In this document: positions 1 through 64,000 of the stretch, one piece after another | How positions within the stretch are numbered: the first letter of the stretch is position 1 | Layout: each line of letters starts with the position of its first letter | Assembly (NCBI GenBank): GCA_015062495.1 | Contig: SUUN01000001.1 | Coordinates: 97,069-161,068, forward strand | From: Alphaproteobacteria bacterium | GTDB lineage: Bacteria > Pseudomonadota > Alphaproteobacteria > Rs-D84 | Reading direction: 5' to 3' | DNA length: 64,000 bases | The notes under the pieces: model-generated | The model's database searches: none | The model's input: only the letters and a program-made list of their open reading frames with translations | Told to the model about the DNA's origin: nothing | Made by a program: the position numbers and the translations under genes

Positions 1-343
1 CGCAAATATTGCCGGCATTCATGAACAGATTATAAACGCACGACGGGTTGTGGTGGAAAACCTGAACGCGGCATGGAATATATATCAATCCCAGGAATAT
101 GCGATTAATGCGACCCAGGCCAGTGTTGATGCGAATATGTCTGCGCTGGATGGGGTGCGTGACGGTCAGGCGCATGGGCGACGGACGGTGTTGGATGTGC
201 TGAATGCGGAACAAGAATTACTGAATTCGCGTGTGGCGCACACACGTGCCAAACATGCGCGAATTGCTGCGTTCTTTGCAGTATTGGCGGCGGTTGGGGA
301 ATTAACCCCAGAAAATCTGGGGCTTGATATTTCAGAAAAATAG
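1..343 (+). CDS. TolC-family outer membrane efflux protein, C-terminal fragment (5' end lies outside window; frame open to position 2)
   Basis: ORF 50..343 frame stays open back to window start; C-terminal sequence (YE.G..S.LDVLNAEQEL...LAAVGEL) resembles the second helical repeat of OEP/TolC proteins. Confidence 0.6.
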   Translation, partial: ANIAGIHEQIINARRVVVENLNAAWNIYQSQEYAINATQASVDANMSALDGVRDGQAHGRRTVLDVLNAEQELLNSRVAHTRAKHARIAAFFAVLAAVGELTPENLGLDISEK

Positions 344-361
344 TATAAAATAGGTGGCGTT

Positions 362-438
362 GCGCCCTTAGCTCAGCTGGATAGAGCATCAGATTTCTAA
401 TCTGCAGGTCGAGGGTTCGAATCCCCCAGGGCGTGCCA
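362..438 (+). tRNA. tRNA-Arg, anticodon TCT
   Basis: Cloverleaf readable: acceptor GCGCCCT / AGGGCGT, D-arm GCTC-AGCTGGATA-GAGC, anticodon loop TTTCTAA (U33, anticodon TCT, A37), T-loop TTCGAAT, 3' GCCA. Confidence 0.85.
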
Positions 439-473
439 GAATTTAACCGTCGCGATTGCGGCGGTTTTGTTTT
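435..473. repeat. Left copy of an exact 39-bp direct repeat (overlaps last 4 nt of tRNA-Arg and its terminator hairpin)
   Basis: gccagaatttaaccgtcgcgattgcggcggttttgtttt is identical at 435-473 and 2083-2121. Confidence 0.8.
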
Positions 474-478
474 TTGTT
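444..478 (+). terminator. Rho-independent terminator after tRNA-Arg
   Basis: AACCGTCGC-gatt-GCGGCGGTT hairpin followed by TTTGTTTTTTG. Confidence 0.6.
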
Positions 479-708
479 TGGATTTTTGTCATTTTTTGGT
501 GTAGTATATACTTTGACATGGCGATTGCTGTGTTGGGCGTCGAAACCCGTTTATGCTCAGTGCCTGTGAAGGTAGAAAATATCTCCAACCAATATGGTTG
601 GAGGGCGGTGAATATATTGAATAAGCCCGCTATTTTCTGAGCATTATAGTTTCGAACCTCCAACCACCCGCTTTGTCAGGTGGTTTTTTGTTTAAAAAAG
701 GATAAAAA

Positions 709-927
709 ATGAGTGGAGTAAACGTGAAGCAGTCAATTAATCAAAATCTTTTGACTTTTATTTTTTCGATGTTGCTTATTGTTGTGGGCGAGTATGCTTG
801 TGTGTCCTGTTGCGTCTATTATGCATTTGCCTATTCTGTGTCGTTGGCAGCGGGCGTTTCTACTATCTTGACATTGGCTGCGTATACAAAAGATTATTGT
901 GCGAAGAAAAGTAATAAATGTAAATAG
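709..927 (+). CDS. Small hydrophobic protein (2 predicted TM segments), hypothetical
   Basis: 72-aa ORF with AAGGA RBS 7 nt upstream of ATG; ends 1 nt before next ORF; inside the DR-flanked islet. Confidence 0.35.
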   Translation: MSGVNVKQSINQNLLTFIFSMLLIVVGEYACVSCCVYYAFAYSVSLAAGVSTILTLAAYTKDYCAKKSNKCK

Positions 928-2076
928 GTGACAAAAATGCAAGTATTGATAGTAATATTATGTCTTTTTTTGGCTTATCTGCTTCTTTGCTTTTATGAAT
1001 TTAAGGAGGCATTAGATGACAAAAAAAGGAAACAGAAATTAATGTCAGATTTAGAAATTTTAATAAAAGCAACGAAAAAGTCTGTGCAAAAACTGAATAA
1101 GCACGTTGGTCTTTGGCGTCAAGATTATGTAGATATGATTAATGAGTGTATGGAAAGATACTATAAGGTGTTGGAAACTAAATATTTTCAACTTGTATTT
1201 GTTGATGATTATGGTAGAGCGCAGCTTTCGGATTTTGAGAGGGAGTTAATTAACTTTTCTTATCAGATTGTCTTTGAGGATGAAATTCAGTATAGATATC
1301 AGCAGATTGTGAAGGAGTTTATTGGACACGCTTCATTTAGTGACGTTATTGTTCTTCGGCAATATATGAAACAAAATGGTCTGTCTTGGAAAGAAGTTGA
1401 GCAGCTATGGCCGGCGTGGCGTACAGATTTGCGTTATGTTCTGGAAGCTGGTTTGCTTTTTGCTGCTGAAGTGTTGCGGCAATGGTTTCCACCTATGGAT
1501 AAAGGTATTTTATTGGAAGACGCTGTGCCAGAAAATGATGCTTTTGAAACGTTCTATGATGGGTATTTTAACTTGGAAGGATTTCTTGATGTTAAGGGAG
1601 CAGAAATTATATTAAAGGCAAATGCCAAAGTGCTGTGTTTCTCCATAATCGATAATTTGTTCGATATTACATTTAGAAATGCCGTTTATAAAAATAAGTC
1701 TTTTACAAAGATAGGAAAACAGAGTGCCCAGCAGAAAGAAACGCCGCAACAATATGAGAGGCATATTGCTACAAATTTGAAAAAACTTGGGTTTGAAGCG
1801 CGTACTACCAAGGCGTCAGGTGACCAGGGGGCAGATGTTCTGGCCAGTAAGGACGGTGTGTCATTTGCGATACAATGCAAAATGTATTCTAAACCTGTGG
1901 GCAATAAGGCTGTTCAAGAAGCGAATGCGGGACGTGATTTTTATAAAAAAGATTATGGAGTGGTGATTTCTAATGCGGGGTTCACCAAATCGGCGCGTCA
2001 AGCCGCGCATGCGTGTGGTATTATTTTATTAAATGACAATCAATTAGAGTCTTTATTGAAATACACCAATAGATGA
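928..2076 (+). CDS. Membrane-anchored protein with C-terminal Mrr-cat (PD-(D/E)xK restriction-endonuclease-like) domain
   Basis: N-terminal TM helix (LIVILCLFLAYLLLCFYEF). C-terminal ~110 aa match the Mrr_cat pattern: LKKLGFEA...GDQGADVLA...FAIQCKMY...ISNAGFTKSA...GIILLNDNQLESLL. Confidence 0.7.
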   Translation: MTKMQVLIVILCLFLAYLLLCFYEFKEALDDKKRKQKLMSDLEILIKATKKSVQKLNKHVGLWRQDYVDMINECMERYYKVLETKYFQLVFVDDYGRAQLSDFERELINFSYQIVFEDEIQYRYQQIVKEFIGHASFSDVIVLRQYMKQNGLSWKEVEQLWPAWRTDLRYVLEAGLLFAAEVLRQWFPPMDKGILLEDAVPENDAFETFYDGYFNLEGFLDVKGAEIILKANAKVLCFSIIDNLFDITFRNAVYKNKSFTKIGKQSAQQKETPQQYERHIATNLKKLGFEARTTKASGDQGADVLASKDGVSFAIQCKMYSKPVGNKAVQEANAGRDFYKKDYGVVISNAGFTKSARQAAHACGIILLNDNQLESLLKYTNR

Positions 2077-2082
2077 TAAAAT

Positions 2083-2121
2083 GCCAGAATTTAACCGTCG
2101 CGATTGCGGCGGTTTTGTTTT
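2083..2121. repeat. Right copy of the 39-bp direct repeat
   Basis: Identical to 435-473; sequence diverges immediately outside. Confidence 0.8.
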
Positions 2122-2198
2122 GCGGTGTTTTGGGGAATCGTTCCTGGGGCGGGGTGGGGCGCGGTGTGATATACTGGGTGATGTAAAGGGAGGAAATA

Positions 2199-2675
2199 AT
2201 GAAAAAATTTTTGACATTTGTTTTAGCAATTGTGATTTCGTTTGTGCCGGGGATTTTTGGCGGATTCTTTTCACCAATGAGTCCGGGTGTAAACGATTGG
2301 TATAATGGATTGGCGCAGTCGGTTTTGACCCCAAATGGGTGGGTGTTTAGTATCGCGTGGCTGATTTTATACACTCTGTTGGGGATAGCCCTGTATTTAA
2401 TTATGCGCAGTGGCAAAACGCGCCAGAACAAGGCGACGGCATATACGCTGTTTATTGTTCAGATGATTTTGAATACGTTGTGGAGTTATCTGTTCTTTGG
2501 CCTGCATATGGTTGGTTGGGCGATGATTTGTGTGGTGGCACTGGTTGGGGTGGCATTCTGGATGGCGATTGCGTTCAAGCCAATCAGCCGGGGGGCATCA
2601 TTTTTGGTGTGGCCGTATATTGCGTGGCTGATATTCGCAGCGTATTTGAACGGCACGATTTTAATTTTGAACTGA
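2199..2675 (+). CDS. tspO: TspO/MBR family tryptophan-rich sensory protein
   Basis: 158 aa, five TM segments, Trp-rich; N-terminal WY..L.KP..P...F...W..LY and C-terminal WP....F..YLN family signatures; GGAGG RBS. Confidence 0.85.
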   Translation: MKKFLTFVLAIVISFVPGIFGGFFSPMSPGVNDWYNGLAQSVLTPNGWVFSIAWLILYTLLGIALYLIMRSGKTRQNKATAYTLFIVQMILNTLWSYLFFGLHMVGWAMICVVALVGVAFWMAIAFKPISRGASFLVWPYIAWLIFAAYLNGTILILN

Positions 2676-2708
2676 TTTTTGTTTAAGCCGGCTTTGCCGG
2701 TTTTTTTG

Positions 2709-2975
2709 TTGCAGTATAAAACTTTTATTGGTACAATGACTGTTGTCAGCATGTGTTTTATGCTGGCGGGGTGTGGAAACCCTTTGTTGGCGTCGGAATA
2801 TTTGTTAATGGCGCAGATTGCGCTGTTTTTTATTGCGGCGGAAGTTACTCCTGACTGTTGGTCAGGAGGGTTGCGATATATATAAATAAGCACACAATTC
2901 CAACAATTGTTTCCAACCTCCTGGCCACCTTAGTTTTATGGTGGTTTTTTGAAATTGTACAAAAGGAGGAAGTCG
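2709..2975 (+). promoter_or_regulatory. Leader copy 0: sigma70 promoter (TTGCAG-N17-TACAAT, 2709-2737) plus a structured 5' leader related to the leaders at 10863 and 21274
   Basis: Shares CGGGGTGTG.AAACCC hairpin, mid-leader terminator (GCGCA-gat-TGCGC + T6), CTCCTGAC-loop-GTCAGGAG hairpin, conserved GGTTGCGATATATATAAATAAGCACACAATTC block, CAACCTCCTG anti-pairing segment and a second terminator (CCACC..GGTGG T6) before the RBS. Confidence 0.6.
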
Positions 2976-3430
2976 TGAAACAAAAACTAATATGTTTGAC
3001 AGTTGTGTTGTTGATGGTGTCTGATGCGGCGGCTGGTGTATATGGATGTGTTGCAGCCAGTGAACCGATACCAGCGCAATCAAGCAGATGTTCGGGAATG
3101 GACTGGAACTTGCTGAGCAGCAATTATCCATATTGGCAATATGGTGATGTTGTTGCTGGGTTTGCCAAGTGTGTTGGTGGTAGTAGTGTGACATGTACGT
3201 GTCGACAAATCTGGCCATATTTTAATGCAATGGGGGAATGGACTGCTAATGCCAGCAGTATAAACAGTCAATGTTCTGCGTCAACAACATCACTATCTGA
3301 TTGTTATACAAATTGTGCGCGTGCGTGCTTGGCGTCAATTGCGGATAATTATATTACCTGGGGTTATAATGATACTGGCAATCGATATGAATTACAAAAT
3401 ATATTGTCTTATTCCGTGTTTTATAAATAG
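2976..3430 (+). CDS. Small Cys-rich secreted protein (signal peptide), hypothetical
   Basis: GTG start 6 nt after AAGGAGG; N-terminal signal peptide MKQKLICLTVVLLMVSDAAAG; 12 Cys in the mature region; preceded by leader copy 0. Confidence 0.55.
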
Positions 3431-3447
3431 TAAATGGAGTTAATATA

Positions 3448-3846
3448 ATGAAAAAGTTGTTCGTTTTTTTTATGTTTTTGATGTCATGTGGAAATGCATT
3501 TTCGGTTGCGTGTTTGCAATATGATATTAGTGGTTGTTCCCAGTATTCGTCATCAAGTTATACAGACAGTACAGGTGTTACCGCAATGTATAAGTGCGGT
3601 GGTGGTGGCAATCGCGTTGATGTCGTTGGCATGTGTGGAACAGAATTGTCAGGTGGTGACATTGTTTACAACACAACAAATCTGAATGATAACAGCAGGT
3701 GTTTTTGTCGTATAACTTACCCTTTCTTGTCTGATTGGGTCGTTGCAGGCGGTGGGTGTTATAATCCATCCGCAGGAACAATAGGATGTGTTAGCGCTTG
3801 TGAAGCGTTGTTAAATTCTGGTACTAACTGGATATCGTATAAATAA
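3448..3846 (+). CDS. Small Cys-rich secreted protein, hypothetical
   Basis: 132 aa, signal peptide MKKLFVFFMFLMSCGNAFS, about 11 Cys; tandem with neighbours (17-nt gaps). Confidence 0.55.
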   Translation: MKKLFVFFMFLMSCGNAFSVACLQYDISGCSQYSSSSYTDSTGVTAMYKCGGGGNRVDVVGMCGTELSGGDIVYNTTNLNDNSRCFCRITYPFLSDWVVAGGGCYNPSAGTIGCVSACEALLNSGTNWISYK

Positions 3847-3856
3847 GGAGATTCTT

Positions 3857-4147
3857 ATGAAAAAAGTATTGCTTTTATGTTTTACTGTCTGTATGTTTGG
3901 CGCAAACGCAGCGGATTTACCAGCTTGCAGAGGGACGTTACAATTATGGCCAAATGTCGGGTATTATGAGTCATCTTGCCCCGCGGGAACGATTGAATTG
4001 GTTGTGGCGTCTTTGCCTTGTGAATATGCAAGCAGTGCTCAGACATGCGGCATGTTCGTTAATGATAATGGCGAAACAGATGTTTATATCGGAGAGGATG
4101 CTTCTGGCGTATTCGAAATATCTGGTTTTTGTGGACTGTCGCAGTAG
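3857..4147 (+). CDS. Small Cys-rich secreted protein, hypothetical
   Basis: 96 aa, AAGGAG RBS, signal peptide MKKVLLLCFTVCMFGANA, 7 Cys. Confidence 0.5.
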   Translation: MKKVLLLCFTVCMFGANAADLPACRGTLQLWPNVGYYESSCPAGTIELVVASLPCEYASSAQTCGMFVNDNGETDVYIGEDASGVFEISGFCGLSQ

Positions 4148-4154
4148 TGTAGCC

Positions 4155-4490
4155 TTATATCTTTAATATCTTGACATGTGGGTCGCCAATGTTCAGGTAT
4201 TTTAGGCCCAATTCTTCGACATAGTCGGGACTGTAATTTTGTAACAGTTCAATGTGGCGGTGTAATTCGTTCAGGGTCTGTTGTTCAGATGCCAATTGCT
4301 CGCGTTCGTTGCCCAGTTGCCATACGTTGTATCCGAAACGCTGGATACTGACATCGCCCCAAAACATACCGATGAACATAAAACCGGCAAATAATGCCAA
4401 AACAATGCCCAGTTTGCCACGTCCGCCACCAGACCAGGCTGAACCTAAAAAACGAAATAAATTTTTGATTTTTTCCTTCATGGATGGCAT
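4155..4490 (-). CDS. ftsB: Septum formation initiator FtsB/DivIC-like protein
   Basis: 111 aa; single TM segment followed by a coiled-coil (LASEQQTLNELHRHIELLQN) and conserved C-terminal LGLKYLNIGD-like tail. Confidence 0.55.
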   Translation of the reverse strand: MPSMKEKIKNLFRFLGSAWSGGGRGKLGIVLALFAGFMFIGMFWGDVSIQRFGYNVWQLGNEREQLASEQQTLNELHRHIELLQNYSPDYVEELGLKYLNIGDPHVKILKI

Positions 4491-4500
4491 TATATCATAA

Positions 4501-5412
4501 ATGTTTAGTGATAATCAAATTTTTGCTGCGCCATTGGCTGGGATTACAGACCGGCCGTTTCGACGCGTCATTCGTGAATTTTCCCCAAATGCGCCGATTG
4601 TGACGGAAATGATTTCGTGTCATTCGTTGGTGGGGGCGCATAAAAATTGCCTGCGGAATTTCGATAACTATGCGGACGAAGGGAATGTTGGGGCGCAAAT
4701 CTTTGGCGCGGATGTGGGGTTAATGGCGGATGCAGCGCGAATTTTGGCAGATGCGGGGGCAAAATGGATTGATATAAATATGGGCTGCCCCGTGCCTAAG
4801 GTTGCGACACGCGCCGGCGCGGGGGCGCATTTAATGCGGGATCACGCGTTGGCGGGTAAAATTATGCGCGCTGTTGTGCGGGCGGTTGATATTCCGGTGT
4901 CAATTAAAACACGGCTGGGGTGGGATGATGATAATCGGGATTGGCGCGATTTGATTGATATTGCAGCAGATGCAGGCGTGCGATTTGCTGCATTGCATGG
5001 GCGGACGCGGGCGCAGTTATATCTGGGGAATGCGGTTCATCCAGATGTGTCGGATGCGCCGATTCCAATTATCGCAAATGGTGATATTAAAACTGCAGAT
5101 GATGTTAATGCGGTTCAGAAATTGGGCTATGCGGGGGTGATGATTGGGCGCGGATTATTGGGACGTCCGTGGGCGTTGGCGGAAATTGCCGGTGGTGCGC
5201 CAACATACAATGTTGGGGATGTTGCGTTGCGACATCTGGAATATGCGATTGAATACTATGGCGAAAAAACAGCAATCCCAATGTTTAGAAAACACGCCGC
5301 GTGGTACAGCGCAGGTATGCCGAATTCGTCGGATTTTCGTATCAGGGTTAACAGAATGGATAGTGCGGATGCGTTAAAGGTTGCAATTCGTGAATTTTGG
5401 GGTATCATTTAG
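4501..5412 (+). CDS. tRNA-dihydrouridine synthase (Dus family)
   Basis: N-terminal LAPLAGITD.PFR, FGAD.., catalytic-region NMGCP.PKV, C-terminal helical domain; 303 aa. Confidence 0.85.
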   Translation: MFSDNQIFAAPLAGITDRPFRRVIREFSPNAPIVTEMISCHSLVGAHKNCLRNFDNYADEGNVGAQIFGADVGLMADAARILADAGAKWIDINMGCPVPKVATRAGAGAHLMRDHALAGKIMRAVVRAVDIPVSIKTRLGWDDDNRDWRDLIDIAADAGVRFAALHGRTRAQLYLGNAVHPDVSDAPIPIIANGDIKTADDVNAVQKLGYAGVMIGRGLLGRPWALAEIAGGAPTYNVGDVALRHLEYAIEYYGEKTAIPMFRKHAAWYSAGMPNSSDFRIRVNRMDSADALKVAIREFWGII

Positions 5413-5442
5413 GCACGGTAAAATTTTAGGGGATTGGTAAAG

Positions 5443-6315
5443 ATGACAGAAAATATTGAAAATACAGATGTTGTTGTGGACGCGCCGGTGGTTATGACGG
5501 CGGGGGAAATGTTGCGTAATGCGCGTACAACTGGGCGCAGAAAACGTGAAATTCCAACAATTTCTAAACAATTGTGTATTCGTGAGGAATTTTTAGAGGC
5601 CCTGGAAAATGGTCAGTATGATGTAATCCCAGAACCCGTTTATATCTTAGGTTTTGCACGCAACTATGCGATGGAGTTGGGATTAAATCCGGACGAAGTT
5701 GTTGAAAAAATCAAAAAAGAAATGGGGCTGGTTTCAGACTGTGTGTCCGATGATGATGATGATGTAAGTGCATGCGCAATGCCCAGTATCCAAGAAGAAA
5801 GTTGGGCCAAGGTTGCATTTGGCAAGGCGTATCAGTTTGTTTATCAGAACTGGATTTGGTTTGTGGGTGGCGTTATTGCAATTGCGTTGATTGTGTTTGC
5901 GGTTGTTATGCTGACACCGTCAAAGACAGATGAAGTTGTTACACCTGCCCAGGTGGTTGTGTCGGTTGAAGATATGGTCAAAGAACCAGAATACAAACAG
6001 CCAGTGCGTGAACGTTTTGGTACAGATAATCGCGCCACGGCGGAAATTATATTGCAGGCAAATAAAAAAACCGGCGAAGCGGGAACGTGGGTTGAAATCA
6101 AAGATGCGCGCGGTCGTACAGAAATTAGTCGTGTGTTGATGCCGGGCGATGTGTATTATGTGCCGGTCAAAGGGACGTACAAGGCGACATTTGGTAACGC
6201 CGGTGGAATTGATGTGTGGGTTGGTGGAAAATTAGCCCCCCAGGTTGGCCCAGAATATAAGAAAGTTTCTGGTGTGGAACTGGTGCCTGAAAAATTAATG
6301 AAAACAGGTAAATAA
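5443..6315 (+). CDS. RodZ-like helix-turn-helix cytoskeletal protein (XRE-HTH N-terminal domain, TM, DUF4115-like C-terminus)
   Basis: HTH with [11 protein letters not shown]...[18 protein letters not shown]; central TM; track start 5434 is TTG, ATG at 5443 has AGGGGA RBS. Confidence 0.6.
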
Positions 6316-6323
6316 AATATAGA

Positions 6324-6353
6324 AAGGGGCGAAAGGAATTTTCGCCCTTTGTA
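6324..6353 (+). terminator. Rho-independent terminator
   Basis: GGGGCGAAA-ggaa-TTTTCGCCC then TTTG. Confidence 0.55.
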
Positions 6354-6391
6354 TTGAAATTTGTTTTACGTAAACTATATATATTCGTACT

Positions 6392-9262
6392 ATGGCAGGA
6401 ATAATAAAAATTCGCGGGGCACGCGAAAATAATCTTAAAAATATCGATTTAGACATACCAAAAAATAAGTTGGTTGTCTTTACAGGCGTTTCCGGTTCGG
6501 GAAAATCGTCGTTGGCGTTTAATACCATTTATGCCGAAGGCCAGCGCAGATATGTCGAATCGCTGTCCAGTTATGCACGACAGTTCTTGGATATGCAGAA
6601 AAAGCCTGATGTGGATTTGATAGAAGGGTTGGCCCCAGCGATTTCAATTGAACAGAAAACAACGTCAAAAAATCCGCGATCGACCGTTGGTACTGTGACC
6701 GAGGTTTATGATTACCTGCGATTGTTGTGGGCACGTATTGGTGTGCCGCATTCGCCAGTGACGGGTAAACCCATTAAGTCACAGTCGGTCGCAGAAATGG
6801 TCGATTGGACTATGAAAATTCCGGCGGATACAAAAATATTTATAATGGCGCCATTGGTGCGCGAACGCAAAGGCGAATATAGAAAAGAATTGGCGTTCTT
6901 GGTCAAGCAGGGGTATCAACGCGCAATTATTGATGGGGAACTGGTGGATTTGTCAGCGGTTGCGCCATTGGATAAAAATAAAAAACATAATATTTTTGTA
7001 ATTGTTGATCGTTTGCAGATGCCACCGACTGATTCAGATACCGAAGAGTTTCGCTCGCGTTTATATGCGTCGTTTGAAGGGGCATTGCGTCTGGTGCCGG
7101 GGTCGGTGTTGGTGCGGCGTTTGGATACGAACGAAGATACACTGTATTCCCAAAATTATGCGTGCCCGGTCAGTGGGTTTACAGTACCAAAAATTGAACC
7201 GCGATTGTTTTCATTTAATGCGCCAATGGGGGCGTGTCAGAACTGTGACGGGTTGGGTGTGCAATTGAATATGTCACCGGATTTGGTCGTGCCAGATCCA
7301 TCAAAGTCAATCCTGGGCGGGGCGATTGCGCCGTGGTCGCGTGGCGGGATGTTAAGTCAGTTCGAACATTTGTTAGACGCGTTACATAAAAAATTCAAGA
7401 TTCCATTGTCTAAGCCATGGCATACATTGACATCAGAACAAAAAGATTTGGTTTTGTATGGCAGTGGTGATGAACCGATTAAGATAAACTGGAATGGGTT
7501 CGTTTATGAAAAACCATACGAAGGTGTTATCCCAAATATCGAACGGCGTTGGCGTGAATCTGATTCCGAGGCAATGCGCACGGAATTGGCAAAGTATCAA
7601 TCTGAAAAGCCGTGTCCAGTGTGTCATGGTAAACGACTGAATATCCATGCGTTGTGTGTGCGCATAAATGATGCGGATATTATGGATGTTTGTGATATGT
7701 CGGTGGATGATTGTTTAAATTGGTTCCGTGATTTGCCAAACCATTTGTCGCAAAAGGATAATGATATTGCACGAATCGTTCTGCGTGAAATAACAGACAG
7801 ATTATATTTCCTGCAAAACGTGGGGCTGGGGTATTTAACACTGTCGCGGATGGCGGGAACGTTGTCGGGGGGTGAAGCGCAACGAATTCGTTTGGCGTCG
7901 CAAATTGGCAGCGGTCTGTCGGGTGTTCTGTATGTGTTGGATGAACCGTCAATCGGATTGCATCAGGCGGATAATGATAAACTGTTGGAAACGTTGAAAA
8001 TGCTGCGCGACAAGGATAATACCGTTATCGTTGTGGAACATGACGAAGATGCGATGCGTGCGGCGGATTACTTGGTTGATATTGGTCGTGGCGCAGGTAT
8101 TAACGGTGGTAATGTTATCGCGCATGGTACACCAGCCCAGGTGATTAAGAACAAGGATTCTATAACAGGGCAATATTTATCAGGTGCGCGCAAAATTGAA
8201 GTGCCGACAAAACGTCGCGCTGGTAATGGTAAATCGATTGTCATAGAAGGGGCGCGTGGAAATAACCTGAAAAATGTGACAGTTGAATTTCCGTTGGGGA
8301 AATTTATCGCACTGACAGGTGTGTCGGGGTCAGGTAAATCGACGTTGTTGCTGAATACATTATATCCAGCTTTAATGCGTGCGCTGTATAATTCTAAAAT
8401 GGAAACAGGGACGCACGATATTATTCGTGGGATGGAAAATGTAGACAAGGTTGTCGATATCGATCAATCCCCAATTGGGCGCAGCCCACGCAGTAATCCA
8501 GCAACATATACCGGTGTGTTTGGTGATATTCGTGATTTCTTTGCGGGATTGCCAGATGCCAAGGCGCGCGGGTATGGGCCGGGACGATTTTCATTTAACG
8601 TCAAGGGTGGGCGATGTGAGGCGTGCCAGGGTGATGGCCAGATTAAAATTGAAATGAATTTCTTGGCCGATGTGTATGTTGAATGTGATTGTTGCCGTGG
8701 CAGTCGTTATAACGAAGAAACATTGGCGGTTAAGTACAAGGGCAAATCAATCGCAGATGTTTTGAATATGACGGTTGAAGAAGCGTACAGATTCTTTGTT
8801 AATGTGCCAAAAATTGCACGTAAATTGGAATTGTTAAAGCGTGTTGGATTGGATTATATTAAATTGGGACAAAGTTCGTTGGATTTGTCCGGGGGCGAAG
8901 CACAGCGTATAAAACTGTCCAAAGAATTGGCGGCACGCAGTACAGGCGAAACAATCTATATTTTGGATGAACCAACGACGGGTTTGCACTTTGAGGATAT
9001 CAAGATGCTGTTGTCTGTTTTGCATGAATTGGTCGAGCAGGGCAATACAGTTATCGTTATTGAACATAATCTGGAAGTAATTAAAACCGCAGACTGGATT
9101 GTTGATTTGGGGCCGGTAGGTGGCGCAGGTGGTGGTCGTGTTATTGCAACTGGTACGCCAGAGCAGGTGGCGGATGTGGCAGAATCGCAGACCGGAAAAT
9201 ATTTACAGCGGTATCTGGACAAACCAGCAAAAAATAGTAAAATAAATGCGAAAAAGGAGTAG
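6392..9262 (+). CDS. uvrA: Excinuclease ABC subunit A
   Basis: 956 aa; two ABC ATPase modules ([12 protein letters not shown] / [19 protein letters not shown] x2), zinc-finger Cys clusters. Confidence 0.97.
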
Positions 9263-9264
9263 TT

Positions 9265-9792
9265 ATGTTTGGTTTTGGTAAAAAGAAAGACAAAGCGCAG
9301 GTAAACAGTAATATTACTGATGCAGATATCAAGGCGGCGGAAAAGGACCTGGGGGTGGATAAAATGCCGGCCGGAATGAAAGAAACCGCCCAGCGCATGA
9401 TGAGCGGTGAATTTGATATGAATGATATGTTGGCCCAATTAAAGCAAATCAAAAAAATGAGTAATTTTAGCGGTCTGTTGAAAATGGTGCCGGGAATGAG
9501 TGGCGCAGTGTCTGCGATGAAGGAAAAGATTAAAGATGGCAGTGTTGATGCCCAGATTAAAATACTGGAAGCAATGACACCGGCTGAACGCGCAGAACCA
9601 GAAAAAGTTTTTGCCAATGCCAAGGCGCGTATCGCAGAAACCGCAAAATGTACCGTGCGTGATGTGGAACATATCATCAAACAGTACACCAAGATGAAGC
9701 AACAGATGGCAATGATTCAACGTATGGGTGGTATGGAGGCCGTAATGCAGAAAATGCAGCAACAGCCCGGTCCAAAACCACAGGGGTTGTAA
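9265..9792 (+). CDS. Standalone SRP54/Ffh M-domain-like protein (no NG domain)
   Basis: AAGGAG RBS; FDMNDMLAQLKQIKKMSNFSGLLKMVPGMSG and IKILEAMTPAERAEPE...RIAETAK...IIKQYTKMKQQMAMIQRM align with the Ffh M domain; Met-rich; the SRKRRIA.GSG RNA-binding motif is degenerate. Confidence 0.55.
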   Translation: MFGFGKKKDKAQVNSNITDADIKAAEKDLGVDKMPAGMKETAQRMMSGEFDMNDMLAQLKQIKKMSNFSGLLKMVPGMSGAVSAMKEKIKDGSVDAQIKILEAMTPAERAEPEKVFANAKARIAETAKCTVRDVEHIIKQYTKMKQQMAMIQRMGGMEAVMQKMQQQPGPKPQGL

Positions 9793-9843
9793 TGTCTTTT
9801 TTAGAGAGAGGGTGTAGTACACAAAAAACTCAAAGGATATAAG

Positions 9844-10113
9844 ATGAAGATAAATTGGAAAAAATTGTTTGATTGGAGCATCGAAGCCGTTGGTGGCCCA
9901 GGCGAAACATATGATAAAAATGGTCGTGTGCGTGGGTACAAAGTGGTTGTAAAGTACACACATCATGGTTCAGATGAATTATTTTTTGGCATGGAAGATG
10001 AACATTTGTGGACACAATATGGCAGTCCAGAAAATGCCGCAAAGCAGACGGTGAAGTACTATCAGGATAAAATTGCCAAACAGCGTAAAGTACACTTAGC
10101 ACGTCAAAAATAA
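9844..10113 (+). CDS. Hypothetical protein
   Basis: 89-aa ORF with AAGGA RBS; no recognisable motifs. Confidence 0.4.
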   Translation: MKINWKKLFDWSIEAVGGPGETYDKNGRVRGYKVVVKYTHHGSDELFFGMEDEHLWTQYGSPENAAKQTVKYYQDKIAKQRKVHLARQK

Positions 10114-10772
10114 TGAAAATAACCAATAAAAAGATTGCTAGTAAAAAATCATCGGTCGCCTGGTTGCAACGCCAGGCGGCAGATCCATATGTTGCACGGG
10201 CGCAAAAAGAAGGTTATCGGGCGCGTGCGGCATATAAACTGATTGAAATGAACGAAAAGTTCAAGTTTCTGCGCAATGGCCAGGTGGTGGTTGACCTGGG
10301 GGCGGCACCGGGGTCGTGGTCGCAATATATTGCGCGAACATATCCAAAATCGCGTGTGTTTGCGATGGATTTGCTGGAAATTTCACCAATCGTCGGTGTG
10401 GAAACGTATCAGGGCGACTTTACATCTGATGCGGCATTGCGTTGGCTGGAAGACAAGTTGGGATTACAACCCGATGAAATTGGCGCGGGCACTGCAGATG
10501 TGATTGTGTCGGATATGGCACCTAATACAGTGGGACATAAAAAAACCGACCATATTCGTCAGATGGTGTTGCTGGAATATGCGTTTGATTTTGCGTTGCG
10601 TGCATTAAAACCGGGTGGAACATTTGTGTGCAAGTCATTTACAGGTGGCACAACCCAGGATTTGCTGAAACAAATCAAGGAACATTTTGAATATGTTCAC
10701 CATATAAAACCGCCGTCTTCGCGCAAGGACAGCGTGGAAATGTTTATAGTTGCGCTTGGGTTTCGTGGATAA
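10113..10772 (+). CDS. rlmE: 23S rRNA (uridine2552-2'-O)-methyltransferase RlmE/FtsJ
   Basis: SAM-binding VVDLGAAPGSWSQ, DMAPN, K..D catalytic tetrad context; 219 aa. Confidence 0.9.
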   Translation: MKITNKKIASKKSSVAWLQRQAADPYVARAQKEGYRARAAYKLIEMNEKFKFLRNGQVVVDLGAAPGSWSQYIARTYPKSRVFAMDLLEISPIVGVETYQGDFTSDAALRWLEDKLGLQPDEIGAGTADVIVSDMAPNTVGHKKTDHIRQMVLLEYAFDFALRALKPGGTFVCKSFTGGTTQDLLKQIKEHFEYVHHIKPPSSRKDSVEMFIVALGFRG

Positions 10773-10862
10773 CATCCCCCGTTTGGGGGATTTTTTCAAA
10801 GTGCAAATAGCAAAGCGCAAAGAGCAATTAATATTTAGATAAATAAAAGTTTATCTAAGTAA

Positions 10863-11142
10863 TTGAATTTATAACAACTATGGCGTATAATGAATGTGTC
10901 GTCGGGTGTTCCGATGACGGGGTGTGAGAACCCGTTCCTTTGCGTCTGAGAAATGTTATGGACGCGCCAAAGATGGCGTGTTTTTTGTCAGATGAAAAAT
11001 AAAAAAACTCCTGATACCCCATTGGGTCAGGAGGGTTGCGATATATATAAATAAGCACACAATTCAAAGGATTGTTCTCAACCTCCTGACCGTCAAAAAA
11101 ATGACGGTTTTTGTTTAACAAAAAAATCAGGAGATTGAACAA
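10863..11142 (+). promoter_or_regulatory. Leader copy 1: promoter TTGAAT-N17-TATAAT (10863-10891) plus a ~250-nt structured leader with two terminators and mutually exclusive pairings
   Basis: Hairpin ACGGG-GTGTGAGAA-CCCGT; terminator CGCGCC-aaagat-GGCGTG+T6 (10962-10986); hairpin CTCCTGAT..GTCAGGAG (11009-11033); GGTCAGGAGGGTTG can pair with CAACCTCCTGACC (11079-11091), which overlaps terminator 2 (GACCGTCA..TGACGGTTTTT, 11088-11112); SD CAGGAGAT then ATG. Confidence 0.65.
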
Positions 11143-11670
11143 ATGAGAAATAAACATATTTTTATTTGTGCCCTGTGTGCGACGTTTGTTGCGCCCGTGG
11201 CACATGGGGCAAGTTGTTTTTATGATGTTGATTGCGAAAGTACAAGTCCATCTGGGGGAATTACGATTGGGCTTACTTGTCCCACGATTACGGTTGGACT
11301 GAAAACGTATGTGGGTATCATGAAGCATTCGTTCACGCACACATGCAACTTTGTGTCTGGGTCGTTGTATGGTTCGTGTGGTCAATTAATTAATGCGGAT
11401 GTCCGTTATGCGTGCTGTCCAGGGTATTATGGCGAATGTAGCGATAATACCGATATTACGACGTGCAGTTGTTCACGATGTCCGCAGTTTAGCGATGCGT
11501 CTGGAACGGTTTATGGAACGACGGAGGGACCGGTGGCAGGAAACGCAAGCAGTTATTCTGGCAATGCCCCGTCCAAGACAGATTGTTATGTTCCAGCCGA
11601 CAAGGGATACGAGGATTCAGATGGGACAGGAACATTTGAATTTACGTCAAAATGTTATTATTCCAATTAA
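11143..11670 (+). CDS. Cys-rich secreted protein, paralog A (C-terminal ...TCSCSRCP...CY...GTGTFEFTSKCYYSN module)
   Basis: Signal peptide MRNKHIFICALCATFVAPVAHG; 16 Cys; C-terminal module shared with the 21552 and 29339 proteins. Confidence 0.6.
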   Translation: MRNKHIFICALCATFVAPVAHGASCFYDVDCESTSPSGGITIGLTCPTITVGLKTYVGIMKHSFTHTCNFVSGSLYGSCGQLINADVRYACCPGYYGECSDNTDITTCSCSRCPQFSDASGTVYGTTEGPVAGNASSYSGNAPSKTDCYVPADKGYEDSDGTGTFEFTSKCYYSN

Positions 11671-11697
11671 AAAATCCCCCGAATGGGGGATTTTTTA
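11671..11697 (+). terminator. Rho-independent terminator
   Basis: AAAATCCCCC-gaat-GGGGGATTTTTT. Confidence 0.7.
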
Positions 11698-11731
11698 GTG
11701 GTTAGTGGTAAGTATCTTACAAGGAGGAAAT

Positions 11732-11959
11732 ATGAACAAACTATATTTTTTTCTTTTTTTTATTTTTGTGTTGTGGGGGGCATATATCGTTGGGGGACGT
11801 GTTGAACATGAAAAATGTAAGGCTGTTGCAGCAGATGATGTTGCAACCCATCAGATGAAATTTATTAGATTACAGGAGGATATTAATGCAGAGGCTGTTA
11901 GTCGTGGGGTTGGTGATATTCGTCGCGTCCTGCGCGAAAAATACACAATTGCCGAATAA
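11732..11959 (+). CDS. Small membrane protein, hypothetical
   Basis: AAGGAGG RBS; N-terminal TM (LYFFLFFIFVLWGAYIV); overlaps the next small ORF in another frame, so only one of the two may be real. Confidence 0.3.
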   Translation: MNKLYFFLFFIFVLWGAYIVGGRVEHEKCKAVAADDVATHQMKFIRLQEDINAEAVSRGVGDIRRVLREKYTIAE

Positions 11960-12083
11960 TGTCTGTGCGCCAATCGTATGCGAGCCGATATATGGACGGG
12001 CGGACGACTGGGGTGTGATAAGCGATGATTTGGCACGAAATATTTACAGGCATAATAAACTGTGCGCGGAATATAATAAATAG
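11886..12083 (+). CDS. Small lipoprotein-like protein, hypothetical
   Basis: CAGGAGG RBS; signal peptide with lipobox-like VASC; 65 aa. Confidence 0.35.
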   Translation: MQRLLVVGLVIFVASCAKNTQLPNNVCAPIVCEPIYGRADDWGVISDDLARNIYRHNKLCAEYNK

Positions 12084-12121
12084 TCGGTTGACAATGTTGT
12101 AGTTTGTGCTATATTTATAGT

Positions 12122-13063
12122 ATGATAAAAAACACTGACACTTTGATTAATGATATAAATGCGCCACGTGTGCATCACCGTGCCTTGACGGGGTATTTGC
12201 GGCGCAATTGGTCACGCAATCCGAATGAGTTAAAGCGAATTGTTTATAATACAGATGTGTCACAATATCTGGGGGCGTTGCCACCACAGTTGCGGGCGCG
12301 TGTTCCGCGGGAACAGATTGCGACCGTTACAGCACAGTTTCGCGACAAACTGGAAAACTTTTTAATCGACAATATTGTTGATTTGCGGGCAATGGAAACA
12401 GATCGGGTTTATGATTTGTCGGAAATTGGCGATTTGTTTGGCACGCAGTGTAGTCTGGTGGCGCGCGGTATTAATGTATATGGGGTAAATCCGTGGTCGG
12501 GGTTGTTGGGGTTTGTGTGCAAAATGTCGTTCCCGGAAATTGGCGCGCATTATGCGTTGAAACTGTATTATAACCATATTCCAGAAGTTACGCATTATAG
12601 CCACGGTCCGTGGTTTGAAGTTGCGACCGCATTGGCCACTAACAAGGCTGAGCCGCATGATAACGTGCCAATGTATATGGCATCCCTGCGGTACGAGAAA
12701 TATTTGCTTAGTCAATGGGCCGGTGACAGGGATGATGGTGTGCCGCAACGCGATAATAAATTTAAGGTCTTTTGTACGCGTACTGATGAAGACGAGTCCA
12801 GAAATCGTCGTGGTGGGCGTCGAATTGACTGGGGCGAAACATATATGACAAATTATGGTGGTTTGTCGTATCATGGGCGTAAAATATACCGCCAGGCACT
12901 GAATATGGACGAAGTAGGGCTGCGTAAATCAATTGTACGTGCGCGTAATAATTTTGAAAAACGTGACGTGGCGAATGCATTGGAACTGGCCGGGTTGATT
13001 GCGTGGTATGATGATAATCAGCCGTTATCCCAGTTCCTGTATCGCGTTCAAAATCAACGCTAG
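12122..13063 (+). CDS. Hypothetical protein
   Basis: Long ORF (track start 12104); a TTGACA-N16-TATATT promoter-like site at 12087-12116 suggests the ATG at 12122 (MIKNTD) is the start; no motifs recognised. Confidence 0.45.
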   Translation: MIKNTDTLINDINAPRVHHRALTGYLRRNWSRNPNELKRIVYNTDVSQYLGALPPQLRARVPREQIATVTAQFRDKLENFLIDNIVDLRAMETDRVYDLSEIGDLFGTQCSLVARGINVYGVNPWSGLLGFVCKMSFPEIGAHYALKLYYNHIPEVTHYSHGPWFEVATALATNKAEPHDNVPMYMASLRYEKYLLSQWAGDRDDGVPQRDNKFKVFCTRTDEDESRNRRGGRRIDWGETYMTNYGGLSYHGRKIYRQALNMDEVGLRKSIVRARNNFEKRDVANALELAGLIAWYDDNQPLSQFLYRVQNQR

Positions 13064-13066
13064 GGT

Positions 13067-13903
13067 TTATTCGCCAACGACCAATCCAACCAATCGTTTG
13101 ACGATTTGGGCATTTTGTGCATCGCCAGATGGGGCGTATTCCACGAATTCAATGCTGGTTGCATCGTCAAATTCACGAATCAGGTATTCGGCGGCGTCTG
13201 GGGTTATGCCGTCGGGCGCGGGGACAAGGACATCGCCAAAATACTTTGGGTCAATCGCATCAAAATCAAACGATACAACAAATGGGCGATTGCCAATTTT
13301 ATGTCGGATTTCTGCCACTGCATTACGCAAATCGTCGCCTGTTTTCAATTGTTCGGGCGTGCGTGTGTATATGTTATTTGCGCGAACAAATTCGATTTCA
13401 GCGGGTTCATATGAACGTGTGCCCAGATAGAATACCCGGTCGGGTGTCAGGGCAGGTTTGGTTTTTAACAAAGACAACCAGCGTTCATCACCAGTACCCA
13501 TCAATGCGCGAACGTTCGTGCCGTGTGGCGCGCCAGATGCCTGGGCCTGGGCGGATTGGGGTGTGTGAATATCCAAGTGTGCATCAATATACACCAGGCA
13601 CAGGTCGTTATTTGTCGTACGGTCGGCCAATGCGGCAAAATGCCCATAGTTAACCGAGTGGTCGCCGCCAATCATAATATGTCGCTCGTATGGTGTGGCG
13701 GCATAGATTTTTTGCTGAATCTTGTAATTTTCGCCAAAGCGATCGCGGGCGCATTCGTCCGCATCGAACGCGTCGGCAACAACCGTTGTCCAGTCTGCGT
13801 TTGGAAACATTTCTTTGATTGCAGCCGGGGCCAGCGCAGGCCCGCCGTTAATCGCAGTGCGCAGGCATCCGCGACCGTATTCGATACCCATTATATTATT
13901 CAC
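13067..13903 (-). CDS. Arginase/agmatinase/formiminoglutamase-family metallohydrolase
   Basis: Mn-binding motifs GGDHSV, DAHLDIHT, SFDFDAIDP; 278 aa. Confidence 0.8.
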   Translation of the reverse strand: MNNIMGIEYGRGCLRTAINGGPALAPAAIKEMFPNADWTTVVADAFDADECARDRFGENYKIQQKIYAATPYERHIMIGGDHSVNYGHFAALADRTTNNDLCLVYIDAHLDIHTPQSAQAQASGAPHGTNVRALMGTGDERWLSLLKTKPALTPDRVFYLGTRSYEPAEIEFVRANNIYTRTPEQLKTGDDLRNAVAEIRHKIGNRPFVVSFDFDAIDPKYFGDVLVPAPDGITPDAAEYLIREFDDATSIEFVEYAPSGDAQNAQIVKRLVGLVVGE

Positions 13904-14834
13904 GATAAGACTCCACTATACTTTCGGCGGCGTTTTTTAATCTTTGTAATGATTGCTCGTACGTGGCACAATCGCGTGCAATTTCAGAGCGGTATGCATC
14001 GCGCAGGTTGCCCGCCATATAATAACAACCCTGCAGATGTTGGACACAATATTCGTGCCCGGTGTTATATGCGTTTTGACCACGGACACGACTTTCCATA
14101 TCTGCCCAGTTGATATCAAGGGCCGCGTCCAGGTTTGTCCATGAATTTTCATTGGTGTATTTGCCAACTGTTGACATCCAGTATTCGTCCATTTCGGCGT
14201 CCGTCCATGTGTTTGTTGAACGCATTGTTAAAATCTGGGTAATCAAATTTTCAATCGCAGGTTGGTATTCCGAATCGATTTGGGATAATTTCGAACTGCA
14301 ATAGCAACGGTTGTACGCGGTGTTTTCGCGTTCGCAATACTGGTTCATACATTCTGTGTAATCGGACAGGCATCGCGTGGATGATACGCGTTCTGTGGCG
14401 GTGCTTGCGGTCTGGGTTGTCGCAGAACGATTTGTGTATGTTGTTGGATGACTGCGATTTGTTGCGGAGGTTGAAACCACAGTTTGCGTCTGGTTACCAC
14501 GCAGATTGCCGCGACGCGCCACAACGCGGCGTGCGTTTGGTGTGGATGCAGTACTTGATGCAGTTGCCGAACGTGCGGTGCTTTTTGCGGTTCGTGGTAC
14601 AACGCGTCGCGCCCCAGACAGTGGTGTTGTTTTAACGACTGTGTCAATCAGGTTTGAATTCTGGGTCGGTGTTACGCCGGGGTTCAGGTTTGTACGCATC
14701 TGGTTATTCATATATGGGTACATGTAATTGTAGTTATAACCAGTTGTGTTGGTCATGCGCGCGTCGCGTGTTGCGGCGGACGCGTTGAAAACCAGGGCGA
14801 AAAATGCAAAAAAACAGAATATTCTTTTTCTCAT
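13896..14834 (-). CDS. Secreted Ser/Thr-rich, Cys-containing hypothetical protein
   Basis: Track ORF extends to 15014 but that extension is antisense to tRNA-Pro; the internal ATG (MRKRIFCFFAFFALVFNASA signal peptide) at 14834 is taken as the start. Confidence 0.5.
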   Translation of the reverse strand: MRKRIFCFFAFFALVFNASAATRDARMTNTTGYNYNYMYPYMNNQMRTNLNPGVTPTQNSNLIDTVVKTTPLSGARRVVPRTAKSTARSATASSTASTPNARRVVARRGNLRGNQTQTVVSTSATNRSHPTTYTNRSATTQTASTATERVSSTRCLSDYTECMNQYCERENTAYNRCYCSSKLSQIDSEYQPAIENLITQILTMRSTNTWTDAEMDEYWMSTVGKYTNENSWTNLDAALDINWADMESRVRGQNAYNTGHEYCVQHLQGCYYMAGNLRDAYRSEIARDCATYEQSLQRLKNAAESIVESYRE

Positions 14835-14917
14835 TACTGTAATGATAGAAAAATTGATATAAAAATAAAAGAAAAATTTGCAATCAGAAAAAATGCTGTT
14901 ATAATAGCCCATGTTTT

Positions 14918-14994
14918 CGGGGTGTAGCTCAGTCTGGTAGAGTGCTTGGTTTGGGACCAAGATGTCGAAGGTTCGAATCCTTTCGCCCCGACCA
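14918..14994 (+). tRNA. tRNA-Pro, anticodon TGG
   Basis: Acceptor CGGGGTG/CGCCCCG, anticodon arm CTTGG-TTTGGGA-CCAAG (anticodon TGG), T-loop GTTCGAATC, 3' ACCA. Confidence 0.85.
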
Positions 14995-15197
14995 GAAAAT
15001 TCAAACCGTCGCATTTGCGGCGGTTTTAATTTTCTGTTTGGAACGCGTGGATTCGAACGACAAAATTCTTTTGTCGGGTTCGAATGTTACCCTCGTCCGT
15101 CGCATAAATGCGCCGCGACTGCGGGGCATTCGTGACGATTTCGCTGTGCTTTGCGTGCAAAATCTACTCATTGTCTCCCCGAGGCATGAGATAAACA

Positions 15198-15228
15198 AAA
15201 ATACCGCAGTTAGTGCGGTATTTTTATT
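15198..15228. terminator. Bidirectional rho-independent terminator (serves rnhA on the minus strand)
   Basis: ATACCGCA-gtta-GTGCGGTAT flanked by A- and T-runs on both sides. Confidence 0.6.
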
Positions 15229-15652
15229 TTAAACTTTCGGCGGCGGTGCGTGCCAATGTGTCAACGCGTTCGTTCATTTCATCGCCGTTGTGGCCGCGTA
15301 CCCAAAACCAATGGATTTTCTTGGTCGATGCCAATTCGTCCAGTTTTTGCCACAGTTCTTGGTTTTTGACCGGTTTTTTGTCCGCAGTGCGCCAATTGTT
15401 TTTCTTCCAATTTTTTATCCATGATTGCATGCCGTTTTTTACATACTGGCTGTCGGTGTGGATTTCCAGTTCGTCGTGTCGGCGCGCCGCCGTCAATGCG
15501 CAAATCACCGCCATTAATTCCATGCGATTGTTTGTTGTGTTATGTTCGCCACCACTGCGTTCGGCGGTGTGTGTGCCGTCGGTCGCAACAAATCCCCAAC
15601 CGCCGGGGCCTGGGTTGCCCAGGCAAGAGCCATCAGTCCAAATTTTTAGCAT
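15224..15652 (-). CDS. rnhA: Ribonuclease HI
   Basis: MLKIWTDGSCLGNPGPGGWG...ELMA...HTDSQY...W..RGH.G...NERVD; the track ORF has a spurious N-terminal extension, start set at the MLKIW ATG. Confidence 0.9.
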   Translation of the reverse strand: MLKIWTDGSCLGNPGPGGWGFVATDGTHTAERSGGEHNTTNNRMELMAVICALTAARRHDELEIHTDSQYVKNGMQSWIKNWKKNNWRTADKKPVKNQELWQKLDELASTKKIHWFWVRGHNGDEMNERVDTLARTAAESLK

Positions 15653-15687
15653 TTTATATGTGTCCTTTTTATGATATAATATCACAC

Positions 15688-17469
15688 ATGAAGTATATTT
15701 CCAAAGATTTAAAAGACATGGCAAACGCAGTGCGCGCGTGGGCAATGTATGCAATTCGAACGGCGGCCAGTGGGCATGTCGGAATTGTGCTGGGGGCGGC
15801 GGATGTTGTGACGGTTGTGTTTGCGAATTTTATGCGCCGTGGGCGCGACCGGTTTGTGATGTCGGCGGGACATGGCAGTGCACTGTTGTATTCTGTATTA
15901 AAGTTGGCGGGATATAATATTGGCGATATGGAATCTTTTCGCAAAATTGGCGGGTTGCCCGGACATCCAGAATATGGTATCGATGGGGTTGATGCAACAA
16001 CGGGGCCCCTGGGCCAGGGGGTTGGGAATGCCGTTGGTATGGCAATTGCGGCAAAAATTCAAAACACAGATTCACGTGTGTATTGTTTGTGTTCGGACGG
16101 TGATTTGATGGAAGGCGTTGCCCAGGAATCAATTGCGTTTGCAGGACGATATAAATTAAACAACCTGGTCTTATTATGGGATGATAATGGTGTCAGTATC
16201 GATGGTGTGGCGCAGACTGATATTGATATGCCGGCGCGTATGGTGGCGGCTGGATGGCGGGTGATGTCAGTTGATGGACACGATTTTGCACAAATTAACC
16301 GTGCGTTGGAAAATGCAAAAAAATCTGATTTGCCGGTGTTTGTTCAATGCAAAACCCAGATTGGACGTGATTCGTCTGTGGCGGGAACGCGCAAGGCGCA
16401 TGGACTGGCAATCAATGATTCTGAATTGATGCAGTTGGTCCAGAAATTTATTTCGCCGTGTGGTGATAATCTGTGGCGAAATGTGGCTATGGAAAATGTG
16501 GCCGTTGTGTCGGGAAATGAACAGTATAATTTGCCACATGCGGTCTTGGCCGATGTGCCCGAAAAAATATCGACACGCGAATTGTCGGGGATGTATTTGG
16601 GCGCGTTGTTGGGTGCGGGCGCAGATATAGTCGGGGGCAGTGCCGACCTGGGGGACAGTACGAATGTGCATGTGTCTGGGGCGTGCGATATAACCAATAA
16701 TGATTTTACGGGGAATTATATAAATTTTGGTGTGCGCGAAGGTGCAATGGCGGCAATTTTAAATGGCATGGCGTTGTCGGGGCTGCGGGTGTTCGGTTCG
16801 ACGTTCTTGGTGTTCAGTGATTATATGCGGCCGGCTATGCGTTTAAGTGCACTGATGGGCGTGCCGGTGGTCTATGTTTTAACGCACGACAGTGTTGCAG
16901 TTGGCGAAGATGGCCCAACACATCAGCCAATTGAACAGTTGCCATCACTGCGTATGATTCCAAATATGAATGTGTTTCGTCCATGTAATGGGACCGAGGT
17001 GATTTATGCATGGCGACGTGCGTTGACGGAAAAGGCGCGACCATCATGTATCGTTTTGTCGCGTCAGAAATTTAAACAGTATGCAACACCGTTGGGCGCG
17101 GATTTGGCATGTGGTGCGTATATTATTCGACCGGCAAATTCGACGCGTGTTCGTGCAACAATTATTGCCACAGGCAGTGAAGTTCCATTGGCGATTGCGG
17201 TGGCGGAAAAATTGGGTAATGGTGTCCAGGTCGTGTCCATGCCGTCGGTCGCGGATTTTCGTGCACAATCCCCAGAATATAAACAACAGATTTTGCGTGG
17301 CTTTGTCGTAGCGATAGAGGCATCTGTGTCCGCCCCATGGTTTGAATTTGCCGATGCGGTGGTTGGAATTGACCGTTTCGGAATGTCTGGTGATGGAAAT
17401 TCGGTTTGTTCGGAACTGGGGTTCAATGTGGATGCGATTGTGGCCGATATTCTGGATAAGATTAGATAG
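15688..17469 (+). CDS. tkt: Transketolase
   Basis: TPP-binding motif GHPEYG...TTGPLGQGVGNAVGMA, pyrimidine-binding and C-terminal domains; start at the MKYISKD ATG (the track N-extension overlaps rnhA); -10 TATAAT upstream. Confidence 0.88.
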   Translation: MKYISKDLKDMANAVRAWAMYAIRTAASGHVGIVLGAADVVTVVFANFMRRGRDRFVMSAGHGSALLYSVLKLAGYNIGDMESFRKIGGLPGHPEYGIDGVDATTGPLGQGVGNAVGMAIAAKIQNTDSRVYCLCSDGDLMEGVAQESIAFAGRYKLNNLVLLWDDNGVSIDGVAQTDIDMPARMVAAGWRVMSVDGHDFAQINRALENAKKSDLPVFVQCKTQIGRDSSVAGTRKAHGLAINDSELMQLVQKFISPCGDNLWRNVAMENVAVVSGNEQYNLPHAVLADVPEKISTRELSGMYLGALLGAGADIVGGSADLGDSTNVHVSGACDITNNDFTGNYINFGVREGAMAAILNGMALSGLRVFGSTFLVFSDYMRPAMRLSALMGVPVVYVLTHDSVAVGEDGPTHQPIEQLPSLRMIPNMNVFRPCNGTEVIYAWRRALTEKARPSCIVLSRQKFKQYATPLGADLACGAYIIRPANSTRVRATIIATGSEVPLAIAVAEKLGNGVQVVSMPSVADFRAQSPEYKQQILRGFVVAIEASVSAPWFEFADAVVGIDRFGMSGDGNSVCSELGFNVDAIVADILDKIR

Positions 17470-17471
17470 AA

Positions 17472-18164
17472 ATGTCTGACTATGTTTTTACATTATCATC
17501 AGGCGAGGAAATTCCAGTTGTAATCACAACACGGCGTGGTGTGCGAAATATTACACTGCGACCCAAAGTCGCGCCAAAGCGCGAGATTTGTATTTCCAAG
17601 CCGTGGCTGGTGTCGGAAAATGCGGCGATTAAGTTTCTGGTTTCAAAACAAAAATGGATTGAGTGTACATTTCAAAAATGTCCGGTCAAGGTTCGATTAA
17701 AGCCGGGTGACAATATCGAATTTCTGGGGCGTGTGGTGGAATTGGTGCATGTGCCTGGGATGCGGTCTAATAGATTTGAAGGCGACAAATTGTTAATTGG
17801 TGGTGCGCCAGAAATGTTTGAACGGCGTATCCGTGATGTTGTTAAGGCGGAATTTTTAATCGAATTAAAGAAAATAATACGTACTGCGCCACGGGAATTT
17901 TGGCCACGTCGCATTGCGTTGCGTGACACAACCAGTCGCTGGGGCAGTTGTTCATCAACAGGGACGATGTCTTTTTCGTGGCGGTTGGCGTTCGCACCGG
18001 TTGATGTTATGCGATATGTTGTGATGCATGAATTGGCGCACACAAAACATATGGATCATTCGGCGGAATTCTGGGCGACGGTGCGTGAATTGTACGGGTT
18101 TGGGGTTGAACGTGCAAAACGTTGGTTGACCCAAAATGGTGGCACGTTGCATCGGTATTTTTAA
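17472..18164 (+). CDS. YgjP-like (DUF45/M48-family) zinc metallohydrolase
   Basis: Motif HELAHTKHMDHSAEFW near the C-terminus; 230 aa. Confidence 0.7.
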   Translation: MSDYVFTLSSGEEIPVVITTRRGVRNITLRPKVAPKREICISKPWLVSENAAIKFLVSKQKWIECTFQKCPVKVRLKPGDNIEFLGRVVELVHVPGMRSNRFEGDKLLIGGAPEMFERRIRDVVKAEFLIELKKIIRTAPREFWPRRIALRDTTSRWGSCSSTGTMSFSWRLAFAPVDVMRYVVMHELAHTKHMDHSAEFWATVRELYGFGVERAKRWLTQNGGTLHRYF

Positions 18165-18514
18165 TTGTGAAAACGTACCTGTGGCGGGGTGGGGCGGTTT
18201 GATGTATGATATAGATATATCTTTCCGGGGCGCAAAAAAAATCGCCGGCCACAGATGTTAAAAGCAAGAAAATCTTTTCTTTCGTCATTTTGTGGGCTTG
18301 GTGGTTGGTTGCGCCCCGCCTGAATTTTTCTATGTTTTTACTTGAAAAAATTAAAATTTGTCCTAAGATTAGTGGGAAATGTGTAATAAAAATGTATTTT
18401 TTGTAATCTTTCATCACGCCCGTGCGGGCGAATATTAGCATATTGTGTATTTCTGTGGTATAATTGACATTGATAATGTCGTCGGTTTTCATATAAACAA
18501 TAGGATTTAGTAAA

Positions 18515-19816
18515 ATGGATTTGAAACCAACAAAACCGTTGTCAGGTTTTATAGAATTGTTGCCCGCACAGCAACGTTGCTTTGATTTTTGTGCGGCGCG
18601 TATGTTAGATGTGCTGAAAACATCCGGATTTAATCAGTTGGATTTGCCGGCGATTGAACGCGCAGAAGTTTTGACGGACAAAGATAACTGGGATGAAATC
18701 GAAACCCAGATGTTCTTGTTTCAAAAAGGCGATACGAAAATGGGACTGCGTTACGATGGAACGGTCGGATTGTCGCGGTATGTCGCGGGACATCTGAACG
18801 ATTTGGTGTTTCCGTTCCGTGCCAGTCAATTTTCGAAACGTTATCGTGGTGAACGTGCGCAGCGCGGTCGCTATCGTGAATTTTATCAGATGGACATGGA
18901 TATTATGGGCGTTAATTCGCTGTCCACGAATTATGATGCAGAAATTATTTCTGTGATTCAGCGGACGTTGGATTCTGTGTCTGAATTTATTGGTGAAAAT
19001 GCGGTGCGTGTCGGTTCGCGCCCATTCTGGGATGCGTTGTTTGATTATCTGGAAATGACAGATGGCCAGAAAAAAGATGTGTTCGTTTTAATCGATAAAA
19101 AAGATAAAATGGGGGATGAAGACTTTGCCGAAGGCTTGCGCGATACGTTAAACAACCCAGAAAAAGAAAATCAGATTAAGTCTGTATTTACAAATGGGTA
19201 TTATGATTTCTTGAACAAGTCTGACAAGTTGGATTTGGCGGTTGCTGAATTAAACCAATTTATGAAAACACTGGAATTGTTCGGGGTGAAAAATGCCGAA
19301 ATCGACCTGTCGATTACGCGTGGGTTGGCATATTATACCGGTCTGGTGTTTGAATTTAAATTGTTAAGTCATCCAGAATTGGGAACGGCGGCCGGCGGTG
19401 GTCGTTATGCCGATTTAGCGGGCAAGTTCAGCAAGACCAAGATTATTGGCGTTGGTGCGGCGATTGGTTTTTCGCGTATATTTGTCGCGCTAATGGAATC
19501 GGGCGCGATTGATTTGTCGCGTTTTGAATCGCCGGTTGATGTTTCTGTGCTGTGTATGGGAAATGAAAACCTGGGGTATGCGGTGTCTGTGTTGAATGCG
19601 TTGCGTGACGCAAACATTGCGGCGGTTGCGTATTTGGATGCGGATAAAAAGTTCAAAAACCAAATTGAGTACAGCGATAAAATAAAGGCTAGATTCAGTG
19701 CGATAATTGGCGAAACGGAAGCAAAAAATCAAGTTGTTGCGTTGAAAAATATGGCGACCGGCGAACAGCAGAGTTTGACGGTTGGTGATGCAATAAAAGT
19801 TGTGCGGGGTGAATAA
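18515..19816 (+). CDS. hisS: Histidyl-tRNA synthetase (class II aaRS, HisS family; HisZ-like paralog not excluded)
   Basis: Motif 2 region RYRGERAQRGRYREFYQMD, GGGRYADL, C-terminal anticodon-binding-like domain; 433 aa with an insertion domain. Confidence 0.7.
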   Translation: MDLKPTKPLSGFIELLPAQQRCFDFCAARMLDVLKTSGFNQLDLPAIERAEVLTDKDNWDEIETQMFLFQKGDTKMGLRYDGTVGLSRYVAGHLNDLVFPFRASQFSKRYRGERAQRGRYREFYQMDMDIMGVNSLSTNYDAEIISVIQRTLDSVSEFIGENAVRVGSRPFWDALFDYLEMTDGQKKDVFVLIDKKDKMGDEDFAEGLRDTLNNPEKENQIKSVFTNGYYDFLNKSDKLDLAVAELNQFMKTLELFGVKNAEIDLSITRGLAYYTGLVFEFKLLSHPELGTAAGGGRYADLAGKFSKTKIIGVGAAIGFSRIFVALMESGAIDLSRFESPVDVSVLCMGNENLGYAVSVLNALRDANIAAVAYLDADKKFKNQIEYSDKIKARFSAIIGETEAKNQVVALKNMATGEQQSLTVGDAIKVVRGE

Positions 19817-19818
19817 TT

Positions 19819-20883
19819 ATGATTGTTGAACAGAAGTTGAAAGATATTCAAACGCGCGCAGCCGAAATTGAGGCCCAGATGAATTCAGGTGCAGTGTCGG
19901 GGGACGAGTTAACAAAACTGTCCAAGGAATATTCGCGTCTGAATGAAATATTGCCGATGATAAATGAATATTTTCAGACGGTTGTGGGTATCAAAGATGC
20001 CGAAGAAATGATGGGTGATGCAGAGTTACGCGAAATCGCGAACGAGCAGTTGCATGAACTAAACCATCGTTTGCCGGAAATTGAAAAGAATTTGCAAATT
20101 GCGCTGTTGCCACGTGATGCGGCGGATGACAACAGTGTGATTATGGAAATTCGTGCGGGTGTTGGTGGTGAAGAGTCGGCATTGTTTGCGGGCGATTTGT
20201 ATAATCAATATAAATCATATGCCCTGCGCCAAGGGTGGAAGGTTGAGGTTATCGAAGAAAATGCAACATCGCTGCGTGGGTATAAAGAAATTGTGTTCAA
20301 AATTGATGGCGCGGGCGCGTATGGTCGTATGAAATTTGAATCCGGTATTCATCGTGTTCAGCGTGTTCCAGAAACCGAAGCAGGGGGGCGTATTCATACC
20401 AGTGCGGCATCTGTTGCCGTTATGCCCGAGGCCAAAGATATTGACGTTGTTATCGATGACAAAGATATTCGTATCGATATTTTCCGCGCGTCTGGGGCGG
20501 GTGGCCAGCACGTTAATAAAACCGACAGCGCGATACGTATTACGCACTTTCCAACCGGTATTGTTGTGACATGCCAAAACGAACGTTCGCAATTGCAGAA
20601 CAAGACGGCGGCGATGGCGGTTCTGCGTTCCAAGTTGTATGAAAAGCAGCGCATGGAACAGGAAAATGCCAGTAATGCATCGCGCAAGTCCATGGTTGGG
20701 TCGGGCGACAGAAGTGAAAAAATTCGTACCTATAATTTCCCGGAACAGCGCGTAACCGATCATCGTATTAAACTGACGCTGTATAAGTTAGATGATATTC
20801 TGGCCGGTGGGATGGGGCTGGATGAAATGATTGATGCGTTGATTGCGGCCGATCAGTTAGAGCAATTGGCGAATATGGAGTAG
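19819..20883 (+). CDS. prfA: Peptide chain release factor 1
   Basis: GGQ motif (SGAGGQHVNKTDSAIR), PxT-class domain; 354 aa. Confidence 0.95.
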   Translation: MIVEQKLKDIQTRAAEIEAQMNSGAVSGDELTKLSKEYSRLNEILPMINEYFQTVVGIKDAEEMMGDAELREIANEQLHELNHRLPEIEKNLQIALLPRDAADDNSVIMEIRAGVGGEESALFAGDLYNQYKSYALRQGWKVEVIEENATSLRGYKEIVFKIDGAGAYGRMKFESGIHRVQRVPETEAGGRIHTSAASVAVMPEAKDIDVVIDDKDIRIDIFRASGAGGQHVNKTDSAIRITHFPTGIVVTCQNERSQLQNKTAAMAVLRSKLYEKQRMEQENASNASRKSMVGSGDRSEKIRTYNFPEQRVTDHRIKLTLYKLDDILAGGMGLDEMIDALIAADQLEQLANME

Positions 20884-20887
20884 ATTT

Positions 20888-21178
20888 GTGCGACGCAAGG
20901 CGACAATCAAGGCGGTTTATACACTGTGCGAAAAGGCGTTGGGCGGAAAGTTGCCTGTTGAATATACTGAATATGATAAAAGGTTGCGGTATCAGCGTAG
21001 CACCCTGCGTGATTGTTGGCAATCGTATGCGGATTTTACAAAATATCAGTCAGATGTTCGGGATTGGATTGTGGAATTTGAGCAGAAGGGTGGCTTTGAT
21101 AAGATTGTCGCAGATACGTGGCGATGGTGTTTGGGAATAAATAAAAAATTACCCGTAAAAATCCAAAAACAACGTTAA
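20888..21178 (+). CDS. Hypothetical protein (GTG start)
   Basis: 96-aa ORF immediately after prfA, followed by a terminator at 21178-21209. Confidence 0.4.
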   Translation: MRRKATIKAVYTLCEKALGGKLPVEYTEYDKRLRYQRSTLRDCWQSYADFTKYQSDVRDWIVEFEQKGGFDKIVADTWRWCLGINKKLPVKIQKQR

Positions 21179-21273
21179 AAAAATCCCGTGACCGCGGGAT
21201 TTTTTTTGAGATATGAGACATGAAACATGAGATAGGAATACTTCACTAAATAAACTTTTATTTATTTAAGTAT

Positions 21274-21551
21274 TTGAATTTGTGGCAACTATGGCGTATA
21301 ATTGTTGTGTCGTCGGGTGTTCCGGTGATGGGGTGTCGAAACCCGTTCCTTTGCGTCTGAGAAAAGAGTTTGAATGCGCCGATGCTGGGCGTGTTTTATC
21401 AGATGAAAAATAACAAACTCCTGATGCCAATTGGGTCAGGAGGGTTGCGATATATATAAATAAGCACACAATTCAAAGGATTGTTTCGAACCTCCTGACC
21501 GTCAAATGATTGGCGGTTTTTTGTTTAACAAAAAATCAGGAGATAGAACAA
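21274..21551 (+). promoter_or_regulatory. Leader copy 2: promoter TTGAAT-N17-TATAAT (21274-21302) plus a structured leader homologous to 10863-11142
   Basis: Same architecture as copy 1 with compensatory substitutions: ATGGG..CCCGT, GCGCC..GGCGT+T-run, CTCCTGAT..GTCAGGAG, conserved AT-rich block, CGAACCTCCTGACC, second hairpin plus T6, SD CAGGAGAT. Confidence 0.65.
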
Positions 21552-22229
21552 ATGAAAAAAAATTTACTGTTTGTGGTTGGGGCTGTGTGCTCGGTGGTGG
21601 CGTGTCCAGCAATGGGGGCATACAACTGTTATCAGATAGCGCAATCGTCAGAATATTTATGCGACGGTGCTTTGTCACAGTATCAGATAACGGGGGTGAG
21701 GCCAAGTTTGGATATGTTGGGTGGCGGTATGACGATGCCAGGTTGTGCCAGCAGTGATTATTTTGAATGTTGGGCATATACATCTGGCAGTAATACGGTT
21801 TATGTTCCGTGGTATGACTGTGATAGTTGTATGGCTGGATATACCAGAAAGTCTACAACCGCGCAAATGGGCGGATGTGGAAATGCCACATATTATTATT
21901 GCGAAGAAAATTGTACCGGGTGCAGTAATTGTACGTCTGATACGACGTGGTCCACAACGGGTACGGACGGATATGAAAAAAAGGTCACACGCACGTGCAG
22001 TTGTAACACGTGTATGATCAGCACTTCATATCGTTGCGCCGCCGGATATTATGGCAGTTCAACAAACGGTACATCGGGGTGTACGCGGTGTCCGTCGTCG
22101 GGTGGGGTCTATGGCACAAGTGCCGCAGGCAGTACCGCGATAACATCGTGTTATATTCCGTCTGGAACGTCGATGACAGATAGTGTAGGAACGTATGAAT
22201 ATACGTCAAATTGTTATTATAGCGAATAA
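21552..22229 (+). CDS. Cys-rich secreted protein, paralog B (C-terminal ...CSCNTC...RCP...CY...GTYEYTSNCYYSE)
   Basis: Signal peptide MKKNLLFVVGAVCSVVACPAMG; about 24 Cys; C-terminal module shared with 11143 and 29339. Confidence 0.6.
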   Translation: MKKNLLFVVGAVCSVVACPAMGAYNCYQIAQSSEYLCDGALSQYQITGVRPSLDMLGGGMTMPGCASSDYFECWAYTSGSNTVYVPWYDCDSCMAGYTRKSTTAQMGGCGNATYYYCEENCTGCSNCTSDTTWSTTGTDGYEKKVTRTCSCNTCMISTSYRCAAGYYGSSTNGTSGCTRCPSSGGVYGTSAAGSTAITSCYIPSGTSMTDSVGTYEYTSNCYYSE

Positions 22230-22258
22230 AAAATCCCCGTTTCCGGGGATTTTTATTG
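22229..22258. terminator. Bidirectional terminator
   Basis: AAAAATCCCCG-tttc-CGGGGATTTTTAT between convergent genes. Confidence 0.7.
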
Positions 22259-22259
22259 T

Positions 22260-23372
22260 TTAAAATGCGTATTTGATATTCATGCCACCAATCCATCCGT
22301 CGCGGGCGCCGTCGCGGCGACCAAAGTGCGCAGATATGTTAAAGTGGTTTACATATTTTTCCAGCGATATGCCATATTCGCGATAGTTGTCGGTTTCAAG
22401 TGCGTCGGCGACAATATCATTGATGTGTGTGTCGCCACCGTTGTCAAATATCATTACATATTTGGCGTTCAGTGCGCCGAACCATCCGTTTGCGATGTGC
22501 TTAATCGCGCGCAGGGTGGGGGTGACTTCGAACATGCTGAATAATGCGTCGTTCTTTAAAATATCGCCGGATGCAGATGTGTAATCTTCGCCACGAATCC
22601 ATGTGTATCCCAGGTGTATGCCGGGCTGTAATGTAAATGTGCCGTCCAACGCAAAATCGTATGTGATTTCTGTTGCAGCGCCAACCCAGAAATTTGAATG
22701 TTCGTCGGTGCCGAATATTGTGTCGGTGGTGTTATTTAATACGCCACCGTCAACTGTTGCAAACAGTCCCCAATTGCCGAATACGTTGCCGTTATAGATG
22801 CCAAAGTGACCGCCCTGGGAATCGATTTGGATTTCGTTGTTTTGTTGGTCGCCGTCGATGAATCCGGCGTACATTCCCCATTTAGATACGCCACCCGCGA
22901 ATTCAGACAGGCCGCCTGCGATGCCGAACATAAATGTGTTTATATTGGAATCTAAGTGCGCGAAATTGTCAAATACAGCGTCGTCGCCCATATGTTGCCA
23001 GTTCAACCAAATGCTGTTCAGTGCGGCATCGGCATTGTAAATGTCGCCGCCACTGCGACCGGCACTGCCGTCGTCGTTATATTCGCCGTACATCGGTGCG
23101 GTGCCGTACATTGGGGCACGGCCGTATGTGGTGGCAGGATTTTCACCGCGTTGGGCGGAAATTGATTTGGCGCGTTGTTTCTGTGCGCCCATGTTACCGC
23201 GCATAGATCCTGCAAATGAAGAAATTGCAGTTTGTGTAATTGTGTGTTGAATTGATGCGATGTTGTGTGCCGTAATTGCGTTTGCATAGGCGTGTGTGTT
23301 TGTCGCGGCGTGTGCACCAGATGTGCCCAACAATGACAATAAAGAAATTGTAAAAAGGGTTGTGTGTTTCAT
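22260..23372 (-). CDS. Outer-membrane beta-barrel protein (autotransporter-like / OMP; C-terminal ...NIKYAF)
   Basis: Signal peptide MKHTTLFTISLLSLLGTSGAHA; alternating amphipathic strands and a terminal aromatic residue typical of BAM substrates. Confidence 0.5.
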   Translation of the reverse strand: MKHTTLFTISLLSLLGTSGAHAATNTHAYANAITAHNIASIQHTITQTAISSFAGSMRGNMGAQKQRAKSISAQRGENPATTYGRAPMYGTAPMYGEYNDDGSAGRSGGDIYNADAALNSIWLNWQHMGDDAVFDNFAHLDSNINTFMFGIAGGLSEFAGGVSKWGMYAGFIDGDQQNNEIQIDSQGGHFGIYNGNVFGNWGLFATVDGGVLNNTTDTIFGTDEHSNFWVGAATEITYDFALDGTFTLQPGIHLGYTWIRGEDYTSASGDILKNDALFSMFEVTPTLRAIKHIANGWFGALNAKYVMIFDNGGDTHINDIVADALETDNYREYGISLEKYVNHFNISAHFGRRDGARDGWIGGMNIKYAF

Positions 23373-23492
23373 GTTTACTCTCTTTTTGTTCCCCGAATTA
23401 TGTTTGATATTATAGCATAAATTCCCATTAAATAAAATGATAATGTGTTTTTTATTGAGAGTTTTAGGAAATCTGATATCATATGTGCTGAT

Positions 23493-24053
23493 ATGAAAAA
23501 CGCAAAAGATGAATTTATAGACAGACCTGTTGTTATGGTTGGTTTAATGGGGGCGGGCAAAACCAGTGTTGGGCGTGCATTGGCGCGTCGACTGGGGATT
23601 CCGTTCGTGGATTCGGATAAGGAAATAGAAGCCGCCGCCGGATGCAGCGTGGTTGATATTTTTTCGCTGTATGGCGAAGAAGAATTTCGTCGTGTAGAAC
23701 AGCGTGTGATTGAACGTCTGTTGGATACGCCGCCGGCGTTGAAGGTGATTTCAACGGGCGAGGGGGCGTTTATAACACCGGCCGTTCGTGAAATGGTGTT
23801 GGAACGTGCGTTGTCGGTGTGGTTGCGGGCGGATTTAGACTTGTTGGTCAAACGTACCGGTGCGCGTGATACGCGTCCGCAATTATTGAATACGGATAGT
23901 AGGAAAATCTTGCAGCAATTGATAGACGAACGTTATGGAATTTATGCGTTGGCAGATATTACTGTTGAAACGCACGATGAAAATTTGCGCAAGACACTGG
24001 GGGCGGTGTTACGTGGTATCGAAGAGTATTCTAATAAACAAGATAAGGAGTAA
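23493..24053 (+). CDS. aroK: Shikimate kinase
   Basis: P-loop GLMGAGKTSVG, shikimate-binding D.D..IE, LID region; start at the MKNAKD ATG. Confidence 0.85.
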   Translation: MKNAKDEFIDRPVVMVGLMGAGKTSVGRALARRLGIPFVDSDKEIEAAAGCSVVDIFSLYGEEEFRRVEQRVIERLLDTPPALKVISTGEGAFITPAVREMVLERALSVWLRADLDLLVKRTGARDTRPQLLNTDSRKILQQLIDERYGIYALADITVETHDENLRKTLGAVLRGIEEYSNKQDKE

Positions 24054-24057
24054 AAAT

Positions 24058-24636
24058 ATGGCAAAAAAGAATAAGTTAATCAAAGAATTTAGCACTTTTG
24101 TTCAGCGCGGTAATGCGATCGATATGGCGGTTGGTATCATTGTTGGTAGTGTTATGACCAGTGTTGTTAATTCGTTGGTCAAAGATGTTATTATGCCGCC
24201 GATTGGGGTGTTGATTGGTGGGGTTGATTTTTCCCAGTGGTTCTTTGTGTTGAATAATCCGGCGGGCGGTCATTATGAAACGATTGCGGCGGCCCAGGCA
24301 GCGGGGGCGACGACCTTGAATTTGGGGATGTTTTTGAATTCTGTGGTCAGTTTCTTTATAACGATGTTTGCGATATTCTTGTTTGTGCGTACGATGAACA
24401 AAATGCGTGATAAAAAACCGGCGAATACACATGCGTGCCCGTATTGCAAGTCGACGATTAATAATGCCGCGACCAAGTGTCCGTTTTGCTGTTCGGATGT
24501 AGAGGCGGTTGAAACCGGCGCAGTCGTTGAAAGCGATTTGAAGAAAGGTGTTAAAGAAGTGGCAAAAATTGCAACACATGTTGCAGATGGCGCGTTGGAT
24601 AAAATTAAAAAAATTAAAAAGATTACAAAGCGTTAG
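24058..24636 (+). CDS. mscL: Large-conductance mechanosensitive channel MscL with C-terminal Cys4 zinc-ribbon-like extension
   Basis: MAKKNKLIKEFSTFVQRGNAIDMAVGIIVG..VVNSLV.D.IMPPIG signature; extra ~50 aa with CPYCKS...CPFCCS; AAGGAG RBS. Confidence 0.85.
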   Translation: MAKKNKLIKEFSTFVQRGNAIDMAVGIIVGSVMTSVVNSLVKDVIMPPIGVLIGGVDFSQWFFVLNNPAGGHYETIAAAQAAGATTLNLGMFLNSVVSFFITMFAIFLFVRTMNKMRDKKPANTHACPYCKSTINNAATKCPFCCSDVEAVETGAVVESDLKKGVKEVAKIATHVADGALDKIKKIKKITKR

Positions 24637-24785
24637 TTTGCAAACGTTGATAAATTGATTTAACTAAGGGCGGGGCAGAAATGGCCCGCCTGAATTTTGG
24701 TGGTGACGGACGGATTATGTATAGTTTTGTGTTTGGGTGATGTTTGTGATATAATTCATATGTATTTTTATCAAAGGGGGTAAAT

Positions 24786-24962
24786 ATGATTATAGTTGGA
24801 TTGTTGTATATAATTGTTTTAGTTTTGGTGGTGTTGTGGTTTGTGGCGTGGATTTCGATGCCTTTTAAGTTGGACAGGGTGAACCAAAATTTAGCAGAAA
24901 TAAAAGAATTATTGCGAGAACAGAATGGGGGTAAAACGGTGCGCAAAAAGACTGTGGGGTAG
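24786..24962 (+). CDS. Small membrane protein (58 aa), hypothetical, not in ORF track (<60 aa)
   Basis: AAGGGGG RBS 6 nt before ATG; single TM (IIVGLLYIIVLVLVVLWFVAWI). Confidence 0.3.
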   Translation: MIIVGLLYIIVLVLVVLWFVAWISMPFKLDRVNQNLAEIKELLREQNGGKTVRKKTVG

Positions 24963-25003
24963 TGATTTATAAAAGGCGCATAATGTATATTATGTATAGT
25001 TTA

Positions 25004-25104
25004 GTGTGCTGTGGCACACGTAAACGTATACATAATATAGATAATTGTGGGCTTTGGTTTGTGTGTGTTTGCTGTGCTGTGGCACACGTAAACGTATACA
25101 TATA
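25004..25104. repeat. Two tandem copies (period 68 bp) of a palindrome-containing motif TGCTGTGGCACACGTAAACGTATACATA
   Basis: Identical 28-mers at 25007-25034 and 25075-25102; each contains GTGTGC..GCACAC and GTATAC palindromes. Confidence 0.6.
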
Positions 25105-25563
25105 CAATGCGAATGTGTTGAATAAGTTGATAGCCACTTCGTCGATCACGTCCGGATGAATTTGCCTTTCCCGACCGATGTGCAACAATAGATTCCGATC
25201 TGGTTAGTGTTTTGGTTTGATTTGTGGTACTATAATATTGATGATGGATTTGATTGTTTTTGTGATTTGATGAAAAGTTAAAGTTTTGTGTTGAAAGTTC
25301 TGGGCAATGATTTGTTATTAGGCTTATAAATCGATTTGGTCGATTTGTTGGTTTTTGGTTTTTTTGGGATTGTAAAATGTCCGAAAAATGGTGATTTGCG
25401 CCCTATTCTGGCCCAAAAAATCGAAAAAATGGCGGATTTCTGCGGGTTTGCGGGCGTTTGTGCGCCCGGCGGGGCGGTTTTTAGGGGCGTTTTTGGTGGT
25501 GGGGTGGGTGATTCTTTGTGGCGACGGTTGATTTTGCGATGTTGCTGGGCTAGAATAATGTGT

Positions 25564-26271
25564 ATGAGATTAGATCAGGCATTAGTTCAGCGTAATTTAT
25601 ATTCCACGCGTGCACGGGCGGTGGCTGGTATTCGTGGTGGATTGGTGACGGTGAATGGCGCGCCCGCTAAAAAGCCCAGCCAGGATGTTGGGGATTCTGA
25701 TGTCTTGGTTGCGGGTGAATTGCCCTATTCCACCGGTCGTGGCAGTTTGAAATTAGCGCACGCATTAGATTATTTTAAAATCAATCCAGATGGTATGGCG
25801 TGTTTGGATGTTGGTGCCAGCACAGGCGGATTTACCGAGGTTTTATTAAAACGTGGTGCGGCACGTGTCTATGCGGTGGATGTTGGTACAGATCAGTTGA
25901 TTCCAGAACTGTGTGCGGATGCGCGTGTGGTGTCGTTAGAGAGGACAGATATTCGCACCCTGTCTGTACAATCGTTGGTTGATTTGGTGGTGGTTGATGT
26001 TTCATTTGTGTCGCTGACTAATATTGTGTCTGCGTTGGTTCCGTGGGGCGCGCGGGATATAATTGTTTTGATTAAGCCCCAGTTCGAAGTACCGCGCGAT
26101 GTTGCCGCGCGTTCCAATGGGGTTATAAAGTCCGCCCAGTGGCACGAATTTGCCAAAAATCAGGTTATTGAATGTTTTGAAAAACATGGATTTCAATTGG
26201 GTGGAATAACGGAATCGCCGGTCAAGGGCGGCAGTGGTAATACCGAATTTTTGGCACGGTTTATAAGATAA
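25564..26271 (+). CDS. tlyA: TlyA-family rRNA 2'-O-methyltransferase (haemolysin A-like)
   Basis: S4 domain (RLDQALVQRNL..RA.A...I..G.V.VNG), FtsJ-like MTase LDVGASTGGFTEVLL, DVG; start chosen at MRLDQ. Confidence 0.8.
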   Translation: MRLDQALVQRNLYSTRARAVAGIRGGLVTVNGAPAKKPSQDVGDSDVLVAGELPYSTGRGSLKLAHALDYFKINPDGMACLDVGASTGGFTEVLLKRGAARVYAVDVGTDQLIPELCADARVVSLERTDIRTLSVQSLVDLVVVDVSFVSLTNIVSALVPWGARDIIVLIKPQFEVPRDVAARSNGVIKSAQWHEFAKNQVIECFEKHGFQLGGITESPVKGGSGNTEFLARFIR

Positions 26272-26273
26272 AG

Positions 26274-26948
26274 TTATTCGTATGCTTGTGTGTCTTCGCG
26301 AACTTTAATGTTTTGAAATACTTTATCAAGAATTTTAAATTGTTCTGGTGTAGTGTCGGCATAGTGCGCAGGCATTAGAAATTTTCGTATTTTGATACGT
26401 GTTATGCCACTTGATATGTGTTGTTTGCGATAACGCCAAAGAGTGCGGATGCCATTTTCAATAATTAACAGGTCTATGTCACTATAACCAAATTTTTTGC
26501 GCAGTTTGTCTATGGCAATTTTTGCTTGTTTATTAGAAACATGCCTGTCAGTCATGTAAACTAATAATACTTTTTCGTGGGCTGCGAACACGTCGCGAAA
26601 GCGTTTAATTTTTGGTGCGTATGTTTCGACTGCGATTCTGAACCCTTCGACAAATGATAAATCTTTTGGGAAGTCGTGTGCAAATACCAATTTGGTTTTT
26701 GAATCCCAGAATCTGTAGTTGTGCCATTTTTCAATGCGTTCATATTTAATTTTCTGCAAACGTTCCGCAACTAAAAAATCTTGAAAATCATCCAGAATTA
26801 TTCGAATGCGCCCTTCGAATGTTCCGCGTTTAACCCAATCGAATGGAAATTTACGTCCGATAGGTCGTAAATTATAGTGTTTTAGGTTTTGGGTGCAGTT
26901 GCATCTATCGCCCAGTGGGATAATTTTATCGTATATAATGTTTCTCAT
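26274..26948 (-). CDS. DUF1796-family protein (putative papain-like peptidase fold)
   Basis: N-terminal IIPLGDRCNCTQNLK...PFDW pattern typical of DUF1796; 224 aa. Confidence 0.5.
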   Translation of the reverse strand: MRNIIYDKIIPLGDRCNCTQNLKHYNLRPIGRKFPFDWVKRGTFEGRIRIILDDFQDFLVAERLQKIKYERIEKWHNYRFWDSKTKLVFAHDFPKDLSFVEGFRIAVETYAPKIKRFRDVFAAHEKVLLVYMTDRHVSNKQAKIAIDKLRKKFGYSDIDLLIIENGIRTLWRYRKQHISSGITRIKIRKFLMPAHYADTTPEQFKILDKVFQNIKVREDTQAYE

Positions 26949-26955
26949 ATTAGTA

Positions 26956-27831
26956 TTATAGTTGTGTTTCTTTTATAAATCCTATTTCAGTTAAGCCATT
27001 AACTAAAACCTCGGCAAAGAATGCGGTCATCTGACAATAGAACCAGAAATCGTGTGCATGAATCTGTAAAAAACCTATTTTAAGCCATGGTTTCATGTGG
27101 CCAGTGTAATGTCGTACCACAATTTCGTTTTGTGGACAGTGTGTAATGAGATTTGATTTTACATTGAATCGCACATCCAATGGTTGATAATTTTTATCAA
27201 AGGCTTTGTTTAACACGTCTTGGTCGTTAAAGTACCTGGTTGTGGCTGTCATGCGTTCTGCGGTAATTAATTTGGGCAACATATCATTTTTGCGCCATTC
27301 GTTGCAATCTATTAGCATTACACCAGAATTAAAATATAGGTGTTCTGGTGACAGTAATGCAGCCGTGTATTGATTGTTTTTTTTGATTGGATTTTCATAT
27401 ACATTTGGGTCAGGTACCGCGCCAATAACATAGCCGTTTAAATCTTGGGCGTATAGGTCTGAGATGTCTTGCATTATAATTGTGTCGCAATCTAAATATA
27501 TAACTTTGCCCATTTCTGGTTTTAGGTCTGGAATCAGTAATCGCGCAAAACATGCGGTCGTCAGATAATTGCGCAGTTGTATATAGCCAAACTGGGTATT
27601 GGAATCTACGGGAATAAATTCAATTGAAAAATTAGAGAATTTTTCATGTAGCATTTCCATTTTTTTGCGATTCATTGGTGTCATGTCGCAATCTAGAATA
27701 TAAAATTCTATAAATGCGTTCGTATTGAACAGCAGGCTGGCCATTGATACGGTTGCGATCGGTGCGTACTTGTTGTCGCATGCATAAAATACAGGAATAT
27801 GATTTAATTTTTTTGTTTTAGTAGTGTCCAT
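26956..27831 (-). CDS. Glycosyltransferase family 8 (LPS alpha-1,3/1,2-glycosyltransferase-like)
   Basis: DNKY...A.SL.FN, YLDCDTII (DxD), YFNSGVMLIDCNEWR, H..G..KPW motifs. Confidence 0.85.
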   Translation of the reverse strand: MDTTKTKKLNHIPVFYACDNKYAPIATVSMASLLFNTNAFIEFYILDCDMTPMNRKKMEMLHEKFSNFSIEFIPVDSNTQFGYIQLRNYLTTACFARLLIPDLKPEMGKVIYLDCDTIIMQDISDLYAQDLNGYVIGAVPDPNVYENPIKKNNQYTAALLSPEHLYFNSGVMLIDCNEWRKNDMLPKLITAERMTATTRYFNDQDVLNKAFDKNYQPLDVRFNVKSNLITHCPQNEIVVRHYTGHMKPWLKIGFLQIHAHDFWFYCQMTAFFAEVLVNGLTEIGFIKETQL

Positions 27832-29318
27832 TCTGAAATGTCCTTTTTAGTTGGTTCCCATGGATGACCGTGTGTTGTCGCGCGCGAAAAACAGTATCGA
27901 CAAAACGGAATTGGGCGTGCGCAATAATTAAATACATCATGGGGGTGTAAATGTTTGTTATATATGTCCAGGCTGTCGGCGGCACATGGTCGTAGATTTG
28001 TGCCGAACTGGCGATTAAAATAGTGAATATATGCTACGATTGGACAGTGGTATAGACGGCCGCGATATAAATTTATACACCGTGTGTGTTGGCAGTTAAT
28101 AAAACTTTCGGCGCCATTTTGACGTCCTAAAATATCCAATGGTTTGTGGTATAATGTCTTTTGACAGTAACCAGTGCCGCCAAAGAAATCGAGTGCAACA
28201 TTGTATTTTTGTGCCAATTCGTTAACGGTTTCCCAATCTACGTGGATGGGATATTTGGTTGGCGATATAAGAATGCTGTAACGATGAGCGGCTTGCCAAA
28301 AGTCTGGTTTTTGTTGCGGTAACAGTATTCCGTTTGTAATAAAACGTATCAGGGATTTTGGAAACGCCAGACGTGCATATTTTATAAACGGAATTACGTC
28401 CGGGTGTAATAATGGTTCGCCGCCATACAGTTCCAATATTTTGACATTGCCACGTGTGATTTTCCGCAGGCGGAAAATATCACGTTTGAAATCGGCCAGT
28501 TTTAATTCAAAGTCCCCTGCCCGCGCTAGGCATGAAAAATGTGAACATGATTTACAGTTTAAATTACAGTGGTCGACCAGGTGAATGCTGACCTGGGGAA
28601 TGTGATCCAGGGGGACAACCTTACTCATTTGGCCCATGGCACTGTCCAGGCTAAGGCGTTGTATCATGTCGTCGATTGTGTTAATCCAACGGCGTGTTTT
28701 ACGTGATTGGGCGGCGTATTCGCGCAGAAAGTTATAAGAGTCTATTGTGTCGGCAATAAAATCATTTGGTGTGCGATATCCGCCGTGTACACGAATTATA
28801 TGGTTGCAAAAGCATGCGCGCGATGTAAAAACGCGTGGTTTATACATTATGCATTGACGCACGAACGCATCCCATCGTGTGATTTGTGTTAATTTATTTT
28901 TTATTAAAAAATCGCGTTTAAAAAACGTTGTTTCTGGGTATGAATTGGCACCATTGAAAAATACAGAATTCACCAATGGCATACCGTCAGCCTTGTATGC
29001 AAAGAATGGATATGCAAAGTTTGTTGGCGATGATGCGCGAATGTCGGAATTTGATTCCCAATGAGTTTCGGCGCAAAAGAAAATCATGTCGGTATTTTCA
29101 TCTTCGGCAATTTTGAGTAATTTTTCAATTGCATCGTTTGTATACAAATTGTCATCATTTGTGATTAATATGTATTTACCACGTGCGCGTGATAAATCCA
29201 AATGATCATGAATAATTTCAATGTTTTTATATGTTTGACGTTCCAGCCAGGCGGTTGCCTGGCTGCGGAATAATTCGTTGTCGCTGAATTGAACAAAAAT
29301 AGAGACCAATGGTGACAT
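27804..29318 (-). CDS. Fusion protein: N-terminal GT2-like glycosyltransferase domain plus C-terminal radical SAM / SPASM domain
   Basis: N-term SIFVQ...EIIHDH..... (GT-A-like fold); CNLNCKSC (Cx3Cx2C) and GGEPLL; C-terminal Cys cluster CQHTRC..C....C...FCRYC (SPASM/twitch-like). Confidence 0.7.
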   Translation of the reverse strand: MSPLVSIFVQFSDNELFRSQATAWLERQTYKNIEIIHDHLDLSRARGKYILITNDDNLYTNDAIEKLLKIAEDENTDMIFFCAETHWESNSDIRASSPTNFAYPFFAYKADGMPLVNSVFFNGANSYPETTFFKRDFLIKNKLTQITRWDAFVRQCIMYKPRVFTSRACFCNHIIRVHGGYRTPNDFIADTIDSYNFLREYAAQSRKTRRWINTIDDMIQRLSLDSAMGQMSKVVPLDHIPQVSIHLVDHCNLNCKSCSHFSCLARAGDFELKLADFKRDIFRLRKITRGNVKILELYGGEPLLHPDVIPFIKYARLAFPKSLIRFITNGILLPQQKPDFWQAAHRYSILISPTKYPIHVDWETVNELAQKYNVALDFFGGTGYCQKTLYHKPLDILGRQNGAESFINCQHTRCINLYRGRLYHCPIVAYIHYFNRQFGTNLRPCAADSLDIYNKHLHPHDVFNYCARPIPFCRYCFSRATTHGHPWEPTKKDISEWTLLKQKN

Positions 29319-29338
29319 TCTGGTTCCGTACTGTGTTA

Positions 29339-30235
29339 TTATGATACAAAACTCATAGAGCCATCTTCGAAGCAGATGCCTGTGCCTCCGCTGCCGGTGC
29401 TTGCGCTGGTGTCATAGATAAAACGTCCTGTGCTATCGTATAAACTCTCGCTGTCACTGTCAGCTTCGGATAAATGGAAATAGCACATGTCGAATCCTGA
29501 TGAATAAGTCAGGAAGCCTGATCGGTTATCGTCGCCGTCGTGTGGTGGACAGGCGATGCAACTGATGCCAGATAGCGATGTGTAGTCATTGCCGACCGTG
29601 GCGCCCTTTAATTGATAACCTGATTGGGCGCATCCGATGATACGGAAAGCATTGGTGTATGTATACCCATACAGTGAAGCCACCAATTCTTGAGTCCCTT
29701 GGCATCCTTCGCAGGCCAATGCGGGTTCGACGCACCACTGTTTGTCTGTTTCGCATTTTTGGTATTTTACACCGTTTTGTGTGTATACGGTTGAATCGCA
29801 TGTATCTGCTGGGGGGGCGCCAAAAACACTTTGTGTTATGCTGGAGCGATTATTTTCAAACCAGGTTGTCCCACAAAACCATGGTACGTTATCACTGGGG
29901 CCGGCTAGTCTGGTGGATGTAAAGTTGTTTGGATTCATATACCAGTCGCCGTTTTCATAAAATGGGCCGGTTGCGTAGAATCCATCGCCACTTGTTCGAA
30001 ATTCACAATTGTTTGTTGTGAATATTGGAATGCTGGTATAGCTGCTGACGGTTATGCGACAGTCGGCGTTTGCGTTGTCGCCATGCCCAAAATTACATCC
30101 ACTCAATTTGGTTGTCGTGTCACTGCATGTTGCAGCGGGTATAGCGTTAGCGTTATTTGTTGTGAAAAATATACTGAATGTGCCGATAAATCCGCCACAT
30201 ATACGCCACCAAATATTAAGTAATCCTTTTTGCAT
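29339..30235 (-). CDS. Cys-rich secreted protein, 298 aa, C-terminal module related to paralogs A/B
   Basis: Signal peptide ...FFTTNNANA; 20+ Cys; C-terminal CIACPP...CY....GTGICFEDGS resembles the C-termini of 11143/21552; 20 bp upstream of the rSAM fusion gene. Confidence 0.55.
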   Translation of the reverse strand: MQKGLLNIWWRICGGFIGTFSIFFTTNNANAIPAATCSDTTTKLSGCNFGHGDNANADCRITVSSYTSIPIFTTNNCEFRTSGDGFYATGPFYENGDWYMNPNNFTSTRLAGPSDNVPWFCGTTWFENNRSSITQSVFGAPPADTCDSTVYTQNGVKYQKCETDKQWCVEPALACEGCQGTQELVASLYGYTYTNAFRIIGCAQSGYQLKGATVGNDYTSLSGISCIACPPHDGDDNRSGFLTYSSGFDMCYFHLSEADSDSESLYDSTGRFIYDTSASTGSGGTGICFEDGSMSFVS

Positions 30236-30527
30236 GTTGTTTTGTCCCCTCCTCTGGGTGTTCTTCTTATTTCGTGTGTCTGTTCTAGGAAAACGGTGGT
30301 TTAGATTCGGCGGATTTTGTTGTTGACTTTTTATTGGAAAATATGGACAATATGTGGGTTAAGTATGTCGAAAACAAACCACCGTTTAGATTAGGCAATG
30401 TGTTTGTTTGTTGTTTTGTACAAAAATCAATGTGTTAGTTGCGTTTCTTTAAGGTTTTAAATTGTCTGGACTTTGTGTGTTTTTCGCGGTACTATTTGCC
30501 GGAATTTACACAAATATAGGATACAAT

Positions 30528-32927
30528 ATGGCAGAAGATATCAAGAAAATTCATGAACGCGAAGCAAAATGGCAACAGAAATGGCGCGATGCGCGCGCAT
30601 TTGTGCCACGTGATGATGGCAGTAAACCACGTTTCTATACATTGGTGGAATTTCCGTTCTTGTCCGGGGCGGGTATGCATGCCGGGCATATGATGAATTA
30701 TTCGGGTATTGATGTCTTGGCGCGTTTTCGCCGTGCGCGGGGATATGATGTACTGTTCCCAATGGGGTTTGACGCCATGGGTATCGCCGGGGAACACTAT
30801 GCAACCAAAATTGGCAAACATCCGGCGGATGTCGCGGTGGAATTAATCAAGGCGTATTCTGATATGATTGACCGTGTTGGGTGGTCTGTTGATCCGGAAA
30901 CACGCGTTTCTACGTCTGATCCAGATTATGTAAAGTGGACGCAGTGGATGTTTATTCAGTTCTGGAAGGCTGGGTTGGCGTATAAATCCGCCCTGCCGAT
31001 GAATTGGTGTCCATCATGTCGCACAACGTTCACAAATGAAGAATTAGAAGACAACAAGTGTCCGCGTTGCCATGGTGTTATCGAGAAAAAAGAAAAATTA
31101 CAGTGGAATTTGGCACTGTCAAAGTATGCGGACAAATTGCTGGATGGGCTGAACGATGTTGATTTCGAAGAACGTATTAAAAAAGATGAAATCAATCTGA
31201 TTGGCAAATCGCGCGGGGCGGATGTTGATTTTCGCGTGGGCGATGATGTTATGACTGTTTATACGACACGTGTGGATACAATCTTTGGTGTGACGTTCTG
31301 TGTTATTGCGCCGGAACATAAATTGTTGGCAAAATGGCTGGACGAAGGGAAAATTACAAATGCCGACGAAGTGCGCGCATATATCAAGGAATCAGCCGCA
31401 AAAACTGAAATTGAACGTACGGATGCAACCCGTGAAAAAACAGGTGTCGAATTAAAGGGTATTCGTGCCGTTAATCCATTTACGGGACGCGAAATTCCGG
31501 TGTTTACATCGGACTATGTGTTGGTGGACTATGCATATGGGACAATTATGGCAGTGCCGGCACATGATGGTCGCGACTGGGACTTTGCGAAAAAGTTCGG
31601 ACTGGAAATTATTCCGGTGTTGGCCGGTGGCGAGCCTGATAAAGTCTGGGAAGGTGACGGGGCGCATATTAATTCAGCTTTCTTGGATGGTATGGGCAAG
31701 GATGACGCCATTGCCGCTGCGATTAAGTATGGCACAGAACATGGGTTCGCACGTGGGACAACCAAGTATAAACTGAAAGATTGGGGATTTTCACGTCAGA
31801 TGTATTGGGGTGAACCAATACCGATGATTCATTGTGATAAATGTGGTTGGGTGCCAGTGCCAGATGACCAATTGCCAGTTATGCAACCGTACATGTCGGA
31901 TTATCGTCCCACAGACGAAGGTGAAGGCCCGTTGGCACGTGCGACGGATTGGGTAAATGTGCCCTGCCCGTGCTGTGGCGAAATGGCAAAACGCGAAACA
32001 GATACTATGCCGGGTTGGGCGGGGTCGTCGTGGTATTTCCTGCGATATCTGGACCCAAAGAACGATAAAGAGTTTTGTTCGCGCAAACAGATGGAAAACT
32101 GGATGCCGGTGACACATTATAATGGCGGTCATGAACATAATACGCGTCATTTGATTTATTCGCGTTTCTGGCATCGGGCGTTGTATGATTTGGGACTGGT
32201 TAACACACCAGAACCATATGCCAAACGTACCGCCCAGGGATTGCTGATGGGGAATGACGGTTACAAGATGTCAAAGTCCCGCGGTAATGGATTTATGGTG
32301 GCAGATTTGGTTGATAATGTCGGTGCAGATGCGGGACGTGTGGCGGTTTTGTCACTTGGACCGTGGGAAAATAATGCGGTTTGGACCGACGGTGCGTTGG
32401 CGGGGGTGCAGCGTTTCTTGAAACGTGTCGAAAATTTGGCGGATAATTTGACAGATGCACCAATGACCGCTGATCAAGAACGTTTGATGAATAAATTAAT
32501 CGCAGATGCAACGGAGCGCCTGGAAAATATGAAGTTTAATACGACTATTTCCGCGATGATGGAATATATCAATGCGTTCCCAGGGGGGACAATGCCCCGC
32601 CCTGCGTATGAAGCGTTGTTGCAGGTGCTGAATCCATTTGCACCACATTTAACCGAAGAAATGTGGGAAAAAATTGGGCATGATGAAATGTTGGTGTTCA
32701 CGCCATGGCCGACGTTTGATGCAGCAAAGTTGGTTGAAACATCAATGACGATTGTTGTGTCGGTTAATGGTAAACGTGCGGCGGACTTTGTAGTGCCGGC
32801 GGATGCGGATGAAGCAACCATTGTCGAAGCGGCACGCGCGGCGGCGGCAAGTAAACTGGCCGACGTGGAAATTATCAAGACCATTGTCGTGCCGAAAAAG
32901 TTAGTGAACTTTGTGGTAAAGAAGTAA
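30528..32927 (+). CDS. leuS: Leucyl-tRNA synthetase
   Basis: HMGH-region (HAGHMMNY), KMSKS, CP1 editing domain, C-terminal anticodon domain; start at MAEDIKK (the track N-extension is unlikely). Confidence 0.95.
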   Translation: MAEDIKKIHEREAKWQQKWRDARAFVPRDDGSKPRFYTLVEFPFLSGAGMHAGHMMNYSGIDVLARFRRARGYDVLFPMGFDAMGIAGEHYATKIGKHPADVAVELIKAYSDMIDRVGWSVDPETRVSTSDPDYVKWTQWMFIQFWKAGLAYKSALPMNWCPSCRTTFTNEELEDNKCPRCHGVIEKKEKLQWNLALSKYADKLLDGLNDVDFEERIKKDEINLIGKSRGADVDFRVGDDVMTVYTTRVDTIFGVTFCVIAPEHKLLAKWLDEGKITNADEVRAYIKESAAKTEIERTDATREKTGVELKGIRAVNPFTGREIPVFTSDYVLVDYAYGTIMAVPAHDGRDWDFAKKFGLEIIPVLAGGEPDKVWEGDGAHINSAFLDGMGKDDAIAAAIKYGTEHGFARGTTKYKLKDWGFSRQMYWGEPIPMIHCDKCGWVPVPDDQLPVMQPYMSDYRPTDEGEGPLARATDWVNVPCPCCGEMAKRETDTMPGWAGSSWYFLRYLDPKNDKEFCSRKQMENWMPVTHYNGGHEHNTRHLIYSRFWHRALYDLGLVNTPEPYAKRTAQGLLMGNDGYKMSKSRGNGFMVADLVDNVGADAGRVAVLSLGPWENNAVWTDGALAGVQRFLKRVENLADNLTDAPMTADQERLMNKLIADATERLENMKFNTTISAMMEYINAFPGGTMPRPAYEALLQVLNPFAPHLTEEMWEKIGHDEMLVFTPWPTFDAAKLVETSMTIVVSVNGKRAADFVVPADADEATIVEAARAAAASKLADVEIIKTIVVPKKLVNFVVKK

Positions 32928-32929
32928 AG

Positions 32930-32958
32930 AAAAACCGCCGAAATGGCGGTTTTTTTAT
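32930..32958. terminator. Bidirectional terminator
   Basis: AAAAACCGCCG-aaat-GGCGGTTTTTTTATTT. Confidence 0.75.
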
Positions 32959-32972
32959 TTGTTGTTTTTGTT

Positions 32973-33290
32973 TTATCGCAGGCCCTTGGCGCGACAGCAT
33001 GCGGATGCCGCAGCCTTCCAGTCTGAGAATTGTTTTGATGGGTTGCGCAAATCACGCCATGGTTGCCAACCATTGCAACGCTTTTTCGTGCCAGTGCCAC
33101 TGCATTTAGCATAGCGGCGCAAGGAACAGGTTTGATTGGAAACACGTCCGGTGTCGGTTGTGCATTTTACAACCACGTTTTGGTTTTTTGCGTCGTTTTG
33201 CCCCAGTTCCTTGGACGATATAACCTGGTACGCGTTGGCGGCGCATGCAGTTGTTAAAACGACAATTAATGACAGCAATATTTTTTTCAT
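32973..33290 (-). CDS. Small secreted Cys-rich protein, hypothetical
   Basis: 105 aa, signal peptide MKKILLSLIVVLTTACAANA, 8 Cys. Confidence 0.45.
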   Translation of the reverse strand: MKKILLSLIVVLTTACAANAYQVISSKELGQNDAKNQNVVVKCTTDTGRVSNQTCSLRRYAKCSGTGTKKRCNGWQPWRDLRNPSKQFSDWKAAASACCRAKGLR

Positions 33291-33351
33291 CAGTCATCCC
33301 CCATATGCATATATTATACGAATTTAGCATATAAAATACAACAGGAATAAA

Positions 33352-34419
33352 TTATTGGATAATTGGATCTGTGGTTGGATAATGACAACTGTTTTCACGT
33401 GTCAATTTTACACGGTTCATCCAGCCGGTTAAAAATACATCTTGGCCCGGTTTTGATGCGCATTTTATGAAGTATTGTTGCATGGCATCCATATAATCGT
33501 TATGCAGGTCGCCGTTATAGTTTTCCGTCGCCATAACAATTTCACTGTCTATGGTGTTGCGTTCGGGTATGCCCAGGACGCGACACAGATTGCGTATGGC
33601 TGTAACCGGGCCAGATGCCCATCCGAATGTGAATACATCACTGCGAATGTAGTCGGGTAATTTATCAATGCCGTATTGGGCATAGTATTTTCGGTGGGCG
33701 ATGTTTTCAGCGTCAGCGCGGGTGATGTTGCGGACGTCAATTTCGGGATTGTTGTTTTGTGAGATGCCATAACATGTATAGCCGCCGGAATCGTTTGGGT
33801 GGTTGCCACAGCCACCTTCGGCGCGGAATGTTGTTATCATTGTTTTTTCAAATGCCGGATCGGATTGGCGGTATTGCCCACTGGTCAGGATTTTGTTTGA
33901 AAAAACGTTGCTGCGCTGTGGCGGGGTGCATGGACCGTCGTGGATGTGTGGACTGGCAATAACTGGTTGGCCGTTTGTGGCTGTGCCAACGTTTGTGACC
34001 GGTGGTTTTGGTGCGGGGGATGCGGTTTCGGATGTCCCAGGTGTTTCAGATGGTTTCGATGGTTGGGGACGATCGCCGATTGCGATGGTGGCATCAACTG
34101 CGCCCGGTGTTTGGGGACAACGTGTTGCGTCCAATGGGTATTTTGCACAATATTGTGTGTTGGTCATGGACGCGATATCGTTTTGACGTATGGATTCTGC
34201 ATGGCGCAACATATATTTTTCTTCGGATTCGATGACGACAGGTTGATATGCGCTGCGCCCGGCAAATGGTTGATAGCCGGCGGCGGCACTGTTGCGACGT
34301 TCGATAAATGATGCGTCCATGGATGTTGTTGGAAATGATACGGGACGTAAAAAAGATTGGGCCGCGTGGGCGTTGGACATCATGAATAAAACGATAAAGA
34401 ATATTTGCGCCCTATTCAT
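33352..34419 (-). CDS. Secreted protein with C-terminal GH108-like (N-acetylmuramidase / secretion-activator family) domain
   Basis: Motif RAEGGCGNHPNDSGGYTCYGISQ matches the GH108 EGG..N.P.D.GG.T..GI signature; signal peptide MNRAQIFFIVLFMMSNAHA; start at ATG 34419 (the track 34440 start is also possible). Confidence 0.6.
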   Translation of the reverse strand: MNRAQIFFIVLFMMSNAHAAQSFLRPVSFPTTSMDASFIERRNSAAAGYQPFAGRSAYQPVVIESEEKYMLRHAESIRQNDIASMTNTQYCAKYPLDATRCPQTPGAVDATIAIGDRPQPSKPSETPGTSETASPAPKPPVTNVGTATNGQPVIASPHIHDGPCTPPQRSNVFSNKILTSGQYRQSDPAFEKTMITTFRAEGGCGNHPNDSGGYTCYGISQNNNPEIDVRNITRADAENIAHRKYYAQYGIDKLPDYIRSDVFTFGWASGPVTAIRNLCRVLGIPERNTIDSEIVMATENYNGDLHNDYMDAMQQYFIKCASKPGQDVFLTGWMNRVKLTRENSCHYPTTDPIIQ

Positions 34420-36084
34420 TTGTTGTCCATGGTTTGTCATTCATTATCAAGTAGTACAATTCTGGATTGTCCGAGCCTGGATTTCGCAACACAGGACGCA
34501 CAACAAATATGTCAATGTTGCATGGGGCGGCGGTGTCGTCTTGGTATTCGGTTAAATCCTGGTGAAATTTGGCGGCAAAGTCCATTGCCTGTAAATACGC
34601 TGCGTCATCGTCGGCCGCACTGACCGAGTCGCCCGCCCACATCAGCCACATGCCATGATTGACAACGTTTTCTTGGCCCTGTAAATCATCTGCGGATAAT
34701 AATAACAGGGGTGCAAAGTCGACACCACTGGTGAAATCGCCGGTGCTGGTTTCGGTCCAGTCGTACATGTCGCCGGCGAATTTAATCGCGCCGTACAACA
34801 GGCCGCCGGTTGCCTGGATTTTGCCCAGTGTGCCAATGTTTTTCATTGTTGAATTGAACAACCAGTCACGAACACGGGTGGATATTTTGCCACTGCGTCC
34901 CATTTTGGCGGCGCGTTTAATTAATTTGTTGCCAGATACGGCAGCCTTGCTTGCGCGTACTGTGCGCGCAATTATGTTGCCGCGCTGGGCGGTGCGGATT
35001 GCGCGCAGGCCGCGCAGACTGTGCCGATATGCGTTCAGTTCGGAAAATGTTTTGGTTGCATCGCGATATTTTTTTACATCATCCGCCGATTCCAGTGTTT
35101 TGATTGTGTCGTTTAATTTATCCAGTTCGCGGGTTTTGTCGGCGATTTTTGCAGCGTCGACAACCGTATCCAGTGCCTTGATTTCATCAGTTAATTTTGC
35201 CGCGTCGCGTGTGGCGCGTACGTATTTTACAACGTCGTCTGATTTTTCTAATGTTTTGATTGTTGTGCCCAGGCCCTTTAATGCGCGGGATGCGCGGGCG
35301 GATTTCGTCGCACCTGATATTACCAGACCACCCCCCATTGTTGCAACTGTTATAACGACATCCAGTGCCATTTCGGCATATGAAATCCATTGCAGATTTA
35401 CATCGCCCGCGACATAGTAATCGTTGGTGTCGTCGTCGATATTAACGGTGTGTTCACGCATAACTGTGTTTATGGTGGTTGCGTCGCGGGATACGGCACT
35501 GCGGTCGGTGCATGTGCCGCCATTGCCCGATGGGTATAATTTATCAATATTGTTTTTTATATAGTTCAGTGAAATTGTGTTGTTTTTGTTTGTGCCAACA
35601 AATTCATCCAATGCACCATGTTCGGTTACCATAATAGCGTACCAGGCGGGATCTGTGTTTGTCCATATTGCATCATCATCGCGTGCGCCGATGCGTGGAC
35701 TGTCCCCGCCGGACGGCAGGTCGCGCTTGTTCCCCAGCATAATGCGTTGTTTTAATATCTTGGGCTGGGTTTCATAGTTAATGACAATTTCACGTCCCCC
35801 GGGGAATGTATATTGGATGGGGGTGAATTTGATTGTTTCGTCATCTGGTACATTTGCGATTTCAGGACATGCCAATACAGTATTTAGCACATCAGGTAAT
35901 GCAAATGTTTGATAAATCCAGGTTTGAATATCGGTTTCGTGTGCGGTTTCATCGACTGTGTTGGCGGTTCGGGCAAGTGCGTCTGCAAATGCGCGTGATG
36001 CACATTCGGTGGCCGGCGCGTCATCTGCCCACGCAGGGGACAGAAGTAATGTGGTCAATATTGTAAACAATAATGATTTAATCA
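34412..36084 (-). CDS. Secreted hypothetical protein with internal basic/acidic repeats
   Basis: Signal peptide MIKSLLFTILTTLLLSPAWA; start ATG overlaps the upstream gene's stop (ATGATTAA coupling); repeated K..D.VKKY.DAT / R...A.K motifs. Confidence 0.5.
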
Positions 36085-37565
36085 TCAAGGCGCATCCCGT
36101 CAATTAATAATCCTGTGGCACCGTTATCCGCCGGCATTAATGTAGACGGGTCATACAGCGGCGCACCAACATAAAGGTCAATGTCGTCTTCGTTCCAGTC
36201 GCAGTTTCCTTTGTCTTGGACGTCGGATGCAATTTTTGCCTTGGCGGTTGCCCATTTTTCGTTTGTTGTCATAAATACGTTGCCCGCAGATGGTAAACCG
36301 GTGTTTGAAATTTCGCGTAAAACATAGTTGTTCGATTCGTCAATGCACAGGTTTTTGCCGAATATGGGTTTGAACACCTTGGTGTTCAGGTCGTCTGTTG
36401 GTGAATTTAAAGAATCTTTTGAACAGGATGTATAACAACCTTCGCCTTCGTCGGTGTCAGTGCAATTCATTATTTGTGGATTAAATCCTGATTCAAGATA
36501 ACTGTACACGCTGGCGATGCCACCGGCCGCAGCAATGGGGGTTGATATTGCGAATTTTGCCAGTGCACCGGTTAATGCTTTGCTGGCCAATGCTTGTTCG
36601 GCTGTTAAGGCGGCGGTGGCATTGGCCAGTTCTGTGTTTGCAGCGGCAACTTCGGCCTGAACAGCTTTTTGAGCGGTGCGCTTTGCAGCGGCCTTGGCTG
36701 CTTTGTCGTCAATCAAGTTTAAGGCCCTGGTGCCAGCGGGGCCCTTAATCGTGCCGTTGGCAATGCCAGCTTGAATTTCTTTTTTTATCATGGCGTCTGT
36801 TACGCGCTTTTTGCCGGCACTTTTTAAACTGGCCTTGGTTGAAATGACGACTGCATCGTTCGCAGCGGCCGTGGCGGCGGATTTTGCGGCGACAACCGCT
36901 TGGTCGCGGGCGACGGCTTTGGCGGTTGTTTTGCCGGCTTCTTTGACGGCTGCTTCGGCGGCGGCTTTGGTTGCAGCCTTGGCGGCTATGTCAACACCCA
37001 GTCGCTTAGATGTTGCGTCAATAACGGCTGTTTTTATTCCTTTTTTTACACCAATTTTGGTCAGGTTTTTTGCGCCCTGGACAACGGCAGTTTTTCCCGC
37101 CTGGACGGCGACGCCACCCGATCCCCATGAAAATACCGCCGCAACCGCGGTTGCAACCCACAATAATGCGTCTATGCCCGCCTGCCATGATCGGTTGTTT
37201 TCGCAAACAAATAATTGGCGACTGTCACCAGTGGTGGTTAATGCCGCTGCGACTTCGTCTACTAAATAATCCCAGTTGACTTCAATAAATAAATCGGGTT
37301 CGCTGACGGAAATGTCTTCGTCGGGACTGGTTCTGGCCAATAAATAATCACGGCAAACGTCAATATTTTCTGTAAAAAACTCAACCAGACCATCTGATGA
37401 GATAATAACAACGTCATTGTCAGAATCAACATGTTCTTGTAAATTAGTGGCAAGGTCGTTTGCCAATGCTTGCAGGCATTTATCTGTGTTTGCGTGTGCG
37501 CCAAATGCTGTTATAAATATAACAGAAATCGCGATGATGAATTTTTGTATAATTTGTCTTATCAT
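36078..37565 (-). CDS. Secreted Ala/Lys-rich hypothetical protein
   Basis: Signal peptide MIRQIIQKFIIAISVIFITAFGAHA; long AAKAA.KA low-complexity stretch; start overlaps the upstream stop (ATGA). Confidence 0.5.
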   Translation of the reverse strand: MIRQIIQKFIIAISVIFITAFGAHANTDKCLQALANDLATNLQEHVDSDNDVVIISSDGLVEFFTENIDVCRDYLLARTSPDEDISVSEPDLFIEVNWDYLVDEVAAALTTTGDSRQLFVCENNRSWQAGIDALLWVATAVAAVFSWGSGGVAVQAGKTAVVQGAKNLTKIGVKKGIKTAVIDATSKRLGVDIAAKAATKAAAEAAVKEAGKTTAKAVARDQAVVAAKSAATAAANDAVVISTKASLKSAGKKRVTDAMIKKEIQAGIANGTIKGPAGTRALNLIDDKAAKAAAKRTAQKAVQAEVAAANTELANATAALTAEQALASKALTGALAKFAISTPIAAAGGIASVYSYLESGFNPQIMNCTDTDEGEGCYTSCSKDSLNSPTDDLNTKVFKPIFGKNLCIDESNNYVLREISNTGLPSAGNVFMTTNEKWATAKAKIASDVQDKGNCDWNEDDIDLYVGAPLYDPSTLMPADNGATGLLIDGMRLDD

Positions 37566-38485
37566 TTTGGAAATGCCGCTATTATTCTATCTATTAACTG
37601 TTGACGTGCTGGGTCGACTGTGTCAGATCCATCAGACGAGCCGGGTGTGCCAGTGCCAGAGTCTTTTTTTTTACAACGTTCGTCGTCGGGATGTTTTTTA
37701 CAGTATTCATCCAAACTCAGATTGTTATAATCGCGTATTCGTGCCAGTTTTTCTTGGCGGCGCAGGTATGCCTCTATATTTTCAACTTCGATTTCTTTGT
37801 ATGCGCGGGCGTCTTTGAACGGTGCATAGCCGGCCGCCGCGTTTTCCATGCGTTCGGTAAATGATAAATCTGCATATGTCGTTGGAAATTCGGTTGTGCG
37901 AACCAATTTTGGTTGTTTTACACCGTTGGCCGCCTGTAAATCTTTTAATTCCTGTTTCCGGTCCAGAATTTCCATTTGCCATTCTTGTAATTTAGGGCTG
38001 AGTGGGTTTTGCATTTCAAACTTTGAACCGTCGCCCATTGTGCCCATGCCCGTTGTTGTTGGGAATGCAGCACCCGCCGATGGGGCGGCAATGGCATTTG
38101 TTTTCAAGTATTGTTCAAACGCGGTGTCAATGTATCCACCACAGGAAGATGCATAATTGCCATTTGGCATTTGGGATAACTGCAACATGATTGATGGACG
38201 AATGTCGGACAATTGCGTTGTTATGCATTTGTTGCGGTTTGCACATTCCGCCGCCACCAGGTATGATACCACATTTTGACAGTCGGACGTTTCAACAGAC
38301 GGGCCGGTTGCATAGACCGCAGTTGGAAAACGCTGATTATATGGGCCATTGGGATTCCAAAATGGGTTTGATGAATAATCCTGGACGTTTTGAATAACGC
38401 CATATTTGCTCATTACCGTGTTGGCATGGGCAAATGACGCAAAAAGCGCAGAAAATATAATAAATAAGTTGAACTTCATTCTCAT
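37562..38485 (-). CDS. Secreted hypothetical protein; shares an N-terminal-region module with the GH108 protein
   Basis: Signal peptide MRMKFNLFIIFSALFASFAHA; segment AAAGYAPF...AY....E..EAYLRR...YC.KHPDDERC parallels AAAGYQPF...AY...E..E.YMLR...YCAKYPLDATRC in the 33352 protein. Confidence 0.5.
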   Translation of the reverse strand: MRMKFNLFIIFSALFASFAHANTVMSKYGVIQNVQDYSSNPFWNPNGPYNQRFPTAVYATGPSVETSDCQNVVSYLVAAECANRNKCITTQLSDIRPSIMLQLSQMPNGNYASSCGGYIDTAFEQYLKTNAIAAPSAGAAFPTTTGMGTMGDGSKFEMQNPLSPKLQEWQMEILDRKQELKDLQAANGVKQPKLVRTTEFPTTYADLSFTERMENAAAGYAPFKDARAYKEIEVENIEAYLRRQEKLARIRDYNNLSLDEYCKKHPDDERCKKKDSGTGTPGSSDGSDTVDPARQQLIDRIIAAFPK

Positions 38486-38507
38486 ATCCGGGTCCCTGTT
38501 GTGGTAA

Positions 38508-38978
38508 TTATAGCAAAAATAGGTTTGCGATTAAAGACAAAATTCCACCAAGTAAAAAGAATGGTGCAAATGGGATGAATTTCTGGTTCTTGGCGCGTGC
38601 CCATATTGCGCCGGTTATGCATGCAATAATCAGTGCCAGTGCCAGGCCATTTGTCCCCAGCCATAATCCCCCCACCCCAATCAGTTTTATGTCGCCCATG
38701 CCAATTGGTGGTGTTGCGTCGGGGGTGCGGCGATGAATAAAATAATCAAATGCAAATCCGATAATCGCAGACATTGCGTATCCAAATGTTGCCCCAATTA
38801 CTGCATTGCGCATGTCAATTGGAAATCCAAAAAATGTAATTAATATCAGCCCAATCAGCATTAATGGGAAAAGATATGCGTCTGGGATTATGCGACGGCG
38901 AAAATCAGCAATGGAAATCAGTGTCGCACAGCCGATTGCGCCCACTAATAATAAAATGAAAAAGATGTAAAAAATCAT
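38508..38978 (-). CDS. A24-family prepilin peptidase (CpaA/TadV-like)
   Basis: Polytopic membrane protein with two catalytic-Asp motifs: ISIADFRRRIIPD and GMGDIKLIGVGGLWLG. Confidence 0.65.
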   Translation of the reverse strand: MIFYIFFILLLVGAIGCATLISIADFRRRIIPDAYLFPLMLIGLILITFFGFPIDMRNAVIGATFGYAMSAIIGFAFDYFIHRRTPDATPPIGMGDIKLIGVGGLWLGTNGLALALIIACITGAIWARAKNQKFIPFAPFFLLGGILSLIANLFLL

Positions 38979-39051
38979 GTTTTTCCCCCTTGCCTTTCGA
39001 ATCGGATGCGTGCTATAATTGTACTATAATGTATAACAAGGGTTTTGTAAA

Positions 39052-39600
39052 ATGAGTAAAGGTTGGGATAACGCAACGCTGAAAAAATTAAAGGCACTGA
39101 CCGGCAAGGGGTTGTCTACGTCCGAAATTGGCAAGCGTTTGGGTATGTCCAAAAATGCAATTGTGGGTAAGTTAAATCGCCTGGGGTGGAATGCCAAGGC
39201 GGGTGGTGCAACCGCTGGTGCTGAAAAAAAAGCAGAAGTAAAGAAAACTGTGGCCAAGCCCGCGGTTGTCAAAAAAACAACGGTAAAAAAATCAGAAGCG
39301 GCCAAGAAAACGGTTGCCAAGAAAGCGCCAGTCAAGGCAACAGCAAAAAAAACGACACCAAAAGTGGCCGAGGCAAAAACAGACACCAAGACAACTGCTA
39401 AAAATTTGGCTATGCATCAGCGTATTATTCAACATTCGTTGGAGATGGCAAATCTGAAACCGAACCAGTGTCGTTGGCCGATTGGTGATCCGGATTCAGA
39501 ACATTTTCATTTTTGTGGTGAAACTGTGTTCATAGGCAAACCGTATTGCTATGAGCATTGCAAGCAGGCGTATCAGTTTACACCGCCAAAGAAAAAATAA
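39052..39600 (+). CDS. gcrA: Cell-cycle transcriptional regulator GcrA
   Basis: N-terminal W...LKKL...GLS.SEI...LG.S.NAI.GK.NRLG; Lys/Ala-rich linker; C-terminal CRWPIGDP....FCG......PYC..H...AY. Confidence 0.9.
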   Translation: MSKGWDNATLKKLKALTGKGLSTSEIGKRLGMSKNAIVGKLNRLGWNAKAGGATAGAEKKAEVKKTVAKPAVVKKTTVKKSEAAKKTVAKKAPVKATAKKTTPKVAEAKTDTKTTAKNLAMHQRIIQHSLEMANLKPNQCRWPIGDPDSEHFHFCGETVFIGKPYCYEHCKQAYQFTPPKKK

Positions 39601-39625
39601 AGCGTACTTGGGGAAATAAAGCAAA

Positions 39626-41707
39626 ATGCCGAACGAGAGAGAAAATTTATATCAGCCACTGACATATGTTGACCTGGATATTGCGGGTAATGCGTTCCGG
39701 GCGTTCTATGATGTCGACAACAAATTGGTTATGGTGTTGGACTTTGTGGTTAATGATGTTAAACCAAATGTTTTGTTGGTGATAAATCCAGTTGGTAATC
39801 GCAAGTGGGACGATATCCTGATGAATGACTATGCGGTGGATTTAGAAACCATTCGTCCCAAGAAAGATAATAAATACCAAAAGTTGGATATAGAATATAC
39901 CGGGTTGTTGGAATACGATAACCTGATACGCGCATATAATGCAGGAAATGACCTGGCAAGTGCGTTGGCAGAATTGGAAGCGTTTCGCAATATGGCAGCG
40001 CGACGGGCGGCCCTGGAACGTTTGGGGGCGGCGGATATTGTCGCAGAACGTGCGCGCGAGACGATTGAAAAAACAAATGAAACAATCAGTGCTAATCAGG
40101 CGCGACTGAAAAGTTTGCGTGGCAAGTTGGCGGAACAGCGTCGAAATGTTGGGAAAGAGCCAACCAAACAATCTGCAGCCAAAATTTTAAGAACTGAGTC
40201 ACAGATTGATGCAGCAAGCGATAAAGTTGCACGTGCAAAAAAACGTTTGGTCAGTGCACAACACAGATTGGATGCAGCAACAGTGGATGCGGATATGGCG
40301 CGTGCAATTTTGGCGCGTTTGGACGACGATGGAATTGTGGAACATACTGTGCCGACCACGCCAATGCCAACAGATGTGGTCAGTTTTGAACAGCCGTCTG
40401 TTCCAATGGCGACGACGCCACAGTTTACCGAAATTACACCATTCCAAGAACCGGAATTTGATGAACCAAAGGCAGAAGATATGGCAGATGATGAAGTAAA
40501 GCCGTTGTTTGATAAAGATCCAGAAATTCTGGATGATGAAATTGCGTTTAAACCGATTGACTTTGATTTGCCAAGCGGGGCGGTTGCGCAGTCTGTTCCA
40601 GATGTGCCACGGTATGATGAGTCCGCGCCTGTGACGCCATTGAGTTTTGCGCCACCGGCCCAGTCGCAACCGGTTGAACCGATTGCTGCGCCAATGTTGG
40701 ACAGTTTGACGTCGGTTGATTTGCCGTCGGAACAGATTGATTCTGAGTTAATGGCGACGATTGCACCCGTAGCCGCGCCCCAGGAATTTGTTTCGCCTGT
40801 GGCAGATGTCGCGCCGGTTGTGGCGGATGTAAAACCTGTGGCGGATGTGTTGCCGTCGCAATCGCCCGTTGCCCCAATGCCAGAGGTTTCACCAGCCCCA
40901 ATCGATACAGGTATGCGGCCAGTGTCACCAATAACGGGTGTGGCTGCGGAAACGGCAACGCCGATCCGTCGCAAGCCAACGGTGCTGTATTATGTTATGC
41001 TGATTGTGCTGATTGTGTTGTCTGTGTTTACGTTGTGGCTGTATCAGAAATCGGCAAATGATACATTGCCGGAACTGGGGGCACAGACTAAACCGGTCGT
41101 TGAAGAAGCAGATAGACAGGATGTTCAACCAGAAAAAGATGTTGCGGTTGATGCGCCATCGCCGTTTATTGCACAGCAACAGGTTGAAATACAGGTCGCA
41201 GAACCCGTTGTGGTGCCAGAACCTGTGGTTGCAGAGCCGGTTGTGGTAGAGCCTGAGGTTGCCGATGTGGAATTAGAGCCTGTGCCCGTAACGCCGGCTG
41301 TGCCGGTTCAGATGGCGGACGAAGTTGTCCCGGCTGTGCCAGTAGAAGTAACGCCAGAGCCAATTGATGAAGTGCAAGAAGTTGTCGCAGAACCTGTGGT
41401 CACGCCGGTGGAGTCAGAGTCCCCGTTCTTGAGTGATGAAACGGTTGTCGCGACGCCACCAAAGCCAATCGTTGATATGGTTGTTGACAAGCCGGCTTAT
41501 AATGTATCACAAAATGAAAAGATGTTTGTGGCCGACCCGGAATACGAAACAGATGTTGTTGAACAAGAAGAAATAGAGACCTGTGCCAATGGGGATGTGC
41601 CAGATGCAGATGGATGTTGCGCGGGTGAAGAATTGGTGGATATGGAGGATGGTACGTTGATGTGCTGTGCCATCGGTACGGATGAATGTTTCCCGCCGAT
41701 GTTTTAA
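39626..41707 (+). CDS. Large low-complexity (Pro/Val/Glu-rich) membrane protein, hypothetical
   Basis: 693 aa; N-terminal globular region, coiled coil, single TM (VLYYVMLIVLIVLSVFTLWLY), PVVEP-type repeats, Cys-rich C-terminal tail. Confidence 0.5.
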   Translation: MPNERENLYQPLTYVDLDIAGNAFRAFYDVDNKLVMVLDFVVNDVKPNVLLVINPVGNRKWDDILMNDYAVDLETIRPKKDNKYQKLDIEYTGLLEYDNLIRAYNAGNDLASALAELEAFRNMAARRAALERLGAADIVAERARETIEKTNETISANQARLKSLRGKLAEQRRNVGKEPTKQSAAKILRTESQIDAASDKVARAKKRLVSAQHRLDAATVDADMARAILARLDDDGIVEHTVPTTPMPTDVVSFEQPSVPMATTPQFTEITPFQEPEFDEPKAEDMADDEVKPLFDKDPEILDDEIAFKPIDFDLPSGAVAQSVPDVPRYDESAPVTPLSFAPPAQSQPVEPIAAPMLDSLTSVDLPSEQIDSELMATIAPVAAPQEFVSPVADVAPVVADVKPVADVLPSQSPVAPMPEVSPAPIDTGMRPVSPITGVAAETATPIRRKPTVLYYVMLIVLIVLSVFTLWLYQKSANDTLPELGAQTKPVVEEADRQDVQPEKDVAVDAPSPFIAQQQVEIQVAEPVVVPEPVVAEPVVVEPEVADVELEPVPVTPAVPVQMADEVVPAVPVEVTPEPIDEVQEVVAEPVVTPVESESPFLSDETVVATPPKPIVDMVVDKPAYNVSQNEKMFVADPEYETDVVEQEEIETCANGDVPDADGCCAGEELVDMEDGTLMCCAIGTDECFPPMF

Positions 41708-41711
41708 AAAT

Positions 41712-41745
41712 AAAAATCCCGCATTGTTGCGGGATTTCTTTTATC
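41712..41745. terminator. Bidirectional terminator
   Basis: AAATCCCGCA-ttgt-TGCGGGATTT with flanking A/T runs. Confidence 0.7.
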
Positions 41746-42265
41746 GACCAAATGTGCGTGATTTGATTAAAAAAGGATTTTGTAATGGCACTGGTCGGTA
41801 ATCAGTCATTTCTACGCACGCATTTATGCAATGTGAATGTTCTGGAAAATCATAACCCATAATGTGGATGTGACCATGGATGTTTGCAATCGGTGGCATG
41901 TTGCCAAATTCTGGTAATGGTTCGTGGGATAGCATTATATAATTTTCAGCATCATAAATCGGGTGTTCGTACACGCGATTAAAACCGCAAGACAGCCACC
42001 ACGTGGCCGAATGTCCGCGGTCGTGATTGCCCATTATCAGGTATTTGCGCCCATGTAAATGGCGCAACAGATTTGATACTTTGGCCTTGGTCGCGCCATA
42101 CATTATGTCGCCCAGCCAATAACAAATATCTTGTTTGCCAATGGTTGCGTTATAGTTTTTTATTAATGTGGCATTCATTTCGGCAACTGATTTAAATGGA
42201 CGGTTGCCGTTCTTGATAATAGATTCTGAATCAAAGTGCGGGTCGGAAAATACAAATTTAGCCAT
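41741..42265 (-). CDS. Calcineurin-like metallophosphoesterase
   Basis: MAKFVFSDPHFD (D.H motif), GD...G, GNHDR, ..GH.H; 174 aa. Confidence 0.8.
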   Translation of the reverse strand: MAKFVFSDPHFDSESIIKNGNRPFKSVAEMNATLIKNYNATIGKQDICYWLGDIMYGATKAKVSNLLRHLHGRKYLIMGNHDRGHSATWWLSCGFNRVYEHPIYDAENYIMLSHEPLPEFGNMPPIANIHGHIHIMGYDFPEHSHCINACVEMTDYRPVPLQNPFLIKSRTFGR

Positions 42266-42281
42266 TGTGTGTCCCCCTGGG

Positions 42282-43199
42282 TTAAAGTGATTTAAAATCT
42301 TGGTTCAGGTTTTGCAAAATCTGGACGATTGTGTTCCATGATGTTTGCGGTTCGGTAAACGTGCCAGACATTGCATAATAATCGTCGGACAGTTTGTATA
42401 GGGTTTTGTCATCTGGGATTATTATTGCGTCGCGCGCGGCGGTCAGATCGATTTTCTTGGTCGTGTGGCGCGTTTGGTATTCAATGGTATCAATTAATAA
42501 ATCGTGTGTTTTGTCCAGATCAACAAAGGGTGTCAGCATTGCCACATCATAGTAATGGCGTGAATACGATTTGTCGCAGTGCGGTTTTGTTGTGTTGGCA
42601 TTGGAATGCAGTGCAAATACTTTGTCCCAAAATGTTTGTTCGTATGATATGGTTGGGATTGCCCCAAACGGTCTGTCAATCGAATATGGTAACAGTGCGC
42701 GACATGTTATACATGATGGTCGATAGTGTCGGGGCATAACCTCGATACACAGGTGTCCCGGGCCAAATTCGGATTGGTACAGCATGTGTAATGCAGGTGA
42801 AGAAGCGACGCGTTCGCTGTTTTCTGGTGATGGCCAATCGTGATCTGTGATAATTTCAAAACGGCCATCAGCGTTTATAATTTGTGCAATCTTTTCGCGT
42901 AATTCACCAAATGTAAAACGTTTGAAGCGCTTTTTGAAATTCCCCAGTTGCTTTTGTGTGTGGTCGCGGGGAATGTCGGTAAAGTTAATAAGCCCCAGGT
43001 CAATATCGCGACCAATGCGCCCACCAATGCTGTATGATTTTGACAGGGTTGCACCGCCGGTAAAGATAAAGTTTTCAAATATATAATCGTCGCGAAACAG
43101 TGCGTCCAATACAACACATTCCAGATAGTCTTGTTCAGCCAATCTGGGGTTTTTGGTTTTATTAATGGCGCGACGGACCGTCGATGTTATTTCTTTCAT
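42282..43199 (-). CDS. AbiEii/DUF1814-family nucleotidyltransferase (type IV TA toxin-like), no cognate AbiEi seen
   Basis: FIFTGGATLSKSY...IGRDIDL matches the AbiEii GGTAL...R.SEDID signature; start set at MKEITS (track start 43220). Confidence 0.65.
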   Translation of the reverse strand: MKEITSTVRRAINKTKNPRLAEQDYLECVVLDALFRDDYIFENFIFTGGATLSKSYSIGGRIGRDIDLGLINFTDIPRDHTQKQLGNFKKRFKRFTFGELREKIAQIINADGRFEIITDHDWPSPENSERVASSPALHMLYQSEFGPGHLCIEVMPRHYRPSCITCRALLPYSIDRPFGAIPTISYEQTFWDKVFALHSNANTTKPHCDKSYSRHYYDVAMLTPFVDLDKTHDLLIDTIEYQTRHTTKKIDLTAARDAIIIPDDKTLYKLSDDYYAMSGTFTEPQTSWNTIVQILQNLNQDFKSL

Positions 43200-43290
43200 G
43201 GCATAAATTATAATACACAAAGCGCGTTTGTCAATAAAATGTAATGTTTAATAAATTGACTTTGTGTGGTGGCTGGGGTATGATGTGTGT

Positions 43291-43638
43291 ATGAGAAAAA
43301 TAATTTGGTCTTTGGTGTTGTTGTGCGCCCTGCCCGGCGTGGCGATGGCGTATGTTAATCGTGATGTGGCGGTATTGCGCGTTATGAACAAAGATGCCGG
43401 CAAAGTTCAAGAAATAAAAATTCCTGTTGGGGACGAAGTACAGTTTGAAAAATTGTATATTAATGTGCGTGCGTGTAAACAGACTGACCCGTTCGAAGCC
43501 GAAGATTTCTGGGGGTTTATAGAGATTGCCGAAGCCAACAAAGGACAATTTTTTAGTAATTGGATGAGTCGTAATGAGCCAGGACAAAATCCGTTGCAAC
43601 ATGCAGATTATGATGTATGGATGGTTAAGTGCGAGTAA
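43291..43638 (+). CDS. Conserved secreted small protein (DUF2155-like), hypothetical
   Basis: Signal peptide MRKIIWSLVLLCALPGVAMA; RVMNKDAGKV motif; family assignment is from memory and uncertain. Confidence 0.45.
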   Translation: MRKIIWSLVLLCALPGVAMAYVNRDVAVLRVMNKDAGKVQEIKIPVGDEVQFEKLYINVRACKQTDPFEAEDFWGFIEIAEANKGQFFSNWMSRNEPGQNPLQHADYDVWMVKCE

Positions 43639-43647
43639 GGTTCTGAT

Positions 43648-44040
43648 ATGAAACTGAAAAATATGACGGGGTTTATGCTGGGGAATCCATCTAATGTGTA
43701 CAGTGTTGGCAGTGCGTGGGCCGATGTAGATTCGCGTGTGTGGGTGTGTGCTACATTGGATAAAGCAAAACGGGTTTTGCGGGAATCACAACAAAATACA
43801 ATTGGTATGGGATGCGTATGGACAACGATATATCAGGTGTCTGCACATGATATAGTATGCGAAAAAACACATGATGGATTGTTGTATACAAACACACCAA
43901 CAAAAATCTGTGTGGATCGGATTGTTTTCCACAAAGATGTGCGCCAGATAACAGATGCGGATTTGCTGGTTAATGCGCGCAGGCAACACGGTCAATTCGC
44001 CAGATTAATGCTTAGTTTACAACAGGGGGATGTAAGATGA
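43648..44040 (+). CDS. Hypothetical protein
   Basis: 130-aa ORF, no motifs recognised. Confidence 0.4.
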   Translation: MKLKNMTGFMLGNPSNVYSVGSAWADVDSRVWVCATLDKAKRVLRESQQNTIGMGCVWTTIYQVSAHDIVCEKTHDGLLYTNTPTKICVDRIVFHKDVRQITDADLLVNARRQHGQFARLMLSLQQGDVR

Positions 44041-44342
44041 ACTTTATAAAAAAATACTTTAAACTTTTTATTGGGGTTGGGGTTTTGATTTTGGTGCTGG
44101 TTGTATTTTTCTTTGCCCAGCGCAGCGGAACATTGGAATCAGGAACATTGAAAGATTGGCGCGCTGCGTCGGTGGAACGCCGTGTGTCGGCGGCACAGAT
44201 TTTGACCGGTGCGGACAAAGATGTAGATCTGTTGGTGGCGTGTGTGGATAAAATGGCGACTTTGCCCGACAGTGGCGAGATGGCAATTCGTGATGCTGCA
44301 TCACTGTGTCATACGGGTATTCAATTAAAAGATAACTTGTAA
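44037..44342 (+). CDS. Membrane-anchored hypothetical protein
   Basis: N-terminal TM (LFIGVGVLILVLVVFFFA); overlapping stop/start with the upstream ORF. Confidence 0.4.
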   Translation: MNFIKKYFKLFIGVGVLILVLVVFFFAQRSGTLESGTLKDWRAASVERRVSAAQILTGADKDVDLLVACVDKMATLPDSGEMAIRDAASLCHTGIQLKDNL

Positions 44343-44343
44343 T

Positions 44344-45033
44344 ATGTGGCGTAGTGTTTTTGCGATTTTGATTCTGGCCGGGTGTGTTGGTGATTATGCC
44401 GAATACCCCGGCCAGTCTTATTTAGGGGCACGATATGAAAATTCCCCGCTGGGTGAATGTGCCCCACCCGATCCAGATCCTGTGATACGGTTTGATGCGT
44501 TTGATTGTACTACGTTTGTGGAAACTGTGTTGGCCGGTGGGTGCGAGTGTTGCCTGAATCAAATTCGATACAAAGATGGGGAAATTGGATTTCTGACGCG
44601 TAATCATTTTATTGAATCTGATTGGCTGAATGCTAATTCAGATTTGGTGCGAAATGTAAGTGGTGAATATGCGCCGACCGCCATTCGACGTGTTGTGATT
44701 GATAAAGCAAATTGGTTTCGGGCTGTGCATGGGCTAAATATTGATGTCGCGCCGGTTGTGGTTGATTTGGAGTATGTGCCATATCAATATGTGGGCGATA
44801 TAAAAATACAAGAACCTGTGATTGTGCTGTTTGTTACTGACAACCCAAAATTTCGTGATACAATAGGTACTGATTTGGCCGTTGTGCATATGGGTTTTTG
44901 GTTGCCAAATGGAAAACTGCGCCATGCGTCAAGTAATCAGGGCAAAGTTGTGGATGTTGATATGGCAGAATATGTCGCAGGGCGAATGAAGAATAAACAA
45001 AATCTGGGGATTGCATTGGTTGAAATAAAATGA
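44344..45033 (+). CDS. DUF1460-like lipoprotein (NlpC/P60-superfamily fold suspected)
   Basis: Lipobox ILAGC; FDCTTFVETVLA resembles the DUF1460 conserved Cys motif. Confidence 0.45.
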   Translation: MWRSVFAILILAGCVGDYAEYPGQSYLGARYENSPLGECAPPDPDPVIRFDAFDCTTFVETVLAGGCECCLNQIRYKDGEIGFLTRNHFIESDWLNANSDLVRNVSGEYAPTAIRRVVIDKANWFRAVHGLNIDVAPVVVDLEYVPYQYVGDIKIQEPVIVLFVTDNPKFRDTIGTDLAVVHMGFWLPNGKLRHASSNQGKVVDVDMAEYVAGRMKNKQNLGIALVEIK

Positions 45034-46154
45034 AGAATGAAGAAAAAGTAATTTGTATGGATATGGGAACGCTGGGGGATGCGGGGCGCGGCGATGGGGC
45101 TGTGCTGTGTCTGGGGATTGAATCATCGTGTGATGAAACGTCGGCGGCATTGGTGGACAGTAATCGTAATGTGTTGGCGCATATTATTTATTCGCAAATC
45201 CCAGAACATCAGAAATATGGTGGTGTTGTGCCAGAATTGGCGGCACGCGCCCATATTTTGGCAATTGATGCGGTGATAAAACAGACGCTGGACAAGGCAG
45301 GCAAGACGATTGACGATGTTGATGTTGTGGCGGCGACGGCGGGACCGGGTTTGATTGGCGGTGTTTTGGTCGGCTGGATGGCGGCGACGGGGATTGCACA
45401 GTCAACAGCTAAACCATTGGTTGCGGTTAATCACCTGGAGGGACATGCATTAGTTCCACGTTTGTGCGCAACACGTGCGGATGGTGCGGGCGCAGAAATG
45501 TCGGTTGAGTTCCCGTATTTGTTAATGTTGGCGTCGGGTGGACATTGTCAGATTTTATTGGTGCGTGGTGTTGGACAATACGAATTGATTGGTCAGACCC
45601 TGGATGACAGTGCGGGCGAAGCATATGACAAGGTTGCCAAGATGTTGGGACTGGGGTATCCAGGTGGACCGATTGTGGATATGCGTGCACAAAGCGGAAA
45701 TCCGCGCGCGTTTGATTTTCCACGGCCGCTGTGTGACAAGCCGGGGTGTGATTTTTCGTTCAGTGGTATTAAAACCGCAGCGCGTACTTTTTTAGGTCGG
45801 GCGGAATTGCCGTTGACGGATGCGTATATAAATGATTTTTGCGCATCGTTCCAGGCATCGGTTGTAGACTGTATAGTAAATCGTTTGAATAATGCGTTGC
45901 GTGATACACGTGTGCGTGACGCCGCGCCAAAGACACTGGTTGTGGCGGGCGGTGTTGCGAAAAACAGCGCAATTCGTGCGGCAATGGAAAAATTAGCGCG
46001 TAAAAATAATATGGTGTTCGCTGCGCCACCGATGAACCTGTGTACGGATAATGGTGCGATGATTGCGTGGGCGGGACTGGAAAATTATCGTGTTGGGCGC
46101 ATTGTGCGTGAACCGATTGCACCACGTCCACGGTGGCCGTTGACTGAATTGTAA
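45030..46154 (+). CDS. tsaD: tRNA N6-adenosine threonylcarbamoyltransferase TsaD
   Basis: LGIESSCDETSAAL, metal-binding H..GH, GG...N family motifs; ATGA overlap with the upstream gene. Confidence 0.9.
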   Translation: MKNEEKVICMDMGTLGDAGRGDGAVLCLGIESSCDETSAALVDSNRNVLAHIIYSQIPEHQKYGGVVPELAARAHILAIDAVIKQTLDKAGKTIDDVDVVAATAGPGLIGGVLVGWMAATGIAQSTAKPLVAVNHLEGHALVPRLCATRADGAGAEMSVEFPYLLMLASGGHCQILLVRGVGQYELIGQTLDDSAGEAYDKVAKMLGLGYPGGPIVDMRAQSGNPRAFDFPRPLCDKPGCDFSFSGIKTAARTFLGRAELPLTDAYINDFCASFQASVVDCIVNRLNNALRDTRVRDAAPKTLVVAGGVAKNSAIRAAMEKLARKNNMVFAAPPMNLCTDNGAMIAWAGLENYRVGRIVREPIAPRPRWPLTEL

Positions 46155-46183
46155 TTTTTGTTGTTTTGTGGTATAATAGGACT

Positions 46184-46675
46184 ATGGAAAACTACAAGAA
46201 ATCTTATGATGCGGCGACACGCAAATTGTTAAGCCAGGCGGCGGATATCGATCGGATGTGTTTGCAACATTTTGATGCGCAATATACCCTGTATGATATA
46301 ACATATGTATTGCGCAATTTGTACGCAGATGAAAAATTCCGTCGTAAATTTGTGGGGCAAAATATCTTTCGCGGCTTTGTGCCATGGACCAAGGGATTTT
46401 GTGCGCTGTCCAGCATTTGTATATATGAGTTGTATGGTGGTTCGGATGTTTGGGTGCCGTCTGCAATTAAATTAGGGGCGTGGGAACATGCGCCGGTTGT
46501 GTATCTGCAGAATAAGTTTACAGATACGCCATTTGATACAACTGGGGATCAGTTTGCGCCATTGGTTGTGCCGTATCATGTGGGCGAACCGATTAATAAG
46601 CGTGTTCGCGATATGAAGACGCCGAATAAGGCGGAATTTATTAAACGTGTAAAACAAGAATTGGATAGACGGTAA
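46184..46675 (+). CDS. Hypothetical protein
   Basis: ORF with start at MENYKK; no motifs recognised. Confidence 0.4.
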   Translation: MENYKKSYDAATRKLLSQAADIDRMCLQHFDAQYTLYDITYVLRNLYADEKFRRKFVGQNIFRGFVPWTKGFCALSSICIYELYGGSDVWVPSAIKLGAWEHAPVVYLQNKFTDTPFDTTGDQFAPLVVPYHVGEPINKRVRDMKTPNKAEFIKRVKQELDRR

Positions 46676-46680
46676 AAACT

Positions 46681-47913
46681 ATGCAAAAATCAGAACCTTT
46701 TGTTAGCGCTGAAACGGTTTTTAGTGTGACAGATGCATCTGCACTGTTAAAGGGTGTTGTGGAAACCGCGTTTCCGCGGATAAAAATTCGTGGCGAGTTA
46801 TCGCAAATTACGCGCGCAACATCTGGGCATATGTATATGACAATCAAGGATGCGGGTGCGGCAATTTCTGTGATTATATGGCGCGGCACACCAGTGTCAT
46901 TCAAACTGGAAGATGGGATGGAAGTTATTATAACCGGGCGGTTTACAACGTATCCGGCGCGCAGTAATTACCAGATTGTTGCCAGTGAAATTGAAATGGC
47001 GGGAGTGGGCGCAATTCTGAAAATGCTGGAAGAGCGCAAGCGTAAACTGGCGGCCGAAGGTCTGTTTGATGAGGCGCGTAAAAAGCCCCTGCCCCGATTG
47101 CCACAAAGAATTGGTGTTGTAACCAGTCCGACTGGCGCGGCGTTTCAAGATATTCAAAATCGTTTACGGGAACGATTTCCGGTGCATGTGTTGTTGTATC
47201 CGGCGACTGTTCAAGGCGCGACAGCAGCGGCCGAAGTGGCAGCGGGCATTGAATACTTTAATCGTGAAAATAATGTTGACGTTATTATCGTTGCGCGTGG
47301 TGGTGGCGCACTGGAAGATTTGTTGCCTTTTTCCGAAGAGGTTGTGGTGCGTGCAGCCGCGGCCAGCCATATTCCGCTGATTTCGGGTGTCGGGCATGAG
47401 CCAGACTGGATGTTAATCGACTTTGCGGCGGACTATCGTGCGCCAACGCCAACCGGCGCCGCCGAGGCCGTTGTGCCAACCAAGTTAGCGTTGTCGCAGG
47501 AACTGGATAATATGTGGGTGCGATTGTCGGGGAACTTTACAACGCGTTTGGTTAATGCAAAACAGCGTATTGAATCGATAAGTATAAAAAGTCCAAAGCA
47601 GTTGGTTATGGAACATGCCCAGCGTCTGGATGATTTGGGGCGGACAATGAATATTATTGTTAATGCAAAAATTGCCGCTGCACATCAAAAAATGGATGTG
47701 GTGTCGGCGTTTCCAAATATATTGCAAAGCCGAATGGCGGTGTTAGGACAATCTGTGGCGCATCTGGGACAGATGTTAAATTCGTTAAGTTATAAAAGTG
47801 TGTTGTCGCGTGGGTTTGCGATTGTGCGTGATGAAAATAATCAGATAATCAGTCGCGCAGATGGTGGTGTGCCCAAGACAATTGAGTTTGCAGATGGAAT
47901 TATCCAGATATGA
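46681..47913 (+). CDS. xseA: Exodeoxyribonuclease VII large subunit
   Basis: N-terminal OB fold (VSVSDASALLKGVVE...IRGELS), catalytic core, C-terminal coiled coil; 410 aa. Confidence 0.9.
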   Translation: MQKSEPFVSAETVFSVTDASALLKGVVETAFPRIKIRGELSQITRATSGHMYMTIKDAGAAISVIIWRGTPVSFKLEDGMEVIITGRFTTYPARSNYQIVASEIEMAGVGAILKMLEERKRKLAAEGLFDEARKKPLPRLPQRIGVVTSPTGAAFQDIQNRLRERFPVHVLLYPATVQGATAAAEVAAGIEYFNRENNVDVIIVARGGGALEDLLPFSEEVVVRAAAASHIPLISGVGHEPDWMLIDFAADYRAPTPTGAAEAVVPTKLALSQELDNMWVRLSGNFTTRLVNAKQRIESISIKSPKQLVMEHAQRLDDLGRTMNIIVNAKIAAAHQKMDVVSAFPNILQSRMAVLGQSVAHLGQMLNSLSYKSVLSRGFAIVRDENNQIISRADGGVPKTIEFADGIIQI

Positions 47914-49045
47914 TGTGATTATTATTGGTGCGGGTGCGGCGGGGCTGAGTGCCGCGGGTGTCTTGGCGCGTCGTAATAAACGTGTTGTGGTGTTTGATAT
48001 GGGCGCGCAGCCCGGGCGCAAGGTTTTAGCGTCAGGTGGTGGACGTTGTAATATTACAAATTTGGCGGTAAAGTATGACAGGTATTTTGGTGAAAATCCG
48101 GACTTTGTGCGTGGTGCAATCAGTCGCGTATCACCGTATGATATTATTAATTGGGCGGATTCGCATGATATAGCGTTGGTTGAAAAAAATGCGGGACAGT
48201 ATTTCTGTGCCGATGGTGCGGGTGTGGTTTTGGATGCGTTAATGTATGATGCACATGGTGTGGATTTTGTATATAACACGGCGGTTGACTGTGTGCGCAA
48301 AGATGGTGATGATTTTGTTGTTAATGGTTGTGTGGCGCGGTCTGTGATTGTGGCGACAGGCGGCACTTCGTTTGGTGCGTTGGGGGTGTCGGATGCGGGG
48401 CACAAGATTGCGCGTGCGTTTGGACACAGAATTGTGCCGGTGCGCCCCGCCCTGTGTGCGTTGGCATTTGACGGCGCGCCGACAGAATTGGCGGGTGTGT
48501 CATTGGATGCGATTATTACGATTGGAAAACGGTCTGTGCGGGATTCGTTGTTGTTTACGCATTTTGGCATTGGTGGGCCGGCGGCGTATCGTGCCAGTTT
48601 GTATGATTTGAGCGGTGGTATTTCCATTAACTTGGTGCCGGATGTTGATATGTTTGCGGAATTGCGCAATGCTAAAAAAACACAGGGGCGCAAGACTGTG
48701 GCGGGCGTTCTGGGGCAATGGATGCCAGCGCGTGTTGCAAAATGGATTGTTGGGGCGAACGTGCGTAATATTGCCGATGTCAGGGACGCAGAATTAGAAA
48801 CAATCGCGCGACAGATTTCATGCTTGCAAGTGGCGGGGAATAAGATAAAGTATCACGGCATGGCCAGTGCCGAGGTTGTGCGCGGTGGCGTTGATACCAG
48901 TCAAGTATCGTCCAAGACGATGGAATCTAAATTATGTCCAGGGTTATATTTTGTGGGCGAAGTGTTGGATGTTGCGGGCGATTTGGGTGGTTTTAATTTA
49001 CACTGGGCGTGGGCCAGCGGACGCGTAGCCGGCGAAAATGCATAA
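47894..49045 (+). CDS. HI0933/BaiN-family NAD(P)/FAD-dependent flavoprotein
   Basis: YDVIIIGAGAAGLSAA dinucleotide-binding motif, GGGRCNITN, C-terminal GEVLDV.G..GG.NL.WAW.SG. Confidence 0.8.
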   Translation: MELSRYDVIIIGAGAAGLSAAGVLARRNKRVVVFDMGAQPGRKVLASGGGRCNITNLAVKYDRYFGENPDFVRGAISRVSPYDIINWADSHDIALVEKNAGQYFCADGAGVVLDALMYDAHGVDFVYNTAVDCVRKDGDDFVVNGCVARSVIVATGGTSFGALGVSDAGHKIARAFGHRIVPVRPALCALAFDGAPTELAGVSLDAIITIGKRSVRDSLLFTHFGIGGPAAYRASLYDLSGGISINLVPDVDMFAELRNAKKTQGRKTVAGVLGQWMPARVAKWIVGANVRNIADVRDAELETIARQISCLQVAGNKIKYHGMASAEVVRGGVDTSQVSSKTMESKLCPGLYFVGEVLDVAGDLGGFNLHWAWASGRVAGENA

Positions 49046-49065
49046 GTATAAACAAAGGGTTAATT

Positions 49066-49458
49066 ATGGATGTTAAGAAAAAGGTTTTATCGGTCGCGGG
49101 ACATGTAATTCATGATTTTCATCCCGATGCCGATGTGCAACAAAGTTTTGAAAATCTGGGGTTGGATTCGTTGGATAGGTTTGGGCTGATTGCTGATGTG
49201 GAACACGAGTGTAACGTTTCTATGCCGACAAAACTGGTCGATAAAATAAATTCTGTTGGCGATATTGTTGTCGCGGTTGAAAATTTAAAACGGGTGAAAA
49301 AAGCACGTGATACGTGGGTTCCGTGTACGTTTAATTGTGCGCTGCAATGTGCGTATATGTCAAATGTGCCCGATACGGCTAAATATCGTGCGACGATTGG
49401 GCCGGAAGTTAATTTTTGTGAAAGGATTGCCTGTAATTTATATGGCAAACAACGATAA
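49066..49458 (+). CDS. Acyl-carrier-protein-like domain protein with Cys-rich C-terminal tail
   Basis: LGLDSLDRFGLIADVEHE (DSL phosphopantetheine-site-like) followed by a C..C...C......C....C tail; AAGGG RBS. Confidence 0.45.
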   Translation: MDVKKKVLSVAGHVIHDFHPDADVQQSFENLGLDSLDRFGLIADVEHECNVSMPTKLVDKINSVGDIVVAVENLKRVKKARDTWVPCTFNCALQCAYMSNVPDTAKYRATIGPEVNFCERIACNLYGKQR

Positions 49459-49462
49459 GAAA

Positions 49463-49488
49463 ATAACCGCCGTTTGGCGGTTTTTTAT
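49463..49488. terminator. Bidirectional terminator
   Basis: AACCGCCG-tttg-GCGGTTTTTTATTT. Confidence 0.7.
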
Positions 49489-50564
49489 TTCTGTTCCCCG
49501 ATATATATGCCCATATTGGCGGCAACCGCCAATAAAGGGTTGTCGGGGGATACGTATGCGTTTGATGTTATTAGTTCGGGTATCTTGGGGTCGGTTACAC
49601 ATTCGCCGGACGCAACAAATTCAGACAATGGGATTGTGTGAACGTTGTCGCATTCCAGTGTGGTCATGACATATGTTTCGCCGTTTTCAATCGCGTTTAA
49701 TGCACAATCTGCAAATCGTGTGGCCAGTATTCGATCGGTTGCGATTGTATCGCCAGAACGTTGGGTGTGTTCTGGAAATGCGGTGCGGTTTACAATGCCA
49801 GCAGCGGTCAGTTTGCGTGAAATCATATCGGCAGGACGGCCGGAATGACCGCGTAATGTAATTCCTTCGGAAACGATAATTATGCCGTAATCTGAATTAG
49901 ATGATTTGATATGTTTAACTAGATTATCAATGTTGAATTTGATTTCTGGTATTAATATCGCCGATACGCCAGTGGCAATTCCTGCGTGTAATGCCAACAT
50001 GCCACAGTCGCGTCCCATTGCCTGGACAACGAACCAGCGATGGTGGCTGCGTGCGGTTAACATTAATTGATCGCAGAATGTTGTTAACTGTTGTACAGCG
50101 GTATCGAATCCGATTGTACGATCGGTACATGGTATGTCCATATCGATTGTTTTTGGAATGCATATTAGTTGCAAGTCGCGATAGATTTCGCGGTTTGCCC
50201 AGGCCAACGATAAACTGCCATTGCCCCCAATTAAAATTAATGCGTCCAGTTGCAGCGCGCGCAATGATTTGCGTAATTGTTTATTAAATGTGTCAACGCG
50301 CCCTGTTTCGGCGGCGGTTTCAAAGTTCAATGCGGTTGCGCGTCCGTTGTGCAGAAAACTGCCCGACAGGCGTGCGTTTTCAATTGGTAACAGCATATCG
50401 TTTAATTTTATGACCGCCGGTGGGTTTACGCACAGGCCATCTGTGCCATCCAGAATACCGTATACGTCCCAGCCACGCAGGTGTGCGCCCGTCATAATCC
50501 GCCATATTGCAGTGTTCAGGCCGCTGCAATCGCCACCTGTTGTCATAATTCCAATTTTCTTCAT
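49485..50564 (-). CDS. pfk: 6-phosphofructokinase (ATP- or PPi-dependent)
   Basis: GIMTTGGDCSGLN, ..GG.GS, MGR catalytic motifs; 359 aa. Confidence 0.85.
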   Translation of the reverse strand: MKKIGIMTTGGDCSGLNTAIWRIMTGAHLRGWDVYGILDGTDGLCVNPPAVIKLNDMLLPIENARLSGSFLHNGRATALNFETAAETGRVDTFNKQLRKSLRALQLDALILIGGNGSLSLAWANREIYRDLQLICIPKTIDMDIPCTDRTIGFDTAVQQLTTFCDQLMLTARSHHRWFVVQAMGRDCGMLALHAGIATGVSAILIPEIKFNIDNLVKHIKSSNSDYGIIIVSEGITLRGHSGRPADMISRKLTAAGIVNRTAFPEHTQRSGDTIATDRILATRFADCALNAIENGETYVMTTLECDNVHTIPLSEFVASGECVTDPKIPELITSNAYVSPDNPLLAVAANMGIYIGEQK

Positions 50565-50676
50565 ATAAATCCCCTGTTTTTTGTAAAATTATACCACAAA
50601 TAAATTGACAAAGAAATATTATTTGGAATAATTTGTCTAAATTAAAATATAACCTAGTTCCGCAGGAGTTTGTGCG

Positions 50677-51831
50677 ATGTCAAAACAGAATAAAAACAAT
50701 AATATGGGAAAAACAAAACGTTCCACAGATGATTTGATTAATGATGCAATTGCCCAACAAAATGATTGGCAGGAAAATCGTCGTGAATATACGCGTGGAT
50801 TTTTGAAGTCGCTGAATATGTTTGCGCGTCCGTCGGTCAAAAAACAGGAAAATCAATCTGTGGCCGCCGCTGATGCAGGGATGGCGCGCAGTCGCCACAG
50901 CGCATTACGTGCGTATTGGTTTCCGATTGCCTGTGCCATGGTGGTGATATTTATTGCGGTGTGGGTTATGTTTATTCGTGGTGCAACGCAACCGCGTGTT
51001 ATTGTTGTGCCCGCTGTGCCAGAGCCAGTTGTGCAACGTGTTGATAATATAACAGTGCCGACGTTTGATATTGTTCGAATTGAAAAAGATGGTGATGTCG
51101 TTATTGCGGGACGCTGGTTGCCACATCAGAATATTTCAATCATGGTAAATAACAAGATTGTTGCAACAGAACGTACAGATTATGCGGGCGAGTTTGTGTA
51201 TACGACCTCAACTGCGTGGAAGCCGGGTAATTATACCATTGCTTTGTTGGGCGCAGAACCAGAAGTAAAATCGTCAGACAAGGTGTTCGTTTATATTTCA
51301 GATGCAGGTGTGGAAAATTCTGTGTCTTTGTTGATGACCAAAGAAGGCAGTACTTTATTACAGGCGCCGGCAATGTTGCGCGATGGTGACTTGGCAGTAT
51401 CCAAGATTGATTATTTAGATACGGGTCGCATTGTTGTGTCGGGTGATGGGTTGCCACGTTTGCGCGTGTCGTTGGCGTTAAATGGTGATTATATGGGCTT
51501 TGCCCGTGTGTCAGATCACAGACATTTTGGTCTGGGGGCGGATGTCGGCGAACTGGAAAGCGGCAAGGAATATGAGTTGGCCGTGCGTATGCATGATGGT
51601 GATGGGCGTACAATCGGGACAGTGCTACATAAATTTGTTATGCCAGAAATGACAGGCGATGATGATACATACTATACTGTCCGTCGCGGGGATTGCTTGT
51701 GGATTATTGCACGTAATTTCTTGCGCCGTGGGGTGTTGTTCAGTGTTATTGCAGAACGCAATGCAATACAAAATCCTGATTTGATTTATCCAAAACAGTT
51801 GTTGCAAATTCCAACATCGGGCAAGCATTAA
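50677..51831 (+). CDS. LysM-domain membrane protein
   Basis: TM at ~aa 85-105; C-terminal YTVRRGDCLWIIARNF....SVIAERNAIQNPDLIYPKQLLQIP is a LysM motif. Confidence 0.6.
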   Translation: MSKQNKNNNMGKTKRSTDDLINDAIAQQNDWQENRREYTRGFLKSLNMFARPSVKKQENQSVAAADAGMARSRHSALRAYWFPIACAMVVIFIAVWVMFIRGATQPRVIVVPAVPEPVVQRVDNITVPTFDIVRIEKDGDVVIAGRWLPHQNISIMVNNKIVATERTDYAGEFVYTTSTAWKPGNYTIALLGAEPEVKSSDKVFVYISDAGVENSVSLLMTKEGSTLLQAPAMLRDGDLAVSKIDYLDTGRIVVSGDGLPRLRVSLALNGDYMGFARVSDHRHFGLGADVGELESGKEYELAVRMHDGDGRTIGTVLHKFVMPEMTGDDDTYYTVRRGDCLWIIARNFLRRGVLFSVIAERNAIQNPDLIYPKQLLQIPTSGKH

Positions 51832-52670
51832 TGAACGGCAATCATAATAAAATTAGTTTCGCAATAAAAAACACCAATTGGTGTAATTTGAAATGTGCAC
51901 ATTGCAGCGAGTGCAGCGGGCCACACGTTGCGCCAAATATCATGCCATTGGACAAGGTTGAACAATATATTGGCGAGTTCTGCGCGATGCCGTTGCCAAA
52001 GTGGGAATACATGGTGTTTACAGGTGGCGAAACAATGGCGCCCTATTTTATGAAACAGTATGAATATATACCGCAGTGTCTGGAAATCGCGGGACGCGCA
52101 GGTTTGGCACCGTTTATTAAAACAAATGGTGTGTGGGGAACGGACGATGCGTTGCGTCGTCGTATATTAAACGACTGTGCGAATGCGGCGATAAAAAATA
52201 ATACAATGACATCAATGGATGTGTCTATTGATGAATTTCATAACACTGTTCCAGCGGTGGCGCGTATTATCCAGGAAATTGTTAGCAGTGAACATTTGGC
52301 GCGTTGTGTGCGGGTGTCGATTTCAGGATTAGATACATTGAAATCACATGCGCAGTTTAATTATCTGATTGCATATCTAAAAGCGCACAATATTCATGTG
52401 TTCCCGTCGGGCAATACGTTTATTGCGGCACGTGAAACGATTGGGACCAAGATTTTGTTCGATTTTGGGACGCCTGTGTCACAGATGGGGCGCGCAAAAC
52501 AAAATAATATTGGTGAAGTGCGGCCGGATGGTTCGTCAGATGCGGTTTGGGGAAACTGTTTGCAGATAGATAATGAAGATGTCGCGACGCTGAACTATTT
52601 TCATAAAACGCCGGTGAATGGACGAACCGTCTATGATGTGACCCAGGAATTATTACTAAGGACCAGATAA
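51831..52670 (+). CDS. Radical SAM domain protein (function unknown)
   Basis: CNLKCAHC (Cx3Cx2C) and FTGGE SAM-binding motif; 279 aa; start overlaps the upstream stop. Confidence 0.55.
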   Translation: MNGNHNKISFAIKNTNWCNLKCAHCSECSGPHVAPNIMPLDKVEQYIGEFCAMPLPKWEYMVFTGGETMAPYFMKQYEYIPQCLEIAGRAGLAPFIKTNGVWGTDDALRRRILNDCANAAIKNNTMTSMDVSIDEFHNTVPAVARIIQEIVSSEHLARCVRVSISGLDTLKSHAQFNYLIAYLKAHNIHVFPSGNTFIAARETIGTKILFDFGTPVSQMGRAKQNNIGEVRPDGSSDAVWGNCLQIDNEDVATLNYFHKTPVNGRTVYDVTQELLLRTR

Positions 52671-52671
52671 A

Positions 52672-53484
52672 ATGTCAAAAAGAATACCGGATGAAGAACT
52701 GACGCCGGCGCAGTTAGCGAAACGCGAACGTCGCAGACTGTATCGCGAAAAAAATCGCGAAAAAATCGCCGCGCAAAAACGTGAATATTATTTGCGTAAT
52801 ATTGATAAGTTTAAGCAGCGCGCACGGAAACAAATGGCAACTATGACGCCAGAAGAACGCGGCGTCAAGGACGCAAAGTATCGCGCAAAAAAACGCGAGC
52901 AAATTCGGGCGCGCAAACGTCAGTACTATGTGGCTCATGCCGATGCGTACAAGGAACGCGCAAAACGTTATTATCATAGCCTGACGGCGGAACAGAGAAT
53001 GGATTTGGCACGTGCCAGAAAGCCCAGCCGTATAGCGTGGCGCGAAAGGAATCGTGAACATTTGGCGGATAAACGGCAACAGTATTATGCGGAAAATAAA
53101 GAACGTCTGAAAACGGTTGTTCAGCGGTATTATAAAGAACATGTGGAAGTTTTATCTGAAAAACGGGCGGTGGCGTATACGGAAAAAGTAAACGCGCGAC
53201 AGATGTGCCCGGCGTTCAGATTTGTTGAATATCTGCGATTGAAAGAAAATGCGCGGTTTGTTGTTGTGTATAAGCCGCATATGAATTTGGCGCATTTGGC
53301 GGCAAAAACATGCACGGCAATTCAACAGGCGGATTATAAATTGTGTCCGATTTGCAGAAATGCTAGAATTGCAAAGGATAAAATGGTGGCGGCCTGCCCT
53401 ATGCCCCGGGTGTTTGAATTTGATGATGCAGTACAGCAAATTCGTAGATTCGCAAAACAGATTGTCGCAGAAAATAAAAGATAA
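52672..53484 (+). CDS. Basic tandem-repeat protein (R/K-E-x-YY-x-x-N-K/R-E repeats) with C-terminal Cys cluster
   Basis: Six to seven ~27-30-aa repeats of ...RE.YY..N.E...; C-terminal C.....CP.C......C; 2-nt gap from the upstream gene. Confidence 0.5.
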   Translation: MSKRIPDEELTPAQLAKRERRRLYREKNREKIAAQKREYYLRNIDKFKQRARKQMATMTPEERGVKDAKYRAKKREQIRARKRQYYVAHADAYKERAKRYYHSLTAEQRMDLARARKPSRIAWRERNREHLADKRQQYYAENKERLKTVVQRYYKEHVEVLSEKRAVAYTEKVNARQMCPAFRFVEYLRLKENARFVVVYKPHMNLAHLAAKTCTAIQQADYKLCPICRNARIAKDKMVAACPMPRVFEFDDAVQQIRRFAKQIVAENKR

Positions 53485-53538
53485 AAATCGTTCTGGACAT
53501 GGGGGGATTTTTAGTATATTATTTGCCCTGTTCCGACT

Positions 53539-53612
53539 GCGGGCGTGGTATAATGGTAGCACGTCAGCTTCCCAAGCTGAAGACGAGGGTTCGATTCCCT
53601 TCGCCCGCACCA
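53539..53612 (+). tRNA. tRNA-Gly, anticodon CCC
   Basis: Acceptor GCGGGCG/CGCCCGC, anticodon arm TCAGC-TTCCCAA-GCTGA (anticodon CCC), T-loop GTTCGATTC, 3' ACCA. Confidence 0.85.
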
Positions 53613-53956
53613 CGCTTGTCTTTTGGTTTGTTTGAATCGGGTATTCTCTCTTCTTCGTCTAAAACTCGTTGCTAATAACGCAACTCGTTAAGACTGCGAT
53701 ACGTTTGGATTCCCTTCGCCCGCACCAAGTTTAAAGTTGGTTGTGTTTGAGTCGGGTATCCTTGTGACGCACACATCAATTCGTTGCTAATAACGCAACT
53801 CATTGTGTGTTTATACACGCGGATTCCCTTCGCCCGCACCAAGATTGTCTTTTGGTTTGTATGAATCGGGTATCCTCTCTTCTTCGTCTAAAACTCGTTG
53901 CTAATAACGCAACTCGTTAAGACTGCGATACGTTTGGATTCCCTTCGCCCGCACCA
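53592..53956. repeat. Tandem array: 21-nt tRNA-Gly 3' end (GGATTCCCTTCGCCCGCACCA) repeated at 53707, 53821 and 53936 with ~94-nt spacers (period 114-115 bp)
   Basis: Spacers 1 and 3 nearly identical, spacer 2 diverged; each contains TCGTTGCTAATAACGCAACTCGTT-like palindromic segment. Confidence 0.8.
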
Positions 53957-54028
53957 TCCGCTTTCTCTGACGCTACAGCGAGATTGGGGGGTATCCGCTT
54001 TCGCTGACGCTACAGCGAGATTGGGGTT
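53957..54028. repeat. 35-bp direct tandem duplication (TATCCGCTTTC.CTGACGCTACAGCGAGATTGGGG x2)
   Basis: Two adjacent near-identical copies. Confidence 0.7.
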
Positions 54029-54048
54029 GTAATTATTTGAATAAATAT

Positions 54049-54077
54049 TTGACTTTTGATTAGTTTTGGTTCATAAT
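54049..54077 (+). promoter_or_regulatory. Putative sigma70 promoter of the rpsP operon (TTGACT-N17-CATAAT)
   Basis: Consensus-like hexamers with 17-nt spacer ~140 nt upstream of rpsP. Confidence 0.45.
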
Positions 54078-54216
54078 AGGTGCGCAAATCCCAAAGATTG
54101 CCATTATTGTATCGCCAGTTCGCAGTATGCGTGTGGTACATCATCCGACGAGTGTTCGTCCTTGATGGCGGTTTTCTTTGTGGAAAAAACAGTTAATAAA
54201 TATAAGGAGCAAAATT

Positions 54217-54654
54217 ATGGCAACTGTTATTCGTTTGGCACGTTTCGGTGCGAAAAAACGCCCATATTATCACATTGTTGTGACAGATTCACGCAATGCA
54301 CGTAATTCGGGTAATGTATTGGAAGTCGTTGGTAAATATGACCCAATGCAGGCAAAAGATAGCGATAAACGCGTTATCTTGAAATTGGATGAAGTTAAGG
54401 CATGGTTGGCCAAAGGGGCACAGCCATCTGATCGTGTTTACAAGTTCTTGGCCAAAGCCGGCTTGGTAAAACCAAAGGCGATTCCAGTTCAGACCAAAAA
54501 ACATTTGCAGTCTGAAAAAACACAGATGAAAATCAAGGACAAAGCCGACAAGTTGGCAAAAATTGCCGCCGAAAAAGCAGCGGCAGAAGCCGCAGCCAAG
54601 GCTGCAGCAGAAGCGCCAGCCGAAGAAGCACCAGCAACAGAAACAGCTGAATAA
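54217..54654 (+). CDS. rpsP: 30S ribosomal protein S16 (with Lys/Ala-rich C-terminal extension)
   Basis: MATVIRLARFGAKKRPYYHIVV.DSR..R.G...E..G.YDP; AAGGAG RBS. Confidence 0.9.
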   Translation: MATVIRLARFGAKKRPYYHIVVTDSRNARNSGNVLEVVGKYDPMQAKDSDKRVILKLDEVKAWLAKGAQPSDRVYKFLAKAGLVKPKAIPVQTKKHLQSEKTQMKIKDKADKLAKIAAEKAAAEAAAKAAAEAPAEEAPATETAE

Positions 54655-54712
54655 ATTTTGCTTTGATTGCCCGGGGCGACCCGGGCAAGGTTTTGTTATA
54701 AGGGTATGATAA

Positions 54713-54913
54713 ATGGTAGAATGTTATTGCCCACATGCACCGGGGCTGGAATGTTCGCAGGTTGAACGAACAGATGAGTTTTATCGCCAGATGTCTGAGT
54801 CGTTATTGGCGAATAAACCGGTGATTTTCCTGACGGGTGGTCAATGCCCTGCGTATAGTGTTGACTGTATCAAGTTGGTCGAATACAAAGAACAAATGAA
54901 AAAGCAAAGATAA
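54713..54913 (+). CDS. Small Cys-containing hypothetical ORF between rpsP and rimM
   Basis: 66-aa ORF ending 1 nt before rimM; no RBS evidence evaluated. Confidence 0.2.
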   Translation: MVECYCPHAPGLECSQVERTDEFYRQMSESLLANKPVIFLTGGQCPAYSVDCIKLVEYKEQMKKQR

Positions 54914-54914
54914 T

Positions 54915-55379
54915 ATGACAGACGTTAAACAAATCTTGGTCGGAAAAATTGTCGCGCCACAGGGTATTCGTGGCGAGGTACGCGTACAGTCTTTTGCGGA
55001 AAAAACAACGGACTTTCAGAAGTTTAATGTGTGTAGCAATCGATTTGCAGACGGTGATTTTAAATTTGTGCGCGCAGTGCCAAATTCAAATGTTGTTATT
55101 GCCAAGATCCGTGGCGTTGATGACCGAAATGCCGCCGAAGCGTTGCGGGGAACAGAATTGTTTATAAATCGGGACGCCCTGCCCGATTTGAATACGAACG
55201 AATACTATCAGGCGGATTTAATTGGGTTTGCAGTTGTACGCGATGGTGTCCAGATTGGTGCTGTGGATTGTTTTCAAAACTATGGCGCGGGCGATATTAT
55301 TGAACTGGACAATGGTGATATGGTGTCGTTTGTTGGGGCGTCTGTCGACTTGAATGGCAAAGTAATAGTGGTTAGATAA
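54915..55379 (+). CDS. rimM: Ribosome maturation factor RimM
   Basis: GKIVAPQGIRGEVRV, PRC-barrel C-terminal domain; conserved operon position. Confidence 0.9.
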   Translation: MTDVKQILVGKIVAPQGIRGEVRVQSFAEKTTDFQKFNVCSNRFADGDFKFVRAVPNSNVVIAKIRGVDDRNAAEALRGTELFINRDALPDLNTNEYYQADLIGFAVVRDGVQIGAVDCFQNYGAGDIIELDNGDMVSFVGASVDLNGKVIVVR

Positions 55380-55380
55380 A

Positions 55381-56067
55381 ATGCATTTTAATATACTGAC
55401 CATTTTTCCAGAAATGTTTCCAGGGACGCTGGCGGGCGGCGTTGTTGGACGTGCGTTGGACAAGAAAATCTGGACATATGATGTGGTTAATATTCGGGAC
55501 TTTGCTATAAATAACTATGGCAGTGTTGATGATACCCAATTCGGTGGCGGTGCGGGTATGGTTATGCGACCAGATGCACTGGGTGATGCGTTGGATTCAA
55601 TTAAAAATCCAGGAAAAATTATATACTTTTCGCCACGCGGGGCAACGCTGAACCAAAAAATGGTGCGCGAATTTGTTGCCCAGCCCGATGCGACATATAC
55701 CCTGCTGTGTGGTCGGTACGAAGGAATTGATGAACGAATCATCGAAGAATATGATATAATGGAACTTTCCATCGGGGATTATATACTGTCGGGCGGTGAA
55801 GTTGCAGCCCAAGTTTTTATTGACAGTTGCGTTCGCGTGATGGATAATGTGGTTCACGGTGGTGCGGATACCACCGAAAACGAAAGTTTCGAAATCGGCG
55901 GGTTGGAATGGCCGTTATATACCCGTCCGTCAGTATGGCGTGGACGAAGCGTCCCAGAAGTCCTGCTGTCCGGTCACCACGGCAATATCGAACGGTGGCG
56001 GAAACAACAATCGGTTGACATAACCAAAGAACGTCGACCGGACTTAATAAAGGAAAATGAAAAATGA
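55381..56067 (+). CDS. trmD: tRNA (guanine37-N1)-methyltransferase
   Basis: [38 protein letters not shown] motifs. Confidence 0.95.
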
Positions 56068-56453
56068 GCATTATTAAAAAAATCGAAGCAGCCCAGATTG
56101 AAAAATTAAAGGGCGACAAAAAAATCCCAAACTTCAAGGCCGGGGATACATTAAAGGTTCACGTCAAAATTAAAGATGGTGATAAATTCCGTATCCAGGT
56201 TTTCGAAGGTGTTGTTATCGCACGCGATGGCGGCATGGGGAATAATGCATCCTTTACAGTACGTCGTGAATCATACGGTGTTGGTGTGGAACGTAAATTC
56301 CCACTGTACAGCCCTGCAATCGAAAAGATTGAAAAGGTTCGTATTGGTAAAGTACGTCGTGCAAAGTTATTCTTCCTGCGTGGGTTGTCAGGTAAAAAGG
56401 CGCGTATCGTCGAAGACTTGGCAGCAACAAGTGCAGAAAAGAGTGCAAAATAA
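56064..56453 (+). CDS. rplS: 50S ribosomal protein L19
   Basis: [31 protein letters not shown] family signature; ATGA overlap with trmD. Confidence 0.95.
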
Positions 56454-56455
56454 TA

Positions 56456-56516
56456 AAACCCGCCAATTGGCGGGTTTTTTTAGTGTCTGAAAAATCCCCC
56501 AATTGGGGGATTTTAA
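56456..56516. terminator. Pair of rho-independent terminators between convergent rplS and dnaK
   Basis: AACCCGCCAATTGGCGGGTTTTTTT and AAAATCCCCCAATTGGGGGATTTT. Confidence 0.75.
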
Positions 56517-58418
56517 TTATTTCTTTTCAGAAAAGTCCGCGTCGACGGTGCCGTCGTCGTTTTTCTTTTCTGTGTCGGCGGATGCGCCCTGCTCGGCCTG
56601 TTGGGCTTTGTAGACCGCTTCGCCCAGTTTCATGGCGCGTTCGGTTAACGCTTCGGTTTTTGATTTCAAACTGTCAACCGTTGCGTCAGCCTTGGCCAAT
56701 TCGTCGGCTAATTCTTTTTTCGCATCTTCGATTGCTTTTTTATCATCTTCGCTGATTTTATCACCGTGTTCTTTCAGTGATTTTTCAATGCTAAAGATAG
56801 CGGTTTCGGCGGTATTCTTGGCCTCGGCCAGTTCGCGTTTTGCCTTGTCCGCTTCGGCGTTGGCAGCGGCTTCGTCAACCATGCGTTTGATTTCGTCTTC
56901 GGACAGACCGCCGTCGGATTTGATTGAAATCGCCTGTTCTTTGCCGGTGCCTTTGTCCTTGGCCGATACGTGTACGATGCCGTTTGCGTCGATATCAAAT
57001 GACACTTCGATTTGTGGCATACCACGTGGGGCCGGTGCGATACCTTCTAGATTAAATTGGCCCAGTAATTTGTTGTCCGCCGCCATGTCGCGTTCGCCCT
57101 GGAATACACGGATGGTTACGGCCGACTGGTTGTCTTCGGCGGTGCTGAATACCTGGGATTTCTTGGTTGGGATTGTTGTGTTGCGGTCAATCAGACGTGT
57201 GAACACGCCACCCAATGTTTCAATGCCCAATGATAATGGCGTTACGTCCAGCAACAGAACGTCTTTGACATCGCCCTTTAATACGCCACCCTGGATGGCT
57301 GCGCCCATACCGACAACTTCGTCTGGGTTCACGCCCTTGTGTGGTTCGCGACCAAAGAATTCTTTGACCGTTTCGGCAACCTTGGGCATGCGGGTTTGAC
57401 CACCGACCAAGATAACTTCGTTAATCTGTGATTTTTCCAGACCTGCGTCCTTTAATGCCTTTTTGCAAGGTTCAATTGTGCGTTCAATCAAGTCCGCAAC
57501 CAACGATTCCAATTTCGCACGTGTCAGGGTTGTGTTAAAGTGCTTTGGCCCCGTCGCGTCCGCCGTCAAGAACGGCAGGTTGATGTCTGTGGATGTTTTA
57601 GACGACAATTCGATTTTTGCCTTTTCAGCGGCTTCTTTTAAACGTTGCAATGCCAGTTTGTCGCCCGACAGGTCAATGCCAGTCTGGGATTTAAATTCAG
57701 CAATCAAGTGTTCCAAAATACGCGCGTCAAAGTCTGAGCCACCCAGGGTCGTGTCGCCGTTGGTTGATTTTACTTCGAATACGCCATCGATAATTTCCAA
57801 AATAGATACGTCAAATGTACCACCACCCAGGTCATATACTGCGATGATGCCATCTTTGCCTTTGTCCAGGCCGTATGCCAATGCCGCGGCCGTTGGTTCG
57901 TTAACAATACGCAATACGTTCAGACCCGCAATGCGACCGGCGTCTTTGGTTGCCTGGCGCTGGGAATCGTTAAAGTATGCAGGAACGGTAATAACCGCGT
58001 CGGTGACCGGTTCACCCAGATAGGATTCGGCGTCTTTTTTCAATTTTGCCAAAATCATTGCAGAAATCTGGGATGGGGCATATTTCTTGCCGTCCATTTC
58101 AACCCATGCGTCGCCATTGTCGCCCGCAACGATTTTATATGGAACGCGTGCCGCAATTTCACGGACAGCTGGGCTGTCAAAGCGCAGACCCATTAAACGT
58201 TTGATTTCATAGATTGTGTTTTCGGGGTTGGTGACCGCCTGATTCTTGGCTGTGATGCCGACCAACTGTTCCCCGTTTGATGTCAATGCAACAACGGATG
58301 GGGTTGTGCGCTGACCTTCGGAATTTTCAATGATTTTTGGGTCAGAACCGTCCATGAACGCCATGGCCGAATTTGTTGTACCCAAGTCAATACCAATTAC
58401 TTTTCCCATGTTTTTCAC
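56517..58418 (-). CDS. dnaK: Molecular chaperone DnaK (Hsp70)
   Basis: [17 protein letters not shown], substrate-binding and lid domains, EEVD-less C-terminus typical of bacteria; 633 aa. Confidence 0.97.
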
Positions 58419-58765
58419 TCCTGTTAAAAAATTTGCTTACCCACCATATAGTTATGCAAAATTTGATTTCAAGTGGCAATAGACAGTTTTTCTTAAAATA
58501 AAACATAATGTTGTATTTTTAGGATTTTGTGGTATAATTGGTGTGAACTCAATGGGATTGGGTTCGGGGTTGTAGAAAGCCCTTATCGTGTACGGGCGAC
58601 ATTCAGTGTCGCTCAATTTTGCCCCCGACATGTGGTCGGGGTGTCGTTGGCTATACAACAGGCATTCGCCAAAGGCCAGCGAAATCATCACACGATATGA
58701 TTTTCTAACACCCCGATCGTCAATTTCATTTGACGATTATTTTTTATGCAAGAAAGGGGTAAGAA

Positions 58766-59689
58766 ATGTCAGATGCAGAATTGGATGCGTTAAATGCTGC
58801 TATTGCTGGAATAGCAGAAAGAATGGCTGATGGGACCGTTGGAAAAACAGTAACGAAAGATAAAGAAGGAAATATTATAACCATCATGGAAGAGAGTATG
58901 GGTCGCCGTATTATTACCCAGTATGATAAAGAAGGGCGTATAACAGTTTCGCAAATCTTGAAGGATAATGATGTTGTGAATTTCAAGGACGGATATATTT
59001 CCAGTATTATAAAGTATGAAGAAGATAGTTATAGTTTTGCCTATGGGGCGTTGGGAATGAATGAAATTCAGTATGGTGAAAATGGGCGTATGTTATCGTC
59101 TGTACACAAGGTAAGAATACGAGATAAATCTAGTTTTCGAAACGAGCCTGGTAGTGGCAAGTGGATGACGACGGACAAGACGACATACTATGACAATGGT
59201 CATATTGCGATACATACCACGTATAAACAAAGAACACAGAATACGGGACGTGGTAATGCGGACTCTTGGGACAATAGCATTCATGGTACAGACAGGGACG
59301 AAACAGATGTGGCAGAATCTTTTGTGTCATCAATTGAACAAATGGACGAAAGTGGCAAGTTGTTGCTGTCGGTGCAATTGCATGAATTTGACGAAGTTAA
59401 CTATCACCCCACAGGGCGCGTTGCGTCAATTCTGCGCAAGGATAAAGACAATAATCCAAAAACCATGACGTCGTATGATGATGTAGGACGAATTTTGAAT
59501 CAAATGGTTTATCAAGACGGCAAAGTGATTTCGTCGGTAGACTATGTGGATGGCAAGCCTGTGTCCAATGTCCAGCAAGGTAATGAAGAATATCAAAATA
59601 TTTTTGACCGGGCGGGAGAACGCGTTAAGAAACATGCCAAGGATAAAAAGGCGGTTGTGAGCCCTGCCCCGATTAAAGAACATGAATAA
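58766..59689 (+). CDS. Repeat-containing hypothetical protein (YD/MORN/YwqK-like G-rich beta-hairpin repeats)
   Basis: Recurrent Y..D.EGR / Y.NG...... / YDDVGR motifs; 307 aa. Confidence 0.45.
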   Translation: MSDAELDALNAAIAGIAERMADGTVGKTVTKDKEGNIITIMEESMGRRIITQYDKEGRITVSQILKDNDVVNFKDGYISSIIKYEEDSYSFAYGALGMNEIQYGENGRMLSSVHKVRIRDKSSFRNEPGSGKWMTTDKTTYYDNGHIAIHTTYKQRTQNTGRGNADSWDNSIHGTDRDETDVAESFVSSIEQMDESGKLLLSVQLHEFDEVNYHPTGRVASILRKDKDNNPKTMTSYDDVGRILNQMVYQDGKVISSVDYVDGKPVSNVQQGNEEYQNIFDRAGERVKKHAKDKKAVVSPAPIKEHE

Positions 59690-59708
59690 CTAATAAAAGG
59701 AGAGTTTT

Positions 59709-60368
59709 ATGGCAAAAATGACAGTAAATGAAGCTGCACAAATACTGGGGATTCCATTAAATGCAACCCGGGCCCAGTTAAAAAAAGCATATCGCGCGCT
59801 ATGCATGAAATATCATCCGGACAAAAATCCAGGTGATAAACATGCCGAAGAAATGTTCAAAAAAGTTGCTGAGGCTAATGAGGTGTTTCTAAAACATCTG
59901 GAACGTGGTGGAAACAGCAATCAAGGCAATGGTCAAAATCGTGGCGGGCAATCCAGCAATACTGGCACACGTCCAGGGGCGGATGGTGGAGCGCGTCCCG
60001 GGAATAATAATGGCGGTGGCGCGGGGCGTACGGGTTCGACCGGTACGGGGGCAAATGTAAATATAGATTCGATTTTGAAAACATTTTGGCAAAAGTATCA
60101 ACAGGCCAAGCGTGACCATGAAAACTTTATAAATGGTGAATTGGCCACGACGCGTCAAAAGGTAAAGGATACAGAAGCCAAGTTAGTACAGGCAGATAAC
60201 CTGGACAAGAAATTGGGCTATGTGCAAACGTTGCAACGTTTGCTGATGCAGGAAAAAATGCAGGTGGCGCGAGCTGTGATGCTGGCCAAAATGGCGAATA
60301 TGTATCTGAAACAGTATGAAGATGCCACCGCCAGATTTAATCGTAAAAATCAACAAGGGGGCAGATGA
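59709..60368 (+). CDS. J-domain (DnaJ-like) protein
   Basis: N-terminal J domain [20 protein letters not shown]; Gly-rich linker; C-terminal coiled coil. Confidence 0.8.
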
Positions 60369-61720
60369 TGACTAGTTTTATAACATGGCGAGCTGGTGAT
60401 GTAGAGAAGGCGATTTTTAATTTGTTAAAGCAAATGTTGCCAAATACAAAACTGCAAGATTTCGAAAAAAAACCAAATAGTGAGATTAGAGAGATAAAAC
60501 CACCACGTGATGGGATTGCGTATGTGGGTGAATATCTAATGGAAATGGCTATGACGGCTATACCTGGTATGGTCCGTTCGTTCGACAAGATAAAAATTGA
60601 ACAATATTGGAACAAGGACGGGAATTGTATTGGTTTTATGTTTCAAGGCAAAAAATATATGTTCGATAAGGAAAAATTGCCAGAGCGCGACCGGGAATTA
60701 GGGGGACAGATGACGGTGAATGATTCATGGGCAGAAAGAGTCGTGTCTTACTTAACAGGATTTTTGCCGAAACGAAAACTGGAAACATTTAGAAAAAATT
60801 ATTCAAAAGAGGACGTAATAGAGCATAATCCGCCTTTTAATGGTATTGCATATTCCTGTGCATACAGATGTCATACCATGGTGACCAAGCCAATACCCAA
60901 TAGGCGGGGCGAAGCGAAAAGCAGTTATGCAGATATTGTGCAGTATTGGGACAAGGACGGGAATTGCATTGGTTTTATGTTTCAAGGCCAAAAATATATG
61001 TTCGATAAAGAAAAATTGCCAGAACAAGGACAAGAAAAAAACACCCAAAGTCAAGATAACAAAGTGAACGTGTCGTTGGACAGTGATTTAGTTCGGGCGA
61101 TGACAAGGGCTGTGGGTGAAAATAATAATATGGAAATATATGGCACAGAAGTCTTGGCGATAGAGCCGGCAATTGATGGTGTCGCCTTTGCACAAAAGGC
61201 GCGAGGGGTTGCGGCTTTGGCACGACAAGGTTCGAGCGTAGTGGAAAAATCTGTTTGGTTTGATGCAGTACGTTTGTATGATGCCAAAGGTGCTTTTTTG
61301 GGGATGCAAGTCACGGATGACAAGCTTTTTAATGAGTATGATGTTTCTAATTCGGGCTTGGTCAAAGCAGATGCCAAGACAATGGAAATGATTAAAAATG
61401 CAAATAAAAAACTGGAAGCGGTTCGGGATGCAAATGGTAGTATAATCGGACTTGATTTAACTGCGTTATCTAAAAAGCAACAATTTGAACGAGGACAGGT
61501 ATTATTAACGACCACAAAAATTCCTGAAAACAGCGATATGGCAAGATTTGTTGCAGAACATCCTGGGGTAAAGGTGACTCACAGAGTCACCACGGCGGGC
61601 AAGTTAGTGTATAGTGTTGTGTATAAGTGGCCGATTGGGGGTGAAATTGTTGATTTTGACCAGGATGGCAAAGAAATCCGACGCATCGGTATCAAATCTA
61701 TGGAAAATCAGCGCGATTAA
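60365..61720 (+). CDS. Hypothetical protein with internal ~120-aa duplication
   Basis: [28 protein letters not shown] and [28 protein letters not shown] repeated modules; ATGA overlap with the J-protein gene. Confidence 0.5.
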
Positions 61721-61745
61721 AAATCCCCCAACCGGGGGATTTTTA
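61719..61745. terminator. Bidirectional terminator
   Basis: AAAAATCCCCCAACCGGGGGATTTTT. Confidence 0.75.
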
Positions 61746-63449
61746 CATTTCTGATGGGATTTTTAGACCCATTAAATCAATCGTTTTTGCCAATGTGTCG
61801 CGCGCAATTGTCGCAATATGCAATCGGCCCGCCCGAACATCGGCCGGCACGTCGTCACGCAGAATTGGACAGTTGTGATAGAATGTATTTATCAACTGGC
61901 ACAAATCATAGGCATAGTTTGCAATCATATCTGTGGCGCGATTGTCAAATGCACTGTGAACCGTGCGTTCGAAATCCAGGATTCCAATCAATAGATTGCG
62001 TTCATCCGAATTCATCGGCATATATGTCGCAGATGGTGCGTCGGTTGCGCGTTTCAATACGCTGTTCAAACGGACGGCGGTGTACAGGATGTATGGACCG
62101 GTGCGCCCTTCGAAACTGGTGACGGATGCGGGGTCAAAGATATAGTCAGACCGTACATCGTGCATCAGGTCGTTAAATTTAACCGCAGACAGCGCAATTG
62201 CAGCAATTGTGTCGTTGTCCAGTGTTTTGCCGGATTCGGCCACACGTGCGTTGACGGCTTCGTTTACGGCGTCGATAATATCGTCCAGACCGGCGGCGTT
62301 GCCGTCACGGGTCTTGAACGGTTTGCCGTCGCGGCCGTTTATTGTGCCGTATCCGATATGCTCGAATTTGTTATAATCGAATATACCGGAAATTTGGGAT
62401 GCGCGGAATAACTGTTCAAAGTGCAGACCCTGGCGCAAATCGGTGAAATATATGATACGGTCGGGGGCGTCTGTTATTTTACGACAATAAACGGCGGCTA
62501 GATCGGTTGAATCATATGTGTCCGCGCCGCGGGAATCAGTCCACATGTATGGTGGCATTGGTTTATTGTCGTCGTCGCGTTTAACAACGATAACCTGGGC
62601 GCCGTCGCTTTCGGTTATTAAATCTTTGGCGCGCAGGATTTTTTCAACGTCGTCCAAGTATTTCGCCGCGTTGCGTTCGCCCAAATCATAGTCAAATGGC
62701 AAGATGTTCAAGCGTTTGACCGTGTCGTTCATCATGTCCAATGATATTTTCAGGAATTTTTCATACAACGCAAAATAGCCCGCATGTCCGTCCTGGAATT
62801 TAGCCTTGATATCCTGGGCGTGCGATTGAAATTCTGGATTTTCTTTGGCGTACGCACTGGCTGCGGGATAGTAGGTGTTTAATTCAGACGGATTGATTTC
62901 AAAGTCAACCGATGTGTTTGGGTCGAAGTCGTCACGGAAATATGGTAATTCTGGGTGCAGGCGTTCAATCCACGCAATTACCAATGCCATTGGTTTGCCC
63001 CAGTCGCCGATATGATTCCACGAATATGTTTTATGTCCCAACATGCGCGCAATACGGTTGAATGTGTCGCCAACAATTGATGTGCGCAAATGTCCAATGT
63101 GTAACGATTTCGCAACATTATATGCACCATAATCCAGGTCGATTGTCATTGGTGTGTCTGTGCGTGGGGATTGCGGTTGGGCGGCAGAATCCCAAATGAA
63201 TTCGTCGCGCAACTTAATATTAATAAAACCAGGGCCGGCGATTGATGCATCGGCAACAAAATCTAATTCGGTCAGTTTTGGCAAGATTTCCGCCGCCAAT
63301 TCACGTGGATTTTTGCCAGCGGAACGCGCCATAACCATGGCGGCGTTGGTGGAAAAGTCACCAAATTCGCGGTTGCGGGGAACTTCTAGATTTACAGTTG
63401 TGCCCAGTTTTTCATTAATTGCATTTGATACATATTTATACAAATTCAT
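61743..63449 (-). CDS. argS: Arginyl-tRNA synthetase
   Basis: Class I HIGH region (SLHIGHLR), KMSK-like motif, DALR anticodon-binding C-terminus; 568 aa. Confidence 0.95.
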   Translation of the reverse strand: MNLYKYVSNAINEKLGTTVNLEVPRNREFGDFSTNAAMVMARSAGKNPRELAAEILPKLTELDFVADASIAGPGFINIKLRDEFIWDSAAQPQSPRTDTPMTIDLDYGAYNVAKSLHIGHLRTSIVGDTFNRIARMLGHKTYSWNHIGDWGKPMALVIAWIERLHPELPYFRDDFDPNTSVDFEINPSELNTYYPAASAYAKENPEFQSHAQDIKAKFQDGHAGYFALYEKFLKISLDMMNDTVKRLNILPFDYDLGERNAAKYLDDVEKILRAKDLITESDGAQVIVVKRDDDNKPMPPYMWTDSRGADTYDSTDLAAVYCRKITDAPDRIIYFTDLRQGLHFEQLFRASQISGIFDYNKFEHIGYGTINGRDGKPFKTRDGNAAGLDDIIDAVNEAVNARVAESGKTLDNDTIAAIALSAVKFNDLMHDVRSDYIFDPASVTSFEGRTGPYILYTAVRLNSVLKRATDAPSATYMPMNSDERNLLIGILDFERTVHSAFDNRATDMIANYAYDLCQLINTFYHNCPILRDDVPADVRAGRLHIATIARDTLAKTIDLMGLKIPSEM

Positions 63450-63473
63450 TTTCTGATACCCTTCGTAGTTTTC

Positions 63474-64000
63474 TTAGATTGGTAATACAATTCTGACGCG
63501 CAGACCGCCCAGTTCGCTGTTTTCCAGGAACATTTGTCCGCCGTGGTTTTCAATTGCAGTTTGCGCAATGGACAGTCCCAGGCCCGTGCCACCGGTGTCT
63601 GTGCCGCGCGCATCGTCCAGGCGCACAAATGGGCGCATGGCGTCGCGTTTGCGGTCGTCTGGGATGCCTGGGCCGTCGTCTTCGATAATGACTTCGACAG
63701 TGTCAGCGGTGTCGTGTTCTGTGATTTTTATTTGTTTATTAGCATAGCGTGCCGCGTTTTCGATGATGTTGCTGAATGCGCGTGCCAATGCCATTGGGCG
63801 TGCATAGAATTGGATCGGTGCGTCCGGGAAATCGGTGACGATTTTTTTGTCCGGGGCGGCGTCACGTGCAATTCGGGTCAGCATTGGTGGCAATTCAGTG
63901 GCCTGTTCGATTTCAGGTGCTTCGCCACGGGCGAATGCCAGGTATCCGTTCACCATTTCCGTCATACGGTCAATGTCGCGGATTAAATCGTCGCTGGTCG
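63474..64000 (-). CDS. Sensor histidine kinase, C-terminal HATPase_c portion (N-terminus beyond window end)
   Basis: N-box, G1 (DDGPGIP), G2 (GTGLGLSIA) motifs; frame open to the window end. Confidence 0.7.
   Translation of the reverse strand, partial: TSDDLIRDIDRMTEMVNGYLAFARGEAPEIEQATELPPMLTRIARDAAPDKKIVTDFPDAPIQFYARPMALARAFSNIIENAARYANKQIKITEHDTADTVEVIIEDDGPGIPDDRKRDAMRPFVRLDDARGTDTGGTGLGLSIAQTAIENHGGQMFLENSELGGLRVRIVLPI

Follow-up and report, generated by a model that had tools for sequence, protein, structure and literature searches.

Background

In the 64-kb stretch of alphaproteobacterial DNA analysed here (64,000 nucleotides, hereafter the window), a tRNA-Gly(CCC) gene upstream of rpsP is followed by three further copies of its own 3' end, which raises the question of what these copies are and what the sequences between them represent. 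The repeated part, 17-20 nt from the end of the T-loop to the CCA, is the segment typically duplicated by integrases that target tRNA genes, and the first-pass annotation of the window had read the array as a series of attachment-site (att) scars. A second point of reference is provided by the RtT repeats of Escherichia coli, an isolated curiosity since the late 1970s whose origin and role are unclear, and for which tandem duplication is the classical explanation; to our knowledge they occur only at tRNA-Tyr. The rttR gene is annotated as a small RNA and is reported to stem from one repeat unit of the tyrT operon (PMC3318445), and a passage of a recent preprint that cites Bosl & Kersten 1991 mentions its involvement in tyrT transcript processing and possibly in the stringent response (bioRxiv 10.1101/2024.07.17.603846). 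Likewise, cis-mobilizable elements (CIMEs) and their tandem accretion at tRNA att sites are a described concept (PMC5704250).

The explanation we favour, at roughly even odds (probability about 0.5), is that the array consists of three head-to-tail non-coding hairpin modules of ~95 nt (sub-types A, B and A), each closed by the 20-nt end of tRNA-Gly(CCC), and that these modules are non-autonomous, selfish or neutral passengers of tRNA transcription units, similar in kind to RtT. In the following we describe the array and its variation among strains, its relatives behind other tRNA genes and its predicted structure, and weigh the competing explanations where the evidence bears on them.

Results and Discussion

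Layout of the array

The coordinates of all features are collected in Table 1. Behind the single tRNA gene, the repeat GGATTCCCTTCGCCCGCACCA begins at 53707, 53821 and 53936, as the first-pass annotation had stated, and its last 20 nt are the end of tRNA-Gly(CCC) (53593-53612). Every unit is closed by this GATTCCCTTCGCCCGCACCA, which spans the end of the T-loop, the 3' strands of T-stem and acceptor, and the CCA; the 17-mer core of the tRNA end is present in four copies on the + strand, with none other within 2 kb. Tandem Repeats Finder (TRF) reports a period of 115 with 3.2 copies (53593-53956, score 381), in line with the period first proposed, although the individual units measure 115, 114 and 115 bp. 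Units 1 and 3 share 97% identity over the 135-nt reference copy including the flanking tRNA-end copies, and unit 2 shares 61% with unit 1, so that the earlier description of two near-identical spacers and a diverged middle one was accurate. The sequence TCGTTGCTAATAACGCAACTC is exact in all three units (3 occurrences in 64 kb versus 0 expected). By contrast, the tandem duplication that trails the array, first given as 35 bp, has a period of 37 bp (53956-54026, 1.9 copies, 97%).

Table 1. Positions of the tRNA-Gly(CCC) gene, the hairpin modules and the adjoining features in the window
Feature	Position	Strand	Remarks
Sigma-70-like tRNA promoter, predicted	53494-53522	+	TGGACA-17-TATTAT
tRNA-Gly(CCC)	53539-53612	+	ARAGORN; Rfam tRNA model, 67.6 bits
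Copied segment	53593-53612	+	last 20 nt of tRNA-Gly(CCC), T-loop GATT to CCA
Module 1	53613-53727	+	sub-type A, 115 nt
Module 1, left arm	53613-53631		
Module 1, core	53632-53713		87.2 bits
Module 1, apex hairpin	53666-53686		
Module 1, tRNA-end copy	53708-53727		
Module 2	53728-53841	+	sub-type B, 114 nt
Module 2, core	53747-53827		98.9 bits
Module 2, apex	53781-53801		
Module 2, tRNA-end copy	53822-53841		
Module 3	53842-53956	+	sub-type A, 115 nt; 97% identical to module 1
Module 3, core	53861-53942		90.5 bits
Module 3, apex	53895-53915		
Module 3, tRNA-end copy	53937-53956		
37-bp hairpin element, two copies	53957-54030	+	TCCGCTTTCGCTG-ACGCTA-CAGCGAGATTGGGG
rpsP promoter-like site	54049-54077	+	TTGACT-17-CATAAT; downstream limit of the array
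rpsP	54217-54654		

The spacers between the tRNA-end copies (94-95 nt) are non-coding, with no coding capacity found, and both ARAGORN and the Rfam tRNA model see one tRNA only in the array; over the same region, Rfam at permissive thresholds returned tRNA matches only. The -35 box CTGGAC(A/T) is kept 5' of tRNA-Gly(CCC) in most relatives, and no terminator-like site was found between this tRNA gene and the rpsP promoter.

With regard to the neighbouring genes, the suggestion that a trio upstream of the tRNA (LysM protein, radical SAM, KxYY-repeat protein) is the residue of a lost element finds no support: all three genes are located on the 5' side of the tRNA, and the radical-SAM and KxYY-like genes occupy the same position in the related species L002. 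A LysM gene followed by radical-SAM and KxYY-repeat Cys-rich protein genes is found in both species (window 50677-53484; L002 1766-3231), while a 270-aa gene is missing in the strains L082 and L084, and the upstream genes of strain L086 differ in the sequence available. The first-pass annotation also noted that the array lies where ffh would normally adjoin rpsP. In the loci seen, the absence of ffh beside rpsP appears to be clade-wide rather than an effect of the array; relatives likewise have LysM as the next gene upstream, and a crude test for an SRP54 motif found none in the window. The 5' untranslated region of rpsP (54078-54216) is kept at the DNA level in relatives and includes a hairpin with a T-run (54156-54180), a candidate S16 leader or attenuator; this leader is duplicated in L005 and hosts one hairpin module in L086.

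Variation among strains

RpsP relatives place the window beside metagenome-assembled genomes named Candidatus Enterousia, i.e. gut Alphaproteobacteria, and independent assemblies were retrieved by exact protein sequence look-up. In one of these, an independent ENA assembly (L085), the three-unit A-B-A array is base-for-base identical to that of the window. The array of L081/L087 is also identical, this being probably the window's own contig, and L090 agrees base for base up to a contig end within the array. Among strains whose RpsP is identical, L084 and L086 have two units and L082 and L083 have none; in the last two, the CCA of the tRNA runs straight into the 37-bp element. In the first unit of L084 the left arm is of B type and the core of A type, so that this unit is regarded as recombinant.

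These comparisons bear on the possibility of an assembly artefact, i.e. mis-joined or collapsed repeats, which had been named at the outset as a finding that would overturn the att-scar reading. Several short contigs (L089-L092) end inside or just before the array, which shows that its repeats trouble short-read assemblers, so that copy numbers from short reads are to be taken with caution and may be under-counted. However, an artefact is hard to reconcile with the identity of the array in L085 (and in L090 up to the contig end), with the substitutions that distinguish the units, and with ordered 0-, 2- and 3-unit alleles that have clean junctions, and we consider its probability negligible. 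The identical array in an independent assembly and the strains with zero, two or three units thus demonstrate that the array is real, dynamic and polymorphic among strains of one species.

Relatives of the module behind other tRNA genes

A metagenome scan with the 17-nt apex palindrome as query returned mostly chance matches, which were sorted by an extended motif and by a covariance model (R1). About 20 metagenome contigs carry full homologues of the 115-nt unit, located 3' of at least four tRNA genes according to ARAGORN: Gly-CCC, Gly-UCC, Leu-UAG and Glu-CUC. In the Gly(UCC) context the module is followed by tRNA-Tyr, and the Glu(CUC) module is cut by the contig end. Full-length members score 82-102 bits against R1 and chance matches at most 26 bits; two members cut by contig ends, L115 and L193, score 60.4 and 41.8 bits, respectively. 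No further match to the model turned up in the window, where it returns the three copies of the array alone, in E. coli, or across 80 rpsP loci from alphaproteobacteria. These results speak against a dispersed repeat of the REP/REPIN type, for the 64 kb contain just the three copies of the array, and the loci of relatives show no others elsewhere.

In every tRNA context the module shares the strand of the tRNA, and its first base is the one behind the CCA or lies no more than ~2 nt from it. Whenever the contig includes the 3' end of the module, this end repeats the last 17-20 nt of the local tRNA (e.g. TCCCGCTGCCCGCACCA, TCCCTCTGCTCGCACCA and TCTCTTTACCCGCACCA); the terminal copy agrees exactly with the tRNA at hand in each case, including three variants of Gly-UCC as well as Leu-UAG. 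Cores behind different tRNAs are, by eye, ~80-90% identical, the left arm (the first ~25 nt) varies with the tRNA context, and the start of most units is an AG with an A/U-rich stretch behind it. The units of the array are members of a conserved family with a core of ~81 nt. The Gly(UCC) and Leu contigs have no genes in common with the window or its relatives, and an all-against-all comparison of open reading frames around the modules for a linked protein gene retrieved only spurious frames over the modules or adjacent tRNA genes.

Two further copies of the module are located at non-tRNA sites and are flanked by imperfect direct repeats of 16-18 nt. One is found in the rpsP leader of L086, at a site that is empty in the window and in other strains, and the other upstream of tpiA in L108, a contig of higher G+C. 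At 12270-12340, ~150 nt from its module, L108 contains another element that shares the foot boxes (GCGTATCC ... CTCGGATTCC) but has a different interior. A larger superfamily based on the foot boxes alone was rejected, as a search of 1.76 Mb yielded a single extra element, in L108.

Hairpin structure

For 23 aligned units, RNAalifold predicted a single long, interrupted hairpin with 18 pairs, and compensatory double changes are seen in ten of these. In the trimmed alignment used for the covariation statistics, paired cells amount to 96.3%, compared with 23-40% when partners are slid, and the covariation score of 0.400 (versus 0.164 in shuffles) was reached by none of 500. The apical 22 nt are nearly invariant, with an invariant 5-bp stem and with a 7-nt loop and flanks that are invariant or nearly so; the apex, rather than the termini, is the most conserved part of the module. 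The family thus displays what is expected of a structured single-stranded element, namely pairs that are held by compensatory changes.

As to the identity of the folded strand, G.U cells outnumber A.C cells in the alignment (11 versus 2), which favours the tRNA-sense strand. Sub-type A does not fold more stably than its shuffles (z = -0.39 and -1.40), and folding of the antisense strand is about equally favourable. Since folding energies separate neither strand, the folded species may be RNA or single-stranded DNA. Complementarity of the left arm to the tRNA-end copy is strong in Gly(UCC) contexts (-14 to -22 kcal/mol), moderate in Gly(CCC) and weak in Leu. When tRNA and module are folded together at equilibrium, the 5' acceptor strand of the tRNA is predicted to pair with the distal copy in five of six contexts, and this mispairing would be harmful unless folding is co-transcriptional. 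A role of the left arm as an insulator of the tRNA from the decoy copy was tried and rejected, for folding supports it in L102 only and elsewhere the wild type does no better than shuffled left arms.

Such conservation could mean that the modules are useful to the host, for example as trailer RNA, as a processing or insulator signal (e.g. for tRNA/rpsP separation) or as an RtT-like small RNA, and are kept by selection. The near-invariant 22-nt apex and stems that covary across species and tRNA contexts speak for this, as do the invariably sense orientation, the position of a module between the co-transcribed genes for tRNA-Gly(UCC) and tRNA-Tyr, and the lack, in the window species, of the terminator that follows tRNA-Gly(CCC) in relatives. 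Yet the module is dispensable within the species, as the 0-unit strains testify, it is absent behind the same tRNA in several related species (L002, L003, L004, L006-L010), and it also occurs at non-tRNA sites. We therefore hold a benefit to the host to be unlikely, though not so unlikely as to be set aside. Conservation of the array in relatives as an expressed non-coding RNA locus had initially been named as evidence that would count against att scars; conservation of an RNA-like hairpin locus is, in part, what the relatives display.

Other elements behind the same tRNA gene

In related species tRNA-Gly(CCC) lies near rpsP in either orientation. Together with its trailer modules it flips relative to rpsP among L002-L010 and L212, and these orientation changes across species point to repeated inversion or re-insertion of the tRNA segment. 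The 115-nt unit is found behind this tRNA in five species-level lineages (the window species, L005, L156, L177 and L212), of which L156, L177 and L212 are syntenic with the window. A different element of ~165 nt, termed here type I, occurs behind tRNA-Gly(CCC) in L002, L003, L005, L006, L008, L010 and L156. Behind the tRNA terminator it opens with an inverted, degenerate copy of the 3' half of the tRNA, and it closes with a direct copy of the tRNA 3' end; Rfam returned only tRNA matches for the type I elements of relatives. L156 chains a type I element and then a 115-nt unit (type II). A third kind is represented by L088, a strain of the window species in which the 37-bp element is closed by a tRNA-end copy and repeated at a 69-bp period; L083 retains a decayed version of it. 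Three unrelated module families with the same tRNA-end closure are thus present in the trailer of one tRNA-Gly(CCC).

Several further observations concern these elements. After the module behind tRNA-Leu in L172 and L191, TCCGTCTTTGC...GCAAAGCCGCGATTG resembles the 37-bp element of the window (TCCGCTTTCGCTG...CAGCGAGATTG), and the hairpin covaries between them, so that this may be a trailer motif shared with the window. An inverted apex hairpin of the module with a shortened loop lies within the first hairpin loop of type I elements on the minus strand of L002 (approximately 5095-5115, GAGTTGCG-TTA-GCAAC) and L008 (approximately 4905-4925, GAGTTGC-GCA-GCAACGAA). The region 4790-5112 of L005 is a complex rearrangement, in which the tRNA-end copy of a module has been fused to a piece of the 5' end of trmD. 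The same region joins a second copy of tRNA-Gly, which breaks off in the T-loop, to the 3' portion of a type I element, and this lineage has a duplicated rpsP promoter along with the duplicated leader. Finally, the window itself contains a type-I-like element behind the terminator of tRNA-Pro(TGG) (15038-15235), composed of an inverted T-arm copy (GGATTCGAAC), a hairpin, GGGTTCGAAT, ~110 nt, a degenerate 3'-end copy (TCTCCCCGAGGCA) and a terminator of its own. Rfam at permissive thresholds gave tRNA matches only for this tRNA-Pro trailer.

The type I elements provide a point in favour of local tandem duplication, according to which the tRNA or its 3' end was duplicated with its trailer and then decayed, leaving a pseudogene array and no element family: in L006 and L010 the duplicated type I segment takes in the terminator, and in L010 the element start as well. 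For the array, this explanation is contradicted by the occurrence of the same core behind unrelated tRNAs, by alignment scores between the units and tRNAs that, once the 3' copy is left aside, do not rise above shuffled controls (z mostly below 2), and by the detection of one tRNA only. An origin of the left arm and foot box from a tRNA pseudogene was also considered and discarded, their likeness to the acceptor and D-arm not exceeding shuffled controls. Local tandem duplication is largely refuted and, in our estimate, very improbable.

A more serious competitor holds that the modules are integrase footprints, i.e. minimal att-bearing remnants (CIMEs) that were left behind, or are still moved in trans, by tyrosine integrases aimed at tRNA 3' ends and were stacked by accretion, a concept with precedent (PMC5704250). 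The copied segment is the one that tRNA-targeting integrases typically duplicate, and the array contains four direct repeats of the 20-nt end of tRNA-Gly(CCC). Type I and type II modules are chained at one tRNA in L156, and, like secondary att sites, the two non-tRNA sites have direct repeats that match imperfectly. Furthermore, truncated DUF6538-type integrase N-termini lie behind homologous terminator sequences, 3' of tRNA-Gly(CCC) in L004 (1-450) and of tRNA-Gly(GCC) in the pig-gut contig L213 (5001-5318); database homologues of this N-terminus are all short fragments, with no full-length gene among them. These integrase remnants are unrelated to the modules, and the one in L004 gives no match to R1. 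No integrase gene or fragment is located in or beside the array, and 94 nt are too short to encode one. An att site carried by an element would not match each local tRNA exactly, as the terminal copy does, and the covariation indicates selection for the hairpin rather than decay. Moreover, the 20-nt core and the apex were found in zero viral contigs, and no similarity was detected in phage or plasmid collections; a phage, plasmid or viral origin was rejected for this lack of matches to the unit, core and apex.

Integrase footprints are, on this balance, an unlikely explanation that keeps some weight. What persists of the att-scar reading are the tRNA 3'-end copies and a recombinationally active locus, as witnessed by zero, two or three copies, the flipped orientation of the tRNA and the truncated integrase N-termini in relatives; its other half is not supported, because the spacers constitute a conserved, covarying hairpin family and not decayed scars.

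Comparison with known repeat systems

The closest counterpart in layout is RtT. In the tyrT-tyrV-rttR region of E. coli K-12 (NC_000913), units of 178 nt start right after the CCA of tRNA-Tyr and close with AATCCTTCCCCCACCACCA, the last 19 nt of this tRNA; three copies lie behind tyrV and one between tyrT and tyrV, and in the minimum-energy fold an internal GGGGAAGGAT pairs with the terminal tRNA-end copy. The modules resemble RtT in that they follow the CCA, run in tRNA sense, occur in tandem, end in a copy from T-loop to CCA and contain an internal segment that pairs with this copy. They differ in showing neither sequence nor structure homology to RtT: the RtT model RF00391 gave no match at E <= 10 in the window between 52500 and 55000, while the positive control in E. 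coli yielded 4 matches of 133-137 bits. In addition, the module is shorter (115 versus 178 nt) and without a tpr-like ORF, it consists of a single long hairpin with an invariant apex, and its family is found at at least four tRNA genes as well as at non-tRNA sites. The module family is previously undescribed, and analogous to RtT rather than homologous with it.

With CIMEs the modules have in common the lack of integration genes, direct repeats of the tRNA 3' end, head-to-tail stacking and the chaining of unrelated elements. However, CIMEs are decayed ICEs/IMEs on the kilobase scale, whereas the modules measure ~95 nt, are conserved in size and structure, covary, and carry a terminal copy that matches each local tRNA. 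MITEs and REPINs are similarly short and non-coding, and share with the modules a hairpin with compensatory substitutions, flanking direct repeats and sub-families. Here the differences lie in the direct repeat, which at 16-20 bp is very long for a target-site duplication (17-20 nt at tRNAs, 16-18 nt and imperfect at the two non-tRNA sites; empty sites are seen at tRNA-Gly(CCC) and the rpsP leader only), in the fixed orientation and exact position relative to the CCA, and in the apex as the most conserved part. The modules are, moreover, confined to one locus of the window rather than dispersed over its 64 kb, and neither a parent transposon nor a RAYT gene was found. Their inverted repeats are confined to short foot boxes (GGGTATCC / GGATTCCC), and no parent element was seen for them.

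Integron attC sites and the attP hairpin of CTX phage are folded single-strand recombination sites, and casposons insert at tRNA 3' ends. In anatomy alone, the modules recall these systems by an imperfect hairpin, a foot that mimics the target duplex, tandem arrays and a duplicated tRNA 3' segment. They differ from attC and casposons by the absence of cargo and of a recombinase or casposase nearby, and integron-type foot motifs were not evident by eye.

Proposed mechanism

If the modules are passengers of tRNA transcription units, as we favour, they would be co-transcribed with the tRNA from its promoter, since no terminator intervenes, and each transcribed module would fold into a hairpin. 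Because the 3' end of a module looks like that of a tRNA (...ACCA, with AG and the A/U-rich stretch usually next, a start that we take to resemble an RNase E site), the enzymes of tRNA 3'-end maturation could cut after each CCA and release the tRNA along with module RNAs of ~115 nt, by analogy with RtT. Slippage or unequal recombination would find ideal substrates in identical copies of 17-20 bp on either side of a hairpin, and in this way modules would be added, deleted and reshuffled and their copy number shifted.

The module family is probably both non-autonomous and mobile, and its spread to new tRNA genes would depend on machinery supplied in trans. Candidates are a tRNA-specific recombinase with the hairpin as its site of action, or a mode of insertion in which ~17 bp of the target are duplicated. 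Insertion with target duplication accounts for the match of both copies to the local tRNA and for the similar repeat length at non-tRNA sites, but fails to account for the complementarity of the left arm to the local tRNA end. Site-specific recombination, in turn, accounts for the position of the modules and the chaining of different ones, but fails to account for a terminal copy that always matches the local tRNA.

It is also conceivable, if quite improbable in our view, that the modules, RtT and other units closed by tRNA ends together form an unrecognised class of mobile hairpin elements specific to tRNA 3' ends, the insertion of which depends on the mature tRNA end. The segment of ~18 nt from the T-loop to the CCA is the partner of retroelement primer-binding sites. 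Elements of such a class might move by an RNA- or single-strand-mediated copy-and-paste, in which every insertion would make a new copy of this segment, while the left arm, being complementary to it, could serve as a guide that pairs with the target.

Conclusions

A family with the layout of RtT, and non-homologous to it, has now been found in gut alphaproteobacteria. It adds to the RtT picture many independent contexts (four tRNAs and two other sites), a structure defined by covariation, and presence or absence within a species. For annotators, it follows that tandem copies of a tRNA 3' end are not always att scars of lost islands. The covariance model R1 is suited to a genome-wide census, and empty and filled sites can be compared. 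Why the trailers of tRNA genes gather modules that are closed by tRNA ends, and how such modules move, has thereby become a general question that is open to testing.
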